Below, one piece after another: positions 1 through 64,000 of a stretch of 64,000 nucleotides of DNA. The position numbers and the translations under genes were made by a program. The number at the start of each line of letters is the position of its first letter. Positions within the stretch are counted from its first letter, which is position 1. Source of the stretch: a bacterium (GTDB taxonomy: Bacteria; Sysuimicrobiota; Sysuimicrobiia; Sysuimicrobiales; Kaftiobacteriaceae); assembly GCA_044868695.1 (NCBI GenBank), contig JBIOWP010000084.1, positions 1-64,000 on the forward strand. Reading direction: 5' to 3'. Below the pieces are notes generated by a model, which was given only the letters and a program-made list of their open reading frames with translations, did no database searches and had not been told where the DNA came from.

Positions 1-85
1 GAGTGCGAACACGAATGACCACGCACACCATATTGCGGGTGACAATCAGGCTGAGGCGGACTGGACTCGGTGCTTTGGAATAACA

Positions 86-120
86 GACACAACAAACGAC
101 CCGGAGAAGGTCCGGGTCGT
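86..120 (-). terminator. Intrinsic terminator, probable expression platform of the c-di-AMP riboswitch
   Basis: Perfect 10-bp stem ACGACCCGGA (96-105) / TCCGGGTCGT (111-120); the minus strand continues TTGTTGTGT; lies just 3' of the aptamer. Confidence 0.75.
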
Positions 121-134
121 CACGATACCCGATT

Positions 135-263
135 ACCCTCTCTCGGTGCCTGCGAGGTTAGCTGACGGGCTCGGGCCGAGAGAGTGCCCTGCTCGCTTCC
201 GCGAGCTTCGCCCCAATAACCTGGTTCCCCCGCTCCCTGCGTTGCCGCAGGGATTTGGCGATA
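135..263 (-). ncRNA. Cyclic di-AMP (ydaO/yuaA) riboswitch controlling a gene left of the window
   Basis: Minus strand reads CGCCAAATCC-hairpin-GGAGCGGGGGAACCA...TGGGGCGAA-hairpin-CAGGG...CCCGAGCCCGTCAGCTAACCTCGCAGGC, matching the ydaO consensus blocks. Confidence 0.9.
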
Positions 264-286
264 ATGCGTATTTGAATATTGAGATT

Positions 287-317
287 ATCTTAGCACACGG
301 CTGCACACCCCTGTCAA
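287..317 (-). promoter_or_regulatory. Putative sigma70-type promoter of the riboswitch leader
   Basis: TTGACA (317-312) and TGcTAAGAT extended -10 (295-287); the 19-nt spacer is longer than ideal. Confidence 0.5.
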
Positions 318-520
318 CGCCGTTACACTAATTGCTTCGCTAAGCAAGTTCTTGAAAGAGGGCACTACGAAGGCCGACACTACCGGGTCAAGCCCGCTCT
401 TCCTTAATCATGTTGCGAGTGCTGCGAGGAAAATTCATCCACATGGAGAACCCGGTGTCCAATCCTGATCGGCAGGCGGCTTCTGACCATCGCTATTCAG
501 AATGCACGTAGGAGGGTCGA

Positions 521-2296
521 TTGCCACTCGAAGTTACTATCCTGCTTACGATTGTGGCCGCCGCGCTCATCGTCCTCGCTTTCGAGTGGGTGCCGGCTGA
601 CGTCGTTGGGCTCCTAGTGTTGCTCCTGCTGGTCATTACGGGCTTGTTGCCGGCGGCGGACGCGTTCGCCGGTTTCGGCAGCGAGACGGTCTTGATGATT
701 CTCGGGTTGTTGATCCTCACGGCGGCGCTCACCCACACCGGTGTTGTCGACGCGTTCGGGCGATTCATACTCAAGCACACAGGGGGGAACCCGCTTGGCC
801 TGTTCATCATGACGACGGCTCCGGTGACGTTCCTCTCGTCTTTGATCAGTAATACTGCGGCGACCGCTCTCTTCTTGCCCATCGTCATGGGCGTCGCCGC
901 CCGGGCGAAGGTGGACCCGGGCCAGCTCCTCATGCCCGTCGCGTTTGCCGCCATCCTGGCGAGTTCGGTCACGTTGATCGGCACGTCGACCAACATCGTG
1001 ATCAGCGGGCTGCTCGTCCGCTACGGCATGCCGTCGATCGGCATGTTCGAACTCACCGCGGTAGGACTGCCCATCGCCGTCACCGGTCTCGCCTACCTCT
1101 TGTTGTTGGGTCGGCGTTTGATGCCGCGCCGGCGTGAAAAGCAGGATCTCACCGATCGGTTTGGTATCCGCCAGTACCTCAGCGAACTCATCGTCAAACC
1201 GGACTCCCCGTTCGTGGGCAAGACACTGGCTGAGGCCGGACTGCAGAGGAACCTCGATATCACCGTCCTGCAGCTCATCCGCGAAGACGGGCGGCGGATC
1301 AGGGGGCGGTCAGAAACCAAACTCGCTGCGGGAGATCTCCTCGTTGTGGAAGCCGAAAGTGATGATCTCCTGAAGATTCAAGATACGGCGGGAATCGACA
1401 TCAGAGGGGATGTGACCGTCGGCGAAACCGATCTTCAGAATGATGAAGTGCGCCTGGCCGAGACCATCGTCCTGCCGGGCTCGACACTGGTCGGGCGAAC
1501 CCTCGCCGATGCGCGTTTCCCCGAACGATACGGCCTGCACGTACTGGCCGTCAATCGCCGCGGGGGAACGCTCCGCCGCAAGATGAGCCGCGCCCGGTTG
1601 CGTATGGGCGACGTCCTGTTGGTTCAAGGGGATGCAGCCAGCATTGCCGCACTCGACGACGAACGCGCGTTTCACGTGTTTGGCGAAGTCGCATCGCGTC
1701 GGCTGAACCTCAAGCGGGCGCCGCTCGCCGTTGCCATTTTCGTCAGCGCGCTCGTCGTGGCGGCGGCGAACCTGCTGCCGTTGTCGGTTGCAATGCTGGC
1801 CGGAGCCGCGCTGGTACTCGTGACGCGGTGTGTGACGCCGGAGGAAGCCTACCGCCAGATCGATTGGAAGTTGCTGATTCTGATCGGAAGTCTGCTCGCA
1901 GTGGGCGCGGCAATGGTGGAAACCGGAACCGCCCGCTTCCTGGCAATCCGCCTGGTGGAATCGGTGGGCACACTGCAGCCGATTTGGTTGCTAGCGGCTT
2001 TCTTCGCTGTGACCGTCCTGCTCACGCAGCCGATGTCGAATCAAGCCGCTGCCGTCGTGGTGCTGCCGGTGGCGGTGCAGACGGCGGTGCAGCTGGGATG
2101 GAATCCCCGCACCTTTGCGATGATGATCGCGATCGCCGCCAGCACGTCATTCCTAACCCCACTCGAGCCGGCGTGCTTGATGGTATACGGGCCTGGCCGC
2201 TACAGGTTCTTCGACTTCGTCCGGGTTGGGGCGCTCCTCACACTCGCCATCGGCGGCCTGGGCATCTTGCTCGTGCCGAGGTTCTGGCCACTGTAG
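521..2296 (+). CDS. SLC13/DASS-family permease with two TrkA-C (RCK_C) domains
   Basis: Many TM helices, ISNTAAT and TLIGTSTN motifs, tandem RCK_C repeats (SPFVGKTLAEA; STLVGRTLADA); AGGAGG upstream of the TTG start. Confidence 0.9.
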   Translation: MPLEVTILLTIVAAALIVLAFEWVPADVVGLLVLLLLVITGLLPAADAFAGFGSETVLMILGLLILTAALTHTGVVDAFGRFILKHTGGNPLGLFIMTTAPVTFLSSLISNTAATALFLPIVMGVAARAKVDPGQLLMPVAFAAILASSVTLIGTSTNIVISGLLVRYGMPSIGMFELTAVGLPIAVTGLAYLLLLGRRLMPRRREKQDLTDRFGIRQYLSELIVKPDSPFVGKTLAEAGLQRNLDITVLQLIREDGRRIRGRSETKLAAGDLLVVEAESDDLLKIQDTAGIDIRGDVTVGETDLQNDEVRLAETIVLPGSTLVGRTLADARFPERYGLHVLAVNRRGGTLRRKMSRARLRMGDVLLVQGDAASIAALDDERAFHVFGEVASRRLNLKRAPLAVAIFVSALVVAAANLLPLSVAMLAGAALVLVTRCVTPEEAYRQIDWKLLILIGSLLAVGAAMVETGTARFLAIRLVESVGTLQPIWLLAAFFAVTVLLTQPMSNQAAAVVVLPVAVQTAVQLGWNPRTFAMMIAIAASTSFLTPLEPACLMVYGPGRYRFFDFVRVGALLTLAIGGLGILLVPRFWPL

Positions 2297-2325
2297 CGGA
2301 TCCCTGCCTGAGGGTGCCTAGGTGC

Positions 2326-2650
2326 CTAGGGTCGATGGAGTTTGCTTAACCTGCCGTCCTGCAAGACCACCTGGCCTTCTTCCAGGAGTTCTTTGAGTTT
2401 GGTGAGGTTGTCGGCCACTGCTGACCTGACCCTTCGCGCGCCCAGCGATTCAACCACCGCAGGGGTTCCCGTATCGAGCTTCCATTCGTCTCTGACACGT
2501 GTCATGCCCTGCTCTTCATAGAGTACAAATCTCATCTCAAGACCCGGAGACGATTGCGGCAGGGTTTTCACGGCCACCGCACGGTTTTGGTCGAACTCTG
2601 TGATGTGAAAATCCTGTTCGTCGGTCCTCCTGATCTGGTACCGGAAATGA
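2326..2650 (-). pseudogene. 5'-truncated gene fragment, possibly SRPBCC/START-like
   Basis: Frame is open from the tRNA-Sec 3' end (HFRYQIRRTDEQDFHITEFDQNRAVAVKT...) to a C-terminal helix (AVADNLTKLKELLE); no plausible N-terminus. Confidence 0.45.
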
Positions 2651-2651
2651 C

Positions 2652-2745
2652 TGGCGGAGGGCTGTAGGAATCGAACCTACCGGAGACCGACTGGCCTCCC
2701 GCCGGTTTTGAAGACCGGAAGGGCCACCAGGCCCCATTGCCCTCC
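2652..2745 (-). tRNA. selC: tRNA-Sec (anticodon UCA)
   Basis: 94-nt cloverleaf with 6-bp D stem, anticodon arm CCGGT-CTTCAAA-ACCGG, long variable arm, GTTCGATT T loop and encoded CCA; directly downstream of selAB. Confidence 0.97.
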
Positions 2746-2756
2746 GCGCCACCACA

Positions 2757-2790
2757 GAGACCAGGGACCGGGGACCCGGGACCAGGACCA
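2757..2790. repeat. Heptamer tandem repeat (GGGACCN)x4-5
   Basis: GAGACCA GGGACCG GGGACCC GGGACCA GGACCA between selB and selC; same unit as 35518-35595. Confidence 0.8.
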
Positions 2791-2813
2791 AGCCAGCGAT
2801 ACCCCTGAGGACG

Positions 2814-4736
2814 TCACGGTTGCTGCTGGGGTAAGGCGGCTGGATTCAACAGTACCCGGGCATCTCCGATCCGGCGGGTCAGCTTGATCCTATCGAAGTA
2901 CTCCAGGACGGTCAACGCATACTTCCGGCTGGTCTGCAGACGGTCGCGCAGCCCCGCGACGGTGATGGTGCCCATCTTGTCGATTTCCTCGGCGACGACC
3001 GCTTTGACTTCGTCGAGTACGCCGCGGTCGAAGAAGATCCCGGGCGCGATTTCAACCACCGTGCCCTCGTCGAGCAGCATGCGGAGCATCCGCTCGAACA
3101 CCGCTAACTCCCCTGCCCCTTTGGCCATCTCGTCGCGCGAGGGAGGTGCAAAGCGGCCGCTGCGCAGCAGGCGGACGACATGGTCTCGGGCTTTCACGTC
3201 GGGCCCGCCGAGAGACGGTGTGTAGCCCGGACGCCGGACGAACTCGCCGGTCTCCTCGACGACGTTGCCCGCTGCCATCTGGGCCAGCACATGAGCGTAC
3301 AGCCGGCTGTCACCTGCACCCAGCGCCTTTGTCTTCAGTTCATCTTTAGGAATGCCGACCCGCCAGGGATGTGCGTCGTGGAAGGAGCCGATCTCCCGTG
3401 TGATGGCGTTGGTCAGCCCGTCCGCCGCCTGCCGGTGGAAGAGATGTCCCCGGAGCTCCAGGATACTGCCGCGGGCTACCATCGCCGAGATCGCTTCATC
3501 TACTTGAGTCCGTCCTGCCGAAACCTTCTTGACGAGTTCCTCCGGTGTGGTCCCCTGCCGGCCGGAGTCCAGCACGGCGGCTTCTACGCGGTCGGACAGG
3601 CCTCCGGCGGTGGCCTGCTCGATGGCCTCGACGCTGGCCGCCCCGCGCCGCCGTTTCGGGGCATGCGCATTGATAATCTCGCCTCCACCGACGGTCGTCA
3701 TGGGCGAGAATCGCCGGATCACGAAGGGATCGCCGTCGGCAGCGACCACAAGGCGTTCCAGCTTCACCTGGGCGACCGTCGAGGCGTTTGGTTCCAGCCG
3801 CGGCCGGTCCAGCAGCACCACACGTCCGATTGCCTCATCGGATCCGATGTAGAGCCGGACCCGCCCCAGGTGGGCCAGGGCCGGCGACCCGGCGAGCAGC
3901 GTGAGGTGGATGTCCACCAGACTGGTCGGCCGGAAGACGCCGGGCGTGCAGAGGACGTTGCCGCGTTCGACATCACTTTTCTCGATCCCGGCGAGGTTCA
4001 CGGCCACCCGCGACCCGGCCATGCCTGCCGCCACCGTCTGGCCGTGGGACTGGACCCCTCTCACCCGGATCTCGCGGCCCTGCGGCAGGATTTCCAGCGT
4101 ATCGCCGGTCGCAATCCGGCCACTCCACAATGTGCCGGTGACGACGGTGCCGAACCCCGGCATGACAAACGCCCGATCGATGGGGAGGCGGGCCGGCGCG
4201 TCCACCTCATGCGCCGGCAGTTGATCGAGCAGGCGGTCCATGGTCTGCACCAGCGCGGCGGTCCCCTGCCCTGTTTTGGCCGACACGTCAACGACCGGCG
4301 CACCGTCCAGAAAAGTACCGGCCACCAGCGTCTTCACATCTTCTCTCACTAGCGAGAGCCAGGACGGTTCTTCGACGAGATCGACCTTGTTCAGGACGAC
4401 GACGCCGGCCCGGACCGGGAGGAACCGCAGGATATCCAGGTGCTCGCGGGTTTGCGGCATGATCCCTTCGTCGGCGGCGATGACGAGCAGGACGAGGTCG
4501 ATGCCGGTCGCTCCGGCCAGCATGTTCTTGATCAGACGCTCATGGCCCGGCACGTCCACGATACCGACCCGCCTGCCGCTGGGGAGGTCGAAGTGGGCGA
4601 AGCCGAGGTCGATCGTCATGCCCCGGCGCCTCTCTTCATCGAGCCGGTCGGGGTCGGTGCCGGTGAGGGCTTTAACCAGCGCGCTCTTGCCGTGATCGAT
4701 GTGACCAGCCGTCCCCGCGACGAAGAGCGTACGCAT
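2814..4736 (-). CDS. selB: Selenocysteine-specific elongation factor SelB
   Basis: [30 protein letters not shown] motifs; C-terminal winged helix with [13 protein letters not shown]. Confidence 0.97.
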
Positions 4737-4748
4737 TTACGAATCACT

Positions 4749-4800
4749 ATTCACGATATTCACTCTTGACGTTCTATTCACGATTCACTCTTGACGTTCT
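4749..4800. repeat. Imperfect tandem duplication (27 + 25 nt) at the selA-selB junction
   Basis: ATTCACGATATTCACTCTTGACGTTCT followed by ATTCACGATTCACTCTTGACGTTCT. Confidence 0.8.
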
Positions 4801-6160
4801 TGAGCGCCGTAACGACGGTCTCTTCATCGCCCGGTAAGAGCGTGCGCACATCGAGGAGCACCGCATCGCTGGCAATGCGTCCGAAGACGGGCGGCCGGTG
4901 CGACCTGAGGCGCTGCTCGAGCGTACCCGGCGGGAGCGGTGAGACGATGGCCACCGCGACCGACAGGAGCCGCGCGTCCGGCAGGGATCCGCCGCCGGCT
5001 TCGGCCGCGGTCGCCTTCAGATCAACACGCCAGGTATCAGGGACGGCGGCCGCAATCGCCTCACGCAGCCGCTGCGCCCGCTCCTGCAGCTCTTCCAGTC
5101 CGGCGGACAGCATCCGCAGGACCGGTACCGCTGTCCACACCGCCTTCGGATCAATGTACTCCTGGAGGGTGGCGGCCAGCGCCGCGTAGTCCAACTTATC
5201 CATGCGAACCGCCCGCGCCAGAGGATGGGATCGAATGGCCTCGACCGGTTTGGTCCGGCCCACGATAAGGCCGGCCTGCGGACCGCCGAGTAGCTTGTCA
5301 CCGCTGAATGTGACGACGTCGCATCCCGCGGCGACCGCGTCCTGCACGGTGGGTTCGTAGGGCAGGCCGCGCTCGCGCAGGTCGACCAGGCAACCGCTGC
5401 CGAGATCGAACAGCACCGGGATTCCGTGACGCCTGCCCACCTCGACGAGATCTGCGGCGGACGTTTCCGCGACGAACCCGCTGACGGTGAAGTTGCTGCG
5501 ATGGACTTTGACGAGCAGAGCGGTATTCGGGGTAATCGCCCGTTCGTAATCCCGGAGGTGAGTGCGGTTCGTCGTTCCCACTTCGACCAGCACCGTTCCA
5601 CCGGCGGCCATGACCTCGGGCATACGGAACGAACCGCCGATCTCCACCAGCTCCCCGCGGGAGACGATCGCCTCCTTGCCCCGCCCCAGGGCGGCCAGGG
5701 CCAGGAGTACGGCCGCGGCGTTGTTGTTGACGGCGTGCGCGGCCTCGGCGCCGGTCAGGCGGGCAAGCAGCCGCTCGACATGCTGGTGGCGAGATCCACG
5801 GCGCCCGGTCTCGATGTCGATCTCGAGCGTCGAATAGCCGGTCATGACCTCCGCGACCGCCCGGGCGGCGGCGTCGGAGAGCGGCGCCCGCCCGAGGTTG
5901 GTATGGAGAATCACGCCTGTGGCGTTCACGGCGCGCGCCAGTGTGACTGCCGCCCGCGTTTGCACGAGCCGCCTGAGGCGGTCCAGCAGCGCCTCTGCTG
6001 ACACGTCCACCTGCTCCGCACGCAGCAGGTGCTCTCGGGCATCGTCGACAATCGTGCGGGCGCACTCGACGATGAGCGGACGCGGATAGCGGCCGGCTCC
6101 GTCCTCTTGAAGGAACTGGGAGGTCAGCCGCTCGACTGAGGGGAGGTGACGTAAGGCCAT
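4778..6160 (-). CDS. selA: L-seryl-tRNA(Sec) selenium transferase
   Basis: NATGVILHTNLGRAP, VNNNAAA, SRGELVEIGGSFR and PLP lysine motif FSGDKLLGGPQAG; ATG at 6160 overlaps the upstream TAA. Confidence 0.97.
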   Translation of the reverse strand: MALRHLPSVERLTSQFLQEDGAGRYPRPLIVECARTIVDDAREHLLRAEQVDVSAEALLDRLRRLVQTRAAVTLARAVNATGVILHTNLGRAPLSDAAARAVAEVMTGYSTLEIDIETGRRGSRHQHVERLLARLTGAEAAHAVNNNAAAVLLALAALGRGKEAIVSRGELVEIGGSFRMPEVMAAGGTVLVEVGTTNRTHLRDYERAITPNTALLVKVHRSNFTVSGFVAETSAADLVEVGRRHGIPVLFDLGSGCLVDLRERGLPYEPTVQDAVAAGCDVVTFSGDKLLGGPQAGLIVGRTKPVEAIRSHPLARAVRMDKLDYAALAATLQEYIDPKAVWTAVPVLRMLSAGLEELQERAQRLREAIAAAVPDTWRVDLKATAAEAGGGSLPDARLLSVAVAIVSPLPPGTLEQRLRSHRPPVFGRIASDAVLLDVRTLLPGDEETVVTALKNVKSES

Positions 6161-6375
6161 TACCGGACGAGCAGTCCGAGCGCGACACCCGCGGCGGCGA
6201 CCAGCACGGTGATCGTGACGATGCGCCGCACGTCGGCCCGCACGCGGGCCATCAGGTCCTCGTCGGTCTGCCACACTGCGGCGGCCGTCTGCGGGCCCGG
6301 CCGCAGCCGGCGGCCGCACCTCTGACAGACGATCTTGCCGCTGGGGTTCTCGGTGCCGCAGTTGGGACACTTCAT
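6160..6375 (-). CDS. Small zinc-ribbon protein with C-terminal TM helix (71 aa)
   Basis: MKCPNCG...CQRCG plus hydrophobic C-terminus; GAGGAGG RBS; overlaps both neighbouring genes. Confidence 0.8.
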   Translation of the reverse strand: MKCPNCGTENPSGKIVCQRCGRRLRPGPQTAAAVWQTDEDLMARVRADVRRIVTITVLVAAAGVALGLLVR

Positions 6376-7220
6376 GCGCGACCTCCTCGAGGCACTGATC
6401 CCTTCTTCTGCTGGTATCGCTCTTTGAGCTCCACAACACACTCCACCGGCACGTATTGGGAACCCGGCGGGACCTTGGTGGCCAGATCACCGCCGTGGAA
6501 GTCCGTGCCGCCCGTGACCAGCAGCCCGTGCTGCTTCGCCACATCCAGGTAGCGTGTGATCATGGCCGGAGTGTGGTCGGGGTAATACACTTCCAGGCCT
6601 TCCAGTCCCGCGTCGACCAGCGCCGGGATCATCTCGTCCCGGACCCCCCACCCCGGGTGCGCGAGGACGGGAATTCCCCCTGCGCGCCGGAGCAGCTGGA
6701 TCGCGTCCTGCGGGCTGACCTTCATCCGTTCGACGTAGGCGGGCCCATTGCGGCCCAGGTACTTGTCAAAGGCTTCCTCGGTGTTCCGGACGGCACCGGT
6801 TTCGACCAGCGCCCGGGCCACATGAGGGCGGCCGACCGCGCCTGAGGCGATGGCCCGCACCCGGGCAAAATCGACCCGGATGCCCAGGTGGTTGAGCTTT
6901 TCCACCATCTTGGCTGCCCGGTTAACCCGGCCATCCCGCAGCCGCTGGAGGAACTCTGCGAACCACGGCTGGCGGTGGTCGATGTAGTACCCCAGCACGT
7001 GGATTTCGGAGTCGTCCACGTCGGTGTTGATCTCAACGGCGGGAATGACCTCGACGCCCAGACGCGTCCCGGCCGCCTGGGCCGCGTTCACACTGTCCGT
7101 GGAGTCGTGGTCGGCGACGGCGAGCACTCCGACTCCGGCGTCCTTGGCCAGGGCGACCAGCGCCTCGGCGGTCAGCAGCCCATCGGAGGCGACCGTATGG
7201 GTGTGCAGGTCAATGCGCAT
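6372..7220 (-). CDS. PHP-domain phosphoesterase (TrpH/YciV-like)
   Basis: DLHTHTVASDG, ADHD, GRPHVA, LAHP and GGTDFHG motifs. Confidence 0.92.
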   Translation of the reverse strand: MRIDLHTHTVASDGLLTAEALVALAKDAGVGVLAVADHDSTDSVNAAQAAGTRLGVEVIPAVEINTDVDDSEIHVLGYYIDHRQPWFAEFLQRLRDGRVNRAAKMVEKLNHLGIRVDFARVRAIASGAVGRPHVARALVETGAVRNTEEAFDKYLGRNGPAYVERMKVSPQDAIQLLRRAGGIPVLAHPGWGVRDEMIPALVDAGLEGLEVYYPDHTPAMITRYLDVAKQHGLLVTGGTDFHGGDLATKVPPGSQYVPVECVVELKERYQQKKGSVPRGGRA

Positions 7221-8004
7221 CAGATGCCTCGACCTCCAGCACCCGCTCGATGGACCGGGCCCGCCCGCTGGTGTCGTCGACGTCGAGGACGACCGCGCTC
7301 AGCTGCGCCGGGCCGGAGGCAACTTCAAACCGCACCGGCAGCTGGGTCAGAAAACGCTCCAGGATCTTCTCCCGGTCCATGCCGATCACGCCGTCGCGTG
7401 GGCCGGTCATACCGACGTCGGAGATGTACGCGGTCCCGCCCGGCAGCACGCGGTCGTCTGCCGTCTGCACGTGGGTGTGCGTGCCGACCACGGCGCTTGC
7501 GCGCCCGTCGAGGTACCAGCCCAGGGCAATCTTCTCGCTTGTGGCTTCCGCGTGAAAATCCACGACGATGAGCGGTGTGGTATCCCGGAGGCGCTCGCAC
7601 TCCGCACGGGCGGCGCGAAACGGGTCGTCCAGATCCGTCATGAAGACACGGCCCTGCAGGTTGACGACCCCCACCTGCCGGCCGTTGGATCCGGCCACGA
7701 CCGTCGCGCCGCGGCCGGGGGTGCCGGGCGGATAGTTCAGCGGCCGGATCACCCGCGGGTCGCTGTCGAGCAGTTCGTAGGCGTCGCGGTGCTGCCAGGT
7801 ATGGTTCCCGCCGGTGATCACGCCGACCCCTGCGGCAAGGATTTCCTGCGCCGTGTCGGTGCTGATGCCGGCACCGCCGGCGGCGTTCTCCCCGTTGGCG
7901 ATGACTAGCTCGATCTTGTGCCGCTGCCGCAAGACAGGCAGCCGGTCGCGCAGGATGCGGCGCCCGGGCTTGCCGTGAATGTCTCCGACGAAGAGGATGC
8001 GCAT
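7210..8004 (-). CDS. ymdB: YmdB-family (TIGR00282) metallophosphoesterase
   Basis: GDIHGKPGR, NGENAAGG, GGNH, DFHAEATSEK, GTHTHVQTAD motifs; follows rny. Confidence 0.93.
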   Translation of the reverse strand: MRILFVGDIHGKPGRRILRDRLPVLRQRHKIELVIANGENAAGGAGISTDTAQEILAAGVGVITGGNHTWQHRDAYELLDSDPRVIRPLNYPPGTPGRGATVVAGSNGRQVGVVNLQGRVFMTDLDDPFRAARAECERLRDTTPLIVVDFHAEATSEKIALGWYLDGRASAVVGTHTHVQTADDRVLPGGTAYISDVGMTGPRDGVIGMDREKILERFLTQLPVRFEVASGPAQLSAVVLDVDDTSGRARSIERVLEVEASDAH

Positions 8005-9542
8005 CAGCGCGCGTACTCGACGACGCGCGTTTCCCGCAACACCGTCACTTTGATCTGTCCAGGGTACTGCATCTCCTCCTCGATCTTCTTGGCGACGTCC
8101 CGCGCGAGCGCCGCCGCGGCGAGGTCGTCGATGTCGGTCGGCCGCACGATGACACGTACCTCGCGGCCGGCCTGGATCGCGTAGGCTTTCTCGACGCCGG
8201 TGAACGATGTAGCAATCCGTTCCAGTCCTTCCAGCCGCTTGACGTACATCTCTGCCGTTTCCTTGCGCGCCCCCGGCCGGCTGGCCGAAATCGCGTCGGC
8301 GGCGGCGACCAGGATCGCCTCCAGGCATTTGGCTTCTTCGTCCCCGTGATGATAGGTGATGGCGTTGAGGACTTCCGGCGGTTCGTGATAGCGCCGGCAG
8401 ATGTCGACGCCGATGGCGCTGTGCGTGCCTTCCACCTCGTGCGTGAGCGCTTTGCCGATATCGTGCAGGAATCCGGCGCGGCGGGCCAGTTGGGGGTTGG
8501 CGCCCAGCAGGTCGGCCATCAGGCCCGACAGCAGCGCCACCTCCACCGAGTGCGCCAGAAGGTTCTGGCCGTAGGAGAACCGGAAGCGCAGCCGCCCCAT
8601 GATCTTGATTTCCTCCGGGTGCAGGCCGTGCACACCGGCTTCGAACGCGGCGCGTTCCCCTTCTTCCCGGATGCGCTGGTCGAGCTCGCGCTGGGATTTC
8701 TCTACCATCTCTTCGATTCGCGCCGGGTGAATGCGGCCGTCGACGATGAGTTTCTCCAGCGCGATCTTCGCAATCTCGCGGCGGATGGGATCAAACGAGG
8801 AGAGCGTGACGGCCTCAGGCGTGTCGTCGATGATGAAGTCCACGCCGGTCAGCCCCTCGAGGGTGCGGATGTTCCGTCCCTCGCGGCCGATGATCCGGCC
8901 TTTCATGTCGTCATTGGGCAGGGGAACAACCGAGACGGTGACGTCGGCGGTATGATCCGCCGCGCACCGCTGGATGGCCAGCGCGATGATCTCACGAGCC
9001 CGGCGGTCGGCGTCCTCCCGGGCTTCGGCTTCGACCTTCTTGATGATCTGCAGCGCGTCGCCGCGCGCGTGTTCCTCGACCTGGCGCAGCAGCTGCTCGC
9101 GGGCCTGCTCGACGGTCAGCCCGGAGAGGCGCTCCAATTCCTGCTGCTGTTTGGCCTGCAGCGCCGCGGCCTCGTCACGGATACGGGCAATCGCTTGCTC
9201 TTTCTCGGCAAGGGTTCGGTCCCGGCCCTCTACAGCCTCCGTCTTACGATCCAGGGACTCTTCGCGCTGTTCCAGCCGTCGCTCAAGACGCTGAAGTTCG
9301 GCCCGCTGCTCGCGGATCTCCCGCTCCGCCTCCCGCTTAAGACGGAACGCCTCATCTTTGGCCTCAACGATGCCTTCACGTTTCTTCGCCTCGGCCTCTT
9401 TCGACGCTTCCTCGATGATCCGTCGGGCGGCCTCTTCGGCCGACTTAATCCGCGCCTCGGCGACGTACCTGCGCAGCAGATATCCCAGGAGGAATCCGGC
9501 GAACCCCGCCAGGGCAATGTACAAGACCGACGATGGTGACAT
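8004..9542 (-). CDS. rny: Ribonuclease Y
   Basis: N-terminal TM, coiled coil, KH domain ([13 protein letters not shown]), HD domain (LHDIGKA). Confidence 0.97.
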
Positions 9543-9622
9543 GGCGGGTCATCTCCTCTGGGTTGTGACTACGTCGCGCGCGCTCTCACCTCAACTGAAT
9601 CGGATGGCGCTACTTCAGAATT

Positions 9623-9651
9623 ATTGTAGCCCCCAGCGGAAGGAGGGTCAA
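9623..9651 (-). promoter_or_regulatory. sigma70-type promoter for rny
   Basis: TTGACC-17 nt-TACAAT on the minus strand. Confidence 0.65.
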
Positions 9652-9658
9652 TTGAGGG

Positions 9659-9721
9659 TGTCAATCGGGGATTAACCTGATTGGCTGCTCGGGGAACGGG
9701 GGCCCACAGTGACCCCACGGG
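9659..9721. repeat. Degenerate direct repeat, copy 1
   Basis: Exact 18-mer TGTCAATCGGGGATTAAC plus CCCACAG..CCCACGGG, shared with 10145-10205. Confidence 0.8.
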
Positions 9722-9735
9722 CGACATCCCAGGGC

Positions 9736-10086
9736 CTATGATTTCACACCGTCGCACGCGTGATCTACGATGAGGAATCCCGCATAGCGGTTGGGATCGG
9801 CGGCCAGGACGCTCCGCGCCCACTTCGAGAAGCCCTCTCCGTAGACCCGGCCGCGCAGGCAGGTGAACGCGCGGTCCAGATGTCCCTGCCCGCCCCCGCC
9901 GCCGCGCAGGTGGTACTGCTGGGCTACCATGGCGTCGTACACGCAGGCGCCGTACACGGAGACGTAGGCGGGCGCATCAGCGAGGGTCTTGGCCTTGTAG
10001 ACTCCAACGTAGGACCACTGCCCGATGGCCGGGACGGCCGCCCCGAGGAGAAGCCCGACGGCCAATCCTGCCGCGAATCGTTTCAT
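9736..10086 (-). CDS. Small secreted hypothetical protein (116 aa)
   Basis: GGAGGG RBS, signal peptide MKRFAAGLAVGLLLGAAVPAIG, three Cys; lies between the direct repeats. Confidence 0.7.
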   Translation of the reverse strand: MKRFAAGLAVGLLLGAAVPAIGQWSYVGVYKAKTLADAPAYVSVYGACVYDAMVAQQYHLRGGGGGQGHLDRAFTCLRGRVYGEGFSKWARSVLAADPNRYAGFLIVDHACDGVKS

Positions 10087-10144
10087 GGTCAGCCCTCCGG
10101 CTGCGTCGCACTCCAAGACCTATCTGAACCGCCATCCGGGAGGT

Positions 10145-10205
10145 TGTCAATCGGGGATTAACTGGACTACCCCCTGCGGGATTGGTCCCACAGCGGTCCC
10201 ACGGG
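10145..10205. repeat. Degenerate direct repeat, copy 2 (includes the 3' end of the SMC-like gene)
   Basis: Matches 9659-9721; encodes VGPLW here versus VGSLW in copy 1. Confidence 0.8.
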
Positions 10206-12410
10206 GGCCGAAGGTGCCGGAGCCGGCTCAACTTCGGGCGTCTCAGGGTGGGATTGAACTTCCCCTCGGGCGGGCCCCGCGACGCTGGTTGGGGCAGACA
10301 GGTCAATCAGGCGGTCGGCGGCAGCGTCGAAATGCCGCGTGTAGGTGAACAGGAACACCTGGTGCTTATGTGCCAGTTCCTTTAGAAGAAGCGCGGCTGC
10401 GCTGCGGCGCTGGTCGTCGAAGGTGATAAACGGATCGTCGAACAGCAGCGGAGGCCTCCGTCCGACGGCCAGCACCTCGACGAGTGCGAGCCTGGCGGCC
10501 AGATACACCAGGTCGACAGTTCCTCGGCTGAGATGCGGCTCGGCGGCATCCACCCACCCGCCGGCTTCGTCCGACCACACGGTCAGCGTGAGAGATTCCT
10601 GGTTTAGCTGCAGCTGACGGTACCGGTTCTCCGAAAGGATCTGCAAGTACTCACCCGCGCGATGTTCCATGATGGCGCGAACCGGAAGCTGGGCCTGCCG
10701 CCGGGCGTCCAGCAGCCCGGCCAGCGCCGTGGTGTAGACGGTATGGCGGTGCCTGGCACGCGCAAGCTGCTCGTCGGCTTCCTGCAGGTGCTCCTCGACC
10801 GCGGCGAGGCCCTCGGCGTCGACGGTATGCCGCTCCAACTCGACCGACAGCCGCCGTTCCTTATCCTGCCATGCGGTCACGTGCTGGGCGAGCTGCTGGA
10901 CTTCGCGGTCCAGCGCGGCGAGCTGCAGCGGCGTGAGCCGGCGCGCGGTGATCTCCGGCGCATGCAGGCGCTCCTGCAGCCCAAAGGCGTCGCGCCGCAC
11001 GGTCTTCCACTGCTCGGCGATATCCTCGTCGCTCCGGCCGGAGCGCAGGTCGGTGAGGAACTGCTCCAGCTGTATCCGGGTCCGAGAGAGGTCGCGGTGG
11101 TGCTGGAGTTTCTGTTCCGCTTCCTTGATGCTCGCGCACCCCAGGTGGGACAACTGGGCCGCGAGTTCGGCATGGGTGTCTTTCAGCGCCCGATCGATTT
11201 CCAGGAGGCGACGCTCACGCTCTTCCCTGCGGATCTCGGCGCGGGCCCGCTGCACGGCCACGCGGCGGATCTGCCACCATCCTGCCGCTGCCAGGGCGGC
11301 TCCGGCGGCAGCCAGGACCCAGCCTGCCGGACGGATCCCAGCCGCCGCGGTTCCAAGGCCTCCCACCAGCAGCACCGCCCCTGCCGTCGTCGCCAGGCGC
11401 CACAACCGATGTGGGGTGGACCGGATGTCGTCGGGCTGCTGGAGATCGTGGCGCAGCCGTCCCGCTTCCATCTCCAACACCGCGGCGCGCTCGGACAGCT
11501 TGCGGGCAGCCGCCGTGGCTTCCTCGCCGGGTAGGCCCGCCGCCGTTGCGCTCTCCAACCCGCGGTCGACCTCGCTCACTCTGCTGAGGGTTTCCTCGAT
11601 TTTCTTGACCTTCTCTTCCATCATCGCCTCTTCACGCTGGCGACCGGCCAGGCGTTCCTCGAGCGCGACGATCTCGCGATTCTGCTCGAGCAGTGCCCGT
11701 TTGACGGCAAGTTCATCGGCAGACGTTGCCAGAGTCTCGCGTGCCGCCGACAGGTCGACCCGCAGCCGGTCCCCCGCTGCGGCGCTGGCTACCAGGCGGC
11801 GCTGTTCATCTCGCAAGGCAGCAGCCCGCTCTTCCAGGGTCCGGAGGATCCCCGGATCTTTGGTCAGCGCTTTCGTGCCCTTCTCCATTGCCCGGACGTG
11901 CTGCTCCAGCCGGCGGATCGCGGTGGCAACGTCCTCGCCCCCACCCCCGACGATGCGGCCGAGTTCTTTGGCGATGCTGGTCTCTTGGATGCGCACTAGC
12001 TCCGCCTGAGCCACCTGCGCCGTCGCCTCGAAGAGGACTTCGGTCATGAGTCCGACCTGCGCCACCAGGCGCTCCTGGACGACTTTGTGCTGGTCCCAGA
12101 CGCGGCCGAGGTCGTCCTGCAGCGTCACTTTTCGCGAGGCGAAATCTTTGGTGAGGACAAACCGTTTGCCTTCGACCTCAAACTCCAGTTCCAGCAGAGG
12201 CGGATCTTCGGCGTCCCACCTGCGAAACTCGTCGCGGGACTTGGCCGACGTCGTGGCGGGATTACCGTACAGCGCCGTCCGGATGGCCGTCCGCAGCGAA
12301 GACTTTCCGCTCTCATTCGGGCCGACGATCACGTTCAGCCCGGCGGCAAAGTCGAATACCTCATCGGGGAGACCGAGGAATCGCCGGGCGCGGAGATGCC
12401 GCAGGATCAC
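10167..12410 (-). CDS. SMC/Rad50-like ATPase (YhaN/AAA_27-like)
   Basis: Walker A GPNESGKSS, long coiled coils, signature LSRGT, Walker B LLFDDPF, central hydrophobic stretch. Confidence 0.88.
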   Translation of the reverse strand: MILRHLRARRFLGLPDEVFDFAAGLNVIVGPNESGKSSLRTAIRTALYGNPATTSAKSRDEFRRWDAEDPPLLELEFEVEGKRFVLTKDFASRKVTLQDDLGRVWDQHKVVQERLVAQVGLMTEVLFEATAQVAQAELVRIQETSIAKELGRIVGGGGEDVATAIRRLEQHVRAMEKGTKALTKDPGILRTLEERAAALRDEQRRLVASAAAGDRLRVDLSAARETLATSADELAVKRALLEQNREIVALEERLAGRQREEAMMEEKVKKIEETLSRVSEVDRGLESATAAGLPGEEATAAARKLSERAAVLEMEAGRLRHDLQQPDDIRSTPHRLWRLATTAGAVLLVGGLGTAAAGIRPAGWVLAAAGAALAAAGWWQIRRVAVQRARAEIRREERERRLLEIDRALKDTHAELAAQLSHLGCASIKEAEQKLQHHRDLSRTRIQLEQFLTDLRSGRSDEDIAEQWKTVRRDAFGLQERLHAPEITARRLTPLQLAALDREVQQLAQHVTAWQDKERRLSVELERHTVDAEGLAAVEEHLQEADEQLARARHRHTVYTTALAGLLDARRQAQLPVRAIMEHRAGEYLQILSENRYRQLQLNQESLTLTVWSDEAGGWVDAAEPHLSRGTVDLVYLAARLALVEVLAVGRRPPLLFDDPFITFDDQRRSAAALLLKELAHKHQVFLFTYTRHFDAAADRLIDLSAPTSVAGPARGEVQSHPETPEVEPAPAPSAPVGPLWDQSRRG

Positions 12411-13522
12411 GACAGCACCTCGCGGCCCTGCAGCAGCGCGACGCCGACCTGGAGTGCTTCTTCCAGCACCGGCCGCTGGCTCTCCTCGGCTTCGGCCAGG
12501 CGCTCCCGCATGAGGCGCGCAAACCGGCCGAGCACGCTCTCGTCCGGGAGCCGGCCCAGTTGCTCGTCATCCAACCATAGCTGCACGCGGGACGACACTC
12601 GCAGGCGGAAGAACCGGTCGGTCAGCTCCCGCTCGATGGCCTGCGCGTCGACGACCCGGTCGACCGGCGCTAGGCCGGCCAGCACCACGTCGCAGACCGC
12701 GTCCGGATCCGCCGCATCCTCGATCGCCTTTCGCAGGGCGGCATCATCGAGCGCGCTCACGTCGAGATCCAGCTTCTTGTATTGGCGGCGCCCCACGCGG
12801 ACCGCGGTGACGGCGGCGCGGCCCGGCTCGGAAACCTCGACCAGCAGCGCGTGTCCGGCTCCCTCCTGGTCGTAGGCCAGCAGCTCCGGGGAGCCCGCAT
12901 ACCAGGCCGCCGGCGAGGCGGTGACTTCAGATGCGGAATGCCAGTCCCCCAGCGCCAGGTAGTCGAGCCCCAGATCGCGGATTTCCTGCGGATGGATGGT
13001 GGCCGTGCCTTCCACCTGCCCCCCGCGGTAGGCAGAGCCGTGCGTAACCCCGACTGCAAACCGTGTGCCGCGCTCCCGCGGCCAACCGGCCAACGGGCTG
13101 GCCGGCGTGCCGGGTTCGGGTGACCGGCCCGTAATGGTGAGGTCGAGTTCGGGGATTGGGTGCGAGACCACTGTGCGGCCGAACAGCAGGACGCGCGACC
13201 CCGCGTGACGCAGGCGGTCGCTGCCGCCGACGAACCCGTCCGGAGCCACATCGTGGTTGCCCGCCACCAGCGCGGTCCAGATCCCGCGGTCATCCAGCCG
13301 CCGCAGCTCGCGTTGGACGAGGTCTAGCAGCGCCAGCGACGGCCGCGGGCTGTCAAAGAGATCGCCGGCGATCACGACCACCTGGACCTCCCGGGCCAGC
13401 GCCAGGTCCACCGAGCGCACGAAGGCATCCTCGAGGGCGCGGCGTTGGGCGGCTCCCTGCGCGCCCAGCATGTGAAAGGCTTTGCCCAGGTGGACATCGG
13501 CGAGATGCAGCAACCTCAGCAT
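12407..13522 (-). CDS. Mre11/SbcD-family DNA repair nuclease (YhaO-like)
   Basis: ADVHLG, AGDLFD, GNHD, THG, LGDWH, YAGSPE motifs. Confidence 0.92.
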   Translation of the reverse strand: MLRLLHLADVHLGKAFHMLGAQGAAQRRALEDAFVRSVDLALAREVQVVVIAGDLFDSPRPSLALLDLVQRELRRLDDRGIWTALVAGNHDVAPDGFVGGSDRLRHAGSRVLLFGRTVVSHPIPELDLTITGRSPEPGTPASPLAGWPRERGTRFAVGVTHGSAYRGGQVEGTATIHPQEIRDLGLDYLALGDWHSASEVTASPAAWYAGSPELLAYDQEGAGHALLVEVSEPGRAAVTAVRVGRRQYKKLDLDVSALDDAALRKAIEDAADPDAVCDVVLAGLAPVDRVVDAQAIERELTDRFFRLRVSSRVQLWLDDEQLGRLPDESVLGRFARLMRERLAEAEESQRPVLEEALQVGVALLQGREVLS

Positions 13523-13525
13523 CGC

Positions 13526-16500
13526 CTACTCTTCCTCAAGGTCGGGGTCGCCCGTGGCCGTGTACGGACAGATGGACGCGAAGGCACAGTACCGGCAGGC
13601 GCGGTAGAAGTCAGGCGTCGCGATGAACTGCCCGGCGCGGATCCCGCCGGCGACGCGTTCAATGATCGCGGCGGTCTTCTCCAGCGCCTCAGCGTCGGGC
13701 ACGGCGGTGCCGACCAGCACCTGCTGCGGGCCCAGGAAGTGCAGCTCCAGGCGGGTCGGCAGCGCGCCGTAGACCTCGCGATACGCCAGCGCGTAGAGCG
13801 CGAGCTGCAGACTCTCGCGGGCGCGGCGGTCGGCGTCCTTCTGCGCGCGGACGTCGGAGGTCTTGAAGTCGATCAACACCACTTCGTCCCCCCGCAGGTC
13901 CACGCGGTCCCAGCGGCCCTTCACGCGGGTGAGGCCGACCTGGAATGAGAACGGCGCTTCGACGAACGTAGGCACCCGGCCGCTCGTTTCCTGATATTCA
14001 AAGAAGCGCGCCAGGACCTCGCGGCCCTCCGCCATCCGCTGGTCCTCATGTTCCCGGCTGATGAATCCTTCGTTGACCCACGCCCGCTCGAATGAGCCGA
14101 CCAGGTCGTCCAGGGTAATGAGCTGCCGGCGCGCTTTGCGGCGATGGTACTCGCGGATCGCCTCGTGAATCGCCAAGCCGTAGACGACCCGGTGGTCGCG
14201 CAGCAGCGGGACGCGCAGGATGTGCGTGTACTTGTACTTCAGCGGGCACAGATCGTAGTCGTCGACCTGCCGGTAGGAGAGGAAGATGGGCTGGTCCGGC
14301 GGGATGAGCCCCGCCAGCCCCTGCTGCCCGTTGGCCGACGGGGCGTGGCGGTGGATAGCCTCGACCGGGGACGCATGGAATGCCGTCGTGTCTGCCTTGG
14401 GCAGGTCGAGCGCCTCCAGCACGAACCGGCTCACTTTGCGAGCCCGCACGCCGCCGTAGTCCCGTGCGCTGGTCAGGTACAGCTCGCGCTGGGCGCGCGT
14501 CATGGCGACGTAGAATAGCCTGCGTTCCTCTTGGAGGTGGAAGTCGCCGCTGGGCAGGATGTCCTTGATCAGCGGCCCCGGCAGGGCGATCGGTTCCCCG
14601 CGGTGGCGGGTCGGAAAGCGGTCGGCCACGCAGTTGACTAGGAAGACGATGGGAAACTCCAGTCCCTTGGCTTTATGGACGGTCAGGATGTTGACCGCGT
14701 CCTGATCCACCTCGGCCTCGGCCACCGCGGGATCGTCGCCCGCGGCGATGAGGTCGTCCATGTGCTTGACGAACTCCGGGACGCGGTCGTAGGCGGCGAT
14801 CTCCCCGTACCGGGCGACGAGGTCAAAGAATTTGGCTAGATTGGCTACGCGGACCTCGTCGTCGGCGAGGCCGCTCGTGGCCAGGCGCCGGACATACCCG
14901 GTACGGGTCACGAGGTACTCGTAGAGGACTCGGCCGGTCGCATGATCGTTCATCACCCCGCGCATCTCTTCCAGGTCGTTCAGCAGCTTGCTGATCGCGG
15001 CGCGGCTCTCCGGGGCAATTTCTTCGACAAGGTCGGCGGATGCGTCGAGGTGCCGGAAGACGTGCTCGAGCGTCCGGTGCTTGCGGTCGGCGTAGCTGAG
15101 GGCCTTGGCCAGGTCGGTGGCCGAGATTAGGTATAGCGGAGAGACGCCCAGATAGTAGAGGCTCAGGTTGTCCCCGGGCTTGGCCAGGGCCCGCAGGAAG
15201 GCCAGGGCGAGGCGAATTTCCTCCCGATTGTACAGGCCGCGGCTGCCGGTGAACCGGAACGGCACCCCCCGCATGTTCAACGCGCGCATGAATGGGTCCG
15301 CGTCGGCGTTGCTGCGGACGAGGACCGCGCAGTGTTTGTAGGCACAGTCCCCCCGTTCGACTTTCTGGGCAATCTGCTGGGCGACCCAGTCGGCCTCCCC
15401 GCTGAGCGTGTCCAGGTGCACGTGTTGGGGCGCCTGACCGTCGACCCGCACCGCGCGCAGGCGTTTGTCGAGGTCGCGCCGGTCTTCCAGGCGGTCGGGA
15501 TTGTTGTGCTGGATCAGGCGGTAGGCCGTATCGAGAATCCCCTGATGCGAGCGATAGTTGGTGGTCAACACTACCTGCGCGGCCTGCGGGAAGACGTCGA
15601 GGAAGTTGAGGATGTTGCTGATCGCGGCGCCCCGGAACTTGTAGATGGACTGGTCGTCGTCGCCGACCACGGCAATGTGCTGGGGTCCGTCGTCCCCGAC
15701 CAGCAGCCGCACCAGCTGGAACTGTGCGTAGTTGGTGTCCTGGAACTCGTCGACCAGGATGTACGTGAAGCGTTCCCGGTACTCCCGCAGCACCGCCGGT
15801 CGCTCCCGGAGGAGCCGCAGCGTGTGGGTGATGAGGTCGCCGAAGTCGACCAGCCCCTCTTTGGCCAGCAGTTCCTGGTAGCGTTGGTATGTCAGCGCGA
15901 GCTCCTGCTGCTGGCGGGCCAGGTCCGCCAGTTCGCGGTCATCCGGATGGGCCCGGGCTTCCGCGATGACCCGGTCGGCGTGCGCGCGATACTCGGCCGG
16001 ACTGGCGTCCTCGTCCTTCGCCCGGGAGATCAACGCGATCAGGGTTTCGATGTATCGTGTCGGGTCGCCCAGCGGCCGGTAGACGTCGAGCGGAAATTCA
16101 AACAGGTGCTCCCGGAAGAAGATGACCTGCTCGGCTTTAGTCAGCACGCGGAAGTCGGGGGACAGGCCCAGCTCCAACGCATGGTCCCGCAACACCCGGT
16201 CGCCGAAGGCGTGGAAGGTGCTGATCCAGACGTCGGTGTACCCGTAGGGCACGAGGACATCGACGCGCTCTTCCATCTCGGCCGCGGCCTTGTCCGTGAA
16301 GGTGAGGGCGAGGATCTCCGCGGGCCGCGCTCGCCGGGTGGCAATCAGCCAGGCGATCCGCCGCGTGATGACCGCCGTCTTGCCGGTGCCGGCCCCGGCG
16401 ACGATCAGCAGCGGCCCCGAGGCGTGCGTGACGGCCCGCCGCTGCTCGTCATTGAGGTCGGCCAGGATCCGGTCGTCGAGAGGGACCGGGGCAGCGGCCC

Positions 16501-16579
16501 GGTCTGGTGCGGTCAGTTCCAGCGGCAGCTGGCCCGGCGGGCGGGCGTCGATGGTGAGGGGATGGCGTCGGTCCGGCAT
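13526..16579 (-). CDS. UvrD/PcrA-type helicase fused to a C-terminal PD-(D/E)xK nuclease with a 4-Cys cluster
   Basis: AGAGTGKT, DEFQDTN, VGDDDQSIY, HKAKGLEF, EERRLFYVAMTRA; nuclease GRWDRVD...IDFKT; Cys in LCPLKY and CRYCAFASIC. Confidence 0.92.
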   Translation of the reverse strand: MPDRRHPLTIDARPPGQLPLELTAPDRAAAPVPLDDRILADLNDEQRRAVTHASGPLLIVAGAGTGKTAVITRRIAWLIATRRARPAEILALTFTDKAAAEMEERVDVLVPYGYTDVWISTFHAFGDRVLRDHALELGLSPDFRVLTKAEQVIFFREHLFEFPLDVYRPLGDPTRYIETLIALISRAKDEDASPAEYRAHADRVIAEARAHPDDRELADLARQQQELALTYQRYQELLAKEGLVDFGDLITHTLRLLRERPAVLREYRERFTYILVDEFQDTNYAQFQLVRLLVGDDGPQHIAVVGDDDQSIYKFRGAAISNILNFLDVFPQAAQVVLTTNYRSHQGILDTAYRLIQHNNPDRLEDRRDLDKRLRAVRVDGQAPQHVHLDTLSGEADWVAQQIAQKVERGDCAYKHCAVLVRSNADADPFMRALNMRGVPFRFTGSRGLYNREEIRLALAFLRALAKPGDNLSLYYLGVSPLYLISATDLAKALSYADRKHRTLEHVFRHLDASADLVEEIAPESRAAISKLLNDLEEMRGVMNDHATGRVLYEYLVTRTGYVRRLATSGLADDEVRVANLAKFFDLVARYGEIAAYDRVPEFVKHMDDLIAAGDDPAVAEAEVDQDAVNILTVHKAKGLEFPIVFLVNCVADRFPTRHRGEPIALPGPLIKDILPSGDFHLQEERRLFYVAMTRAQRELYLTSARDYGGVRARKVSRFVLEALDLPKADTTAFHASPVEAIHRHAPSANGQQGLAGLIPPDQPIFLSYRQVDDYDLCPLKYKYTHILRVPLLRDHRVVYGLAIHEAIREYHRRKARRQLITLDDLVGSFERAWVNEGFISREHEDQRMAEGREVLARFFEYQETSGRVPTFVEAPFSFQVGLTRVKGRWDRVDLRGDEVVLIDFKTSDVRAQKDADRRARESLQLALYALAYREVYGALPTRLELHFLGPQQVLVGTAVPDAEALEKTAAIIERVAGGIRAGQFIATPDFYRACRYCAFASICPYTATGDPDLEEE

Positions 16580-17223
16580 CAGTCGGTGTCCTGCGGCAGC
16601 GAGCCCACCGTGTCCCGGAGGACACGGGCGATCACAGACGTCGAGAATCCGCGGCGTTCCAGGAGTCCCGCCAGCCGGCGGGCAGCCACCTCGCGGCTCA
16701 GGCCGCGGTATCGGCGCAGCCGGCTGCGCGCCACGTCCTGCGCGAGCGCATCCTCGTCCTGCTCACTGAGACGTTCGCGCAGCGTCCTGTCGATGACCTC
16801 CCGCGCGACGCCCTTGCGCGCGAGCTCGTACCGGAGACGGACGCGGCCCGAAGGCTGCAATGCAGTCCGGCTGCGCACCCAGGCGTCCGCGAAGCGGTGG
16901 TCATCCACCAGCCCCGCGTGTTCAAGATCGGTGATGACGGCGGCGACCACCTCAGCGGGAAGACCCCGCCGGCGCAGCCGGTCGGCCAGTTCCCGGCGGC
17001 TGCGGGGGCGGATAGCCAGCAGACGGTAGACGGTTTCTTCTGCCAGCGCCCGCTCTCCACGCGCCCGCACCTGCGCGAGCGCGGTCTCGTCAATGTCGGC
17101 GCCGGTGGCAAGCCCGAGCGCGTTGACATCCTCCGGCCGCAGGCGAAACGTCCCGCCGGTGTCCAGCACCACGCGCCGGTGGCCGAGCCGGCCGCGGCTC
17201 GGACCGATATGGACGACGTTCAC
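16579..17223 (-). CDS. recX: Regulatory protein RecX
   Basis: LLAIRPRSRREL, GLVDDHRFA, ELARKGV, LERRGF; directly after recA. Confidence 0.9.
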   Translation of the reverse strand: MNVVHIGPSRGRLGHRRVVLDTGGTFRLRPEDVNALGLATGADIDETALAQVRARGERALAEETVYRLLAIRPRSRRELADRLRRRGLPAEVVAAVITDLEHAGLVDDHRFADAWVRSRTALQPSGRVRLRYELARKGVAREVIDRTLRERLSEQDEDALAQDVARSRLRRYRGLSREVAARRLAGLLERRGFSTSVIARVLRDTVGSLPQDTD

Positions 17224-17228
17224 CCCTG

Positions 17229-18284
17229 CTACGCCCTGCCCTTTGCCGGCTCCCTGGCGGGCGGCGCCTCGCGGACTTCGGCCGGCGCGGGCGATTTGAT
17301 CAGTCCCAGGTGCGTGCGCACGCGGCGCTCAATCTCTCGCGCCAGTTCCGGGTTCGCGTCCAGAAAGTCGCGGGCATTGTCGCGTCCCTGGCCCAGTTTC
17401 ATCTCACCGAACGCGAACCAGGTGCCCGTGCGCTGGACGATGCCGTGCACCGCGGCCACGTCGAGGAGACTGGCGGCTTTGGAAATTCCGCGTCCGTAGA
17501 AGATGTCGACCTCTGCCTCGCGAAACGGCGGAGCCAGCTTGTTCTTCACCACCTTGACCCGCGCGCGCATGCCCTTGAGCTCTTCCCCGACTTTGATGCT
17601 CTCCGTCCGCCGGATCTCCATGCGCACCGACGCGTAGAACTTCAGCGCCCGGCCGCCGGTGGTGGTTTCGGGATTGCCGAACATGACGCCGATCTTCTCA
17701 CGGATCTGGTTGATGAACACGACGGTCGTGTGGGACCGGCTGATCGCGCCGACCAGTTTGCGCAGCGCCTGCGACATCAGCCGCGCCTGCAGGCCCATGT
17801 GCGCGTCGCCCATGTCGCCTTCCAGTTCGGCTTTGGGGACCAGCGCGGCGACCGAATCGACGACGATGATGTCGACCGCGCCGCTGCGCACCAGCATCTC
17901 GGCGATCTCCAGCGCCTGCTCACCGGAGTCCGGCTGGGAGAGCAGCAGGCCGTCCACGTCGACGCCTACGGCCTTCGCGTAGTTGGGATCTAGCGCGTGC
18001 TCGGCGTCGATAAACGCCGCCACCCCACCCTCGCGCTGCGCCTCGGCGATGATGTGATACCCCAGCGTGGTCTTGCCGGAGGACTCGGGCCCGTAGACTT
18101 CGATCACGCGGCCCCGCGGGACCCCGCCGACGCCCAGGGCGATGTCCAACGCCAGAGCACCGGTGGAAATGACCTCGACGGCCAGCTTAGCGCTGGCCTC
18201 TCCCAGCTTCATAATGGAGCCTTTGCCGAACTGCTTCTCGATCTGCGTCAGGGCGAGATCGAGGGCCCGCTGCCGTTCGTTCAT
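17229..18284 (-). CDS. recA: Recombinase A
   Basis: [37 protein letters not shown]. Confidence 0.99.
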
Positions 18285-18317
18285 CGACGCAACCTCCCTG
18301 CCCAGCTGTTCGCGCGC

Positions 18318-18346
18318 AGTCTACCAAACGTTTGTTCGCTTGTCAA
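18318..18346 (-). promoter_or_regulatory. recA promoter with a Gram-positive-type LexA (SOS) box in the spacer
   Basis: TTGACA-17 nt-TAGACT; spacer contains CGAACAAACGTTTG (18338-18325), a GAAC-N4-GTTY-like box. Confidence 0.8.
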
Positions 18347-18372
18347 TGACTCAGTTGAGCCGGCCGCACCTA

Positions 18373-18954
18373 CTACTTCTCGTGGCCATGGAGGCTGACC
18401 TCCTCAACCCGTGCGTAGATAGGTCCATCAGGGGTCAGATGGCTCTCCATCACCGAGATGGTCCTGACCTCTTGGGACCCGACGGGCAGCTCCGCATGCT
18501 GGGTGAGGGCCCGGACGACATCTCCCCACTGCCGGGCATCGCGTACCCGCGCCAGCGTCAGGTGGGGTCGGAACGTGCGGTCCTCGAGCGGGAAGCGGTG
18601 ATGAGCCAGCCGGTCGTCGAGCCGTTGGGCGAGCGCCTCCAGTGCCTGCGCGCCGTCTCCCACGCCGATCCACACGACCTGGGGCCGCTGGAGGCTCGGG
18701 AACGCGCCCAGGTGGGTCAGCGCGATGGCAAACGGCCGGATCCCGGCCACGGCCTCACGTGAGGCGATTTTCGCAAGGGCCACCTGCGCGGGTGTAATCT
18801 CGCCGAGAAACCGCAGCGTAAAGTGGAGATTGCCCGGTTTGATCCAGCGGATCCTCGCGCCGGCCGCTTCCAGGCGCCGCTGTGCTTCGACGACGTGCTG
18901 GTGCAGCGCCGGGTCGAGTTCCACGGCGATGAAGATGCGGTGTCGTGCGATCAT
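18373..18954 (-). CDS. thpR: RNA 2',3'-cyclic phosphodiesterase (2H family)
   Basis: RIFIAV and two HxT motifs (LHFTL, PHLTL). Confidence 0.92.
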   Translation of the reverse strand: MIARHRIFIAVELDPALHQHVVEAQRRLEAAGARIRWIKPGNLHFTLRFLGEITPAQVALAKIASREAVAGIRPFAIALTHLGAFPSLQRPQVVWIGVGDGAQALEALAQRLDDRLAHHRFPLEDRTFRPHLTLARVRDARQWGDVVRALTQHAELPVGSQEVRTISVMESHLTPDGPIYARVEEVSLHGHEK

Positions 18955-20189
18955 GCCCGCAGCAGATGGAGGCGCAACAGGTTGAGCGCCGCCTGTGAGG
19001 CCAGAAAGCGAATGCCTTCTCGGCCGGCTTCAGACCCCAACAGCAGCCGCCGGTGCGTCGGTCCTGCGGCACCGGCGAGAGCCAGGAAGACCAGGCCGAC
19101 CGGTTTTTCGGGCGTCCCCCCGGTAGGACCGGCGATACCGGTGACGGCCAGGCCGAGGGCCGCACCCGCGCGCCGGCGAATGCCGGCCGCCATGCCCTCC
19201 GCGACCTCTGCGCTCACGGCGCCGTGCGCATCGAGGAGTGCTGGATCGACGCCCGCATCTCTAATTTTCGCCTCGTTGCTGTAAGCCGCGACGCCCTCGA
19301 GGAAATACGTCGAGCTGCCCGGGACGGCCGTCAGGCGGTGGCTGATCTGCCCGCCGGTGCATGACTCGGCGACCGCAACCGTCAGGCGGCGCGCGGTCAG
19401 CGCGGCGGCCACCACGTCTTCCAGCGTCTGGCCGTCGACGCCGTACACGAGGTCGCCGAGCCGCTCGCGCACAAGGGCTTCGCCTCGATCCAACGTGGCG
19501 GCCACGGCGTCGGGGGCTCCCTTTGCGGTGAGTCGCAGGTGCACCTCGCCGAGCTTCGCGTAGGGCGCGATGGTGGGCTCCGTCAGCTGAAGGAGGTCCT
19601 TGATGCGGACCTCGATGGCCGACTCCCCCTCCCCCGTGACACGCAGCACGCGGGATTGGATGACGGCCGCCCCCGCCCGATCGCGCAGGGCCGGGAGCAC
19701 GTACCCGTCCATCATGCCCTTCATCTCGTAGGGCACGCCCGGCATCAGGAACAGCGAACGGCCGCGGTGCTCGATGTGGACCCCCGGCGCCGTCCCGCGG
19801 GTATTGGCGATGATGCGTGCGCCGCGCGGCACCAGCGCCTGCTTGAACACGGTATCCGACGGTGTCCGCCCGCGGGCGTCGAAGAACCGGCGGATGTGGT
19901 CAGCGGCGCTCTCGTCCGCCACCAGGGGAAGTCCCAGCGTCGTGGCGACCGTCGCCACCGTCAGGTCGTCTTCGGTGGGTCCCAGCCCCCCGGTCATCAG
20001 CACGACATCGGCGCGTGATAGGGCCAGGCGCGTTGCCTCTTCGATCCGCGTCGGATTGTCTCCGACGGTCTGCTTGAAGTAGACATCGACGCCGATCTCG
20101 GCCAGCCGCTGGGCGAGGTAGGCGGCGTTGGTGTCGACGATCTGACCCAGAAGGAGTTCCGTACCGACCGAAATGATCTCTGCGCGCAT
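18951..20189 (-). CDS. cinA: Competence/damage-inducible protein CinA (MoCF domain plus PncC)
   Basis: MRAEIISVGTELLLG, GGLGPTEDDLT, AESCTGG, TGIAGPTGG. Confidence 0.95.
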   Translation of the reverse strand: MRAEIISVGTELLLGQIVDTNAAYLAQRLAEIGVDVYFKQTVGDNPTRIEEATRLALSRADVVLMTGGLGPTEDDLTVATVATTLGLPLVADESAADHIRRFFDARGRTPSDTVFKQALVPRGARIIANTRGTAPGVHIEHRGRSLFLMPGVPYEMKGMMDGYVLPALRDRAGAAVIQSRVLRVTGEGESAIEVRIKDLLQLTEPTIAPYAKLGEVHLRLTAKGAPDAVAATLDRGEALVRERLGDLVYGVDGQTLEDVVAAALTARRLTVAVAESCTGGQISHRLTAVPGSSTYFLEGVAAYSNEAKIRDAGVDPALLDAHGAVSAEVAEGMAAGIRRRAGAALGLAVTGIAGPTGGTPEKPVGLVFLALAGAAGPTHRRLLLGSEAGREGIRFLASQAALNLLRLHLLRA

Positions 20190-20191
20190 GG

Positions 20192-20977
20192 CTAGGGTGC
20201 CGTGAATGTCTCCTCCCAGACACGTCGCCGCACGTCCGACAGCACCGGTTGGCCGTTGACCTGCAACGAAACGGCGGTGGTGTCGCCGACGCGCACCGTG
20301 AGCCGTTCGCGTGCCCGCCAGACCTTGACCTCCCCCTCGTGCACCAGCCCCTGGAAGATCTCCTCGTCGTCGGCGAGCACGCGCAGCCACGACGTGCCCG
20401 TCGCCTGCACGACCAGTTCCACGCCGGCGCCCGGGGTCTGACCCGCGGGCTCGCCGGGTTCTCCCGGGGCCGGCGGGTGCGCCGGTTCAGCGACCGCCGC
20501 CTCCGGCGGGGCCGGCGGCGGAACGGGTTTCGCGAACTGGCGCATCTGCTGGTACCCGATCAGGATGAGGACGATGAAGACCAGGACCACCGCCCCGCCG
20601 ATGATCATGATGATGCGCCGCACACGGGAGGGCGGCACGGCCGGCCGGATGGGCACCTCCGCGGGGAACGCCGGAACCAGCGGCTGGGCCGGCGCATCAA
20701 ACGCCAGCGGATACGCCTCGATCAATTCGTCGGGGTTCAGTCCCAGGGTGGCCGCGTAGGTGCGCAGATATCCCCGCGTGTACACTGTGGCCGGCAGGCG
20801 GTCAAACTGTTCCTCCTCCAGCGCCTGAAGGTAGAGGGCGCGGATGTGTGTCAGGGTCTCGGCCGCGGCCAGCGTCAATCCTTTGGCTTCGCGCGCGTTG
20901 CGCAGGCGCTCGCCGATGCCCAGCGTCTCGGAGTGGGGGGACGGGGTCCGATGTTGCTGCACGCTGTCTGTGTTCAA
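20192..20977 (-). CDS. rodZ: RodZ-like HTH/TM/DUF4115 protein
   Basis: IGERLRNARE HTH, YTRGYLRTYA, one TM, C-terminal SWLRV domain. Confidence 0.85.
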   Translation of the reverse strand: MNTDSVQQHRTPSPHSETLGIGERLRNAREAKGLTLAAAETLTHIRALYLQALEEEQFDRLPATVYTRGYLRTYAATLGLNPDELIEAYPLAFDAPAQPLVPAFPAEVPIRPAVPPSRVRRIIMIIGGAVVLVFIVLILIGYQQMRQFAKPVPPPAPPEAAVAEPAHPPAPGEPGEPAGQTPGAGVELVVQATGTSWLRVLADDEEIFQGLVHEGEVKVWRARERLTVRVGDTTAVSLQVNGQPVLSDVRRRVWEETFTAP

Positions 20978-20989
20978 TCACCCGAACAA

Positions 20990-21928
20990 TCAATCCTTCG
21001 GCGCGGCCGGGGTCATGTGGGAGACCGCCGCGGCCACGGCGGCGGCCAGCGCGGCGTTGGCGCGCAAAAGGGACAGGTTGGCGCGCAGCGAGCGGCCTCC
21101 AGTCCTCTCTACCAGCACGGCAAGCAGGTAGGGCGTGAGGTCGCCGCCCCGCACACCGGCGGCCCGCGCCTGCTCCGCGGCGTCGCGGACGGCGTGGTCC
21201 ACTTCCTCCGCAGACAGTGCCTCAGAGACGGGAATGGGGTTGGCGATCACCACGCCCGTCCGCTGGCCAAGAGCGCGTTTTGCGGCGAGGATCGCGGCAG
21301 CCTCGTGCGTCGAGGTGATCTGTCGCGGCGCCGGGAACCCGCTGTCCTGCACGTAGAAGTTCGGAAAGCGGTCTGATCTGTACGCGACCACGGTGACCCC
21401 GGCGCTGTCCAGGTATTCGAGCGTTTTCCCGATATCGCAGACGGCCTTGGCGCCGGCGCAGACGACGGCGACCGGATGCTCGGCCAGCGCCTGCAGGTCT
21501 GCGGAGACATCCCAACTCTGCTCCGCGCCGAGGTGGACTCCGCCGATGCCCCCGGTGGCCACGACGCCGATGCCGACAAGATCCGCCACCGCGACCGTCG
21601 CGGAGACCGTCGTCCCGCCGGACGCCGCGGCTGCGGCGGCGACCGGCAGGTCACGGGAGGCCACCTTCATCGCAGCCGCGGAGATCAACCCGTTAAGTTC
21701 GTCCTGCGTGACTCCGACCCGGATCCGTCCGGCGAGGACGGCCACGATCGCTGGCACCGCGTCGGCCGCGCGGACGATCTCCTCAAGTTCTCCCGCCATC
21801 TGCAGGCCGATGGGATGGGGCAGCCCGTGAGAGACGACCGCCGACTCCAGGGCGACGACGGGCCGGCGGCGCGCGAGCGCAGCCGCCACGTCCTCGCGGA
21901 CGTCAATGAGGGGCGGCAATCTGCGCAT
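20990..21928 (-). CDS. psuG: Pseudouridine-5'-phosphate glycosidase
   Basis: VVALESAVVSHGLP, TTVSAT, ATGGIGGVH, DVSADL, LTPYLL motifs. Confidence 0.93.
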   Translation of the reverse strand: MRRLPPLIDVREDVAAALARRRPVVALESAVVSHGLPHPIGLQMAGELEEIVRAADAVPAIVAVLAGRIRVGVTQDELNGLISAAAMKVASRDLPVAAAAAASGGTTVSATVAVADLVGIGVVATGGIGGVHLGAEQSWDVSADLQALAEHPVAVVCAGAKAVCDIGKTLEYLDSAGVTVVAYRSDRFPNFYVQDSGFPAPRQITSTHEAAAILAAKRALGQRTGVVIANPIPVSEALSAEEVDHAVRDAAEQARAAGVRGGDLTPYLLAVLVERTGGRSLRANLSLLRANAALAAAVAAAVSHMTPAAPKD

Positions 21929-22853
21929 GCGCGTACAGGACACCGGGTGTGAGGTCCGGATGCACGCTGCCTTCGACCGTTGCCGTCAGGGCACCGGCGG
22001 CGCGCGCGAGGTGCGCCGCGATGCGATCGTCGAGTCCCGCCAGCAAACCGTAGACGGTCGCCGCCGCGACGGCATCCCCCGCCCCCGACGGGTCGACCAC
22101 GGCGACGGGGAGGGCGGGGAGCGGGATGACCTCGCGGCCTCCCCACACCAACCCCTGGTCCCCCATCGTGACGACGACCGTCGCGTCGGGGAAGCCTCGG
22201 ATCCTACCGACCGCCTGCACGGCGTCCGCGACCGCGTTGACGGGGGTTGCGGTTAAGGCAGCGGCCTCCCCGGCGTTCAGCACGACCAGCGAAGCCGCGT
22301 GGAGGTGCGCGGCGACCCGCGGCGCTTTCGCCACAGATACCGGCAGCAGACACAACCGCCGGCCGGCGGCGACACGAACGACGGCGTCGATCGTCCCCGG
22401 TGCGAGGTTGGCGTCGACCACAACATAGTCGGCGGCCCGGATGGCATCCGCGTGCGCGGTGAGGTGGTCAGGCGTGAGCGATTCCGCAGCGGTCATTTCC
22501 GAGACCGCCATGGTCGTGGAGGTTGGAGATGCGATGGCCACGTAGGCATTTCGCATCCCCGCGAGCCGGATCGCGCCGGACACGCGCACGCCAGCATCCT
22601 TCGTCCGAGTGAGCACGACTTCGGAGAGCGGATCATCGCCGACGGCGCAGATCAGCTCCGTGCGGATGCTCAGGCGGGCCAGGTTCTCCGCAACGTTGCG
22701 CCCGGCGCCCCCGGCACCGACGCGGATACGGCCCGGAGTGCTAACCTGGGGCCGGAGGGTCGGCGCGGTCGCGATGATGTCCACGTTGACCCCGCCGATG
22801 ACGACGGCCGAAAACACGGGATCCCGGATCCCGGACCTTCGATCCTGGATCAT
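21903..22853 (-). CDS. PfkB-family kinase, probable pseudouridine kinase (start uncertain; GTG at 22817 possible)
   Basis: IGGVNVDI, GGAGRNVAENLARL, DPSGAGD; adjacent to psuG. Confidence 0.85.
   Translation of the reverse strand: MIQDRRSGIRDPVFSAVVIGGVNVDIIATAPTLRPQVSTPGRIRVGAGGAGRNVAENLARLSIRTELICAVGDDPLSEVVLTRTKDAGVRVSGAIRLAGMRNAYVAIASPTSTTMAVSEMTAAESLTPDHLTAHADAIRAADYVVVDANLAPGTIDAVVRVAAGRRLCLLPVSVAKAPRVAAHLHAASLVVLNAGEAAALTATPVNAVADAVQAVGRIRGFPDATVVVTMGDQGLVWGGREVIPLPALPVAVVDPSGAGDAVAAATVYGLLAGLDDRIAAHLARAAGALTATVEGSVHPDLTPGVLYAHAQIAAPH
22819..22853. repeat. Heptamer tandem repeat (GGATCCY-like)x5
   Basis: GGATCCC GGATCCC GGACCTT CGATCCT GGATCAT. Confidence 0.7.
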
Positions 22854-22866
22854 CAGTCGCCCACGG

Positions 22867-23838
22867 TTATTCTTCCTCTTTCGTGTATGCCACGCCGTCG
22901 GCGGCCGGCATCTGGGCGCGGCGGACGAACCCGGCCAGAACGAAGATGGTCACAATCTGTGGGAGCACGCTGATGAATTGATATGGGACGGGCAGCCGCA
23001 CCACGCGCAGACTCAGGGCGTCAAAGTAGCCAAACAGCGCCGACGCGCCGAGCGCGCCCACGGGCCACCAGTTCCCGAAGATCATCGCCGCTAGGGCGAT
23101 AAATCCCCTGCCCTGCGTCATCCCCTCGAAGTACAGGTGGGCCTGTTCGATCGCCAGGTATGCGCCCGCCATGCCCGCCAGCGCACCGCTCGCCAGCACC
23201 CCGATGTACCGCAGCCGATAGACGCTGACGCCGAGCGTGTCGGCAGCCAGCGGGTACTCGCCGACCGCCCGCAGCCGCAGGCCGAATCGCGTCCGGAGCA
23301 GCACCCATTGGCTGAGGAGAACGAGGAGGAGTCCCACTACGATCATCGGCGAGATGCCGGTCACCAGGGGCCGCAGCAGCGGCACGTCCTTGAGCAGCGG
23401 GAGGTCGATCGGCGTGAAGCCCCGCACGCCGGGTGACTGGGTGGCCCGTTCGAACAGGAGGATGTTCAGGAAACGCGCCAGTCCGCCCGCGAGGAGGTTC
23501 AGGGCGACGCCGCTGATGATCTGATCGACCCGGAACGTGATGGTGACGAGGGCGTGGATCAGTCCAAAGGCCATCCCCGCGGCTACGGCGGCGAGCACGC
23601 CCACCAGCGGCGCGAGGTCCGGCCGGGCCTGCGCCAGATCGGGAAAGCGTTCGGCAAACGCGTAGGCGCCGACCGCGCCGAAGAACGTGCCCATGATCAT
23701 GATGCCTTCCAGAGCAATGTTCACGACGCCGCCGCGTTCCGAGTACACGGCTCCGAGGGAGGCGAGCAGGATCGGCATCGTGACACGGATCGCCGACGCG
23801 ACGAGAGCCAGGCTAAACAGGGAGGCCAGCGTGTCCAC
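22867..23838 (-). CDS. Nucleoside-type ABC transporter permease 2
   Basis: SERGGVVNIALEG, RTRFGLRLRAVGE, GRGFIALAAMIFG. Confidence 0.92.
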   Translation of the reverse strand: MDTLASLFSLALVASAIRVTMPILLASLGAVYSERGGVVNIALEGIMIMGTFFGAVGAYAFAERFPDLAQARPDLAPLVGVLAAVAAGMAFGLIHALVTITFRVDQIISGVALNLLAGGLARFLNILLFERATQSPGVRGFTPIDLPLLKDVPLLRPLVTGISPMIVVGLLLVLLSQWVLLRTRFGLRLRAVGEYPLAADTLGVSVYRLRYIGVLASGALAGMAGAYLAIEQAHLYFEGMTQGRGFIALAAMIFGNWWPVGALGASALFGYFDALSLRVVRLPVPYQFISVLPQIVTIFVLAGFVRRAQMPAADGVAYTKEEE

Positions 23839-23841
23839 GGG

Positions 23842-24971
23842 CTAGCCTCCGGCCGGGCTGCCGGCGGCCGCCACGGGTCCGGCCGCCTCGGCCTCACGCT
23901 TGCGCTGTGTCCGCACGTACCGCGTCAGCAGTTCGTACGCGACGACGATGGCGAGGATGATGATCGCCTGCAGGATCACGATGATCTCCTTGGGCACGCG
24001 GGCGAAGAACTGCACCCCCGCCGCCCCGCGGTCCAGGAAGCCGAACAGCAGCGCGGCGGGGATGACTCCCAGGGGATTATTCTTAGCCAGCAGCGCGACG
24101 GAAATCCCCAGGAACCCCAGCCCCTTGGGAAAGTCGATGTCGAGGTAGCCGAAGAACCCCAGGATGTCGTTCAGCCCTACCAGGCCGGCGACGCCGGCGC
24201 TGAGCATGAACATCCAGAATCGCACGCGGGCGTTGGGGATCCCGGCGGCTTCCGCCGCCAGCGGGTTGAACGCGACGGCCCGCACTTCATACCCGAATCT
24301 GGTCCGCCCGATGAAGTAGGCCAGCACGCACGCCAGCGCGATGCCGAGCAGCAGCAACAGGTTGAGTTTCTCCACGTCCGATCCGTGCAGCCCCAGGGGA
24401 GCCAGGAGAGGACCCATCGACGGGATCCGCGCCGCGGCGGCGACCTCGGGCGTGCGCACACGCGGCGTCCCTACCTGCGCGGGGTCGCGAAAGACGTCGT
24501 TGATCAGGTAGAGCAGCAGCGCGGAGGCGATGTAGTTCATCATGATCGTGGTGATGACTTCGTGCGCTCCGCGCCGCAGCTTCAAGGCGATGGGCACCAG
24601 CGCCCAGAGCATGCCTCCGGCCGCCGCCGCGGCTAGGGCCAGCGGCAGGTGGATGGCGGCCGGCAGGCCGCGGAGGCTGAACCCGACGAACGCGGCGCAG
24701 AACGCCCCGACGTAGTACTGTCCTTCCACCCCGATGTTGAACAGGTTGACACGGAACGACGCAGCCACCGCGAGGCCCGCGAAGATGAGCGGGGTCGTCT
24801 TGAACAGGATCGAGAACAGGCTGTCGGTGCGGGTGAGGTTGAACCGGATCATCACCCCGTAAACCTCCAGCGGGTTGCGGCCAATGGCCAGGATGATGAT
24901 CGAGGCGATCAGCATGCCGAACAGGATGGCCACCAGCGGCGCGGCGACCTGCACGAACAGCAGACGATGTT

Positions 24972-24975
<4 letters not shown>
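23842..24975 (-). CDS. Nucleoside-type ABC transporter permease 1
   Basis: LFNIGVEGQ, HEVITTIMMNY, GFLGISVALLA; GTGA overlap with the ATPase stop. Confidence 0.92.
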
Positions 24976-26542
<1,567 letters not shown>

Positions 26543-26546
<4 letters not shown>

Positions 26547-27604
26547 TTCTTCAGCGTCTTCAGGAACTCCTCAAGCTGCTTCTTGTCCTCTGGGACCTTG
26601 ATCTTCCCGGCGATGATGTCCTTCCGCAGCGCCTCGAGCCGGGCGGCGATGTCCTGCACCATCGCCTTGTTGTAGTTGTTGACCGCATAGCCGACCCCGT
26701 TCTCCTTCAAGCCGAATGTGCGGACCCCGGCCTTGTACTGGCCGGCGACGGTGGCCTTGATCGTCTCGTGCACCGCCACGTCGACCCGCTTCAGCATGCT
26801 GGTGAGAATCTGCGCCCGCTGGTCCGGCTTGACCGTCAGGGACTGGTCCGCGTCTACGCCGATGGCCAGCCGCTTCTTCACGACGGCCGCTTCGAACACG
26901 CCGATGCCGGTACCGCCGGACGCGTGGTAGATGATGTCGGCGCCCCGGTCGTACTCGGCCAGCGCGAGCTCCTTGCCTTTGACAGGGTCGCGGAACGCCT
27001 CCCCGGTGGTGCCGGCGTATTCGCTGAACACCTCGATGGACGGCTTCACGTACTTGGCGCCGGCGATGAAGCCGGCCTCAAACTTCTCGATCAGCGGGAT
27101 CTTCATGCCGCCCACGAATCCGATCTTGTTCGCCCTTGACTTCAGCGCGGCCGCGGCGCCCACGAGGAACGATCCCTCGTGCTCCTTGAATAGGAGGCTG
27201 ACCACGTTGGGCTGGTCTCCGATGAACCCGTCTACGATGGCGAACTTGACGCCCGGGAAATCCTTGGCCACCCGAGTGATGCTGTCCGTGAACAGGAAGC
27301 CGATGCCGAAGATGAGGTCAAATTTCTCACCGGCGAGGAGGCGCAGCAGCTCCTCCCGGTTCTCGCCCCCGGCCGTGGGCTCGAGGTCGCGGGTCTCGAT
27401 CCGGCTGCCGAATTCCTTCTGGGCGTTCGACAGGCCGGCATACGCCATGTCGTTGAACGACAGGTCGCCGCGTCCGCCGACGTCGTACACGATCCCGACC
27501 CGCCACTTCTTGGCCTGGGCGACCGCCGGGGTCCCGGGCAGCGCCCATAGAGTGACCGCGACCACGACCAGCGCCGCAGCCCCGATGCGCATGCCGATTC
27601 TCAT
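26543..27604 (-). CDS. BMP-family nucleoside-binding protein (start uncertain, 27604-27613)
   Basis: GGRGDLSFN, FKEHEGSFLVG, IGVDADQ, LTSMLKRVD; signal peptide without lipobox Cys. Confidence 0.92.
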
Positions 27605-27692
27605 CCTCAACACACCTCCCGTGGGATCACCACTATGTGGATAGAATGGGATTGGTGTGGGTATCTTCGAGTCGGCGCGGAGGAACTCCTGG

Positions 27693-29963
27693 CTAGGACC
27701 GGACGGCGCCGGACTTGATGAGCCGGTCGAGATCTTCCAGCCCGACCAGAATCTCGCGGGGGTTGCTGCCCTGGGCCGGGCCGACGATGCCCCGCTCCTC
27801 GAGCTGGTCTACGATGCGGGCGGCGCGGACGTATCCGATCTTCATCTTCCGCTGCAGCAGCGACACGGATCCGTAGCCGGCCCGCACCACGAGCCGCGCG
27901 GCATCGGCCAGCAGTTCGTCTTCGTCGCTCCCCGCTTCCGGGTTCCCCTGCTCGGACCGCAGCAGGTCCTGGTCGTACACCGGCTTCCCCTGCGCCTTCC
28001 ACCAGGCGACCAGGGCCTGGATCTCGCTGTCGGCGATGAAGGCGCCCTGCGCGCGGACCGGCCGGGCCGCGCCCATCGGCAGGTACAGCATGTCGCCCTT
28101 GCCCAGCAGTTTCTCCGCCCCCGGCATGTCGAGAATGGTCCGGCTGTCCACCTGGCTGCTCACCGCGAACGCCACCCGCGAGGGAATGTTGGCTTTGATC
28201 AGGCCCGTGATCACGTCCACGGACGGCCGCTGGGTCGCCACCACCATGTGGATGCCGGTGGCCCGGGTCATCTGCGCCAGACGGCAGATGACATCTTCGA
28301 AGTCGGCCGGGGCCACCATCATCAGATCCGCCAGCTCGTCGATGATGATGACCACATACGGCAGGCGTTCGACGTCGGCCAGCTGGTTGTAGGCCGCGAT
28401 GTTGCGGGTGCCGGTCGAGGCGAAGCGCTCGAAACGCTCCTCCATTTCCCGCAGCATCTCCTTCAACGCGCCGGCCGCCGCGCGCGGATTGGTGACCACG
28501 GGCGCCAGCAGGTGCGGGATGTTGTTGTAGTTGGCAAACTCCACGCGCTTGGGGTCAATCATCAGCAGCCGGACGTGCAGGGGCGTGCAACGGAACAGCA
28601 GCCCGGCAATAATCGCATTCAACATCACCGACTTGCCCGACCCGGTGGCGCCCGCGATCAGCAGGTGCGGCATCTCGGCCAGGTCGCCCAGGATGGGGTG
28701 ACCCGCGATGTCTTTGCCCAGCGCGACCACGAGGGGTCCGGCCGTCCGCTGGTAGTCCTCAGACGACAGGATGTCCTTGATATGGACCAGCGCCGTCTTT
28801 TGATTGGGGACCTCGATCCCGACGGCGGACTTGCCGGGGATGGGCGCCTCGATCCGGACACTGGGGGCGGCGAGCGCCAGGGCGATGTCGTTGGTGAGGC
28901 TGCTGATCTTCTGCACCCGGACGCCGGAGGCGGGCTGCACTTCGAACCGCGTGACGACCGGCCCCTGCTCCCACCGGGTGACCTTCGCTTCCACGCCGAA
29001 GCTCAAGAGCGTCTGCTCCAGTTGTCTGGCGAGATCGGCGGGATCGGTCTTGGCCTTTCCCCGTGGCGACGGGAGATCCGCGAGCAGCGTCAGCGGCGGC
29101 AGCTGGTATCCGCCTGACGGCACCTCAAGGGCCAGCGTTTCCTGCTTGAACGCCTCGCTGCGGCGGGCCTCCGCGCATTCCCCGCGATCCTCGTGCGGCG
29201 GCGGCGCGGGACTCCGCGCCGGGCGGAGTTCGCCGTTGCGGGGCGCGCCATGCAGTGCCGGCGGCTCCGCAGTGAGGGGGGCAGGAAGCGAACCGGGCGG
29301 TGACACCTCCGGCACCGCCTCCTGGGGATGGCGGAACGCCGACGCGACGGTTCGCGCCAGCTGCCCCGCGGCGTTCATGGCTTTGAGAATGCTGCCGGCG
29401 GCCGCCGCAACGACACCGGCCGCCAGCTGCCACACGGTCGAGACGATACCGGCCAGCGCCTGCGCCGTCCGGCTGCCGGCCGACACAACGGTCGCCAGCA
29501 CCGCGGCAAGCGAGGTCCCCGACCACAGCAGCACACCGCCGACGGCGGTAACAGCCAGGACCAGCCAGGCGCCGGCATCGCCCGACGCGCGGCGCAGCGC
29601 CCAGAGCACGACGCCGCCGACCACCCCGCCCGCGCGTCCCGCCGCGCCCGCCGCGAGTTCCTGGCCGTGCGGGACTTTCATATGGTAGGCGGCGACGGCA
29701 GCCAGGGCGACCAGCGCCGCGCCGGCGGCCCGGCGGCCCGGGCGCGAGCGTTCGCCTGCCAGCAGCAGGGTCACCCCCGCGACCACTGCGGACAGCGGGA
29801 TCAACCATGCCGCGTCGCCCAGCGCGGTCCGCTGCGCGCGGCCGAGCACGAGCGGGACGCCGGTCGCCTCGGGCAAGAACGACAGCGCCAGCATGAGGCC
29901 GGCGACCAGGATGAGGGCTCCGGCGGCATGATTCCGGTTGGCGGTTCGTTTCCGGCGCGGCAC
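27693..29963 (-). CDS. ftsK: DNA translocase FtsK/SpoIIIE
   Basis: N-terminal TMs, MPHLLIAGATGSGKS, IDELADLM, ATQRPSVDVITG, gamma domain SVSLLQRKMKIGY. Confidence 0.96.
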   Translation of the reverse strand: MPRRKRTANRNHAAGALILVAGLMLALSFLPEATGVPLVLGRAQRTALGDAAWLIPLSAVVAGVTLLLAGERSRPGRRAAGAALVALAAVAAYHMKVPHGQELAAGAAGRAGGVVGGVVLWALRRASGDAGAWLVLAVTAVGGVLLWSGTSLAAVLATVVSAGSRTAQALAGIVSTVWQLAAGVVAAAAGSILKAMNAAGQLARTVASAFRHPQEAVPEVSPPGSLPAPLTAEPPALHGAPRNGELRPARSPAPPPHEDRGECAEARRSEAFKQETLALEVPSGGYQLPPLTLLADLPSPRGKAKTDPADLARQLEQTLLSFGVEAKVTRWEQGPVVTRFEVQPASGVRVQKISSLTNDIALALAAPSVRIEAPIPGKSAVGIEVPNQKTALVHIKDILSSEDYQRTAGPLVVALGKDIAGHPILGDLAEMPHLLIAGATGSGKSVMLNAIIAGLLFRCTPLHVRLLMIDPKRVEFANYNNIPHLLAPVVTNPRAAAGALKEMLREMEERFERFASTGTRNIAAYNQLADVERLPYVVIIIDELADLMMVAPADFEDVICRLAQMTRATGIHMVVATQRPSVDVITGLIKANIPSRVAFAVSSQVDSRTILDMPGAEKLLGKGDMLYLPMGAARPVRAQGAFIADSEIQALVAWWKAQGKPVYDQDLLRSEQGNPEAGSDEDELLADAARLVVRAGYGSVSLLQRKMKIGYVRAARIVDQLEERGIVGPAQGSNPREILVGLEDLDRLIKSGAVRS

Positions 29964-29969
29964 GATAAT

Positions 29970-30770
29970 CTACCTCGTCACCAGAAGGACGGCTGCGCCG
30001 GTCACCAGGCAGTAGACGGCGAACATGACCAGCCGTCCCCGGCGCAGCAGCGCGAGCAGCCAGCGAATCGCCGCGGCGCCGGACACCAGCGCCACCGCGC
30101 ACCCGGCGACCAGCTGCGCTGCAGTATACCCCATCGCCGCGCCCAGCTGAAGATCCTTGAGCCCGAACACACCTGCACCAGCGACTGCGGGGATTGCGGC
30201 GAGAAACGAGAGGCGCGCGGCCTCGTCCTGCCGCAGGCCCATCCACATCCCGGCCGCGATCGTCGTTGCCGATCGCGAGATCCCCGGAACAATGGCCACA
30301 GCCTGCGCCACGCCGATCGCCGCGGCGTCACGTGCGGTCGCCTCCGTGACGGCGCGGACTCCCCGCGCCCGGGCGAATAGCAGCAGCGCTCCCGTCAGCA
30401 TCAACTGCACCGCCGTTCCACGCACCGAGCCAAACATCCGCTCCAACGGGCCTTCCAGTGCCAGCCCGGCCGCCGCGGTGATGGCGGTGATGAGGATGAT
30501 CAACCAGGCCAGGCGTCCGTAGGCGCGCGCGGCGGGATCGGCGGTCCGGCCGGACAGCGTTGCGATCCACCCGCCGGTCAGGCGCCGGACGTCATCCCAG
30601 AACACGATGAGGGCGGCTGCTGCGGTACCGAGATGCAGCACCGCTTCCAGCAGGAGACCTGGGCGGGGAATTCCCAGAAAGGCCTCAGCAAAGATGAGGT
30701 GGGCGGTACTGCTGACCGGCAGGAACTCAGTCAGCCCCTGGATGAGGCCGAGGATGATCATGTTGAGCAC
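29970..30770 (-). CDS. uppP: Undecaprenyl-diphosphate phosphatase
   Basis: QGLTEFLPVSSTAH and PGISRSATT motifs. Confidence 0.95.
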   Translation of the reverse strand: MLNMIILGLIQGLTEFLPVSSTAHLIFAEAFLGIPRPGLLLEAVLHLGTAAAALIVFWDDVRRLTGGWIATLSGRTADPAARAYGRLAWLIILITAITAAAGLALEGPLERMFGSVRGTAVQLMLTGALLLFARARGVRAVTEATARDAAAIGVAQAVAIVPGISRSATTIAAGMWMGLRQDEAARLSFLAAIPAVAGAGVFGLKDLQLGAAMGYTAAQLVAGCAVALVSGAAAIRWLLALLRRGRLVMFAVYCLVTGAAVLLVTR

Positions 30771-30875
30771 GTACGCGCTCCCGCGAAAGGTGCGTTGTCA
30801 GGTGCGTCTGCATGTTCGACCCTAGACGTTCTATGCCCGAAAGAGGCTCTCCTTCACCGTCCCATGACGCCCGAT

Positions 30876-31463
30876 TCAGCGGCGCGTCTGAAGGAGCATC
30901 CGCAGCGCGCGGATATCCCGCCGGAGCATCCGCATCCAGTCCCGCCGGTAGAGGGCCGCCGCGGGATGGTACAGAGGGAGAATCGTCAAGCGTCCGCTCG
31001 CCACCAGGCGGCCGTGCACGTCCGCGATCTTGCGGCCGGGCAGAAAGTACTGGAGCGCGAACCGGCCGAGGGTGACGACGACCCGCGGGCGGATGATCTC
31101 AAGCTGTTCCATCAGCCACGGCGCGCACGCGCCGATCTCGCCGGGCGCCGGCGCGCGGTTCCGGCCCGGCGGCGGGCCGGCCACCGGCCGCGACTTCACG
31201 AGGTTGGTAATGTAGACATCCGACCGGGAGAGTCCTGAGGAAGCCAGCAGGCCGTCCAAAAGCTTTCCGGCCGCGCCGACGAATGGTTCACCGCGGAGGT
31301 CCTCCTGCTTTCCCGGCGCTTCGCCGACGAGCATGATGCGCGCGCTAGCGGGACCGGTGCCGGGGACGGCCTGCGTGCGGGTTCGCCACAACGGACAGCG
31401 CGTGCACGTCCGGATGCGTGCGTGCAGACGCGCCAGCGCGCGGGCCTTCGATGCACCCTTCAG
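30876..31463 (-). CDS. Family-4 uracil-DNA glycosylase, probable non-canonical CTG start
   Basis: CTRCPL, GEAPG, GEPFVGAAG, YHPAAAL; the conserved CxxC lies upstream of the first TTG (31391); CTG at 31463 overlaps the dapA TGA. Confidence 0.85.
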   Translation of the reverse strand: MKGASKARALARLHARIRTCTRCPLWRTRTQAVPGTGPASARIMLVGEAPGKQEDLRGEPFVGAAGKLLDGLLASSGLSRSDVYITNLVKSRPVAGPPPGRNRAPAPGEIGACAPWLMEQLEIIRPRVVVTLGRFALQYFLPGRKIADVHGRLVASGRLTILPLYHPAAALYRRDWMRMLRRDIRALRMLLQTRR

Positions 31464-32347
31464 ACAGCCACCAGGGCGAGGTCTCTAAGCACCGTCTGAA
31501 TCTGTTCTCTCTCTTTTGCGGTGGCGTCCACGAGCGGCAGCCGGGGGCGTCCGACCTCGAACCCGCTGAGATTAAGCGCGGCCTTGACCGGCACCGGGTT
31601 CGTCGTGATAAATAGTACTTTGAACAGCGGAAAGAGGCGCAGGTGAATCTGCAGCGCCTTGCGGCTCTCCCCGCGCTCGTAAGCGCGTACCATCTCCTGG
31701 ATGTCCGGTCCGACCAGGTGCGATGCGACGCTCACGATTCCCCGGCCGCCGACGGCCAGGATGGGGAGCGTGAGACTGTCGTCGCCACTGTAGATGTCGA
31801 ACGCGGCCGGCGTCTTGCGGCGGATCTCCGACGCCTGGTCGAGGCTGCCGCTGGCTTCCTTCACCGCGACGATGTTGGGAATCTCGGCCAGCGCGGCGAT
31901 CGTGTCGGGCGCGCAATTGACGCCGGTCCGGCCCGGGATGTTGTACAGCATGCAGGGTTTTTCGGTGGATTCGGCGATCGCCTTGAAGTGCGCGTGCAGC
32001 CCGTCCTGCGACGGTCTGTTGTAATACGGATTCACCAGCAGAAACCCGTCGGCGCCGGCACGACCCGCCTCTGTGGTCAGATGGATGGAGTGACGCGTGT
32101 CATTGGTCCCGGTGCCGGCCACCACGACCGCCCGTACGCCCACCGCCTCCTTGACCGTGCGGACCAGGCGGATCTTCTCTTCATCGGTGAGAGTGGGAGA
32201 CTCTCCGGTTGTCCCCGCGACCACCAGCCCATCTGATCCCGCGTCGGCGAGCCGCTTTGCCAGCGCCGCGGCCTGTCCGTAATCGACGGCTCCCGCGCCG
32301 TCGAACGGCGTCACCATGGCGGTCAGGACCCGACCGAAGCCCGACAT
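31460..32347 (-). CDS. dapA: 4-hydroxy-tetrahydrodipicolinate synthase
   Basis: TAMVTPF, GTTGESPTL, YNIPGRTG, AVKEASG. Confidence 0.96.
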   Translation of the reverse strand: MSGFGRVLTAMVTPFDGAGAVDYGQAAALAKRLADAGSDGLVVAGTTGESPTLTDEEKIRLVRTVKEAVGVRAVVVAGTGTNDTRHSIHLTTEAGRAGADGFLLVNPYYNRPSQDGLHAHFKAIAESTEKPCMLYNIPGRTGVNCAPDTIAALAEIPNIVAVKEASGSLDQASEIRRKTPAAFDIYSGDDSLTLPILAVGGRGIVSVASHLVGPDIQEMVRAYERGESRKALQIHLRLFPLFKVLFITTNPVPVKAALNLSGFEVGRPRLPLVDATAKEREQIQTVLRDLALVAV

Positions 32348-32365
32348 CTCTCTTCCCCCCTCGCC

Positions 32366-33610
32366 CTACCCTTCAGATTCGCGTTCTGAGGTCACGTCGT
32401 CCCCGAGGCCGAATTCGTCATGCAGCGCATTCAGCGCCCGCTGCAGCTGTTCTCGTCCGACCAGGCACGAGATCGTAGTGTGGGAGTCCGCCGTCTGCAG
32501 GATCTCCGTGCCGGCGGCGTGCAGCGCCTTCACCACGCGCGCCATCACGCCCGGCCGTCCGCGCATCCCGGCGCCGATAATCGAGACTTTGGCGCATGCG
32601 CTGCTGGTGTTCACTTGGAATCCGAGTTTGGTGAGTAGGTTGGCCGCCTGTGAGACGGCTTCCTCCTTGACGGTGAACACCAGGACCTCCGGAAGGAGGT
32701 TGATGAGGTCGATGCTGATGCCGTGCTCTGCCAGGGCGGCCAGCGCGCGCAACGGCCTGGACAGGTCTTCTCCCGGCCCCCGGGCAATTCTGACCTGCAC
32801 CACGTCGGGCAGGTGCGCCAGCGCCACGACCGGCCGGCCGTCGATGATCGGAACTCCGAGCTCTTGGCCTTTCACGATGATCGTCCCTCCGTCCGCGCTG
32901 CCCATGCGCCGGATGACGAGCTTCACGTTGTGGTCGCGCCCGATGTCCGCTGCGCGGGGGTGCAGAACCCGCGCCCCCAGCGCCGCCATTTGTGACACTT
33001 CGTCGTACGTGATTCGGCGGATCGGCCTGGCCGGCCCCACCAGTTTGGGGTCGGCGGTCATGATGCCCTCGACGTCTTTGTAGATCTCGACGACCTCAGC
33101 GTCCAGCGCCGCCCCCACCGCGACCGCCGTGGTATCACTGCCGCCCCGGCCGAGGGTGGTGATGTCCCCTTCGGGGGTCACGCCCTGAAATCCGGCGACG
33201 ACGACCACCTCCCCGCGCGCGAGGTGGCGGCGGGTCCGGCCGGAGTCGATGCTGAGGATGCGCGCGTCGTTGAACTCGTCGGTGGTAATGATCCCGGCCT
33301 GCGCGCCGGTCAGCGCGATCGCGGGGCAGCCGGCGCGGACGAGCGTGTGGGCGACCAGCGCGGTGGAAATCACCTCGCCGGTCGACAGGAGGAGGTCGAG
33401 CGTACGCGGGTCGATCTCGCCGCCGGCTTCGCGCATCAGTCCCACCAGGGTGTCGGTGGCGTAGGGATCTCCTTCGCGGCCGATCGCGGACACGACGACC
33501 ACAATCTGGCTCCCGCGCGCCCGGGTCGCGGTGACGAGGTCAGCGACCTGCGTCCGCCCCGAGCGCGTCGCGAGCAACGCGCCGCCGAATTTTTGAACAA
33601 CGACTCCCAT
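32366..33610 (-). CDS. Aspartate kinase
   Basis: QKFGG, GDPYATDTL, TTLGRGGSDTTA, C-terminal ACT domains; within the dap cluster. Confidence 0.94.
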   Translation of the reverse strand: MGVVVQKFGGALLATRSGRTQVADLVTATRARGSQIVVVVSAIGREGDPYATDTLVGLMREAGGEIDPRTLDLLLSTGEVISTALVAHTLVRAGCPAIALTGAQAGIITTDEFNDARILSIDSGRTRRHLARGEVVVVAGFQGVTPEGDITTLGRGGSDTTAVAVGAALDAEVVEIYKDVEGIMTADPKLVGPARPIRRITYDEVSQMAALGARVLHPRAADIGRDHNVKLVIRRMGSADGGTIIVKGQELGVPIIDGRPVVALAHLPDVVQVRIARGPGEDLSRPLRALAALAEHGISIDLINLLPEVLVFTVKEEAVSQAANLLTKLGFQVNTSSACAKVSIIGAGMRGRPGVMARVVKALHAAGTEILQTADSHTTISCLVGREQLQRALNALHDEFGLGDDVTSERESEG

Positions 33611-33627
33611 AGAGGACGACCGCGAGA

Positions 33628-34653
33628 CTAGGAGGTGACCCTCGACGTCACGACGTGCATGGCGACCAGATGCTCTGCGATCTGGACCGCGTTGAGCGCC
33701 GCGCCTTTCCGCAGGTTGTCGCAGGCGGCAAAGAAGGCCAGGAAGCCGGCCTCATCCGTCCGGATACGTCCCACCAGGCACGGGTCGCGGCCGGCGGCCG
33801 CGAGCGCCGTCGGGTAGCGGGCCGCGGAGGGATCGTCCACGACTTCCACGCCCGGGGCCGCGCTCAGCAGCGCGCGCGCCCGGGGCGCGTCCAGCCGCCG
33901 GTCGAACTCGGCGTGCACGGCGACGCCGTGGGCGACCAGCGTCGGCACCCGGACGCACGTCACCCCGACCGCGAGGGCGGGTGCGGAGAGCATCTTCCGC
34001 AGTTCGGCGGCCACTTTGATCTCTTCACTGAACCCGGCGTCCCGGAGCGATCCGACCGCCGGGATCACGTTCATCGCAATCGGGTGCGCGAACGCCGTCC
34101 CGCGAGGCTGGTCAGATGGCCGCCGGGCCGAGGCGGTTTCGTCGAGCTCGTTCCACAGCTGGTCCACCCCGCGCTGACCGGCTCCGGACGCCGACTGGTA
34201 CGAGCAGGCGACGACGCGGCGCAGCCCCGCGGCCCGGTGCAGCGGCGCCAGAGGGACGGCGATGGTCGCCGTGGTGCAGTTGGGGTTGGCGATGATTCGC
34301 CGCGGCGCGTCGCGGAGGGCTTCGGGATTCACCTCGGGGATGACCAGCGGCACGTCCGGGTCCATGCGAAAGGCGGCGGAGTTGTCGATCGCGATCGCGC
34401 CCGCCCCCACCGCCATGGGTACCCACTGCTCCGCCACATCGTCCGGCGTGTCGAACAGGACCAGATCGAGATCGCGAAACGCGTCTGCGGTGAGCTCGTC
34501 AACCCGTCGCGATCCGATCCGCGTCCCGGCCGACCGCGCGGACGCGAACAGCCGGACGGCCGCCGCGGGGAAGCGCCGCTCTTCCAGGATCCGCAGCACC
34601 TCCCGCCCGACGACGCCGGTCGCTCCCACGACTCCGACGCGATACCCGCTCAC
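33628..34653 (-). CDS. asd: Aspartate-semialdehyde dehydrogenase
   Basis: VGATGVVG, DNSAAFRM, NPNCTT, DNLRKGAALN. Confidence 0.96.
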   Translation of the reverse strand: MSGYRVGVVGATGVVGREVLRILEERRFPAAAVRLFASARSAGTRIGSRRVDELTADAFRDLDLVLFDTPDDVAEQWVPMAVGAGAIAIDNSAAFRMDPDVPLVIPEVNPEALRDAPRRIIANPNCTTATIAVPLAPLHRAAGLRRVVACSYQSASGAGQRGVDQLWNELDETASARRPSDQPRGTAFAHPIAMNVIPAVGSLRDAGFSEEIKVAAELRKMLSAPALAVGVTCVRVPTLVAHGVAVHAEFDRRLDAPRARALLSAAPGVEVVDDPSAARYPTALAAAGRDPCLVGRIRTDEAGFLAFFAACDNLRKGAALNAVQIAEHLVAMHVVTSRVTS

Positions 34654-34663
34654 GGTCCGGTTG

Positions 34664-35479
34664 TCAACTCCTCAACGTCAGTTCAAGGAGTTTCTCTAGG
34701 CCGTAGACCAGTCCTACTTGCGATCGGACCTTGCGCACGGCCAGGAGAAGGCCGGGCATGAACGACTCTTCGTTGATGGAATCGTGCCGGATGGTCAGCG
34801 TCTGGCCCTGACCGCCGAAGATGACCATCTGGTGCGCCACCAGCCCGGGGAGGCGGACGCTGTGCACAGGAATACCGTCCGCTCTGCCCCCGCGCGCGCC
34901 GGTCACCATTTCTTCTTCGCCCGCCGGTGCGGGTGGAATGCTGCGGGCAGAGGCGACCGCGGCGGCGGTTTTCAGTGCGGTCCCCGACGGCGCATCCCGC
35001 TTGCGGTCGTGATGGAGTTCGATGATCTCGGCGTGCGGGAAGTACTTCGCGGCGACGCGGGAGAACTCGATCATCAGGACAGCTCCGACCGCAAAATTGG
35101 GCGCGGCGACCGCGCCGACGCGCCGTGAGGCCGACAGCGCCGTGAGGCTCTCGAGGTCGGCCGCGGACATCCCGGTCGCACCGATGACGGGAGAGACTCC
35201 GACCGGGATGGCCGCCCTCGCGTGCTCCACGGCGGCCGTCCCAGGCGAGAAGTCAACGAGGACGTCAGGTTTGGCGTCGAGCAGGTCGGCGACGCTCGCG
35301 GTCACGCTGACGCCGAGCGATCCGGTCCCTGCGATGGTCCCGGCGTCCTGGCCGATGCCGCGCGAACGGCCGAGGGCGGCGACCAGCGTCATGTCCGGCT
35401 GGGCCGCGACCGCCCGCACCGCGGCCTTGCCCATCCGGCCGGCGGCGCCGGCGACCGCCACGCGGATCTTGTCCCCCAT
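34664..35479 (-). CDS. dapB: 4-hydroxy-tetrahydrodipicolinate reductase
   Basis: GAAGRMG, IELHHDRKRDAPSGTA; GGAGGTG RBS before ATG 35479. Confidence 0.96.
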   Translation of the reverse strand: MGDKIRVAVAGAAGRMGKAAVRAVAAQPDMTLVAALGRSRGIGQDAGTIAGTGSLGVSVTASVADLLDAKPDVLVDFSPGTAAVEHARAAIPVGVSPVIGATGMSAADLESLTALSASRRVGAVAAPNFAVGAVLMIEFSRVAAKYFPHAEIIELHHDRKRDAPSGTALKTAAAVASARSIPPAPAGEEEMVTGARGGRADGIPVHSVRLPGLVAHQMVIFGGQGQTLTIRHDSINEESFMPGLLLAVRKVRSQVGLVYGLEKLLELTLRS

Positions 35480-35517
35480 GGGACTCACCTCCACCCTCAA
35501 CCCTTCGAGACTGACTG

Positions 35518-35595
35518 GGGACCAGGGACCGGGGACCGGAGAAAGATGGAGTGCCGTTCGTCTAATCTGGTCCCTGGTCCCGGGTCCCTGGTCCC
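35518..35595. repeat. Inverted heptamer tandem-repeat hairpin
   Basis: (GGGACCR)x3 at 35518-35538 and (KGGTCCC)x4 at 35568-35595. Confidence 0.85.
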
Positions 35596-36911
35596 GCGGG
35601 TGTTTTCTGCGCCTTCTCTCCGACGTAGCGCTCGAAGGCTTTCCGCATGCCGGACCGCAGCGCTCCGTCGGAACGGAACGGGCCGATGGCCGCCATGGAC
35701 AGCGCTCCGGGGCGGAAGAGGTCGTCGGCGGCGCGTTGCACATCGTCGGCGGTGACGGCATCGACTTTCGAGATCAACTCGTCGAGCGTGACGTGCCGGC
35801 CGTGGTAGATCTCCGATCTGGCCAGCATCGACATCCGGCTGCCGGTGCTCTCCAACCCCAGCATGAGGCCGCCCTTGAGCGACTCTTTGGCGCGGCGGAG
35901 CTCCGCGGCGTCCGGTGGGTGTGCTTTGACCTTCTCGATCTCGTCGATGACGAGGCGGATGACCTCGGGGCCGGCATCGGGACTCATCCCGGCATAGATG
36001 ACGAACAGGCCGCCGTCACGGTACGACGCCGCGTACGACGAGATGCTGTACACCAGCCCCCGCCGCTCTCGGATCTCCTGGAACAACCGTGAGCTCATGC
36101 CGCCGCCCAGCAGGTGGTCCAGGACGGACAGCGCGTAGCGCCGCGGATCCGCCTGGCTCAGTCCCTGCGTGCCCAGGCATAGGTGGACCTGTTCCGTTTC
36201 CTTCGTGCGGGTGGAGAGGCCGGCCTGCGGCTGCGGCGGCGCCTGCGGCACGACGGACGCGGCCCCCGCCCACCCGCCGAAGTGAGCGGCGATGAGCGAT
36301 TCGACCTGCGCGTGTTCCAGCTGCCCGGCCGCGGCAATCACCACGTTGGTAGGCCGGTAGAACCGCTCGATGTAGGAGAGGAAGTCATCGCGGGTCAGGG
36401 CGCCGACGGTCTGCAGGGTGCCGATCACCGGCCGGCCGAGCGGGTGCCTGTTCCACACCGTCTGGGCGAGCAGGTCCTGGACCAGCTCATCCGGAGAGTC
36501 CTCATAGCTCTTGATCTCCTCGGTGATGACCTGCCGCTCGCGCTCGATGTGTTCCGGGGTCAGCGTGGAGTGGAGCAGCATGTCCGCGTAGATCTCCAGC
36601 GCACGGTCCAGGTGCGTGCTCAGCACCTTCAGATAGAAGACGGTCTGCTCACGATCGGTGAATGCGTTCATCTGGCCGCCGATGTCGTCGACGGCCTGCG
36701 CGATTTCCAGCGCCGACCGCGTCGCGGTGCCTTTGAAGAAGAGATGCTCGAGAAAGTGTGAGATGCCGTGGTGCTCAGACGGCTCGAAGCGCGAGCCGGC
36801 CCCCACCCAGATACCGACGGCGGTCGTGCGGACGTGCGGAATCTGCTCGGTGAGCACACGGATGCCGCCCAGCAGCGTGCTCTTGGTGACCGTTCCCGGC
36901 GGCGGCTCCAT
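35562..36911 (-). CDS. M16-family zinc peptidase
   Basis: HFLEH inverted zinc motif, MNAFT, MSSRLFQEIRERRGLVYS; follows pnp. Confidence 0.93.
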   Translation of the reverse strand: MEPPPGTVTKSTLLGGIRVLTEQIPHVRTTAVGIWVGAGSRFEPSEHHGISHFLEHLFFKGTATRSALEIAQAVDDIGGQMNAFTDREQTVFYLKVLSTHLDRALEIYADMLLHSTLTPEHIERERQVITEEIKSYEDSPDELVQDLLAQTVWNRHPLGRPVIGTLQTVGALTRDDFLSYIERFYRPTNVVIAAAGQLEHAQVESLIAAHFGGWAGAASVVPQAPPQPQAGLSTRTKETEQVHLCLGTQGLSQADPRRYALSVLDHLLGGGMSSRLFQEIRERRGLVYSISSYAASYRDGGLFVIYAGMSPDAGPEVIRLVIDEIEKVKAHPPDAAELRRAKESLKGGLMLGLESTGSRMSMLARSEIYHGRHVTLDELISKVDAVTADDVQRAADDLFRPGALSMAAIGPFRSDGALRSGMRKAFERYVGEKAQKTPAGPGTRDQGPD

Positions 36912-36934
36912 CCCCCGTGAGTGCCCGGAAATGC

Positions 36935-39175
<2,241 letters not shown>

Positions 39176-39217
39176 GGAGCCCTCCTAGGGACGTACCTGC
39201 ACAGACCTGACAGGTAA

Positions 39218-39243
39218 ATGGGAGCGGGTACCCCCGCTCCCAT
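39218..39243 (-). terminator. Hairpin between rpsO and pnp (terminator or processing stem)
   Basis: 11-bp stem ATGGGAGCGGG / CCCGCTCCCAT with a weak U tract. Confidence 0.5.
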
Positions 39244-39287
39244 CACCACACCGCACGCGCCAGACCAGCTGTCGAAGACGAACCGGG

Positions 39288-39557
39288 TTATCGACGCAGG
39301 CCAAGGGAGTCGACGATCTGGCGGTACCGATCGACGTCGGTCCGCATCAGATAGGCAAGGAGTTGGCGGCGCTGGCCGACCATTTTCAGCAACCCCCGCC
39401 GGGAGTGGATGTCCTTCTTGTGGGCGGTCAGGTGCTCCGTCAGCTGAGTAATGCGCTCGGTGAGCAGCGCAATCTGCACTTCTGGTGAGCCCGTATCGCC
39501 ATCGTGCCGCTTGAACTTTCCCATGATCTCCTTCTTGGATTCCTTGGCTAACACCAC
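39288..39557 (-). CDS. rpsO: 30S ribosomal protein S15
   Basis: [13 protein letters not shown] and [16 protein letters not shown]. Confidence 0.98.
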
Positions 39558-39667
39558 GCCTCAACCCCCACCACACCGTCAGATCGCGTCATGAAAAAAT
39601 CGACTCACCGAGGGGGCCGCCGGGGCACGGACCTCCCAGCTATCGACGCCTCAGACTATCGTAGCAC
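39558..39667 (-). promoter_or_regulatory. rpsO promoter (extended -10) and possible structured S15 leader
   Basis: TGcTACGAT at 39666-39658 followed by a GC-rich segment able to fold; autoregulatory role inferred from position only. Confidence 0.4.
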
Positions 39668-39706
39668 ACCCGTTTCTGCTGTGCCAGCGGAAGCTCGCCC
39701 GGGCAC

Positions 39707-40687
39707 TCACGGCGCGCTCGCCCGCCGCCTGACGTCCGGTTCCGATGCCAATCGCGAGGCCGACGCCGCCAGGGCCTGCGGGATTCCGGCCACGTCCGCG
39801 CGGATCTGGCTGATCAGGGCCTCGACGGACGGGAAGGCCACCTCGTCGCGCAGCCGAGCCGCGAGATGCAGTTCGAGCGATGCGCCGTACAGATCTCCTT
39901 CGAAGTCCAGCAGGTAGGCTTCCACCGCCAGCGCGCCCGGGCCGAAGGTCGGCCGCGTCCCGATGTTGACCGCGGCCGGGTGCGCGCCGGTCGCGGTGCC
40001 GGCATGTGCCGCGTAGATGCCGGCCGCGGGAATGAGCTTGCCGGCGGGCAGGCTCACGTTTGCCGTGGGAAACCCCAACCCTCGCCCCCGGCCGTCTCCA
40101 TGGACGACCACGCCCCGCAGCGCGTACCAGCGGCCGAGCAGCCGGCCGGCGTCGTCGACACGGCCCTGCTGGAGCAGGCTCCGGACACGCGTGCTGCTGA
40201 CCGGGCCGCCGTCCACCTCCACGGGGCCGTTCACCAGTACGTGAAACCCGAACTGTCTGGCCAGATGCGCAAGCACCCGCGCATCGCCCGTGCGATCGCG
40301 TCCGAACGTGTAGTTGGGCCCGCACACGGCTTCCACCAGCCCGGTCGACGTGACGAGGGCTGCGACCCACTCCCCGGCCGGCATCCTCCGGAACGCTTCG
40401 TCGAAGCGGACGACCACGGCCAGGTCGACGCCCAACCCCGCGAGCAGCTCGAGACGCTCGTCCAGCGTGGTGAGGAGGACGGCGCCCGATTCCGGGGTCA
40501 GGAACGTGCGGGGATGCGGGTCGAACGTAAACACCGCGCACCGGCCGTCACGCTCACGGGCCCGCCGCATCGCCGTGCCGATCAACGCCTGGTGCCCGCG
40601 GTGCACCCCGTCAAACGTGCCCAGGGCTGCCACAACGGGCACGCGCTGTTTGGAAAACGACTCGAGGCCGTGAATGACTTCCATCAA
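39707..40687 (-). CDS. ribF: Riboflavin kinase / FAD synthetase
   Basis: GTFDGVHRGH, VSSTRVR, GRGLGFPTAN, NIGTRPTF. Confidence 0.96.
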   Translation of the reverse strand: MMEVIHGLESFSKQRVPVVAALGTFDGVHRGHQALIGTAMRRARERDGRCAVFTFDPHPRTFLTPESGAVLLTTLDERLELLAGLGVDLAVVVRFDEAFRRMPAGEWVAALVTSTGLVEAVCGPNYTFGRDRTGDARVLAHLARQFGFHVLVNGPVEVDGGPVSSTRVRSLLQQGRVDDAGRLLGRWYALRGVVVHGDGRGRGLGFPTANVSLPAGKLIPAAGIYAAHAGTATGAHPAAVNIGTRPTFGPGALAVEAYLLDFEGDLYGASLELHLAARLRDEVAFPSVEALISQIRADVAGIPQALAASASRLASEPDVRRRASAP

Positions 40688-41614
40688 TCAATCACGCAGT
40701 ACCTTGACCGGCTTCAGCATGCCTTCCTCAACCTTCGCAATGGCTACGAGGCCATGGTGGTCCCGCAGGCGCACCAGCTTCGCCCCGACCAGCCGCTGCC
40801 AGTGGGCGATGCGGAACAGCGGAATGGGTTGTCCGTGCACCACGGACTGCCGCTGCGGGGGCAGCAGGTCGACGGCCGGGAGTTCCGGCAGGGCGTCGTC
40901 CATCCCGAGGATCGCCTGCGCCAGCTCCCCCTGATCCGCGAGTGCGCGCAGCTCTTCCAGGGTGAAGGACGATGCCAGTTCGTATCGCCCGACCCTAGTG
41001 CGGACCATGAACGAGGCGTAGGCGCCGCAGCCCAGGACCTCGCCCAGGTCCGCGCACAGCCGCCTGATGTAGGTGCCTTTCGAGCAGGCAACATGCAGCA
41101 CGGCGCGGGGTGGCGGCCCAGGACGAAACTCGCGGAGTTCCAACTGGTAGATGCGCACCCGTCTGGGCGGCGCGTCCACGACCGCGCCTGAGCGGGCCAA
41201 TTCGTACAGCCGCCGGCCGCCGACGTGGACCGCAGACGCCATCGGCGGGATCTGCTGGATCTCACCTGTGAAACGGGGCAGCGCGCCGGCGACCTGCGGC
41301 GCGTCGAGCGTGTCCGCCGGTCCCTCCTGGATGGTGACCCCGTAGGCATCGCCGGTGTCGGTGGACCGTCCGAACGTGACCTCGACGCGATACTCCTTGT
41401 CGGCATCGGTCAGGAACTCGGCGATCCGGGTCGCGTGGTTCAGGGCCAGGACGAGGACGCCGCTGGCGCCGGGATCGAGTGTGCCCGTATGCCCCACCCT
41501 CCGGGTCCGTGCAAGCAGGCGGACGGCATCGACCACATCGTGCGAGGTCATGCCGACCGGTTTGCACAGGTTGAGCACTCCGTCCGGCGACGGCGCGGAT
41601 GGGACGGCGGGCAT
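40688..41614 (-). CDS. truB: tRNA pseudouridine(55) synthase
   Basis: KPVGMTSHDVV, GHTGTLDP, CSKGTYIR. Confidence 0.96.
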   Translation of the reverse strand: MPAVPSAPSPDGVLNLCKPVGMTSHDVVDAVRLLARTRRVGHTGTLDPGASGVLVLALNHATRIAEFLTDADKEYRVEVTFGRSTDTGDAYGVTIQEGPADTLDAPQVAGALPRFTGEIQQIPPMASAVHVGGRRLYELARSGAVVDAPPRRVRIYQLELREFRPGPPPRAVLHVACSKGTYIRRLCADLGEVLGCGAYASFMVRTRVGRYELASSFTLEELRALADQGELAQAILGMDDALPELPAVDLLPPQRQSVVHGQPIPLFRIAHWQRLVGAKLVRLRDHHGLVAIAKVEEGMLKPVKVLRD

Positions 41615-41626
41615 GTGCACGGGCCG

Positions 41627-41696
41627 GGTGTCAGGGGTCGGAGGTCGGCAATGGCGCCGGGTCCGCTCTGACCCCAGACCCCCGACCCCCGATCCC
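41627..41696. repeat. Inverted heptamer tandem-repeat hairpin inside the nrnA 3' end
   Basis: GGTGTCA GGGGTCG GAGGTCG ... TGACCCC AGACCCC CGACCCC CGATCCC. Confidence 0.8.
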
Positions 41697-42659
41697 CATC
41701 TCCCGCAGTTCGTTCTCTGCTGCGGCCAGGGTCGTCGCGAGCACCTGGTCCAGCGGGCCGGCGCGGGTGAACCCAGCGGCGCCCTGGTGTCCTCCTCCGC
41801 CGAACGCCTCCGCAATCACGTTCGACCTGACACCGTCTCGCGACCGGATCCCCACCCGGATCCCCTGGGCGGTCTCCTCGAACAGCAGGGCCGCCCGGAC
41901 GCCCCGGATCTGGCGAAGCATGCCGACGATGCCGGTCGTGTCTTCCGGCACCGCCCCGGCCTCCTGCAGCATCTGTGGCGTGACCACCGTCCACGCCATC
42001 TGTCCGTCCGCGGACAGCCTCAGGGATGCCAGGGCCATGCCCAGCAGGCGCAGGCCGCCCGGGCTGCGGGTTTCATAGACACGCTCCACGATCTCGGGGA
42101 CCGACCCGCCCGCGTCCACGAGGTCGGCAGCCAACCGAAGGGACCTGGCTCCTGTGTTGGGATAGCGGAAGCTGCCGGTGTCGGTGACGATGGCGGTGAG
42201 CAGGCACTGTGCGATCTCGCGGTCGATCGCGACGCGCAGTGCCTGGATCACTTTGGTCACCTGCTCGCCGACCGCAGCCGCGGTGGTGTCCCAATAGACG
42301 ATGTGGCCGTAGCCGGCGTTGCTGACGTGGTGGTCGATATTGATCAGCGTGCCTGCGCGGGTGAGGGCCGGCGCGAACGTCCCGGCCCGGTCCGGGGTGC
42401 TGCACTCGACGGCGACGGCCGCGTCGGCGGGGTCGGCGGGCGGCGCGGTGAGAATGCGGTCGGCCCCCGGCAGAGTGAGGAACGCGTCAGGGACGCCGTC
42501 GGAACTTCCGACCTGCGCGCTGATCCGCAGACGCGCCAGCGCCAGCCGCAGCGCCAGCGCCGACCCCAGGCAGTCGCCGTCGGGCGCGACGTGGCAGGCG
42601 ATGAGCACGTTACGGCTTTTTCGGAGTCTTGCCGCGATCTGGTGTGGAAGCTCGGTCAT
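41631..42659 (-). CDS. nrnA: DHH/DHHA1 oligoribonuclease / PAP phosphatase
   Basis: HVAPDGDCLGS, NIDHH, TDTGSF, GGGGH. Confidence 0.92.
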   Translation of the reverse strand: MTELPHQIAARLRKSRNVLIACHVAPDGDCLGSALALRLALARLRISAQVGSSDGVPDAFLTLPGADRILTAPPADPADAAVAVECSTPDRAGTFAPALTRAGTLINIDHHVSNAGYGHIVYWDTTAAAVGEQVTKVIQALRVAIDREIAQCLLTAIVTDTGSFRYPNTGARSLRLAADLVDAGGSVPEIVERVYETRSPGGLRLLGMALASLRLSADGQMAWTVVTPQMLQEAGAVPEDTTGIVGMLRQIRGVRAALLFEETAQGIRVGIRSRDGVRSNVIAEAFGGGGHQGAAGFTRAGPLDQVLATTLAAAENELREMGIGGRGSGVRADPAPLPTSDP

Positions 42660-43005
42660 GCCCGGTGTCCTTGGCCACCTCGCGGATCAGGGTGACGATC
42701 CGCGTGCCGCGCTCGATGGATTCGTCGAGCCGGAAGAGGATCTCCGGCGCGAACCGCATCTGCAGACGCCGGCCCAGCTCGCCCCGGACATAGCCCTGCG
42801 CGCTCTCCAGGCCGGCCATCGTGTCGGACTTGGCCTGCGCGTCCCCCAGCACGCTGACGAAGACCTTCGCGTGGCGCAGGTCGACGCTGACCTCCACGTC
42901 CGTCACCGACACAAACCCGATGCGCGGGTCTTTCAGCTGGTGCTGGATGATGTCGCTGACCTGTTCTTTGATGAATTCCCGAACCTTCTCCGGGCGATGG
43001 GACAT
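42610..43005 (-). CDS. rbfA: Ribosome-binding factor A
   Basis: KDPRIGFVSVTDVEVSVDLRHAKVFVS and MRFAPEILF. Confidence 0.95.
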   Translation of the reverse strand: MSHRPEKVREFIKEQVSDIIQHQLKDPRIGFVSVTDVEVSVDLRHAKVFVSVLGDAQAKSDTMAGLESAQGYVRGELGRRLQMRFAPEILFRLDESIERGTRIVTLIREVAKDTGHDRASTPDRGKTPKKP

Positions 43006-43026
43006 GTGCGTACCCTCTCGCGTTGA

Positions 43027-43308
43027 TCACCGCAGCTCCATGTCGAAGTGGACGACCACCATCTCGGTTTCCCGTTCCACTCGTGACATCACGCGGGACA
43101 GGATCTGGTTGGCGTGCCGCGCCTCGCTGCTGACGCAGGTCACAGCCAGGTGGGCATGACGGTGGTTGTCCTGCGCGTCGACCTCGGCCGCGGCGATGTT
43201 GAATTCGTTGTGCAGCCGGTCCAACAGGCTCTTCACCAGCCGCCGCTTGTCTTTCAGGCTCTGGCTGGCCGGCAAACTCAGTTCCACCTGCAGGACGCCG
43301 ATGACCAT
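43027..43308 (-). CDS. DUF503 (YlxP) protein
   Basis: SLKDKRRLVKSL and FNIAAAEV; position between infB and rbfA. Confidence 0.9.
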   Translation of the reverse strand: MVIGVLQVELSLPASQSLKDKRRLVKSLLDRLHNEFNIAAAEVDAQDNHRHAHLAVTCVSSEARHANQILSRVMSRVERETEMVVVHFDMELR

Positions 43309-43320
43309 GACCGCGACTAC

Positions 43321-43409
43321 AGGGAACAAGGGATCGAGGGAACGAGGGAACACGGGACCGCCCGACGTGGCTTCCTTGGTTCCCTCGTTCCCTGGTTCCC
43401 TCGTTTCCT
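43321..43409. repeat. Inverted octamer tandem-repeat hairpin
   Basis: AGGGAACR-like x5 (43321-43360) and SGTTCCCT-like x5 (43370-43409). Confidence 0.88.
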
Positions 43410-43412
43410 GAC

Positions 43413-45872
<2,460 letters not shown>

Positions 45873-45875
45873 CGG

Positions 45876-46235
45876 TTACCTGTCCTCCGGTCCAGGCGCC
45901 CTCAATGGGCGTCCGCCTGACGGAATTCTGATCACACGCGGTTCGCCGGCTCCGGACTGCACGGCCGCCGCCGATGCGGCAACCTGCAGCAGCTCTGCCT
46001 CCAGCGATGCGGGGACCGCGGACTCCAGAGCGTGCTGCAGGCGGCCCTCCCGGACCCCGGTCGCCACACAGCTCGCCGTCGGACACACATATGCGCCGCG
46101 GCCCGACAGCTTGCCGGTCGGATCCACGGCGACGTCGCCCGAGCCGGTCCGGACAACGCGCACGAGCTCCCTCTTAGGCCGCATCTGCTGGCAGGCCACG
46201 CACATCCGCGTCGGGATCTTTCGGGTCCTAGGCAT
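45876..46235 (-). CDS. ylxR: YlxR (DUF448) RNA-binding protein
   Basis: [24 protein letters not shown]. Confidence 0.92.
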
Positions 46236-47682
46236 CCGCCTGTGCGGTCTTCTTGCTCCGCCGCTTCGGCTTTGCCGGCACGGTCCCCTCCGAGCTTTCG
46301 GCAGTCCCCAGCGCCTCGGTCGGCGCCGGGTCCGCCACGGCGGGCGCTGCCGAGGGCTCTGCGTGCTCCACCGCAGGCTCCGCAGTCTCTGCGGGGACAT
46401 CCGCGGAAGGCGGCGCAGCAGTGGAAAGATCGGCAGCCGGGGTCTCTTCCGCGGCCGCGCCGGCGGGAGCCGACCCATCGCCGAATGCGGTCTCGGCCTC
46501 GGCCGCCGCGGCAACCGGCGCGCCCTCCGCGGGGACGCCCTCCGCGGGCACGCTCTCCGCAGGCACGCTCTCCGCCGGGACGCCTTCTGCGGGGACGGGA
46601 GCCTCCTCTTCAGGCAGGTCCACGAACAGCTTCTTGGCCTCGATCTCCTTGATCTGCGTTTCGCTCTTGATGTCGATCCGCCAGCCGGTCAGCTTCGCAG
46701 CCAGGCGCGCGTTCTGCCCCTCGCGGCCGATCGCCAGCGACAACTGGTTGTCCGGCACGATGACCAGCGCGGTCTTCGTCTCCTCATGAATCTCCACCCG
46801 CGTCACTTTGGCGGGGCTGAGTGCGCCGGCGACGAAGAGCGCCTGGTCGATGTTCCACGGCACGATGTCAATCTTCTCGCCCTTCAACTCATCCACGATG
46901 GACTGCACGCGGGTGCCTTTGGGCCCCACGCAGGCGCCGACGGCATCCACGTTCTTGTCCCGGGACGACACGGCGATCTTGCTGCGGGCGCCGGCTTCGC
47001 GCGCGATGGCTTTGATCTCCACGATGCCCTCGTAAATCTCCGGGACCTCCAGTTCGAACAACCGCTTCAACAGGCCCGGGTGGGTGCGTGAGACGACGAT
47101 CTGCGGACCGCGCGTGCCCTGGCGCACTTCCACCACGTAGGCTTTGATCCGTTCGCTCTGGCGGTAACTTTCCCGCGGGATCTGCTCCGTCGGAGGCAGG
47201 ACGGCCTCGATCCGGCCCAGATCGAGATAGACGTTCTTCCGCTCGATCCGCTGGACCGTCCCGGTGACGATGTCGCCTTCGCGGTCGCGAAACTCCTTGT
47301 AGACCAGGTCGCGCTCCGCCTCGCGCAACCGCTGGACGACGACTTGTTTGGCGGTCTGCGCGGCGATCCGCCCGAAGTCGCGGGGCGTGACCTCGATCTC
47401 GACCATGTCCCCTACCTTGGCGGTCGGATCCCACTCCCGCGCCTCGTCGAGGGAGATCTGCGAGTGTTCATCCTCCACGGCCTCGACGATGGTCCGGATC
47501 TGGTAGGCCCGCATCTCGCCGGTCTCGCGGTCCACCTCGATGCGCATGTTCTGCGCCGAGGCGCCGTAGTTCTTCTTGTACGCGGACAGCAGCGCCGCCT
47601 CGATGGCCTCGATGATGACCTCTTTGCCGATGCCTTTTTCTTCCTCGATTTGCTCGAGGGCTTTCATCAGTTCGACGTTCAT
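46228..47682 (-). CDS. nusa: Transcription termination/antitermination factor NusA with acidic low-complexity tail
   Basis: [13 protein letters not shown]1 and KH domains, [20 protein letters not shown]. Confidence 0.97.
46520..46596 (-). repeat. 15-bp coding tandem repeat (VPAEG/S x5) in the nusA tail
   Basis: Protein reads [28 protein letters not shown]. Confidence 0.8.
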
Positions 47683-47708
47683 CCCGCCCACCTCATCACT
47701 GTCACGCC

Positions 47709-48200
47709 TTACGCCTGCAGGTCCGCGCGGAGGTCGTCCATCTCGACCACAAGGCGCGCCTGCGCGATCTGCGCCTTGGGCAGACGCACCTGCCGGTCAT
47801 CCACCTGCAGGATCACCGCGTCCCCTATGACCCCCAGCAGGATGCCGCGGAAGTGCCGCTGTCCGTCGACCGGGCCGTACGTCGTAATCTCCGCTTTCCG
47901 GCCCGCAAACCGGCGGAAGTCCGCGTCGGAGCGGAGCGGCCGGTCGAGTCCCGGCGATGACACCTCCAGCGTGTAGCGGTGCACGAAGATGTCATAGAGA
48001 TCCAGCTGCCGGCTGAGGGATTCGCTCACCCGCGCGCACTCCTCCACGGTGATGCCCCCCTCGGGACGGTCCATCAACACCCGCAGCACCGTCCGGTGGG
48101 CCTCCCCTGAGACCGACACGTCCACCGTTTCCAGTCCAAGCCGCGCCGCGATCGGCCGCAGCAGCTCTTCCACCTGTGCTACCACGTCCTGGCGTGTCAT
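47709..48200 (-). CDS. rimP: Ribosome maturation factor RimP
   Basis: [11 protein letters not shown] and [14 protein letters not shown]. Confidence 0.95.
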
Positions 48201-48217
48201 CGTCGTCCTTTTCCCAT

Positions 48218-48249
48218 AAAAAAGAGTGGGCCGAGACCTCCACCCACTC
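48218..48249 (-). terminator. rimP leader attenuator-like terminator
   Basis: GAGTGGG...CCCACTC followed by TTTTTT in the 5' UTR of rimP. Confidence 0.75.
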
Positions 48250-48313
48250 CGCAACGCTCCCAAGGCGGGAGCTCCCCATCCCTCTTGCGCCGCGCGTTGC
48301 ACGCGACAGCCCA

Positions 48314-48342
48314 AGTATAGCACGCACCCCCGGCCGCTTCAA
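48314..48342 (-). promoter_or_regulatory. sigma70-type promoter of the rimP-nusA-infB operon
   Basis: TTGAAG-17 nt-TATACT with TG extension. Confidence 0.7.
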
Positions 48343-48424
48343 CGCCGCCGCCGCGCGGTCTTCACGGCACGGGCGGGAAGAAAGCGCCGCCCGCGCAGCG
48401 AAGCCCCTTCTACGGAGGCGGACG

Positions 48425-49717
48425 ATGCTCATCAGGATCGAAGACGCGGCAGCGCACACAGGGACGGAGATTGAAGTCCGGGGCTGGCTGTACCACCGGC
48501 GCAGTAGCGGAAGCATCCACTTCCTGATGATCCGCGACGGGTCTGGGCTCATGCAGGCGGTCCTGGCCAAGCAAGACGTCTCGCCCGCCGTGTTTGCCGC
48601 CGCCGCCGAAGCGACCCAGGAATCGGCTATCGTCGTGAAGGGAGTGGTGCGGGCAGACCAGAGGGCGCCCGGAGGATTTGAGCTGACGGTCCGGGACCTG
48701 CGCGTCGTCCAGCAGGCGGCCCCCTACCCCATCACCCCAAAAGAGCACGGCGTCGAGTTCCTCATGGACCACCGCCACCTCTGGCTGCGCTCCCGGCACC
48801 AGCACGCGCTGATGCGCGTCCGGGCCGAGGTAATCCGGGCCGCCACGGAGTTTTTGGATACTGCCGGGTATCTTCGCGTGGATGCCCCTATCCTCACGCC
48901 GGCGTCCGTGGAGGGCACCACGACGCTGTTCGAGACGCCCTATTTCGACCTGGGCAAAGCCTATCTGACGCAGTCGGGGCAGCTGTACAACGAAGCGGCC
49001 GCGATGGCATTCGGCCGGGTGTACTGCTTCGGCCCGACGTTTCGCGCGGAGAAGTCCAAGACCCGGCGTCACCTCACGGAGTTCTGGATGCTTGAGCCCG
49101 AGGCCGCGTACATGACCCTCGACGAGTACATGGATCTGGCCGAGGCCCTCGTCTGCGCCATCGTGGGGCAGGTGCTGGAGCGCCGCCTGACGGAGCTCCA
49201 GGTCCTGGAGCGCGACGTCGCCAAACTCCAGGCCGTACGCCCGCCGTTCCCGCGCCTGTCATACGATGAGGCGCTGGCGAAACTCCGGGCCGCGGGCACA
49301 CCGCTTCCGTGGGGGGACGATCTCGGCGGCGACGAGGAAACGGTGATCTCGTCTGCGTTCGACCGTCCGGTCTTCATCCACCATTATCCGGCGCAGTGCA
49401 AGGCATTCTACATGCAGCCGGACGACGATCGCGCCGAGGTCGTGCTCTCGGCGGATCTGCTGGCCAGCGAAGGGTACGGGGAGATCGTCGGCGGAGGCCA
49501 GCGCATCCACGACCCGGGGCTGCTGCAGCGCCGGCTGCGGGAGCACGGGCTGCCGGAGGAAGTCTACCGGTGGTACTCGGACCTGCGGCAGTACGGATCG
49601 GTTCCGCACTGCGGGTTCGGGATCGGCATCGAGCGCACGGTGGCCTGGATCGCGGGCATCGAGCACGTGCGCGAGGCGATTCCGTTTCCGAGGCTCTTGA
49701 ACCGCCTCTATCCGTAG
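48425..49717 (+). CDS. asnS: Asparagine--tRNA ligase
   Basis: OB fold, [45 protein letters not shown]. Confidence 0.95.
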
Positions 49718-49734
49718 CGGCAGGAGGACAGCCT

Positions 49735-51003
49735 ATGGGTCTCCGTGGTGGACGGTGGATGCGAGCGGCGCTCGGCCTCGCCGTCCTGCTCGCGTTGCCG
49801 GCGTCGGGCGCCGGGCCGGTGACGGTGACGTTCTGGCACGGCATGAGCGGTGTGCTCCAGCCGGCCCTCGCCGAGCTCACCGCGGACTTCAACACGCTGA
49901 ATCCCGGGATCGCCGTGACCGCGCAGTATCAGGGGAACTATCCCACCTTGAACCAGAAGGTGATTGCCGCGGTGGCCGCCGGCAATCCCCCGACCATCAC
50001 CCAGCTCTTCCCCAACTGGACGGAGGTGCTGATCCGCGCGAATGCGCTGGTCCCTGTGGCCAATTTCATTCAGGGAGCCGACGGGCTCTCGGCCGAGAGC
50101 CTGAATGACATTCTCCCGATCCTCCGGCAGGAGAACACCTTCGGCGGCGTCCTGTGGACCCTGCCGTTCAACAAGAGCGTCTACCTCCTCTTCTACAATG
50201 CCGACCTGCTGAAAGAACACCAGCAGAAGGTGCCGCAGACGTGGGACGATCTGGCGAGCGTCGCCAAGGCGCTGACCAAAGAGGACGGCGGGCGGACGGT
50301 GCGGTACGGGTTCGTGGTCCGGCCGACCGTCGAGTACTTCACGACCTTTCTGCTGACCAACGGCGGCGAGTTCTTCCAGCCCGGCGGGAAGGCGTTTGCG
50401 TTCAACAGCCCAGCCGGCGTGGAAGCGCTCCAGTACCTGGTCGACCTGATCGCCCTCCACAAGGCCGCGTACGTCCTGCCAGGATTCCCAGATGGAGATT
50501 TCGGCGCGGGGAAGACGGCGATGTACATTGCCACCAACCCCGGGCTCGCGTTTGCCAAAGCCGCGGTCGCCGGCAAGTTCACGATCGGCCTCGCCCCGCT
50601 GCCGTACAAACGGGTCCGGTCGACGCTGCTCACCGGGACGAACGTCGGAATCATGGCGCGGGCCACCCCGGAGCAGCAGGCCGCGGCGTGGAAATACCTC
50701 AAGTTCATCACCGGGACCACCGGGACCACCCGGTGGTCACTGCGGACGTTCTACATGCCGGTCCGCCGGTCGGCCCGCGACTCCACGCTGATGCAGGTCT
50801 ACCTCCGCGACAATCCCGAGCATCAGGCGGGCCTGGACTCACTGGCGTTCGCCCGTACGGATCCCAGCATTGCTGAATGGGAAGAGGTGCGGGACATCGT
50901 TGCCGGCGCAGTGGAGGAAGCGGTGCTGGGCAAGAAGACGCCGCGCCAGGCGCTGGATGAGGCGACCGCGAAGGCCAACCGCCTGCTGGCGCAGCGCAAG
51001 TAG
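49735..51003 (+). CDS. Carbohydrate/glycerol-phosphate-type ABC substrate-binding protein
   Basis: Signal peptide, TFWHGM, LPFNKS, FYNADLL; AGGAGG RBS. Confidence 0.9.
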   Translation: MGLRGGRWMRAALGLAVLLALPASGAGPVTVTFWHGMSGVLQPALAELTADFNTLNPGIAVTAQYQGNYPTLNQKVIAAVAAGNPPTITQLFPNWTEVLIRANALVPVANFIQGADGLSAESLNDILPILRQENTFGGVLWTLPFNKSVYLLFYNADLLKEHQQKVPQTWDDLASVAKALTKEDGGRTVRYGFVVRPTVEYFTTFLLTNGGEFFQPGGKAFAFNSPAGVEALQYLVDLIALHKAAYVLPGFPDGDFGAGKTAMYIATNPGLAFAKAAVAGKFTIGLAPLPYKRVRSTLLTGTNVGIMARATPEQQAAAWKYLKFITGTTGTTRWSLRTFYMPVRRSARDSTLMQVYLRDNPEHQAGLDSLAFARTDPSIAEWEEVRDIVAGAVEEAVLGKKTPRQALDEATAKANRLLAQRK

Positions 51004-51899
51004 TGCGGCCGCGCCGGGTGCGCCGGGCGCGTGAGCATCTGGAAGCCTACGGCTTCCTGCTGCCGGCCGCGCTCGTGCTGGCCGTCTTCCATCTCCTGCC
51101 GATCGCCTACGCATTCTACGTCAGCCTGCTGCGGTGGAACCTTCTCGATCCCGACCGGCCGTTTGTTGGACTGGACAACTACCGCCAGCTCGCGTCAGAC
51201 GCCAGGTTTCTCACCGCGCTGTGGAATACGGCGTACTTTGCGGTCGTGTCGGTGGGCGTGGCCATCCCGCTGGCGTTGGGATGCGCCCTGCTGCTGAACC
51301 GCCGGCTGGCGGGGATGTCCGTGTACCGCACGGCGTTCTTTATCCCGTACGTGACGCCGCTGGCGGCCGCGGCCATGGCGTGGAAGTGGCTCTACCATCC
51401 GGACTCCTTCGGCCTGCTCAACACGCTGCTCGGGGCGATCGGGCTCCCTGCGCAGCCGTGGCTGCTGGATCCGGGGCAGGCAATGCCGGCGGTGATCGCG
51501 GTGGCAATCTGGGCCGGGATGGGCCGGGACGTCGTCATCTTCCTCGCTGGGCTGCAGCACATTGCGCCCGAATACTACGAGGCGGCGGCGCTGGACGGGG
51601 CCGGGACCTGGCAGCGGCTGCGCCACATCACCCTGCCGCTGCTCTCGCCGACGACCTATTTCATCCTGCTCATCAGCATGATTGGGGCGTTCAAAGTGTT
51701 CGCGCTGCCGCTGTTTCTCACCGACGGGGGGCCGCTGGACCGCACGTTCACCATCGTCTTCTCCATCTATAGGCAGGGGTTTACGTATTTCCGGATGGGC
51801 TACGCCTCGGCGCAGGCGTACGCCCTGTTCGCGATTATCTTCATCCTGACGATGCTGCAGCGGCGTGTGCTCGCCGGCCGCGTGCACTACGACAGCTGA
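51003..51899 (+). CDS. Carbohydrate ABC permease
   Basis: FVGLDNY and EAA loop YYEAAALDGA. Confidence 0.92.
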   Translation: MRPRRVRRAREHLEAYGFLLPAALVLAVFHLLPIAYAFYVSLLRWNLLDPDRPFVGLDNYRQLASDARFLTALWNTAYFAVVSVGVAIPLALGCALLLNRRLAGMSVYRTAFFIPYVTPLAAAAMAWKWLYHPDSFGLLNTLLGAIGLPAQPWLLDPGQAMPAVIAVAIWAGMGRDVVIFLAGLQHIAPEYYEAAALDGAGTWQRLRHITLPLLSPTTYFILLISMIGAFKVFALPLFLTDGGPLDRTFTIVFSIYRQGFTYFRMGYASAQAYALFAIIFILTMLQRRVLAGRVHYDS

Positions 51900-52711
51900 T
51901 GGCGGCCCGGGTGCTCGTGCATGCCGTCCTGCTGGCCGGCGCCGCGGCGATGCTCCTGCCCTATTACCTGATGGTCGCAACGTCGCTCAAGCCGCTGGGG
52001 GAGGTGTTTACCGACCCGTTCACGTGGATCCCGTCCGCCATGGCATGGGAGAACTACGTTGACGCCTGGACCCACGCGCCGTTTGCCAGGTACTTCTTCA
52101 ACAGCGCGGTCATCGCGACCGCGGAAACGCTCGGCGTGCTGGTGACCTCGGCGCTCGCAGCCTACGCCTTTTCCAGGATGCGGTTTGCCGGGCGGGAGCT
52201 GCTGTTTGTGCTCTTCTTGGGGACGTTGATGGTGCCGGGGGAGGTGCAGCTGGTGCCCAATTACATCACGATTACACGCCTGGGGTGGCTCAACACCTAT
52301 GCCGCGCTGATCGTCCCCTGGCTGGCCAGCGTCTTCGGGATTTTCTTCCTCCGGCAGTCCTTTGCCACGATCCCCCAAGAGCTCCAGGACGCCGCCACCG
52401 TCGACGGCGCGTCGCACCTGACGTTCTTATGGCGTGTGGTGGCGCCGCTCAGCACGCCGGCGTTCATTACGGTGGCGCTGCTCACCTTTTTGGGATCGTG
52501 GAACGCCCTGACCTGGCCGCTGATCGTCACGAATACGCCGGAGATGCGCCCGATCATGGTCGGCCTCCTGTCGTTCTCCACGGAGTGGGGCACGCAGCCC
52601 AGGCTGCTGATGGCGGCCGCGACGTTTTCGACCGCGCCGGTCCTGCTGCTGTTTTTTGTGCTGCAGCGCTACTTCGTCGAGGGGATTGCCAGGTCGGGGC
52701 TCACGCGCTAG
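51899..52711 (+). CDS. Carbohydrate ABC permease
   Basis: AAYAFSR, ELQDAATVDGA, WNALTWPL. Confidence 0.92.
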   Translation: MAARVLVHAVLLAGAAAMLLPYYLMVATSLKPLGEVFTDPFTWIPSAMAWENYVDAWTHAPFARYFFNSAVIATAETLGVLVTSALAAYAFSRMRFAGRELLFVLFLGTLMVPGEVQLVPNYITITRLGWLNTYAALIVPWLASVFGIFFLRQSFATIPQELQDAATVDGASHLTFLWRVVAPLSTPAFITVALLTFLGSWNALTWPLIVTNTPEMRPIMVGLLSFSTEWGTQPRLLMAAATFSTAPVLLLFFVLQRYFVEGIARSGLTR

Positions 52712-52716
52712 CTGAG

Positions 52717-52804
52717 GGGGAACGCGGGAACGGGGGAACGCGGAAACACGATACGGTCCGACGTTAGCGCCGCGTTTCCTCGCTTCCACGTTTCCGTGTT
52801 TCCG
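52717..52804. repeat. Inverted octamer tandem-repeat hairpin between convergent genes
   Basis: SGGRAACR x4 (52717-52748) and YGYTTCCN x4 (52773-52804). Confidence 0.85.
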
Positions 52805-53264
52805 TTAGTTGTTTCAGCGCCTCCAGCACTGCGGCGCTGTGGCCGCTGACCTGCACCTTCGGGAACACTTTCACGATCGTCCCGTGCTCGTCGATGATGA
52901 ACGTCGTCCGCGCGACGCCCCAGTACGTCTTGCCCATCATGGATTTCTCCGCCCAGACCCCGTACCGGTTCGCGACGGCATGATCCGTGTCGGCCAGCAA
53001 TGGGTGAGGAATCCGCAGCTTCTCCTTCCACCTGGCGTGGGACTCCACCGTGTCGGTGCTCACGCCCAGGATCTCCGCGTGCAGGGTCGTATAGGCCGCG
53101 TAGTCGTCACGGAACGCGGTGGCCTCGATGGTTCAGCCGGCCGTGTCATCCCGGACGTAGAACCACAGCACGACCCTCCTGCCGCGAAAATCCGAGAGTG
53201 CCACCCGCCGGCCGTGATCGTCCGTCAGCGTGAACTGCGGAGCCGTTTCGCCTTCTGCAACCAC
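52764..53264 (-). CDS. bcp: Selenocysteine-containing BCP/PrxQ peroxiredoxin (166 aa, Sec44)
   Basis: ORFs 53133-53381 and 52764-53063 share one frame and are joined across TGA 53135-53133, giving WFYVRDDTAG-U-TIEATAFRD at the peroxidatic Cys position; AGGAGGAG RBS before GTG 53264. Confidence 0.9.
53093..53125 (-). promoter_or_regulatory. Putative bacterial SECIS element
   Basis: Starts 8 nt after the UGA: AGGCC-AC-CGCGT [TCCGTGACGACT] ACGCG/GGCCT stem-loop with a G-containing apical region. Confidence 0.65.
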
Positions 53265-53332
53265 TGGAGTCTCCTCCTGCGCGCCACGTGCGCGCACGAA
53301 GACATTAGACCCGGTCCGGCGAACTCCCTGTC

Positions 53333-54010
53333 GTGATGCGGCCGGACGAAGTCGCGCTGATCTTTGATCTCGACAACACACTGCTCATGTCCAACATCGA
53401 CTTCCTGGCGGTGCGCCACCGCCTGATCGATCTCCTCGAGCATGCGGGGGCGGCCGGGCCGCCCCGCGACGCGCTGGTGCCCCTCGCACTGCCGGAGCTG
53501 GTGGCCCTGGGCGCCGCCGCCAGCGCGTCCCTGGCCGACGCGATGTGGGAGGTCATCCGGCAGGCGGAGCTTGCCGGCCTGGCCGGCGCGACGCTGGACG
53601 CGGCGGCCCCCGTCGTGCTTGAGGCGTTCCGCGCCCGCGGGTTCCAGCTCGCGATGCTGACCAACAACGCCAGCGAGATGCTGGCGGAGGTGCTTGCCAC
53701 CTTCGGCCTGGCCCAGTACTTTCGTGTGATGGCCGCCCGCGACACCGTGCCGGCGCTCAAGCCCGCGCCCGACGGGATCCGCCACGTGCTGGCGCAGCTG
53801 GCGGGCATCCGCCGCGCCTACATGATCGGCGACGCCTGGATTGACGCGGGCGCCGCACACGCCGCCGGCGTGAGATTCATCGGCGTCGGTCCCAGGCGGG
53901 ATACCGTGGAAGCGCGGGGGATTCCAATCTGGGCGTGGGCGGACGATCTGTCGGCGCTGCTGACGCTGGACCTTGTGGGGAAGGCGCGCGACAGGGAGTC
54001 GGAGAGTTGA
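53333..54010 (+). CDS. HAD-superfamily hydrolase (phosphoglycolate phosphatase-like)
   Basis: FDLDNTL, LTNN, KPAPDG, MIGDAWID. Confidence 0.9.
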   Translation: MMRPDEVALIFDLDNTLLMSNIDFLAVRHRLIDLLEHAGAAGPPRDALVPLALPELVALGAAASASLADAMWEVIRQAELAGLAGATLDAAAPVVLEAFRARGFQLAMLTNNASEMLAEVLATFGLAQYFRVMAARDTVPALKPAPDGIRHVLAQLAGIRRAYMIGDAWIDAGAAHAAGVRFIGVGPRRDTVEARGIPIWAWADDLSALLTLDLVGKARDRESES

Positions 54011-54078
54011 AGAGTTGGAAAGTTGAAGAGTCAACCAAAAATTCTCGACTGACGTTCCAACTCTCCAACTTTTCAACT
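53996..54078. repeat. Inverted octamer tandem-repeat hairpin
   Basis: GAGTCGGA GAGTTGAA GAGTTGGA AAGTTGAA ... TCCAACTC TCCAACTT TTCAACT. Confidence 0.85.
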
Positions 54079-54088
54079 GCAGTTCGCG

Positions 54089-54487
54089 TTACCAGAGATG
54101 CTTGAACTTGGCCGCAAACCGCCGCTCCATCTCCTCTTGATGGAGCGCGTACACCGGGCATTCCCGGAGGCGGCAGATATGCAGCGCGGTATTGCAGTAC
54201 GCCTCGGACAGCTCCCAGCACTTCTTGTTGACGAAGTACGCGGCGCACACCCCCTTCTTCGGGTGCAGCACCAGCTCGTCCAGCCCCCGGACCGGCTCGG
54301 GGACCGCCGGGGAAGCGTCACGCACCAGCCGCAGGATGGGCCGGTCGGCCGGCGCCGGCTCCCGCGAGGCGGGAGGCTTCGGCGGGACGGCGGGAGCGGG
54401 TGCCGACGTGAACGCCGCGAGCTCGGCCGAGGTGTCCTGGATGAACGCCCTAATGCCGCGCCGCAGTTCCTCGCGTTCTTTCCTCAT
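54089..54487 (-). CDS. Hypothetical ParA partner: ParB-like N-terminal peptide, Pro-rich linker, 5-Cys domain
   Basis: ELRRGIRAFI; CAAYFVNKKCWELSEAYCNTALHICRLRECPVY; overlaps the parA 3' end. Confidence 0.75.
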   Translation of the reverse strand: MRKEREELRRGIRAFIQDTSAELAAFTSAPAPAVPPKPPASREPAPADRPILRLVRDASPAVPEPVRGLDELVLHPKKGVCAAYFVNKKCWELSEAYCNTALHICRLRECPVYALHQEEMERRFAAKFKHLW

Positions 54488-55277
54488 GGAGCTTCATGAC
54501 CTCCTTGGCCAGTTCCATGTACTCCTGCGCGCCGCGCGACGACGAGTCGTGGACCAGCAGCGGCACGCCCACCATCGATGACTCCACCAGCTTGATGTTG
54601 AAGTGGATGCTGGTGGAGAAGACCTTATCCCCAAAGAAATCCTTGATGCCCTGCACAATCTCCTTGCTGATATTGGTCCGGGAGTCGTACATCGTCGGCA
54701 GGACGCCCAGGATCTCGACCTGATGGCCAACCTCTTCACGCACCATCTTCAGTGTCCGCAGCAGCTGCCGCATCCCCAGCAGCGCGTAGTAGTGGGTCTG
54801 GATCGGGATGATGACGTCGTCGCTGGCGACCAGCGCGTTGAGGGTCAATAGCCCCAGGCTCGGCGGGGTATCTATAAAGATGTATGCGTACTCCGAGAGG
54901 ACCGGTCCCATCCGCTTGCGCAGCGAGTTCTCCCGGCCGATCCGCGCCGCCAGTTCCAGCTCCGCGGCCGCCAGGTCGATGGACGACGGGGCCAGGAACA
55001 GATTGCTGACCGTGGTCGGGACAATGATCTGCGAGAGCGAGACGGACGCATCGTCCTGGTCTTCGCTCACCATCAGGTGGTACACCGTTCTGGTCAATCC
55101 CCCGGGATCGACGCCGAGGCTGACCGTCGCGTTGGCCTGGGGATCCAGATCGATCAGCAGGATCTTCCGGCCGCTGACGGCAAGACAGGCTGCAAGGTTG
55201 ACCGCCGTCGTCGTCTTCGCGCAGCCACCCTTCTGGTTGACGAGCGCGATCACTCGGGCGGGTTGCGAGTGCGCCAC
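54450..55277 (-). CDS. ParA/Soj-family ATPase (orphan)
   Basis: NQKGGCAKTTT deviant Walker A, IDLDPQAN, IDTPPSLG, LPTMYDSRT; no parB nearby. Confidence 0.93.
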   Translation of the reverse strand: MAHSQPARVIALVNQKGGCAKTTTAVNLAACLAVSGRKILLIDLDPQANATVSLGVDPGGLTRTVYHLMVSEDQDDASVSLSQIIVPTTVSNLFLAPSSIDLAAAELELAARIGRENSLRKRMGPVLSEYAYIFIDTPPSLGLLTLNALVASDDVIIPIQTHYYALLGMRQLLRTLKMVREEVGHQVEILGVLPTMYDSRTNISKEIVQGIKDFFGDKVFSTSIHFNIKLVESSMVGVPLLVHDSSSRGAQEYMELAKEVMKLHEERTRGTAARH

Positions 55278-55307
55278 ACGATCCTCCCGCGTACCGTGGT
55301 GCGGGGG

Positions 55308-55700
55308 TCAGCGATCCAGGAGCCAGGCCAGGCGCCGGTCGACGGCGTCCAGGACCGCGGCAACCGCGGCGTCCTCCAGCGGTCCGCCCCGGCCGAGCGC
55401 GCTCCCGACCAGGTGCTCCTGTCCCCGCGGCGTATCCACGACGACGTGCGTCACCACCGCGGGTCCGGCCCCTACGAGCTCACTGCTCGCTCGCTGGAGC
55501 ACGAACGTTGTGTCCGGCGGCGCCACCTGGCGGACGGCTTGGACCGCGGCTTCCGCCGCGACCTGCACCCCGCCCGACTCTCCGGCCGGACGCTCGACCC
55601 GTGCGGTGAGCACGGTATCGTCGTGCAGCAAATTCACAGTGACCGCCACGCGTCCCGGCGTCCGTTCGACGCGAACCCCTGCCACCCGCAGCCGCGCCAT
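55308..55700 (-). CDS. Hypothetical protein (130 aa), alpha/beta domain
   Basis: GGGGAG RBS, genome-like codon use, C-terminal LVGSA...AAVAAVLDAVDRRL; upstream of parA. Confidence 0.7.
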   Translation of the reverse strand: MARLRVAGVRVERTPGRVAVTVNLLHDDTVLTARVERPAGESGGVQVAAEAAVQAVRQVAPPDTTFVLQRASSELVGAGPAVVTHVVVDTPRGQEHLVGSALGRGGPLEDAAVAAVLDAVDRRLAWLLDR

Positions 55701-55859
55701 TCTCCCCCGCCCGCACAGAGTCAGCGGCACGTACCTGCGGGGGGCGGCAAGGCAGCGTGTCGTGCGCTATCCGCAAGCCTGTTCGACTCAGTTGAGAGGT
55801 TTTCCTCTATGAGACCAGAACTGCTACAAGTACCGCGTTCCAGGCGAGGTGGTTGACTG

Positions 55860-56993
55860 ATGCGGGTTACCGTGAGTGTGATCAAGGCGGACATCGGCGC
55901 TGTCGGCGGTCACACCGTTCCCAGCGCTGAAGTCCTCGGCGTGGTGCGCGACCGCGTCGCCCGCGAGCGCGGCCGGCTCCTCATCGACGCGTTCGTGTAC
56001 CATACTGGCGATGACATCGCCATCCTCATGACCCACACGAAAGGCAGCGATCACCCAGCCGTCCATCAGCTGGCCTGGGACGCGTTCCGTGAAGCGACGG
56101 AGGTCGCCAAACGCCAGGGCCTGTACGGCGCGGGCCAGGACCTGTTGAAAGACGCGTTCTCGGGCAACGTCAAGGGATTGGGACCCGGCTCCGCTGAGAT
56201 CGAGACTGAGGAGCGGCCCAACGAAGCGTTGATGATTCTCACCGCGGACAAGACGGAACCCGGCGCGTTCAACCTGCCGCTGTATCTCGTCTTCGCCGAT
56301 CCGATGTACTCGTCGGGGCTGCTGCTGTCGGAGTCCCTGCATGCCGGGTTTACTTTCCGCATCATGGACGTAGACTACACGGAAGGCGACCGGGTGATCA
56401 CGCTGGAGGCTCCGGAGCGCCTCTACGACATCGCCGCGCTGCTGCGCGACACGCACCGGTATGTCGTGGAATCCATCTGGTCCCGGAAATACCCGAAGGA
56501 GCAGGCGGCTGCGGTCAGCACGTCCCGGCTGCGCAACATCGCGGGCAAGTACGTCGGCAAGGATGACCCGTGCGCGGTCGTACGGGTGCAGAAGATTTTC
56601 CCGGCGACGGAGGAATTCGGCCCCGCCTTTGCCCTGGGACAGTACGTGGCCGGCGATACCCGCGGCAGCCACAACCTGCCGCTCATGCCGGTGCCGATGA
56701 ACACCGCGGCATCGACGTTCTTCTGTTGCCCGATGGTCTGCGGCCTGGGATTCTCGATGCACGAGGGGCGCCTCACCGAGCCCTCGGATCTGTTCGCCGA
56801 TCCCTTCTGGAACGGGGTCCGAGACCACATCGCCCAGAAGGCGGTGGAAATGCGCAAGCAGGGTTTCTTTGGCCCGGCGATGCTGCCGATGTCGGAACTG
56901 GAATACGGCGGCATTGTGGCCCGCCTGCGCAGTCTGGAGCAGGAGTTCGTGATCAAGAAGGAAGCTGCCGGCGCGCCGGCGGGGTCGGACTAG
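55860..56993 (+). CDS. fbp: Bifunctional fructose-1,6-bisphosphate aldolase/phosphatase (class V, archaeal type)
   Basis: SVIKADIGAVGGH, GDD, GLYGAGQDLL, DKTEPGAFN, YVGKDDP, RGSH, ELEY. Confidence 0.95.
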   Translation: MRVTVSVIKADIGAVGGHTVPSAEVLGVVRDRVARERGRLLIDAFVYHTGDDIAILMTHTKGSDHPAVHQLAWDAFREATEVAKRQGLYGAGQDLLKDAFSGNVKGLGPGSAEIETEERPNEALMILTADKTEPGAFNLPLYLVFADPMYSSGLLLSESLHAGFTFRIMDVDYTEGDRVITLEAPERLYDIAALLRDTHRYVVESIWSRKYPKEQAAAVSTSRLRNIAGKYVGKDDPCAVVRVQKIFPATEEFGPAFALGQYVAGDTRGSHNLPLMPVPMNTAASTFFCCPMVCGLGFSMHEGRLTEPSDLFADPFWNGVRDHIAQKAVEMRKQGFFGPAMLPMSELEYGGIVARLRSLEQEFVIKKEAAGAPAGSD

Positions 56994-56994
56994 C

Positions 56995-57016
56995 GAGAGT
57001 TGGAGAGTTGGAAAGG
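56995..57016. repeat. Short octamer repeat (GAGTTGGA)x2+
   Basis: Same unit as 53996-54078, at a convergent gene junction. Confidence 0.6.
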
Positions 57017-57019
57017 CCG

Positions 57020-57178
57020 TTAGTGGTTTTTCTCCCCGTCAGAACCCTTCTCTTCCTTCAGCACCGCGGTATCGAGGTAGCGGACCAGCGACGGTAGGTA
57101 CTTCGGGATCAACGCGCCGACGACCACAAAAACCGCCAGGAGTCCAAGGAAGAGATAGACGATGGCGAGTTCATTCAC
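57020..57178 (-). CDS. Small single-pass membrane protein (52 aa), absent from the ORF track
   Basis: MNELAIVYLFLGLLAVFVVVGALIPKYLPSLVRYLDTAVLKEEKGSDGEKNH; starts 6 nt after the cca stop. Confidence 0.6.
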   Translation of the reverse strand: MNELAIVYLFLGLLAVFVVVGALIPKYLPSLVRYLDTAVLKEEKGSDGEKNH

Positions 57179-57184
57179 GCCGTA

Positions 57185-58537
57185 TCACCCCGACGTTGAC
57201 TTCCGCACCTGCCGGTTCGTTCCTTCCGCGGGAAACGCCGTGCGGATGAGAGCTACGGCCTCATCGCGCGTCCGGATCCGTCCCTCGAGCATGGCGTCCT
57301 CGATCGTCTCCAGGATGATCTTGAATTGAGGGCCGGGGCGGTACCCCAGGTCAATCAAGTCATCGCCGTTGATCAGGGGGCGTGGAGGCGGCGGCTCGAT
57401 GGCTAGGCCCTGTAGCGCGTCCACCGCCCATTGATGCACGCTCAGGTCTCCATGGCTGGCCAGGCAGTCCGCGCGGTGCAGCTCCAGATGGTCGGCGGCG
57501 TCCGGTTGCAGCAGAAACCGCTTCGCCTTAGCGGGCCGCATCTTCGGCAGGTCTTTCACCCGCAGATGGTTGGCGACCAGGTCGACGATCCGGTCGGTCT
57601 CCTCCCCCGAGAGGTGGAGGCGGCGGCAGACCGCTCCTGCCATCTCCGCCCCAACGGCGTCGTGTTCGTTGAAGCGGATCCGGTCCGTCCGTGACAACGT
57701 CGGGGGCTTGCCGATGTCGTGCAGCAAGGCGGCCATCGCGAGCGCCGGCGACGGGTCGCGCAGGTGTTCGACCGTCATGACGGTATGCGTGAAGACGTCG
57801 CCCTCGGGGTGAAATTCCGGCGGTTGCGGCACCCCGGCGGTCGCGGCGACTTCCGGGAGGATGATCCGGAGCAGGCCGGAGGCGTGGAGCGCCCTGAGGC
57901 CCCTCCCCCTTCCTGGGCAGGTCAGGAGGCGCAGGAGTTCGTCGCGGACGCGCTCTGCGCTGACCGCCGCGATGGCCGGGGCGTTTGCGGAGACGGCGCG
58001 GAGGGCCTCGGGATCGATCTCGAAGTCGAGCTCCGCCGCCAACCGGACCGCCCGCAGCATCCGCAGCCGGTCTTCTGCAAATCGTTCGGTGGCCGTCCCA
58101 ATGGTCCGGACGATCCGGGCGCGAATATCCGCTCTCCCGCCGACATAGTCGATCGTCTCACCCCGCACGGGATCGTGCAGCAGCCCGTTGATCGTAAAAT
58201 CGCGTCGGGTGACGTCGGTCCGCGCGTCGACAAACTCCACCCGGCTGGGATGCCTGCCGTCCAGGTAGGGGCCTTCCGCCCGGAAGGTAGAGACATCGTA
58301 GCGATGCGAGTTGATCGTCACGACTACGACACCGAACTGGGCGCCGACTAGGATGGTCTGTTCAAACAGCGCGGCGACGTCGGACGGTCTGGCCTCGGTG
58401 GCGATATCGTAATCGTGCGGCTCCCGGCCCATCTCGAGGTCCCGGACGCATCCGCCTACCCAGTACGCGGCAAACCCGGCGCCGCGCAGCCGGCGCACCA
58501 CCTCCAGCGCGCCGTCGCGCAGGCTGAGCGCGCTCAC
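57185..58537 (-). CDS. cca: CCA tRNA nucleotidyltransferase with HD domain
   Basis: VGGCVRD, DYDIAT, RRDFTING, EDRLRMLRAVR, LHDIGKP; GTGA overlap with the upstream stop. Confidence 0.9.
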   Translation of the reverse strand: MSALSLRDGALEVVRRLRGAGFAAYWVGGCVRDLEMGREPHDYDIATEARPSDVAALFEQTILVGAQFGVVVVTINSHRYDVSTFRAEGPYLDGRHPSRVEFVDARTDVTRRDFTINGLLHDPVRGETIDYVGGRADIRARIVRTIGTATERFAEDRLRMLRAVRLAAELDFEIDPEALRAVSANAPAIAAVSAERVRDELLRLLTCPGRGRGLRALHASGLLRIILPEVAATAGVPQPPEFHPEGDVFTHTVMTVEHLRDPSPALAMAALLHDIGKPPTLSRTDRIRFNEHDAVGAEMAGAVCRRLHLSGEETDRIVDLVANHLRVKDLPKMRPAKAKRFLLQPDAADHLELHRADCLASHGDLSVHQWAVDALQGLAIEPPPPRPLINGDDLIDLGYRPGPQFKIILETIEDAMLEGRIRTRDEAVALIRTAFPAEGTNRQVRKSTSG

Positions 58538-59865
58538 GGCCTGGTGCCGGTCCCGGCCGCCATGCGGGCCCTCAGCGCCGTGGTGGCTTCCAGCGCCTGC
58601 ACGTCCGCCGCTCCCTGGATCTGCTCGTCGTCCATCGTGACGGGGACCTCCGGCTGCAGGCCCTGCCCGTCGATGGCCCGCCCGCGGCGTGTGAAGTAGC
58701 GGGCCGTGGTCAGCCGCAGTCCCCATCCTCCCCGCAGCGGGTAGATGGTCTGGACGGTGGCTTTGCCAAACGTGCGCCGTCCCACCAGCGGCGCGCCGGT
58801 ATCCTGGAGGGCGCCGGCGACGATCTCCGAGGCGCTGGCCGTAAAGATGTTGGTGATCACCACCACCGGCCCCGAGAAACGTCGCGCCTGCGGGATGATG
58901 GGGAGCGGGTTCAACGCTCCCCGCCGCTCTTCCATGGCGACGATGCCATCGGGCAGGAACAGGCTGGCAATCGCGATCGCTTCGTCAAGGAGTCCCCCGC
59001 CGTTGTCCCGCAGGTCCAGCAACAGCGCCGCGGCCCCGGCGTCCGTCAGGCCGCCGAGCGCGCGGCGCACGTCGGTCGATGCCCCTTCGGAGAACTCCAG
59101 GAGCCGCAGGTACCCAATGCGCGGGTCCACCATTTTTGCGCGGACCGGGGTCTCGCGCGCCGCTTCGCGCGTCAGGGACAGGCGGACGACACCGCCGGCT
59201 GCCCTGCGGACGACGATCACCACTAGGCTGCCCGTGTCCCCGCGCAGGCGGTCCATCACGTGATCGGGGGTGCTGCCCGTGGTGGGCCGGCCGTCGACTT
59301 CAACGATGACGTCCCCGGCCCGCAGACCTGCGCGGGCGGCAGGCCCCCTCGCCGTCACGTCGGCAAGAATAATCTCGCCTCGCACCGCGTCGACCTGCGC
59401 GCCGATGCCGGTGTGTTCCCCGCGCAGTTCGCGATGATACCGGGTGAACTCGATCGGTGGAAACACCGCTCCCTGGAGGTCGCTTCCGGTGCGCACCATG
59501 CCCCGCAGCACGGATGCCATGATGCGGTCGGTATCGCGGGGTGCGGCGGCGAGCACCGCCTGGACGTAGGCGACCACGACGGCGAGGTCCCGGGCCTCCT
59601 GCCCGGTCACGACCGGCAGGGGCGGCGGATCTGCGACGCCCGAGGAGATCACGGCGAGATGCGCGGACAGGACTGTCTGATGAAGGAGGGTTAGCAGGTC
59701 GGGTGGACGCAGCGCGTCGTCCCGGATGGCCTCGTAGATTTCCCTGATCAGTCCTTCGGCCAGATCGGGGGGAACATCCGCAGCCAGCGGACTCGGCCAC
59801 CCTGCCGCGATCAGGACCGCGACCAGCAGGGCGACACGGCGGGACCGGCGATGTCCCGTTACCAC
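58534..59865 (-). CDS. S41-family C-terminal processing protease with PDZ domain
   Basis: Signal peptide, GIGAQV PDZ, DLRDNGGG, TASASEI, TFGKATVQ. Confidence 0.92.
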   Translation of the reverse strand: MVTGHRRSRRVALLVAVLIAAGWPSPLAADVPPDLAEGLIREIYEAIRDDALRPPDLLTLLHQTVLSAHLAVISSGVADPPPLPVVTGQEARDLAVVVAYVQAVLAAAPRDTDRIMASVLRGMVRTGSDLQGAVFPPIEFTRYHRELRGEHTGIGAQVDAVRGEIILADVTARGPAARAGLRAGDVIVEVDGRPTTGSTPDHVMDRLRGDTGSLVVIVVRRAAGGVVRLSLTREAARETPVRAKMVDPRIGYLRLLEFSEGASTDVRRALGGLTDAGAAALLLDLRDNGGGLLDEAIAIASLFLPDGIVAMEERRGALNPLPIIPQARRFSGPVVVITNIFTASASEIVAGALQDTGAPLVGRRTFGKATVQTIYPLRGGWGLRLTTARYFTRRGRAIDGQGLQPEVPVTMDDEQIQGAADVQALEATTALRARMAAGTGTRP

Positions 59866-59886
59866 ACCTCTATTGTATCGGGTTGG

Positions 59887-60993
59887 CTAGGCGTAGACTC
59901 GGGCAGGCAGCCGTACGTGGGTGATCGTCCCGCCGCCGAGCACGAGGGCGCCGTCGTAGAACGCGATCGCCTGCCCGGTAGACGGCGCCCGCTGCGGCTG
60001 AGCGAACCGCACCGTCACCTCTCCCCGGTGTTCGGTCGGCTGCAGGCTCGCATCGACGTCCTGGGCGGCGTGCCGCACGCGCGCGGTCGCCCCCCGGGGG
60101 TGATCGAGCGCGTCAATGCCGATCCAGTTGAGCGCCGACACAGTCAGTTCCTCGCAGAAGAGATCCCGCTCGTCCCCGATGATGACCGCGTTGCGTTGTG
60201 GGTCGATCCCCACCACGTACCGCGGCGCGCCGGCGGAGAGGCCCAGGCCGCGGCGCTGACCGACGGTATAGCGGGCAATCCCCTGGTGCTCCCCCAGCAC
60301 GCGTCCGTCCGTATCGAGAATCTGACCGGGCCGCAGCGCCTCAGGGTGGAACCGGGCTACGACATCGGCGTACGATCCCCTGGGCACGAAGCAGATTTCC
60401 TGACTGTCCGGTTTGTCCGCGACCGGGAGCGCGAACGTCCGCGCCAGATCGCGGATGCGCGCTTTCGTGTGGATCCCCGTGGGAAAGCGAACACGGCCCA
60501 ACTGGTCCTGCGTGAGGCCGTACAGCACATACGACTGGTCTTTCCGGCCATCCACCGCGCGCAGGAGCAGGTACCGTCCGGAGGTCTCATCACGGGCCAC
60601 GCGCGCGTAGTGGCCGGTGGCCACCCCGTCCAGGCCGAGCGCGGTGACTTTCCGCAGGAGGAGGGAGAACTTTATCGCCTGGTTGCACGCGACACACGGG
60701 TTGGGGGTCCTGCCCAGCGCGTACTCGTCGGCAAAATAGCCGATGACCGACTGCTCGAACTCCTCGCGCATGTTGAGGACGTAGTGCCGGATCCCCAATT
60801 GCCGGGCCACGGCGCGGGCGTCGTCGATCGCCGACATGCCGCAGCAGGCCTTAAAGGCGTCGTCGGGCTCGGGCAGCCAGTCCGGCCACAGGTTCATGGT
60901 GAGGCCGACCACCTCGTGTCCCTCGGCCGCCAGCAGCGCCGCGGCGACTGAACTGTCAACTCCGCCGCTCATCGCGACGGCCCACGTGCCCAC
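59887..60993 (-). CDS. mnmA: tRNA 2-thiouridine(34) synthase (CxxC+C type)
   Basis: AMSGGVDSS, TPNPCVACN, ATGHYAR, KDQSY, DSQEICF. Confidence 0.96.
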   Translation of the reverse strand: MGTWAVAMSGGVDSSVAAALLAAEGHEVVGLTMNLWPDWLPEPDDAFKACCGMSAIDDARAVARQLGIRHYVLNMREEFEQSVIGYFADEYALGRTPNPCVACNQAIKFSLLLRKVTALGLDGVATGHYARVARDETSGRYLLLRAVDGRKDQSYVLYGLTQDQLGRVRFPTGIHTKARIRDLARTFALPVADKPDSQEICFVPRGSYADVVARFHPEALRPGQILDTDGRVLGEHQGIARYTVGQRRGLGLSAGAPRYVVGIDPQRNAVIIGDERDLFCEELTVSALNWIGIDALDHPRGATARVRHAAQDVDASLQPTEHRGEVTVRFAQPQRAPSTGQAIAFYDGALVLGGGTITHVRLPARVYA

Positions 60994-61052
60994 ACAGGAC
61001 CCCCTCGCTCGACCAAATCGCGTCCATGATAGCAACTGCGCGGATGCTATGT

Positions 61053-62396
61053 CTACTCGGGGGTGTAGCGTTTCACGCCCTTCCACCACGCCCGCAGCCG
61101 GCGGCGGACCTCGGCTTCCAGGCCGTGCTCGGTCGGGTCGTAGTAGATACGGCCCGCCACATTGGCCGGAAGGTATTCCTGGGGGGTGAAACTGTCAGGA
61201 TAGTCGTGGGCGTATTTGTAACCTTCGCCGTGCCCAAGCTGGCGGACGGCCTGCGGGTGGCTGGTATCCCTGAGATGGATTGGAACGGGATCGGCGCGCC
61301 GTTCCTCGACGTCGCGCATCGCTGCGCCGATGGCCCGGACGACGGCATTGCTTTTCGGGGCGGAGGCGATGTAAATGGCCGCCTCGGCCATGGGGATCTG
61401 CGCTTCCGGCAGTCCCACATACTCCACCGCGTGCGCCGCGGACGTGGCGACCACCAGAGCCATTGGATCCGCCATCCCGACGTCCTCCGCCGCGTGCACT
61501 ACCATCCGGCGGGCGATGTAGCGCGGGTCCTCACCGGCCGCCAGCATCCGGGCCAGCCAGTACACGGCGGCATCGGGATCTGAGCCCCGCATGCTCTTAA
61601 TGAAGGCCGACACGTGATCGTAATGCGCGTCGCCCTCCCGGTCGTACACCAGGGCGCGACGCTGGGTGATTTCCTCAATCGCCTGCCGGCCCACCCGGCG
61701 GCCACCTGACCCGTCCGGCGGCGAGGTCATGACAGCCATCTCCAGCGTGTTCAGCGCGGCCCGCGCATCGCCGTTGCTGATGAGGACCAGGTGGGCCAGG
61801 GCGTCCTCATCCACCTGCGGCCGGTATCCGCCCAGGCCCCGTTCTCCGTCGGAGAGCGCACGCGCCAGGATCAGCCGGACCTCCTCATCCCGCAGCGGCT
61901 CCAGCCGGAGTACCCTGGAGCGCGACACTAGGGTGGAGTTGACTTCGAAGAATGGGTTTTCGGTCGTGGCGCCGATGAGAATCACCGTACCGGCCTCCAC
62001 GTGGGGCAGCAGCACGTCCTGCTGCGCCTTGTTGAACCTGTGGATTTCATCGATGAAGAGAATCGTCCGCGTCCCATGCAGCGCCTGCCGTTCCTGGGCG
62101 CGGGCGATGACCCGTTTGAGGTCTGCGACGCCGGCCGTGACGGCGTTCACCTGCTCGACCTCCGAGCGGGTGGCCTGCGCGATGACATGCGCGAGCGACG
62201 TCTTGCCGGTTCCGGGGGGTCCGTACAGGATCAGCGAGGACAGCTCGTCGCGCTCGATCGCGCGCCGCAGGACGCGATCCGCGCCGACCAGGTGGCTCTG
62301 CCCGACGAACTCATCGAGCGTCCGCGGCCGCATCCGCGCCGCCAGCGGCGCCTGGGCGGCGGTCCGCTGGGCTGCGCTCTGCCGGAATAGCTCCAC
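61053..62396 (-). CDS. rarA: Replication-associated recombination protein A
   Basis: PLAARMRP, GPPGTGKT, DEIHRFNKAQQD, KSMRGSDPD. Confidence 0.96.
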   Translation of the reverse strand: MELFRQSAAQRTAAQAPLAARMRPRTLDEFVGQSHLVGADRVLRRAIERDELSSLILYGPPGTGKTSLAHVIAQATRSEVEQVNAVTAGVADLKRVIARAQERQALHGTRTILFIDEIHRFNKAQQDVLLPHVEAGTVILIGATTENPFFEVNSTLVSRSRVLRLEPLRDEEVRLILARALSDGERGLGGYRPQVDEDALAHLVLISNGDARAALNTLEMAVMTSPPDGSGGRRVGRQAIEEITQRRALVYDREGDAHYDHVSAFIKSMRGSDPDAAVYWLARMLAAGEDPRYIARRMVVHAAEDVGMADPMALVVATSAAHAVEYVGLPEAQIPMAEAAIYIASAPKSNAVVRAIGAAMRDVEERRADPVPIHLRDTSHPQAVRQLGHGEGYKYAHDYPDSFTPQEYLPANVAGRIYYDPTEHGLEAEVRRRLRAWWKGVKRYTPE

Positions 62397-62626
62397 CTGT
62401 CTCCTCCCCCCGCCTCAGTCCCGGCGGCCATCCAGGCCGCCGCCTCGATGGTAGCATACTCGAGCGGGGCCGGGCTGGAGCGGTCGCCCGCGGGTCGGGA
62501 GAGCGGAAAAGCCGCATCAGGACTGGGAAATCTTGAGGTCAGAGGTCGGCAGAAGCAGGAAAATCAGGCCTGGCGCGGAAATTCCGCATCCGAACGAAAT
62601 TCGACGCTGCCTCAGGAGGGGTATCA

Positions 62627-62917
62627 ATGGCCAAAGCGATGACGAAGGCGAAGGTTGCCGACTACCTGGCCGGCAAGCTGGACATCTCCAAGAAGCAAGC
62701 CGCCACGTTCCTGGAGGAATTGGCCCAGCTCGCCTACCGGGAGGCGAAGAACGCGTTTACCCTTCCCGGGCTGGGCAAGCTCGTGCTGGTGAATCGCAAG
62801 GCGCGCATGGGCCGCAACCCGCAGACCGGTGAACCGATCCGCATCCCGGCCAAGCGGGTGGTCAGGTTCCGTGTGGCCAAGGCTGCGAAGGACGCGATTC
62901 TCGGCAACAGCAAGTAG
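62627..62917 (+). CDS. HU-family DNA-binding protein
   Basis: LPGLGKL, ARMGRNPQTGEPIRIPAK; AGGAGG RBS. Confidence 0.95.
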   Translation: MAKAMTKAKVADYLAGKLDISKKQAATFLEELAQLAYREAKNAFTLPGLGKLVLVNRKARMGRNPQTGEPIRIPAKRVVRFRVAKAAKDAILGNSK

Positions 62918-62943
62918 CGGGTTGGCCTTCTTCCGATAGCGCG

Positions 62944-62974
62944 CGAGCGGGACGTAGGGTCTACGTCCCGCTCG
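62944..62974. terminator. Perfect 14-bp hairpin between convergent HU and 6S RNA
   Basis: CGAGCGGGACGTAG-GGT-CTACGTCCCGCTCG; no clear U tract. Confidence 0.6.
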
Positions 62975-62980
62975 TCACAT

Positions 62981-63160
62981 TTCCCCGCCGTGCCGTGAGG
63001 CAGAAGTTCCCGAACCTGCACTAAGCAGGTGGGTGCCCTCCTGGCCGCTCCTGAGATCCCCGACGTGATGGGGCGTGTCATCGGCGGTCAGAGCCCGGGC
63101 TCCCAGTGTATTCGGTGTTGGATCGGAACTATCGGCCCACACGCACACGGCAGGAACCCT
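62981..63160 (-). ncRNA. ssrS: 6S RNA
   Basis: Closing stem TTCCTGCCGTG / CACGGCGGGGAA, 5' bubble CCAACA...GGGAG, 3' GGCACCCACCTGC-loop-GCAGGTTC; downstream of aspS as in Bacillota. Confidence 0.88.
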
Positions 63161-63170
63161 GCTTACGGCC

Positions 63171-63199
63171 ATCGTACGCCCCAGGGCACGAAATTGCAA
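63171..63199 (-). promoter_or_regulatory. sigma70-type promoter of 6S RNA
   Basis: TTGCAA-17 nt-TACGAT. Confidence 0.75.
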
Positions 63200-63200
63200 T

Positions 63201-64000
63201 CTAGGGGTGGAGTCTGGTGGGTCCCCGGTAGATGTAGGTCACCTCGCGGATGCTGGGCCGGTTGAGCAGGACCATCAGCATACGGCTCAATCCGAACCCG
63301 AATCCCCCGTGCGGCGGACACCCATATTTGAAGAAGTCCAGATAGAACTGGATCGGCTCCAGGCTCAGCCCCGCCTCTTTCGCCTGCGCCACGAGCACGT
63401 CGTACCGGTGCTCGCGCTGCGCGCCGGTGCTCATCTCGATGCCGTTCCACAGGAGGTCGAAGCTCTTGGTGGTCGCCGGCGCGTGGTCGTACCGCATGTG
63501 GTAGAAGGCTCTCACAGCGGCCGGGTAGTCGGTGACAAACACGAACTGGTGCCCGAGTTCCAGGGCGGCGTACTCGCCGATCATCCGCTCCCCGGCCGGG
63601 TCGAGGTCGCCCCTGCGCTCCGGCGTGTGCCCGCGCAGGGCGACGATGCGCAGGACCTCATCCATCGGGATGCGCGGAAACGGGATCTCCGGCACGATGA
63701 CCTCGGCACCGAACGCCTCCCGGATCTGTGGGCCGAACTCCTCCCGCACGCGCCCCAGCGCATGCTGCAGCCAGCGTTCTTTGAAGGCCATCACATCCTC
63801 ATGCGACTCGATCCATGACATCTCCATGTCCACACTGGTGAACTCCGTGGCATGGCGCGGGGTGAACGACGGGTCGGCGCGGAACGCCGGTCCGATCTCG
63901 AAGACACGATCGAACCCGGCGGCCATCGCCATCTGTTTGTAGAATTGCGGGGATTGCGCCAGATAGGCCGGGCGTCCGAAGTAGTCGAGCGTGAACAACT
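63201..64000 (-). CDS. aspS: Archaeal-type aspartate--tRNA ligase, 3' part (continues beyond the window)
   Basis: YLAQSPQFYKQ, FEIGPAFRAD, RHATEFTSVDMEM, STGAQREH, PPHGGFGFG; no GAD insertion. Confidence 0.9.
   Translation of the reverse strand, partial: LFTLDYFGRPAYLAQSPQFYKQMAMAAGFDRVFEIGPAFRADPSFTPRHATEFTSVDMEMSWIESHEDVMAFKERWLQHALGRVREEFGPQIREAFGAEVIVPEIPFPRIPMDEVLRIVALRGHTPERRGDLDPAGERMIGEYAALELGHQFVFVTDYPAAVRAFYHMRYDHAPATTKSFDLLWNGIEMSTGAQREHRYDVLVAQAKEAGLSLEPIQFYLDFFKYGCPPHGGFGFGLSRMLMVLLNRPSIREVTYIYRGPTRLHP

Follow-up and report, generated by a model that had tools for sequence, protein, structure and literature searches.

Selenocysteine (Sec)-containing peroxiredoxins are not without precedent in bacteria. 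PrxU of Eubacterium acidaminophilum is reportedly such an enzyme (Sohling 2001) and is listed as experimentally verified. The existence of further bacterial examples, on which the original prediction for this locus relied, is borne out by three sources, in which a TxxU family within COG1225 (Bcp) is tabulated (PMC9312934; PMC13188914; PMC1088965), one of them counting 43 Sec-Prx genes from the Sargasso Sea (PMC1088965). In another source, repeated Cys-to-Sec changes are tabulated for Prx, with five events (PMC1794560). A Sec-containing BCP is thus an already known family, and its novelty had been overrated. The same holds for the missing resolving Cys, which was presented as notable and is common in PrxQ, where about one third of the proteins have none according to PMC4749874, which also terms the Pro of the peroxiredoxin motif absolutely conserved.

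The gene described here, of the bcp/prxQ type, lies at 52764..53264 on the minus strand of the window, that is, of the whole 64,000-nucleotide stretch of DNA that was analysed. It comprises 166 codons from a GTG start at 53264 to a TAA stop, with a TGA as its sole internal stop and no Cys codon. A Shine-Dalgarno-like AGGAGG is found at 53273..53278 (minus strand), 8 nt 5' of the GTG, and a promoter scan gave no site. The ORF listing cuts the frame in two, namely a piece ending at the TGA, which from the GTG amounts to 43 aa, and a 99-aa downstream piece; as had been proposed, these fragments are one minus-strand frame (53264-52764) split by the only in-frame TGA, at codon 44. Around this codon (53133..53135, minus strand), a putative Sec codon, the gene reads FYVRDDTAG-TGA-TIEAT, and alignment with the peroxidatic Cys of solved BCPs places it at the peroxidatic position. 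The read-through product carries Val37 at the position of the motif Pro and, in keeping with the original prediction, contains no Cys. The end of the chain (residues 153-166), which is not conserved, extends into an array at window positions 52717-52810, in the space where the ABC permease gene and bcp converge. The array consists of GGGAACGN-like units and includes an inverted copy, and the genome has arrays of this sort at about 20 further sites.

By profile and by structure, the gene belongs to the BCP/PrxQ subfamily. Its product matches PF00578 (AhpC-TSA) with an E value of 3.7e-37 and 127.5 bits, and reaches 153.9 bits against the BCP equivalog PRK09437, with C scored for U and a cut-off of 140; other peroxiredoxin profile models scored far below their own cut-offs. 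The AlphaFold model, which was built with Cys at position 44, has a pLDDT of 91 and superposes on BCP/PrxQ structures with TM scores of 0.83-0.91, and the best Foldseek matches are likewise BCP/PrxQ. The TxxU motif (T41-A-G-U44) is present inside the PF00578 domain. The catalytic Thr41 of this motif (53142..53144, minus strand) is Thr in 21/21 orthologs, and the catalytic Arg of peroxiredoxins, Arg119 (52908..52910, minus strand), is invariant in the ortholog alignment, aligns with the Arg of solved BCPs and is Arg in 150/150 diverse representatives. The Thr/Ser and the distal catalytic Arg of the strict peroxiredoxin motif are therefore in place as Thr41 and Arg119, and the gene is filed as a BCP-derived variant because the motif Pro is Val37 in 21/21. 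An atypical 2-Cys BCP it is not, as no resolving Cys is found in helix 2 or 3, nor any Cys in the 21 full-length orthologs.

The in-frame TGA is shared by the whole family. In a sample of 60 relatives, a full-length ortholog was found in 20 of the 21 genomes of the same family, the remaining genome having a fragment at a contig edge; the family count of 21 consists of these 20 orthologs and the window gene, and 30 loci were examined when nine from other families are included. TGA44, Val37 and the absence of Cys occur together in 21/21 family orthologs, at 64-72% identity, and these orthologs, with an open and conserved downstream frame, span 7 genera. In all nine loci from other families (9/9), codon 44 is TGY, i.e., Cys44, and is accompanied by Cys49. 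The Cys/TGA pairing proposed as a check is thus present, and the close relatives, rather than all having TGY without a conserved hairpin, have TGA throughout. A true stop, through a pseudogene, a split gene or an assembly error, would explain why gene callers split the frame and why the database entry is a 99-aa fragment, yet this explanation is scarcely credible in view of the same TGA and open downstream frame in 21 genomes. It is further contradicted by the active site, which the downstream fragment alone lacks, and by selection: since dN/dS is about 0.2 on either side of the TGA (0.18 at codons 2-43 and 0.22 at codons 59-105), both halves are under purifying selection. Contigs listed from four other runs also argue against an assembly error, for none differs at 53133-53135; the codon is covered in three of these runs (X3, X4 and X5) but not in X6, and the covering contigs agree on TGA and not on TGC or TGT.

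Additional loci extend this picture. Among 80 metagenome loci, a redundant set collected by patterns from the Val clade, 35 were Val/Sec, 41 Pro/Cys/Cys, two Pro/Sec/Cys and two Pro/Cys without Cys49, and TGA44 was present in 35/35 of the partly redundant Val-type loci. One of these 35 copies has Cys at position 29, and another (L178:601-1053) has an additional TAA at codon 47, which is either a sequencing error or a broken allele. A second set of 80 genome loci, which overlaps the 60 relatives and is not independent of them, held 19 Val/Sec, 60 Pro/Cys/Cys and one Pro/Sec/Arg. Two Val/Sec paralogs (L026 and L127) are carried by one genome, G018.

The machinery required for Sec is encoded nearby. 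As was claimed, selA, selB and tRNA-Sec are in the same window, in a cluster at 2652-6544, about 46 kb from bcp: selC, the tRNA-Sec with a UCA anticodon (2652..2745, minus strand), was found by ARAGORN and by RF01852 (78.3 bits against a gathering threshold of 47); selB, the Sec-specific elongation factor (2814..4736, minus strand), has SelB winged-helix domains and scores 360 bits with TIGR00475 (cut-off 242); and the selA frame (4778..6544, minus strand) scores 574.8 bits with TIGR00474 (cut-off 267.9). The true start of selA is probably near 6154, since the TIGR00474 match begins at residue 131. A selD gene, to be sought elsewhere in the genome, was located on contig C146, where its frame is itself interrupted by a TGA, in a CAG-U motif, so the selABCD set is complete. 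Across the family, selB was found in 16/21 genomes; the five without a match all have a TGA-containing selD, together with selA in three and a clear tRNA-Sec in the two others, which fits incomplete assemblies. Other elements observed in the window are a c-di-AMP riboswitch (133-270, minus strand), a 6S RNA (62978-63159, minus strand) and an archaeal-type fructose-1,6-bisphosphatase (PF01950; 55860-56993, plus strand).

These data also bear on whether UGA could be read as Cys, Trp or another residue through a genome-wide code change or leaky suppression. This reading is very improbable: TGA terminates 756/1496 long well-scoring ORFs and TGG is used normally, the window shows a single tRNA with a UCA anticodon, which is scored as tRNA-Sec, and the local RNA constraint described below is confined to TGA-type genes. 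Genome-wide reassignment was rejected because TGA is the commonest stop. Recoding of UGA is supported by the ortholog TGA codons, the Cys/TGA pairing, the downstream purifying selection, the frozen synonymous sites of the hairpin and the full selABCD set, and UGA44 is predicted with very high confidence to be read as Sec.

A stem-loop within 8 nt of the TGA formed part of the original prediction. The minimum-energy fold does have a stem starting at +8; its energy is at chance level, and the part conserved among orthologs begins at +14. Against shuffled sequences, hairpin energy in four window lengths gave z = 0.02, 0.97, -1.05 and 1.20, none beyond chance, and folding energy was discarded as evidence for a SECIS. 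The likely bSECIS core occupies 53096..53119 (minus strand), +14 to +37 after the UGA, with a 6-bp stem formed by CCGCGU (+14 to +19) and ACGCGG (+32 to +37) and an apical CGUGA. The constraint is seen at synonymous sites. Synonymous variation is absent from only four (codons 50, 51, 52 and 56) of the 59 degenerate positions that are shared by 18 or more of the 21 genes; all four are inside the hairpin, compared with 0/48 outside codons 45-58 (Mann-Whitney p = 1.6e-4, the genes being kin and not independent). In the 21 TGA genes, pS is 0.31 at codons 45-58 versus 0.64 and 0.58 in the flanks, while the same region in nine Cys orthologs has 0.58 versus 0.55 and 0.52. Arg52 is encoded by CGT in 21/21 family and 35/35 metagenome genes, although CGT makes up 9.5% of Arg codons genome-wide and 18/202 of the other Arg codons in the same genes.

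Pairing and geometry point in the same direction. Over 24 sequences, 95.3% of the stem cells are paired, the structure having been drawn from the same sequences that were scored; there is no covariation inside the Val clade, as the three double-change cells come from two outside Sec genes, and covariation was discarded as support. According to the bSECIS rule given in PMC13188914, one of the two leading loop nucleotides is a G, at a distance of 16-37 nt from the UGA. The present hairpin agrees with that geometry: its loop opens at +22 or +25, according to which fold is taken, and its first or second base is G. In 8/10 candidate selenoprotein genes of the genome, the stem begins at +13 to +15. 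A hairpin rule was passed by 5/10 candidates versus 214/3000 random TGAs, a post hoc comparison, as the rule was written after the candidates had been seen and the folded window ran from +13, which favours a match. Altogether, the +14 to +37 hairpin is likely a bSECIS; judging from its conservation and from the established route of Sec insertion, it would be bound by SelB carrying Sec-tRNA, and Sec would then be inserted.

The putative signal begins on the codon that corresponds to the helix-2 resolving Cys of Cys BCPs. Codon 49 (Thr; 53118..53120, minus strand) contributes its second and third bases to the start of the stem and is always NCC, while the residue varies among Thr, Ser and Ala (21/21 family and 35/35 metagenome genes). 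Since NCC is invariant and its two Cs are the first stem bases, codon 49 is now constrained as RNA rather than as protein, and an RNA signal would sit on the codon of a catalytic residue. Position 49 is Cys in 116/150 diverse representatives. The hairpin may have displaced Cys49, or it may have filled a site that was already free. Cys BCPs without Cys49 occur in the same phylum (L128 from G071 and L139 from G073); the G071 protein has Thr49 with an ACC-GCG-TTC run like that of the Sec clade and Cys at position 83, and groups with Cys BCPs. The generalization that Sec always removes the resolving Cys was rejected, as G022, L225 and L228 keep Cys49.

The most unusual feature of the gene is the change of the motif Pro to Val, which had been noticed in the window gene and holds for 21/21 orthologs. 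Val37 (53154..53156, minus strand), at the Pro of PxxxTxxC/U, is fixed at the protein level across the clade and, because Val is invariant while the codon varies (GTC in 14 and GTG in 7), is selected as a residue. Tyr34 is likewise replaced by Trp in 21/21 family genes. By comparison, Pro37 is found in 219/219 nearest full-length database proteins (218 by pattern and one by eye), all of them also with Cys44 and Cys49, in 31/31 BCPs from other families of the phylum, and in 146/150 diverse representatives, where the rest are Ser (two), Leu (one) and Thr (one) and none is Val. A literature search on the conserved proline with valine returned nothing relevant. As a guess, Val37 reshapes the pocket. 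With the motif Pro missing, activity might be reduced or altered.

The idea that Sec requires Val was rejected, because G022, G072, L122, L225 and L228 combine TGA44 with Pro. These separate Pro-keeping Sec-BCP lineages (L125 from G022, L126 from G072, L122, L225 and L228) are Pro/Sec/Cys49 in G022, L225 and L228, Pro/Sec/Ser49 in G072 and Pro/Sec/Arg49 in L122, and selA is present in G022 and G072. Judging from their residues, the three with Cys49 could form an internal Se-S bond. In a tree of 40 rows chosen from among the loci (10 Val-clade, 4 other Sec and 26 Cys sequences), for which the columns of the traits were masked, the Val clade is supported at 100/96 and four changes of Sec state are required. 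A single origin for all sampled Sec-BCPs was rejected (AU p = 0.001). Such a tree fits the repeated Cys-to-Sec events tabulated in PMC1794560.

By analogy with peroxiredoxins, the peroxide would be held by Thr41 and Arg119 and attacked by the Sec44 selenolate, which would thereby turn into a selenenic acid; peroxide reduction in this manner is highly probable. Because the chain offers neither a further thiol nor a further selenol, an outside thiol is proposed to resolve the selenenic acid, which seems rather likely; candidate partners are thioredoxin, a Sec-glutaredoxin, a Sec protein-disulfide oxidoreductase or a small thiol, and the genome has two thioredoxins beside two thioredoxin reductases. 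Selenenylamide formation belongs to the chemistry of glutathione peroxidase. Sec could be inserted here with a first resolution step free of thiols, through a diselenide dimer or a backbone selenenylamide, or the protein could act mainly as a redox relay. Consistent with this alternative, the whole clade lacks Cys, two changes in the active-site loop (Tyr34 to Trp and Pro37 to Val) are fixed, other Cys-type peroxiredoxin-like genes could perform bulk detoxification, and no conserved redox neighbour was found among 19 bcp loci, where the conserved neighbourhood consists of ParA, a small ORF and a divergent HAD hydrolase upstream and an ABC transporter or an aminoacyl-tRNA synthetase downstream. 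It is nonetheless unlikely, considering that Thr41 and Arg119 are intact, that Sec44 starts helix 2 in the model as in canonical BCP, and that 1-Cys peroxiredoxins use an outside resolving donor according to PMC8113037. The preferred reading, held with good confidence, is one intact BCP/PrxQ-type frame, very likely UGA-recoded, with predicted peroxide reduction by Sec44 and likely recycling by an outside thiol. More tentatively, and less probably than not, the family may have rebuilt its active site around selenium, the SECIS taking the resolving-Cys codon and Val37 and Trp34 then becoming fixed as adaptations, which would open the pocket to an outside reductant or to non-thiol resolution; if true, nature would have provided a peroxiredoxin that is active without the motif Pro, and with it a direct means of testing what that Pro does.

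The genome holds nine selenoprotein candidates besides bcp, in answer to the suggestion that more be sought. Eight TGA frames came from a coding-score scan and were picked by eye, so the set is not exhaustive, and 8/8 match Pfam families at redox-type motifs. One small frame (G000:C16:1683-1913; L132) is glutaredoxin/NrdH-like, has UxxC and a stem that begins at +15, and is a candidate reductant of the Sec-BCP. A protein-disulfide oxidoreductase (G000:C96:460-1302; L150), above the TIGR02187 cut-off, has TPT-U-PHC and a 9-bp stem from +14. Two PrdB/GrdB-like UxxC frames (G000:C142:6329-7156 and C52:19067-19972; L151 and L152), both below the PrdB cut-off, have the common hairpin GGUCC-GUG-GGACU. 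The remaining frames are a Na/H-antiporter domain joined to a rhodanese domain that carries LYCA-U (G000:C102:405-1160; L153), a DUF3179 protein in which W-U-PLC is accompanied by a stem starting at +14 (G000:C82:4753-5952; L155), an OsmC-like frame with AAG-U-LT (G000:C63:23713-24177; L154) and a fusion of an AhpC-like UxxC domain with a DsbD-N-like one (G000:C16:11106-12200; L132). A Sec-containing formate dehydrogenase was excluded, the sole molybdopterin-domain match having no internal stop.

These candidates point to a selenoproteome of about ten genes that has been overlooked in what is probably a Sysuimicrobiota genome. No report of selenoproteins in Sysuimicrobiota (CSP1-3) was found, and the term "seleno" is absent from the main texts of PMC11604079 and PMC11962464; BSepDB and the CSP1-3 supplements may list such genes. 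That standard pipelines misread the gene was rightly anticipated, as the protein database holds only a 99-aa fragment without the active site. Because no full-length member of the Val clade was among the best 120 matches of either protein-database search, motif- and protein-based surveys would miss this clade.

In comparison with known systems, the gene resembles the Sec-Prx family (COG1225/PF00578) in its predicted Sec at the peroxidatic TxxU, its BCP fold, its in-frame UGA with a 3' hairpin and its widespread Cys homologs. It differs from that family in a Cys-free chain and in having VxxxTxxU throughout the clade, whereas a 2026 review gives the motif as PxxxTxxU (PMC13188914). Like Cys BCP/PrxQ (PRK09437; 5enu, 5iiz and 3drn), it passes the equivalog cut-off, superposes at the TM scores given above and keeps the Thr and Arg; unlike them, the clade has Val37, Sec44 and Thr/Ser/Ala49, where the nearest Cys proteins, 52-59% identical in the protein database, have Pro37, Cys44 and Cys49. 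With 1-Cys PrxQ (PMC4749874) it shares the lack of a resolving residue and the expected outside reductant, and it departs from them by Sec in place of Cys and by the loss of Pro. It is a predicted Sec-containing peroxiredoxin like PrxU, although not its ortholog (NF040737, 59.6 bits against a cut-off of 270). As a natural exception to the peroxiredoxin motif across a whole family, the Val clade offers a comparison of Val with Pro and of Sec with Cys that would reveal the role of the Pro and whether selenium relaxes the need for it. In essence, this is a gene of a known kind, almost certainly recoded, with one unusual family-wide change in its active site.
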